A stretch of DNA of 10,475 nucleotides, from contig JBGSTX010000263.1 of assembly GCA_041736305.1 (NCBI GenBank), positions 1 through 10,475 of the forward strand, written 5' to 3'. The DNA comes from Oligoflexus sp. Lineage in GTDB: Bacteria > Bdellovibrionota_B > Oligoflexia > Oligoflexales > Oligoflexaceae. Shown one piece after another: positions 1-10,475 of this stretch (positions are counted from its first letter, which is position 1; every line of letters begins with the position of its first letter). A program made the translations under genes and the position numbers. A model generated the notes under the pieces. That model worked only from the letters and a program-made list of their open reading frames with translations. It was not told the origin of the DNA and did no database searches.

Positions 1-1
1 C

Positions 2-154
2 AGCGGCTACCTCGCCGCTAACGGGTTCGACTCGGGAAATATTAGCACTGTTGGTTACGGGGACACCAAACCCCTAGCTTCGAACAAGACTAAAGAAGGT
101 CGTGCTGAAAACCGTAGGGTAGACATAATCATTGTTCCCGAAATTGTGCGCTAA
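2..154 (+). CDS. C-terminal end of an OmpA/MotB-family peptidoglycan-binding domain protein (partial, runs off the left edge)
   Basis: Manual translation of frame 2 gives SGYLAANGFDSGNISTVGYGDTKPLASNKTKEGRAENRRVDIIIVPEIVR*. GYGxxxP...N...GRxxNRRV is the OmpA_C signature. TAA is at 152-154. Confidence 0.9.
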   Translation, partial: SGYLAANGFDSGNISTVGYGDTKPLASNKTKEGRAENRRVDIIIVPEIVR

Positions 155-191
155 GGCTTCGTAAGTCTCTGCCCATTTTTAGTTAAAGAAC

Positions 192-230
192 AAGGGGCCG
201 CACCACCGTCAGGTAGTGCGGCCCCTTTTA
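192..230 (+). terminator. Rho-independent terminator downstream of the OmpA-family gene
   Basis: Perfect 12-bp inverted repeat AAGGGGCCGCAC (192-203) / GTGCGGCCCCTT (216-227), extendable inward by ACC/GGT around a GTCA loop. The right arm ends in a T-run (TTTT 226-229) followed by ATCTCT. Confidence 0.8.
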
Positions 231-327
231 TCTCTGAAGCTTCCCTATCAACAGACTATTCTGCTAAGCCTGATCATGAATCGATTGATGATTGAATCTT
301 CATCGATGGGTTCTAACGCGGGGCATG

Positions 328-1722
328 CTAGCCAACTGGCATGCCCTTCGTCACTTCGCGCATAATCTCCGGATCGCGATAGAAGATGTTCATCGTATCG
401 AAGGGAATAACGCGTCCGTCAGGGTTTACGATGTGCACACAGGTTTTCTTTATAGGGCGGAGGTCGAAGCTATATTTGTCATAGAACTGCATAATAATAA
501 TTCGAAACACATTCTCGTAGCTGAGCGGAAGGTTTTCAACAGCTGGAAGACAGCATAGTAGAGACTGCAAGGATGCCGAACTTTGACCAGGACTTGTGCC
601 CGTACTAAAAAGTTCGAAGAATCGCCGCTTCAATTCGGGATCCCGCTCTATAGTAATTGTATTTCCTGAATCATTTAAAAGATTTCGTGGCTCAACCCAG
701 TCCGATAAAGGGCGAACGCCTCCTTGCCATTTGAGGGCGTAGGCCATCGCTATAGCCTCGGGATGGCAGGGAACGGGGATGATATCCTGCGGTTTGAAGA
801 GGCTGTGCTGCTCGAGAATTGCCCTGCGGACTTCGCTTAGGGTCATGCGATCTAGAGCAGGGTTGAAGTTTTCAGTTCTTCCAGCAACCTGTGTGGGCTG
901 GAAAGTGATCCCGCGCACGCACGGCTGTTGGAGCGCAAATTCGATAATACTGCCAATTTCGTCGGAATTTACGCCTTTTTGTAGGGTCACCACCAGAGTA
1001 GTCGAGATTCCGAACTCGTTGAGGTGCTCTAAACTCTTTCGCCTTACCTCTCTCAGATCTTGGCCGCGCAGTTTAACCAGCGATTCCTCCCGCAAAGAGT
1101 CGAACTGCAGATAGACTTCGAGGCCAGTTTTATACTCGGCCAGGCGTTTCACAAAGCTCAGCTCTTGCGCGATCCGTAAGCCATTGGTGTTGATCATGAG
1201 ATGCTTGACAGGACGTTCACGGACCATCCTGATAACTTCGAAGAACTGTGGATGAAGAGTTGGTTCACCGCCGCTCAACTGAATGACATCAGCTGTACCT
1301 TCGTTAGCTATAACGGTATCGAGCATGAATTCGATTTCGCTTAATGACCTATGGCGGCCGACCCCAGGACCTGAGACAGCATAGCAAGTCGGACAGCTCA
1401 GTTGGCAGCGATCAGTTAATTCTATGACGCTGACGCACGAGTGCTGTTCATGGTCAGGGCATAATCCGCAGTCATAAGGACAGCCGAGGCGGGTGCTGGT
1501 GTTATTCCTTAGGGGTTTCTGACTCGGCTTGCAGTAGTCCCTCGCGCTCTTGTAATATTCTATGTCATCAGCCACCAGCACTTCTTCGACCCCATGCTGC
1601 GGGCAGCGCTTAATCATATAGACCGCTTCATCCTGAAGAACTATTTTTGCTTCGACCTTGCGCAAACACTGAGAACATACGCTGATCGTAACGTCGTAAA
1701 AGACGGATTCCTTGGACAACAT
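328..1722 (-). CDS. Radical SAM protein, Tes/GDGT-MAS (MJ0619)-like family, 464 aa
   Basis: Contains an N-terminal C16xxC19...C40xxH43 rubredoxin-like site, C81xxxC85GLC88xxH91, the radical SAM motif C106xxxC110xxC113, SGGEPTLHP and NTNG. C-terminal motifs are PVPC(319)HP, CC(390-391) and KTC(428)VH...DGRVIPFD. SD-like GGGGGA lies 7 nt before ATG 1722. Confidence 0.88.
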   Translation of the reverse strand: MLSKESVFYDVTISVCSQCLRKVEAKIVLQDEAVYMIKRCPQHGVEEVLVADDIEYYKSARDYCKPSQKPLRNNTSTRLGCPYDCGLCPDHEQHSCVSVIELTDRCQLSCPTCYAVSGPGVGRHRSLSEIEFMLDTVIANEGTADVIQLSGGEPTLHPQFFEVIRMVRERPVKHLMINTNGLRIAQELSFVKRLAEYKTGLEVYLQFDSLREESLVKLRGQDLREVRRKSLEHLNEFGISTTLVVTLQKGVNSDEIGSIIEFALQQPCVRGITFQPTQVAGRTENFNPALDRMTLSEVRRAILEQHSLFKPQDIIPVPCHPEAIAMAYALKWQGGVRPLSDWVEPRNLLNDSGNTITIERDPELKRRFFELFSTGTSPGQSSASLQSLLCCLPAVENLPLSYENVFRIIIMQFYDKYSFDLRPIKKTCVHIVNPDGRVIPFDTMNIFYRDPEIMREVTKGMPVG

Positions 1723-2410
1723 GGGCTAGTCCCCCGATTAAGCAAAGTACCTGAGTTGTGCTAAATGGTCCCCATACCTTAGGCAATGGCTTAAGAAAGT
1801 CAATCGCGAAGCGGAAGGTGAGATACGCAGCCAAAAAAGATCGGAAAAGATGCCCCGGATAAGAAAACTGTCTCGTGTTAGCCGTCCGCCACTTCCAAAG
1901 AAGCAATCCCAAAAAAGCGATTTCATATACTTGAGTGGGATGTCGACCCACTCCATCGCCGAAGTTTACAGCCCATGGAAGATGAGTCGGAATGCCAAAG
2001 GCGGGGTCTGATAATCCTGCAGCCAAGCAGCCTAGTCGACCAAGCAAAATGCCGAGTATAAGGGGCCGGGTGAAAAGGTCGCCCGATGATTTCCTGATCC
2101 CCATCCCAAGCTTTCCCAGCTCGATGAGGAGCCAGCCACCCAGAATAGCTCCGATGACGGTTCTCTCGGTGACCGCTAACTCAGGTATGAAGTAACGTTC
2201 AATAGTTCCAGGTAAACGAGAGCCTATAATCGCACCTAGTGCGGCACAAACCGTTAATACATGGCGGTGGCTGCTCTCCAGTGTATCTTGTTCACGCTTT
2301 TTTTGTGCTCGGTAAAATGCACAGGCGATACTTATAGCTAGGGTCTCGACAGCGGCGTGCAACCAAGTCCAATGCGATGTTGCTTTGTAGAACTCCCCTA
2401 AATCAATCAT
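1628..2410 (-). CDS. Prolipoprotein diacylglyceryl transferase (Lgt) family paralog, polytopic membrane protein
   Basis: Lgt-like motifs GRLGC, GxPTxLPWAVxF, RHPTQVYE and YxxFRFxIDFLK, with several hydrophobic helices. Start reassigned from 2461 to ATG 2410, which has an AGGA SD and overlaps the upstream TGA as ATGATTGA. Confidence 0.85.
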   Translation of the reverse strand: MIDLGEFYKATSHWTWLHAAVETLAISIACAFYRAQKKREQDTLESSHRHVLTVCAALGAIIGSRLPGTIERYFIPELAVTERTVIGAILGGWLLIELGKLGMGIRKSSGDLFTRPLILGILLGRLGCLAAGLSDPAFGIPTHLPWAVNFGDGVGRHPTQVYEIAFLGLLLWKWRTANTRQFSYPGHLFRSFLAAYLTFRFAIDFLKPLPKVWGPFSTTQVLCLIGGLAHVVQGIRLLRRYDQRMFSVFAQGRSKNSSSG

Positions 2411-2906
2411 CTGCGTCCTGTGCGACAGGTAAAATATTGAAATATTGCAAACACGCTTCATAAGCTAGATCTCGGACAAATCTCGTTGAATCATTCTTAT
2501 CTCTAAGTTCAGTTTCATCTCCGTTAAGTTGAATGCCACTATCCACCCGGACCAGCTCCCGTGTAACGCCCGTTCCCTCGCAGCCTATGCAGCTAAGGAT
2601 AAAACTGCCTTCTTTCGACTCGTTCTCCTCATATCCTACCTGGCAACCCTCATGAGTACTAAATACGTAACCGCTAACTGCGGTCGAATCTTTCTCATAG
2701 ACCCTGCACTTGTCTGTCCTAGTAGCGCAATACTCGGTAGTTCCATTAGAGAATAACCAGGTATTAGAATCCCAGAGCCCTGAGCCGAGATACACGTCAT
2801 TATTTATTGCCACCGGGAATTCCCCACAATTTACATTCCAAGCGCTCAAACTGAGAAGCGTGAAAGTCGCTAAAGCGGCAAAAGTCCCTTGCCTATTGAC
2901 ATGCAT
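2403..2906 (-). CDS. Hypothetical exported Cys-rich protein (167 aa), possible atypical lipoprotein
   Basis: Start reassigned to ATG 2906 (SD GAGAGGG). N-terminus MHVNRQGTFAALATFTLLSLSAWNVNC has a basic residue, a hydrophobic core and Cys27. The acidic mature part has six more Cys. The stop overlaps the start of the Lgt-like gene. Confidence 0.7.
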   Translation of the reverse strand: MHVNRQGTFAALATFTLLSLSAWNVNCGEFPVAINNDVYLGSGLWDSNTWLFSNGTTEYCATRTDKCRVYEKDSTAVSGYVFSTHEGCQVGYEENESKEGSFILSCIGCEGTGVTRELVRVDSGIQLNGDETELRDKNDSTRFVRDLAYEACLQYFNILPVAQDADD

Positions 2907-2985
2907 GCTTTGCCCTCTCTTCAACTTGTGATTTGAACATTTTGTGATAATATATGGAAATCGTAAGATAATTCTAGGAACAAAT
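2907..2985. promoter_or_regulatory. AT-rich divergent promoter region; candidate + strand sigma70 promoter
   Basis: 79-bp gap between divergent ATGs, about 30% GC (18/60 in 2941-3000). TTGTGA(2942-2947)-16 nt-TAAGAT(2964-2969), plus an extended -10-like TGTGATAAT at 2943-2951. TTGTGAT occurs at 2926 and 2942. Confidence 0.4.
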
Positions 2986-3579
2986 ATGTACTCGAAGCTC
3001 AGATTCCTCTTCAGCGTTCTGATTTTGATGTTCTTGTACAAACCTAGAGATTTATTTGCTCTCAACTATGGCGTAGACCCTGCTAAACCAATTTCGATAG
3101 GTGCACATCTAGGCCTTCTGAGCCAGGGGGTCCATCTTGGCTATGCTTTATGGGAAGGTGTTGGAATTGAGTTGGGACAGCACCAATACTCGACGTATAG
3201 CTCCCGCAGTACAAATCGAGGGGAACGAAACTATTACATCGTCTTGCAATATTACTTAGGCAAAATTTTCCATTACAAGGCTGGGTTACAAGCAAAAACC
3301 ATAGATGTCGACTGTAATAATTATTGGAGTAGTTGCAGGCAGACATTTAACGCTCTTACATACGGGCTAAGACTTGCTATGGGCATACACTTTCGTTTTA
3401 GCTTTGGGCTGGGAATAGGGGGCGAAATCATTTCTTTCTATCAGCCACTTACAGCGAGCGTTACCGAAGAAAAAAGAGGAATCGGACCGGCAACAGGAAG
3501 TCAAAGAAATAGAGTCGAAGCCCAAATTATGCAGGGAAATTTTGGACTTTTGCCCTTCTACATAGACTACGCATTTTAA
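2986..3579 (+). CDS. Putative outer-membrane beta-barrel protein (197 aa)
   Basis: ATG 2986 has an AGGA SD. N-terminal hydrophobic signal-like segment, then amphipathic Gly/aromatic strands (GVHLGYAL, GIELGQ, YGLRLAMGIHF, GLGIGGEI). C-terminal FYIDYAF ends in Phe, like a BAM beta-signal. Confidence 0.65.
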   Translation: MYSKLRFLFSVLILMFLYKPRDLFALNYGVDPAKPISIGAHLGLLSQGVHLGYALWEGVGIELGQHQYSTYSSRSTNRGERNYYIVLQYYLGKIFHYKAGLQAKTIDVDCNNYWSSCRQTFNALTYGLRLAMGIHFRFSFGLGIGGEIISFYQPLTASVTEEKRGIGPATGSQRNRVEAQIMQGNFGLLPFYIDYAF

Positions 3580-3647
3580 CATCCCGACTAGATTCTTTAG
3601 AGACTGAGCGCCTACCTCTATGCCCTTCAAACCTAGAGTTCATGGGC

Positions 3648-3676
3648 TTGACTCCTATGGGCAAAGTAAATACCAT
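3648..3676 (+). promoter_or_regulatory. Candidate sigma70 promoter
   Basis: TTGACT (3648-3653), exactly 17 nt, then TACCAT (3671-3676), about 80 nt upstream of ATG 3758. Confidence 0.55.
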
Positions 3677-3757
3677 CCGCTCGAAATCTACTGCCAGTGA
3701 GAAGCTCGTAATCAACGGCTTCAACTCATGGTCACCAAATTAAGGAAGAAAATCAGC

Positions 3758-4558
3758 ATGCTTAGGAACATACTCATGTCATGGACGCTTGCGGGGTTTA
3801 GTCTGGGGCTTGCAGCGAGTCAAGCACAGGCGTCGGCCTGCTCGCAGCTGGGTCACTGGTACTGGCCGCCTGAACCCGATGCCATTAGCTTCGGGGCCTC
3901 GATCGGCAATCACGAAGGAGTGAAGGTCTCGTATTACACCGATCTAAAAGACGTCTCAAATGTCATAGAGGTCGTTCGCAGCGGTTTTTCATCCACTAAG
4001 ACCTATCAGTATCGCTCCAAGTCTTCGTCTATCAAAATCAGCACAGTTGGATCTTTCGAAGAATCTATCGAGCTGAGCGCAAATGATTCTCGTTACTTGG
4101 AAACACTGAGTAGAATGCGCGATTTGGTCGGCTACGTTGGTGCTCCGGAAGCCTACCTACGCCCAGACGGAGGTCCCGCAAGCTTGAATGTCGGGGCGAT
4201 TTATATAGTAAAATTTTTAGATCAGCTGATAGCTGCTCAGCTTCAGGGTCCGACCCCAGCCAACTGTGTTCTCTATAAGGACGCCGCAGATCTGACAAAA
4301 TCTAATGCTTGTGAGCTTACAGGTGGGGCTCTTTTCACCCTTGGACCATGGCGGTCTCAAGTCAAAGCCGTGTGGGTTCGCTCTTCTCATCGCTTGACTC
4401 TCGTCAAAGACGATCGCTTCGACAAGGCTGCCGGTTTCGCAAGCTATTATGGGTACGATGCGCAGGGCCAGGAAGTGGACGGCGGACGCTTATTCTTCAT
4501 CTCAGAAGCAGCCGGGCTCGAGGCTACAACAGCTCTTTGTGCCACAACCCAACCTTAA
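3758..4558 (+). CDS. Hypothetical secreted protein with a putative C-terminal beta/gamma-crystallin-like domain
   Basis: Likely start ATG 3758 (AAGGA upstream; 3728 is the alternative). Sec signal MLRNILMSWTLAGFSLGLAASQAQA has an AxA site. A Pro linker (GPTPA) precedes CVLYKD...W-RSQVKAVWV...LTLVKDDRF. Confidence 0.7.
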   Translation: MLRNILMSWTLAGFSLGLAASQAQASACSQLGHWYWPPEPDAISFGASIGNHEGVKVSYYTDLKDVSNVIEVVRSGFSSTKTYQYRSKSSSIKISTVGSFEESIELSANDSRYLETLSRMRDLVGYVGAPEAYLRPDGGPASLNVGAIYIVKFLDQLIAAQLQGPTPANCVLYKDAADLTKSNACELTGGALFTLGPWRSQVKAVWVRSSHRLTLVKDDRFDKAAGFASYYGYDAQGQEVDGGRLFFISEAAGLEATTALCATTQP

Positions 4559-5070
4559 TCACCCAAAGACGACGGGCGGAGACTGAGTCTCTGCCCCGCT
4601 TTATCACCCTGACTGTTGTGGTCGATCAAGCCCAGTAGAGTATTAAGCAGCTGCAGATTGAACACGCTGTGAGCCGGCAGATCTGCTAGCGACTGTTCTT
4701 CAAAGTTGAGAGGGCAGGCATCGCGATATTTGCGACTATCTTCTTTGATCTCCAGAGGAAAACCGTGGGTCCGGCACACGACCGGTCTAGCTTCATAGAT
4801 AATGCAGGCGCCTTGAGCATCGAGAAAACTGCAGCGTTGGCCGCCGAAGGGTTTGCTGACTTCATTCTCTGCGGCAGCCTTAGCTTTAGCTGGATTTTCA
4901 GCTAGAAAGCTCTGAATATGCTCGGCTTCGACCGGAAATATCGTAAGGTCCGGCTTACAGCAGCTGTGACAGCCGAGACCACATCGTAGAGAGGAGCCGT
5001 GCAAGGCACTGAGCTCAGCTCCTTTCTCGTCGATCTTTTTTAGAAGCTCGCGGTATTTTGGATCGCTCAC
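4555..5070 (-). CDS. YkgJ-family cysteine-cluster (CxxxCxxCC) protein
   Basis: Motifs CGLGCHSCC and CSFLD-x3-ACIIYEARPVVCRTHG...DACPLN. The GTG start overlaps the upstream TGA (GTGA). The stop overlaps the convergent gene's stop (TTAA 4555-4558). Confidence 0.88.
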   Translation of the reverse strand: MSDPKYRELLKKIDEKGAELSALHGSSLRCGLGCHSCCKPDLTIFPVEAEHIQSFLAENPAKAKAAAENEVSKPFGGQRCSFLDAQGACIIYEARPVVCRTHGFPLEIKEDSRKYRDACPLNFEEQSLADLPAHSVFNLQLLNTLLGLIDHNSQGDKAGQRLSLRPSSLGD

Positions 5071-6485
5071 TCGTTCCCCTTCGGCTTCCGTCGCATCACC
5101 GCTACAAACATCGTGTCAGCGTCCTCCATAGGACAACCGAGAAGTTGCTGATCCACCAATTCAAATTCACTATGGCCAGCGAGAAAGGCGGTCACACGTT
5201 CTTCATTTTCAACTCGCAGCCAGCTGCAGGTAGCATAAACGAGGCTACCCCCTTCGCGCACTGCAGCCGATACCGTTTTGAGAATCTTATCTTGAATCGC
5301 TGTGAGTTCCTGAAGGGAGGTCTCGGAAACTCTCAATTTCGCATCTGGATTCCGCCGCCAAGTCCCGGCTCCTGAGCAGGGTGCATCGATCAGAACGGCA
5401 TCAAAACCCTTGCGCTTCTCAAGCTCTTTGCCGAGTGCCGGTAGTCCTTCGCCATCCCAAGTCCAGTAGCGAATATTGGCAAGCTGGGCACGACCGGCTC
5501 TCTCCCGGAGATCGGTTAGCTTATAGGACCGCACATCTGAAGCGTACACGGCTCCACTGTTTTCCAAACGACTGGCTAATTGCACGCTTTTCCCGCCGCC
5601 GCCGGCGCAGCAGTCCCAGACCCGCGAACCGCGCTCAAGGGGAACAGCCTCGCCTATGCGCTGCGAAGCGCGGTCTTGTATTTCGATGAAACCTTTTTGA
5701 TAGGACTGAAGTTTATAGACCCCCAACTCACCCTCTACGGCCAAAGCTAGGCCGTCGGACTTCGCCGTGAAACCTTCAGCTGCCAGTTCGGCCATTACTT
5801 CTTCGCGCATGCCTTCGCTCTTAAGACGCAACCACAGCGGAGGCCGTAGCTTTTGCTTTTCAAGAAATGACTGCGCTACCTCCGGCAGCCATTCGCTACG
5901 CTCGTGGAGATGAGCGAAGAAAAAGGGCGGTATACCTTCCCAAATTAAAAGGAGAGAAAGAGGAATATCCTTTTCACTTTTCTTCTGGATCAGCTCTTCC
6001 CAGACTTTGAGGAGTCCTGCCTCATGTATCGAAGGATGGGAAACTGCAGAGTGATCCAAGCGCAAACCAAGCCAGAGGAAGAGGCGATCGCCGGGCATAG
6101 CTGTGATCAGAGGCCACCAGCTGCTCGGCTCGAATCTATGATCGTGCAACTGTAGCCAGCGCGCATCCTGCCAGCTCTTCTCGACTCCAATGCGCCACTG
6201 CTTTTCAGCTGCTGCGGCCCAGACTCCGAGGCGAAGTACCGCAAAGAGAGCGTCGCTGTACCACTTCCGATCTTTCTGCCCGAAGCGTTTTTCACTGCGG
6301 AAACGCTGGGCCAGCCAGCGATCGAGCTGAGGCAGGCTAGGCAGCGAACGCAGATCATCCCAAAGCTTGAGGAGATGGGGGGTGCGCGGCGAGTGGAGGA
6401 ACTCGCGCAGTCGGCCCGGCAGCGGACGAGTATCTATAGCTGTTTTCCACGAGGGCCCAAAGCTTGCTTCATTTGCGATGTCCAT
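5067..6485 (-). CDS. RsmB/NOP2/Sun-family RNA m5C methyltransferase (472 aa)
   Basis: Motifs IQDRAS, DCCAGGGGKS (SAM binding), DAPCSGAGTWRRNPD (motif IV Cys) and YATCS...ENE (motif VI Cys). Start reassigned to ATG 6485 (GGAG SD), which removes the overlap with folB. Confidence 0.92.
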   Translation of the reverse strand: MDIANEASFGPSWKTAIDTRPLPGRLREFLHSPRTPHLLKLWDDLRSLPSLPQLDRWLAQRFRSEKRFGQKDRKWYSDALFAVLRLGVWAAAAEKQWRIGVEKSWQDARWLQLHDHRFEPSSWWPLITAMPGDRLFLWLGLRLDHSAVSHPSIHEAGLLKVWEELIQKKSEKDIPLSLLLIWEGIPPFFFAHLHERSEWLPEVAQSFLEKQKLRPPLWLRLKSEGMREEVMAELAAEGFTAKSDGLALAVEGELGVYKLQSYQKGFIEIQDRASQRIGEAVPLERGSRVWDCCAGGGGKSVQLASRLENSGAVYASDVRSYKLTDLRERAGRAQLANIRYWTWDGEGLPALGKELEKRKGFDAVLIDAPCSGAGTWRRNPDAKLRVSETSLQELTAIQDKILKTVSAAVREGGSLVYATCSWLRVENEERVTAFLAGHSEFELVDQQLLGCPMEDADTMFVAVMRRKPKGNE

Positions 6486-6513
6486 TTTATCTCCGGCCCG
6501 AAAGTTGTTCGAT

Positions 6514-7254
6514 TTAGTTGTAGAGGCTGGGGCTGCTGGGCCGCCGTGCCGATCGCGGTGGCTGACGAGTTTTGCGATGGGCAACCAGCAAAAGACTGCG
6601 GGGCGTTTCGCCATTGTTGGCGAATCTACCCGTCGTGAGATCGACTTGACCTAAATGCTCCCCAGCCTGCAGCTCGCGTCCGTTGCAAAACAGACCGCTG
6701 CTAGCAGGCAGAGCCGCTTCAATCTGCCAATCTCCAAAGTCAAGATTCAGTTCCGATTGCGGAGCGCAAACCAGCGAGAAAATAGCGGCTTCCGGTGCGG
6801 CGAAGAGCAGTCCATCGATGAGAGCTGCCGTCGGCTTAAGAAAGACCTCTTCTCGCTTTCTAAAAATGCGAATGGACGGCATGGCCACACCAGCAAGAGC
6901 TTCAGGCTTGATAATCTCCAGCTCGAGTGCCTCGATGCGAGCATGAGGTTTATCGATAGGTGCTGGCGCTAAGACATAACTTGCCAGAGCTTCGGCAGCA
7001 GATTCCAGCAGTCGAAAGCGGGCATGCGTGAGAATAAAACTTAGTTCACGTGCGAGAGCCGCATAGTCGACCGATTTTTGCAGGCGTCCGCTGAGAGCGG
7101 CTGGACGCGTATCGAGATGAAGGACGAGGTTGAGCCGCAGCAGCTGAGGGCTGATCTCTTCTTCTGGATGAATACCGATCATGCAACGCACCTGCAGCTC
7201 CTGCAGGCGAATTTCATCCAAAATGCGCTCACCATCGGGAAATCTTGTCGGCAT
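6514..7254 (-). CDS. folB: Dihydroneopterin aldolase with a C-terminal extension of about 110 aa
   Basis: FolB motifs DEIRLQEL...IGIHPEE...Q, SVDYA, FRLLESAAE and IIKP. AAGGAG SD upstream of 7254. Confidence 0.85.
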   Translation of the reverse strand: MPTRFPDGERILDEIRLQELQVRCMIGIHPEEEISPQLLRLNLVLHLDTRPAALSGRLQKSVDYAALARELSFILTHARFRLLESAAEALASYVLAPAPIDKPHARIEALELEIIKPEALAGVAMPSIRIFRKREEVFLKPTAALIDGLLFAAPEAAIFSLVCAPQSELNLDFGDWQIEAALPASSGLFCNGRELQAGEHLGQVDLTTGRFANNGETPRSLLLVAHRKTRQPPRSARRPSSPSLYN

Positions 7255-7324
7255 TGCTGGTCTCCTTGCGCTCCGGTTTTAATATGAGAAGGAGCGAATG
7301 GCAATGAATCCTTCGACCTGCTGT

Positions 7325-7353
7325 TTCGCTTTTCATGGCGAGATGCCTATGGT
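7325..7353 (+). promoter_or_regulatory. Weak candidate sigma70 promoter for cmoAB, in the folB/cmoA divergent gap
   Basis: TTCGCT (7325-7330)-17 nt-TATGGT (7348-7353); only a partial consensus match. Confidence 0.25.
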
Positions 7354-7396
7354 AGCGTCGCCGGCCTGTCTTAAGCTTCCCTTTGGAGGTGCCGCA

Positions 7397-8161
7397 ATGG
7401 AAAAAGCTTCCGACCACGGCCTTAAACTATTAGGTCATAATGACGCTATCTTTGCCGGTCAGCAGTATCCGAAGCCCTTCAGCTTCAATCACGAGGTGGC
7501 TGCCGTCTTTGATGATATGGTGCAGCGCTCTATACCCCTCTACTGTGACGTGACCCGCTATGCGGCTGATCTCAGCCGACATTTCTATCAGGAAGGCACA
7601 GCCATTGTCGACATTGGCTGCTCAACGGGCACCACAACCCACCATATGGGTTGGCAGCTTGACGCTCCGGCCCGGTTTATCGGCATCGATAAGTCAGCTG
7701 CCATGATCGCAAGGGCCCGTGAGAAGCTGGCAGACTTTCCCCAGCGCCACAGTCTAGATCTGGTCTGCGATGACATTATGGCGGTAGAGCTGCCGCCGTC
7801 CTCGGTCGTCATTATCAACTATACGCTCCAGTTCCTCCCCGTAGCCGATAGACGCCTGCTTTTGCAGCGAATCTACCAGGCCTTGCTACCTAACGGAGTG
7901 CTTTTGATCAGCGAGAAAGTCCGTTCCTCGACTCCGGTGCTCCAGGAAATGACCACGCTTATCTACGAGCGCTTCAAGGAAGCTCAAGGCTACAGCCGCA
8001 CAGAAATCGAAAGAAAAAAAGAAGCGCTCGATCAGGTCTTGATTCCCTTTAGCGAAGACGAGCACAGAAAGCATCTCAAGGCCGTGGGATTCGAGAGCGT
8101 CGAGTCGTTGATCAAGTGGAACAACTTTCTCACTCTGATAGCTTTGAAGGTTTACCCGTGA
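7397..8161 (+). CDS. cmoA: Carboxy-S-adenosyl-L-methionine synthase
   Basis: Motifs FSFNHEVAAVFDDMVQRSIPLY, DIGCSTG, NYTLQFL, SEK and GYSxxEI. Start reassigned to ATG 7397 (GGAGGT SD). Adjacent to cmoB. Confidence 0.93.
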   Translation: MEKASDHGLKLLGHNDAIFAGQQYPKPFSFNHEVAAVFDDMVQRSIPLYCDVTRYAADLSRHFYQEGTAIVDIGCSTGTTTHHMGWQLDAPARFIGIDKSAAMIARAREKLADFPQRHSLDLVCDDIMAVELPPSSVVIINYTLQFLPVADRRLLLQRIYQALLPNGVLLISEKVRSSTPVLQEMTTLIYERFKEAQGYSRTEIERKKEALDQVLIPFSEDEHRKHLKAVGFESVESLIKWNNFLTLIALKVYP

Positions 8162-9114
8162 GCGATAATTGGTTGGATCTACTAGGGCCCAAAGCGCGAC
8201 GCGAAGAGCTCGCGAGCCTGACTGCGGAGCGTGAAGGAGCCCTTGCCGAAGCGCGTTGGGCCCCGCTGCGTGAACTCCTGGCGAGACTATCCGATATCAA
8301 AGCGAGTTCTGTCGATATCGACCGGGCTTCCATCTCAATTGGGCAACCTATTGATCTCAATGAAGAGCAAAGCCAGCGGCTAAGAGCTGCTCTAGAAGAG
8401 CTGCGGCCTTGGAAAAAAGGCCCTTTTTCCCTATTTGGGATCGATATAGATGCCGAGTGGCGCTCAGACCTCAAGTGGAATCGTTTAGCGGACGCGGTCG
8501 GATCGCTAGAAGGTCAGCTGGTCGCCGACATCGGTTGCCACAACGGCTACTTCATGTATCGCATGCTCGCCCATGGAGCCCGAGCTGTGGTGGGCTTTGA
8601 GCCTTACGCCCGCCTTCGCTTTGTCTTCGACCTCTTGCAAGGCTTTCATCGCTTCGAGCCGCTGCACTTTTCACTCTTGGGTGTTGAGCACTTCGATCTC
8701 TGCGAAGAGAGTTTCGACACTATATTCTGTCTCGGCATCCTCTATCATCACACCGATCCCGTCGGGCTACTCAGGAAACTGCGGCGGGCCTTGCGCCCGG
8801 GAGCTCGGCTCTTTGTTGACTGTCAGGGCATACCAGGGACCGAATCGCTGGCCTTAGTTCCCGAAGGACGCTACGCGGGTGCGAGCGGAATCTGGTTTTT
8901 GCCTACTCTCAGCGCGCTCCGGAGCTGGGCTAAGCGCTCGGGATTTTCCCGGATCGAAACTATTTTTTCTGAGCCTTTGAGCGTCGTTGAGCAAAGACCA
9001 ACGGCGTGGGCTGCGGTCGATAGTCTCGAACACTTCCTCGATCCTACTGACAGCAGTCGGACCATTGAGGGCTATCCTGCCCCCTGGCGCCACTATGTTC
9101 TTTTAAAAGCCTAA
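8158..9114 (+). CDS. cmoB: tRNA U34 carboxymethyltransferase
   Basis: Motifs PWKKGPF, IDAEWRSDLKWNR, DIGCHNGY, FCLGILYH, P-x-GRYA and TIEGYPAP. GTG 8158 overlaps the cmoA TGA. Confidence 0.95.
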   Translation: MSDNWLDLLGPKARREELASLTAEREGALAEARWAPLRELLARLSDIKASSVDIDRASISIGQPIDLNEEQSQRLRAALEELRPWKKGPFSLFGIDIDAEWRSDLKWNRLADAVGSLEGQLVADIGCHNGYFMYRMLAHGARAVVGFEPYARLRFVFDLLQGFHRFEPLHFSLLGVEHFDLCEESFDTIFCLGILYHHTDPVGLLRKLRRALRPGARLFVDCQGIPGTESLALVPEGRYAGASGIWFLPTLSALRSWAKRSGFSRIETIFSEPLSVVEQRPTAWAAVDSLEHFLDPTDSSRTIEGYPAPWRHYVLLKA

Positions 9115-9134
9115 ATCTCCGTCTGCGCCCTGAC

Positions 9135-9155
9135 TTCCCCTTCTGAGGAAGGGAA
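9135..9155. terminator. Possible hairpin/terminator between convergent cmoB and ddl
   Basis: TTCCCCTTC-TGAG-GAAGGGAA forms an 8-bp stem with a one-base bulge. There is no clear U-tract. Confidence 0.4.
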
Positions 9156-9159
9156 CTGA

Positions 9160-10248
9160 TTAAACAGAGCGATGCAGGCGAGCTTTATGCCGATGCCTCG
9201 ATATAGCGAGTTCGAGCAATTCGGCTATGAGCTGAGTCGGCTTGTAGCCGCTGTTCTCCCACAGTTGAGGATACTGCGAGATCGAGGTAAAGCCCGGTAG
9301 CGTATTGGCTTCGTTGAAATAGAATTTTTGATCTTTCCGCGTGAGAAAGAGATCGATACGAGCCATTCCATAAAGATTGAGGGCACGAAAAATGCGTCGG
9401 GCCAAATCTTTCCCCTGCTCAGCGAGTCCTTCGTCGAGATCGGCTGGGACCTTGACTTCGGCCTTGCTGTAATTGGAATACTTTTCCTCATAAGAATAGA
9501 ACCCGCTTGGAACGCCTATTTCCCCAGGCTTACTGATCTTGGGGTCATAGCCGCCTAGACATGCGTATTCAATCTCTCGTACATCGAAACCGGTCTCGAC
9601 CAAAACTCTTTCGTCAAAGCTTAGTGCATACGCGATGGCGTCGAGTAGAACAGCCTTGTCGTTGACTTTACGAATACCGACCGACGAACCGAGACTGGCA
9701 GGCTTAACGAAGAGAGGGAAGACAAGTTCCCGGCTGATTTCTTGAGTGATAGCTTCCCGATGTTTAGACCAATCCTCAGCGCGGAAAGCTACGTAGGGAA
9801 CTATCCCTACGCCGGCAGCTGCGACCAGTTGCTTGGCAACGACCTTATCCATCGCCACGGCGGAGCCTAAAGTTCCCGGGCCCACATAGGCTATGCCTTG
9901 CATATCGAGAAAGCCTTGCGCACTCCCGTCTTCGCCATAAGTGCCGTGCAGTATATTGAACACTACCAGCTCGTCCTTGCGTCCGCCGCTCTCGAAAATG
10001 TGCTGCAAGAGTTTGCGGCTGGCTTCATCGGCATCATCCGGACTGCCAACGGGCATCATATCCGGCTTGCTCTCTTCGAGCTTTTGCCGGTTTTGAGGGA
10101 TCCACTGCCCACTCTTATCGATAGCTATGGCATAGACATCAAAGAGACTGCGGTCGATGTGACGAAAGATATAGGACGCGCTTCGGCAGGAAATTTCATG
10201 TTCGGTAGAACGTCCTCCATAGAGAACCACAGCCTTCATCTTACTCAT
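9160..10248 (-). CDS. ddl: D-alanine--D-alanine ligase
   Basis: Motifs GGRSTEHEIS, LHGTYGEDG, MDK, VKP-x2-LGSSVG, FYSYEEKY, ARIDLF and NEANTLPGFT. Start reassigned to ATG 10248 (GAGGGG SD). Confidence 0.96.
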   Translation of the reverse strand: MSKMKAVVLYGGRSTEHEISCRSASYIFRHIDRSLFDVYAIAIDKSGQWIPQNRQKLEESKPDMMPVGSPDDADEASRKLLQHIFESGGRKDELVVFNILHGTYGEDGSAQGFLDMQGIAYVGPGTLGSAVAMDKVVAKQLVAAAGVGIVPYVAFRAEDWSKHREAITQEISRELVFPLFVKPASLGSSVGIRKVNDKAVLLDAIAYALSFDERVLVETGFDVREIEYACLGGYDPKISKPGEIGVPSGFYSYEEKYSNYSKAEVKVPADLDEGLAEQGKDLARRIFRALNLYGMARIDLFLTRKDQKFYFNEANTLPGFTSISQYPQLWENSGYKPTQLIAELLELAISRHRHKARLHRSV

Positions 10249-10374
10249 ACTACCCCTCTTATGTGCGCTCAAACCTCATCCTAACAGAGAAACGAGAGAG
10301 GTTAAAAGCGAAAGCCTTAAGCTTCTGTGTAAGATCACAGAGCCTAGGCTGGGTCCTTATGGCTGATTGGGTTT

Positions 10375-10473
10375 TTACCTAATCGAAAGGTCGAAACTTG
10401 GCTCGCTCATCTGCTCGCCGTTGATCGTATTGCCCCATTCTACTTTGACAGTAACAACAATGCTTTTCGCTTG
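10375..10473 (-). CDS. 3' end of an unidentified gene (partial, runs off the right edge)
   Basis: Open minus-strand frame QAKSIVVTVKVEWGNTINGEQMSEPSFDLSIR* ending in TAA at 10377-10375. It looks protein-like, but the family was not recognised. Confidence 0.5.
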   Translation of the reverse strand, partial: QAKSIVVTVKVEWGNTINGEQMSEPSFDLSIR

Positions 10474-10475
10474 AT

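Follow-up and report, generated by a model that had tools for sequence, protein, structure and literature searches.

An enzyme pair in a gene cassette of Oligoflexus sp., also encoded together in many other bacterial phyla, points, on sequence grounds, to an undescribed route for modifying a protein with lipid. The cassette lies in the stretch of 10,475 nucleotides that was analyzed as a whole, here called the window, and encodes a divergent Lgt paralog, a Tes-like radical SAM enzyme and a small Cys-rich protein. The window may well carry an accessory module that puts a tailored lipid on one cysteine of a dedicated partner protein, a reading to which we give nearly an even chance. In the openly accessible main texts that were searched, we found no description of such an Lgt-like and Tes-like radical SAM pair. 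The features of the locus are as follows:

192..227, minus strand: intrinsic-terminator-like hairpin (16 pairs, of which 11 are G-C) followed by a T-run, about 100 nt beyond the end of the radical SAM gene
328..1722, minus strand: radical SAM enzyme gene, 464 aa
1628..2410, minus strand: Lgt paralog gene, 260 aa from the ATG at 2410
2403..2906, minus strand: small Cys-rich protein gene, 167 aa from the ATG at 2906
2944..3579, plus strand: outer-membrane beta-barrel-like gene, likely start ATG 2986, C-terminus ...YAF

The original prediction described positions 328-2906 as an operon of three overlapping minus-strand genes, each with a Shine-Dalgarno motif. Re-reading the open reading frames in the window confirmed the operon and its overlaps of 8 nt and 95 nt, and purine-rich Shine-Dalgarno-like motifs (GAGGG, AGGA and GGGGGA) were read directly upstream of each start. 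The small-protein stop and the Lgt paralog start share the 8 nt ATGATTGA at 2403-2410, and the Lgt paralog stop lies 95 nt within the radical SAM gene (1628-1722). The longest frames begin at 2461 for the Lgt paralog and with a TTG at 3065 for the small protein; the chosen starts of the cassette genes, here 2410 and 2906, agree with the N-termini of their relatives. A contig from a second study, derived from a strain about 98% identical, spans 480-3080 with 51 substitutions and no gaps. Because this independent contig covers the region gap-free, the arrangement is not an assembly artefact. In the list of substitutions, which leaves out 14 further differences, 24 of the 27 inside the radical SAM gene fall at third codon positions, and the comparison of the two strains suggests that the cassette is under purifying selection. 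We also considered the 95-nt overlap as a possible frameshift error and rejected this, since the contig of the second strain has no gaps here and overlaps of comparable size occur at six loci. The hairpin and T-run at 227-192 on the minus strand is the apparent end of the operon. No small ORF was found downstream of the radical SAM gene in this window, and a crude scan of the minus strand upstream of 2906 gave no sigma-70-like promoter.

The Lgt paralog and the Tes-like radical SAM enzyme form a strongly conserved pair, which gene order suggests is often translationally coupled. Across several phyla, an Lgt paralog was present at 71 of 86 loci with a radical SAM homolog, lying directly upstream at 50, upstream after a gap at 18, on the opposite strand at two and downstream at one. 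Eight of the 15 unpaired loci have less than 800 nt of upstream sequence; the other seven lack the paralog despite 839-3478 nt upstream. The Lgt stop overlaps the radical SAM start in 38 of 69 same-strand loci, by 71-98 nt in six of these, and in one case (P0242) the pair occurs as a natural fusion protein. The paralog is directly upstream of the radical SAM gene at all six genome loci. Among 131 genomes of the phylum, a close radical SAM homolog was found in five and the paralog in six, including all five with the homolog. A further genome (G041) carries a Tes-like gene, 33% identical, with no paralog within 1.5 kb, and in G069 the radical SAM gene and its paralogs are on separate contigs. 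The paired loci, the co-occurrence in phylum genomes and the fusion bear out the original view that the two enzymes belong together. The neighborhood survey that it called for found the pair conserved across genomes, with a Cys-bearing partner protein alongside. Complex prediction for the two enzymes returned a score of 0.00, which speaks neither for nor against the pairing.

The radical SAM enzyme is, by its sequence motifs, a member of the GDGT-MAS/Tes-like superfamily. Pfam assigned Radical_SAM (81.6 bits) and Zn_ribbon_HMPTM (61.6 bits), and a PDB sequence search matched GDGT-MAS (7tol) at E = 2e-63. The protein contains an N-terminal rubredoxin-like site (Cys16-X2-Cys19-X20-Cys40-X2-His43), an N-terminal cluster site (Cys81, Cys85 and Cys88 with His91/94 and Cys96), the radical SAM site proper (Cys106, Cys110 and Cys113) and the invariant C-terminal cysteines Cys319, Cys390, Cys391 and Cys428. 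C106/C110/C113, C16/C19/C40/H43 and C81/C85/C88 with H91/H94 are all invariant in 25 sequences. The likeness to Tes/GDGT-MAS that had been proposed from the sequence holds, in that the metal-site motifs are shared with 7tol: the domain order, CX2CX20CX2H, the N-terminal CX3CX2C plus His, and CX3CX2C are common to both (motifs compared as described in parts of PMC9433317). Residues 404-450 align with 7tol 452-498, placing Met411 opposite the labile Met439; Met411 is not among the alignment columns with 90% conservation or more, and the intervening region is about 34 residues shorter, with other invariant cysteines. Compared with GDGT-MAS/Tes (MJ0619; 7tol, 7tom), the window enzyme has a shorter C-terminal domain and invariant cysteines of its own (96, 319, 390 and 391), belongs to a bacterial host and is usually paired with an Lgt paralog. 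Tes is not known to be paired in this way.

The enzyme also falls under the NCBIfam cut-offs. The Tes model scored 277.5 against a cut-off of 450, the match spanning no more than positions 2-319 of its 486-position profile, and the best-scoring model, TrsS (NF045646), matched over its whole length (3-432 of 441) at 322 bits against a cut-off of 490. In the phylogeny, another analysis that the original prediction called for, the enzyme falls in its own clade (SH-aLRT 99), apart from the TrsS-named proteins (SH-aLRT 100); those encountered in this analysis differ in having HD and nucleotidyl-transferase fusions and no Lgt link. Identity across phyla is about 60%, and the enzyme should be cytoplasmic.

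Lgt is regarded as an essential enzyme with one function and as a drug target. The Lgt paralog in the window is a divergent Lgt-family membrane protein with seven predicted helices. It passes Pfam LGT (PF01790, 74.3 bits vs. a gathering score of 24.9) and lies far below the NCBIfam equivalog cut-offs (TIGR00544, 25.4 vs. 118.9; NF000778, 30.2 vs. 334). Its AlphaFold2 model (pLDDT 89) has seven helices, and the sole PDB match in Foldseek was E. coli Lgt (5azb; E = 9.5e-5, probability 1.00, TM 0.55). A PDB sequence search gave nothing at E <= 0.01, 5azb being found by fold search only. The genome contains three LGT-family genes, including the housekeeping Lgt, and the window's paralog is the third and weakest of them.

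Along with the LGT domain and the seven-helix fold, the paralog shares several key residues with Lgt. Arg125 and Arg200 correspond to E. coli R143 and R239, Gly124 and Gly127 of the signature motif are kept, E. coli E202 and Y235 are likewise retained, and E. coli E243 appears as D/E. R143, R239, G142, G145 and G154 (E. coli numbering) are present in 120 of 120 paralogs. In contrast, the periplasmic head is shortened, and His18, Glu22, Ile86 and Cys128 replace E. coli Tyr26, Tyr30, His103 and Asn146, swaps that run through the family (N146C in 120/120, Y26H in 117/120, Y30E in 116/120 and H103V/I in 115/120). Unlike Lgt, the paralog is also linked to a radical SAM gene and goes with acceptor motifs that are not canonical. 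According to the account of E. coli Lgt in PMC4728403, as far as it was available to us, the Arg pair works at the periplasmic face, where it activates the C3-O-phosphate bond in the glycerol of phosphatidylglycerol, Tyr26 touches the sn-2 ester of the donor, Tyr30 and Asn146 belong to one buried hydrogen-bond network, and mutation of Tyr26 or His103 inactivates the enzyme. The residues changed in the paralog are those holding the ester region of the donor, together with the proposed acceptor-binding HGGL motif. Since Tyr26 and His103 are missing, diacylglyceryl transfer by the paralog is not assured. The cavity instead appears to hold a new invariant cysteine with His and Glu nearby.

Nearly every cassette also appears to encode a third part, a small protein with a cysteine at the outer end of a helix. 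These partner proteins have very different sequences. Because the helix runs from in to out after a positively charged segment and carries the cysteine at its outer end, the position matches the geometry of a lipobox cysteine, a lipobox-like topology in common with Lgt substrates. The 167-aa protein of the window has an N-terminal hydrophobic helix (residues 8-23), then Asn-Val-Asn-Cys27-Gly and a predicted all-beta domain with conserved Cys60, Cys67, Cys88 and Cys152, and is a candidate acceptor, probably exported or anchored. Members of its family lie beside the cassette in G015, G063, G064 and, twice, G069, and two more were found in the protein library. The cysteine directly follows the N-terminal helix in all eight family members, six of which are encoded beside cassette genes. 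The protein had been called a putative lipoprotein, but in the canonical sense it is not one: Cys27 is preceded by N-V-N, and the lipobox [LVI][ASTVI][GAS]C (consensus as quoted from PMC4728403, seen in part) is absent. Its relatives have x-I-N-C (4), N-S-D-C (2) and A-S-A-C (1) at this position. Searches of Pfam and NCBIfam gave no family for the protein, its moderately confident AlphaFold2 model (pLDDT 69) had no fold match at E <= 0.001, and the best score in a protein-atlas search, 0.79, was beneath a meaningful level. A second copy was not found in the window's own genome.

In most other phyla, the partner is a tiny membrane protein of two or three helices encoded downstream of the radical SAM gene, with a cysteine context of the L-L-I-G-x-G-x-C type vs. 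N-V-N-C in the window. Calling small ORFs with a simple script, we found a hydrophobic one behind the radical SAM gene at 49 of the 81 loci with at least 350 nt of downstream sequence, and none at the other 32 at the stricter cut-off. At a looser cut-off, 50 of 55 small ORFs had a cysteine in the last 16 residues, vs. about 16% expected from cysteine use elsewhere in them; in a random control, a hydrophobic ORF with such a cysteine occurred at 91 of 1720 positions (5%). We inspected 22 loci, of which 20 lack a downstream ORF and two (L039 and L043) have too little readable downstream sequence. In eight of the 22, a small membrane ORF with a helix-end cysteine precedes the radical SAM gene, in most cases lying between the genes of the two enzymes, and a further three (L048, L049 and L051) have one about 1.7 kb downstream. 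Pfam and NCBIfam assigned no family to the small proteins or to the genes that separate the two enzymes at some loci, the only exceptions being isolated TPR and WG repeats. When the genome that contains the window was searched for this widespread small partner, two marginal hydrophobic matches came up. The idea of a dedicated acceptor therefore stands in that a Cys-bearing partner is encoded with the pair, represented in this lineage by the family of the first gene; it does not extend to that family elsewhere, where the partner is mostly a different, downstream protein.

In the reading that we favor, the Lgt paralog would move a glyceryl-lipid group derived from a phospholipid to the partner cysteine (Cys27 here), and the cytoplasmic radical SAM enzyme would modify an unactivated carbon in the hydrocarbon tail of that lipid; by analogy with GDGT-MAS, tails might be joined or a C-S bond made. 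Because the radical SAM enzyme should be cytoplasmic and the cysteine is periplasmic, simultaneous action of both enzymes on one atom is not possible, and the tail could be tailored either before transfer, while still on the donor lipid, or later, on the anchor. The outcome would be an anchor beyond the reach of ordinary Lgt. A new protein lipidation in which the paralog attaches a glyceryl-lipid to an outer-face cysteine and the Tes-like enzyme links its tails seems to us rather unlikely; the tails could then be linked among themselves or with a lipid from the opposite leaflet, and a macrocyclic or membrane-spanning protein anchor would be the product. If true, this would be the first function assigned to the large bacterial Tes branch and the first Lgt relative with private substrates.

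Alternatively, the lipid of the bulk membrane could be what the two enzymes remodel, tail-linked, macrocyclic or membrane-spanning forms being conceivable products, with the paralog only binding lipid or transferring it to water or another lipid and the small Cys proteins being accessory or unrelated. We consider this unlikely, if a serious contender. The radical SAM enzyme does have the GDGT-MAS architecture, and its identity across phyla suits an invariant lipid substrate; however, the cassette is patchy, occurring in 5 of 131 phylum genomes, which is odd for a bulk-membrane trait. Similarly, residues essential to canonical Lgt are absent from the paralog, but the Arg pair is still there, as is the signature region that faces the periplasm and serves in Cys attack. 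Some cassettes have no small ORF, yet a Cys-bearing helix protein recurs beside the pair in differing sequence forms, far above the random control. The parts of PMC8941075 and PMC11868695 that discuss bacterial Tes homologs carry the proposal, as yet unproven, that these make membrane-spanning lipids.

Thioester chemistry, or some other chemistry that depends on a cysteine, is a further and distinctly less probable explanation. Lnt forms an acyl-enzyme through its cysteine, and Cys128 of the paralog, with His18 and Glu22, could similarly serve as a nucleophile, the resulting acyl-enzyme S-acylating or trans-acylating the partner cysteine or a lipid in place of diacylglyceryl transfer. The invariant N146C and the nearly invariant Y26H and Y30E would suit this role, as would the location of the E. 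coli residues in the buried network and at the sn-2 ester (PMC4728403, in part). Nevertheless, the genome's second Lgt paralog also has a cysteine at the N146 position, without the His and Glu, so the acquired cysteine alone is not specific, and the window's paralog still has the Arg pair that typifies C3-O-P cleavage.

We regard it as very unlikely that the radical SAM enzyme forms a cross-link, such as a thioether, in the small protein at or near its cysteine in a sactipeptide-type maturation, with the paralog adding a lipid or serving only to anchor the complex. Small variable ORFs with one conserved cysteine adjoining a radical SAM gene do resemble precursor-maturase pairs, but the enzyme is not of the SPASM type and can be aligned along its length with an enzyme that acts on lipid tails and has a phospholipid-binding pocket, the small proteins are predicted to be membrane helices with a periplasmic cysteine, and they share almost only the Cys motif while the enzyme remains about 60% identical. 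That the Lgt gene is an ordinary spare copy in a coincidental gene order, as the other LGT-family genes in the genome and the Pfam name LGT might suggest, is extremely improbable, being contradicted by the pairing across phyla, the family residue signature, the co-occurrence and the fusion.

Tes has numerous bacterial relatives, whose function has repeatedly been called unknown or guessed to be branched-tetraether synthesis (PMC8941075, PMC9433317 and PMC11868695, in the sections available). Mss, the membrane-spanning lipid synthase of the bacteria Thermotoga and Thermoanaerobacter, is a radical SAM enzyme that couples the tails of fatty acids, and in its authors' account the relation to Tes is only remote (PMC13159169, PMC13459092, both in part). 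Set against the cassette by these partial descriptions, Mss differs in that they report no Lgt partner. The cassette offers a concrete hypothesis for the bacterial Tes-like clade and for a re-tooled Lgt, naming residues and the acceptor cysteine. A bacterial Tes match in metagenomes may accordingly not always mark the production of membrane-spanning lipids. As for tail coupling in bacteria, Mss is, to our knowledge, the only enzyme with shown activity.

Divergently transcribed from the cassette, the beta-barrel-like gene is, by its recurrence, a likely lineage-specific fourth neighbor, and in this phylum the modified protein would probably work with the beta-barrel protein. The product matches PF13505 (OMP_b-brl) at E = 0.0049, under the cut-off, and is 22-24% identical to barrel-like genes adjoining the cassette in G064 and G069. 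Barrel-like genes were also present at G063 and at the second module of G069.

The cassette was first noted as three overlapping minus-strand genes at 328-2906, each preceded by an SD, and both observations were borne out by the ORF calls, a gap-free contig from a second study and purine-rich motifs 5-8 nt ahead of all three starts.

2403-2906, minus strand: gene for a 167-aa small protein (ORF call)
1628-2410, minus strand: Lgt-family gene, start ATG at 2410 (ORF call)
328-1722, minus strand: radical SAM gene (ORF call)
227-192, minus strand: strong hairpin with a T-run, 3' of the radical SAM gene, the last of the operon
2944-3579, plus strand (divergent): beta-barrel-like outer-membrane gene accompanying the cassette

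As read from the sequence, the 167-aa and Lgt-family genes have ATGATTGA in common at 2403-2410, and the Lgt-family and radical SAM genes overlap by 95 nt (1628-1722). Compared with window positions 480-3080, the second-study contig carried 51 substitutions and no gaps. Among the substitutions listed, which leave out 14 further differences, 24 of 27 in the radical SAM gene and 6 of 8 in the Lgt gene outside the overlap fell at third-codon positions. The genes are real, intact and under purifying selection. In the 95-nt overlap, the two substitutions, at 1645 and 1717, affect third codon positions of the radical SAM gene and first positions of the Lgt gene; these two sites hint that, of both frames, the radical SAM one is under constraint there.

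The pairing of the Lgt paralog with the radical SAM enzyme is conserved, and its predicted recurrence in other genomes was confirmed. The paralog lay directly upstream in all six genome loci that encode a radical SAM homolog (Fibrobacteria, one cyanobacterial MAG, three Alphaproteobacteria and one family relative). From 594 related stretches in a metagenome scan, 80 loci were kept, giving 86 with the genome loci. The paralog was present in 71 of these: immediately upstream in 50, upstream at a distance of 362-1676 nt in 18, on the other strand in two and downstream in one. Among the remainder, eight had insufficient upstream sequence and seven gave no paralog match despite 839-3478 nt upstream. 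The Lgt stop and radical SAM start overlapped in 38 of 69 same-strand loci. Both enzymes are fused in one 825-aa protein (P0242, from a Tepidisphaerales MAG), which counts as weak evidence because it is a single case. Within the phylum's 131 genomes, a close radical SAM homolog occurred in five and the paralog in six, including all five radical SAM carriers; among 41 close relatives, the window's genome counted, the radical SAM gene was found in two. Clustering the 823 ORFs of the loci yielded no further recurrent enzyme neighbour. A cytochrome P450 gene lies directly 3' of the alphaproteobacterial cassette of Lgt paralog, radical SAM gene and small Cys protein (L010:5273-6481; L011:6657-7865).

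Pfam assigned to the radical SAM enzyme a Radical_SAM domain and an N-terminal zinc ribbon named after MJ0619. The top NCBIfam models were TrsS (322 bits; cut-off 490) and Tes (277.5 bits; cut-off 450), the latter matched over no more than the initial two thirds of its profile. The sole close solved structure was the archaeal synthase GDGT-MAS (7tol, E 2e-63). The motifs C16X2C19X20C40X2H43, C81X3C85X2C88 with His91/94, and C106X3C110X2C113 were invariant across 25 family members, with spacing identical to the GDGT-MAS metal-site motifs in the accessible part of the published description (PMC9433317). The labile Met439 of GDGT-MAS aligns opposite Met411, whereas the window enzyme has a shorter C-terminal domain and extra invariant Cys at 96, 319, 390, 391 and 428. 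The family is very large, with at least 8000 relatives at E ≤ 1e-10, the best 120 of which spanned several phyla at 59-65% identity; source names were mostly "radical SAM protein" or an old pterin methyltransferase name. A quick tree of 37 rows placed 26, P0242 among them, in the window's clade, which a branch with SH-aLRT 99 separated from the rest; TrsS-named proteins and intein-bearing archaeal proteins fell outside it. Copies from the window's phylum formed a single subclade. Linkage to Lgt was checked directly for six of the 26 rows, and the 80 metagenome loci belong to the same 54-61% identity class. Seven TrsS-type proteins of 835-874 aa (P0244-P0249 and P0252) carry fused HD (PF01966) and MobA-like nucleotidyl-transferase (PF12804) domains, a context unlike the Lgt-linked clade and a lead toward TrsS function.

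The window's Lgt paralog matched Pfam LGT, yet scored far below the NCBIfam lgt cut-offs. Its genome also encodes LspA and two other LGT proteins, one a housekeeping Lgt scoring 230 bits and the other a paralog scoring 113, against 73 for the window gene. The AlphaFold2 model of the window's paralog (pLDDT 89) contained seven helices, and its only match in a PDB fold search was E. coli Lgt. We aligned 120 paralogs to E. coli Lgt and compared residues in E. coli numbering. R143, R239, G142, G145 and G154 were kept in all 120, Y235 in 119 and E202 in 116. Replaced residues were Y26 (H, 117/120), Y30 (E, 116/120), M100 (K, 115/120; R in the window protein), H103 (V/I, 115/120) and N146 (C, 120/120). 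According to the available portion of the E. coli study (PMC4728403), the active site faces the periplasm, R143 and R239 form a pocket activating the C3-O bond, Y26 and M100 bind the donor sn-2 ester, a buried hydrogen-bond network is common to Y30 and N146, the acceptor peptide may bind the HGGL motif containing H103, and mutants at Y26, H103 and R143 are inactive. The paralog has thus retained the catalytic core, re-tooled its donor- and acceptor-contact residues and gained a Cys. The second paralog of this genome (contig C273, L005:1495-2277, plus strand) has Cys at the Asn146 position, Trp26 and Tyr103, without the His/Glu pair; it adjoins a zinc-type alcohol dehydrogenase, and no radical SAM gene lies near it within the 3.7 kb covered. 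Paralog matches numbered three in carrier genome G064 and two in G069, so the family can be multi-copy and does not always adjoin a radical SAM gene. On contig C345 of G064, a 463-aa minus-strand ORF (L104:808-2199) has a paralog-like N-terminus and a long C-terminal extension.

The main addition to the earlier finding is a third component, a small Cys-bearing protein. The original prediction expected it upstream, where it lies in the window and in G015. In 49 of 81 informative loci a strongly hydrophobic ORF of 58-131 aa lay directly 3' of the radical SAM gene, frequently with a 4-nt overlap. With a looser cut-off, 50 of 55 downstream hydrophobic ORFs had a Cys within the last 16 residues, in a motif of the type L-L-[IL]-G-x-[GSA]-[AIT]-C. 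The Cys frequency elsewhere in these proteins predicts about 16%, and of 1720 positions drawn at random from those loci, 5% gave a hydrophobic ORF with such a Cys. Alphaproteobacterial downstream ORFs carried ...PSGLCTG after helix 1. A further scan took in 22 loci, 20 without a downstream ORF and two (L039, L043) with too little readable downstream sequence. Eight had a small two-helix ORF on the upstream side of the radical SAM gene, in most cases between both enzyme genes, with Cys at the end of the first helix, and L048, L049 and L051 had such an ORF about 1.7 kb downstream. None of the small partners matched a Pfam family. By the positive-inside rule, the Cys-bearing helix always pointed outward from a basic cytoplasmic segment, which puts the predicted position of the Cys on the periplasmic side, the layout of lipoprotein signal peptides described in the accessible part of PMC4728403.

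In the window, no small ORF lay 3' of the radical SAM gene; its counterpart is the 167-aa protein encoded upstream, which begins with basic residues, continues with a hydrophobic helix and then reads N-V-N-Cys27-Gly. Genes for relatives of this protein adjoin cassette genes in all four other carriers in the phylum (G015, G063, G064 and G069); the one in G015 lies upstream, in the window's gene order, and G069 has two such loci. In every one of these relatives a Cys occupies the Cys27 position, within x-I-N-C-G in four and A-S-A-C-D in one, and four more Cys are conserved; a library of 1.84 billion representatives supplied two additional relatives with N-S-D-C-G. The predicted structure, of moderate confidence, suggests an all-beta domain, and a fold search with it gave no match. 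The beta-barrel-like gene also stands beside the cassette or 167-aa relatives in G063, G064 and both G069 loci, with a partial ORF in a similar position in G015. A 799-aa library protein, P0257, has many near-identical repeats, each with a stretch like the window protein's ...SCIGCEG... (11 matched stretches); a repeat artefact is possible, as is an unrelated repeat protein.

The comparisons show a trio of conserved genes, a pattern of kept and altered residues, a Cys topology argued from helix charge and a lipid-enzyme architecture. As to mechanism, we tentatively favor, at somewhat short of an even chance, lipidation of the partner Cys by the Lgt paralog with tailoring of the lipid by the radical SAM enzyme. 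The paralog would use its retained Arg pair to move a phospholipid-derived group onto the partner Cys on the outer side, and the cytoplasmic radical SAM enzyme would modify an unactivated carbon in the tail of this lipid, either before the transfer or after it. The radical SAM enzyme is very highly conserved, whereas the partners are nearly wholly variable, which argues for a lipid rather than a protein substrate, and the weaker conservation of the Lgt paralog (32-48%) fits co-adaptation to diverse acceptors. A free-lipid pathway is a less likely explanation, Cys128-dependent acyl transfer is improbable and peptide maturation is very unlikely. Uncharacterised bacterial Tes homologs are recorded in the accessible parts of PMC8941075, PMC13159169, PMC13459092, PMC9433317 and PMC11868695, which mention no Lgt partner. 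A search of open-access main text found nothing relevant linking Lgt with radical SAM, Tes or GDGT, and we therefore rate the cassette as an undescribed variant assembled from two known enzyme families.

Other genes in the window were as follows.

3728-4558, plus strand: 276-aa protein whose N-terminal signal-like helix ends in ...AQASAC; no Pfam or NCBIfam family found
4555-5070, minus strand: CxxCxxCC (PF03692) metal-binding protein, directly downstream of the RsmB/F-type methyltransferase gene
5067-6614, minus strand: RsmB/F-type methyltransferase with a long N-terminal extension, overlapping the PF03692 gene by 4 nt
6514-7254, minus strand: FolB-like protein
7298-8161, plus strand: methyltransferase, 5' of the Methyltransf_9/DUF1698 gene
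8116-9114, plus strand: Methyltransf_9/DUF1698 protein (281 bits)

The longest FolB-like ORF and the start of the RsmB/F-type methyltransferase ORF share about 100 nt, and one of the two starts probably lies further in. The longest Methyltransf_9/DUF1698 ORF overlaps its neighbour by 46 nt, and these two methyltransferase genes (7298-9114) resemble a CmoA/CmoB tRNA-modification pair.
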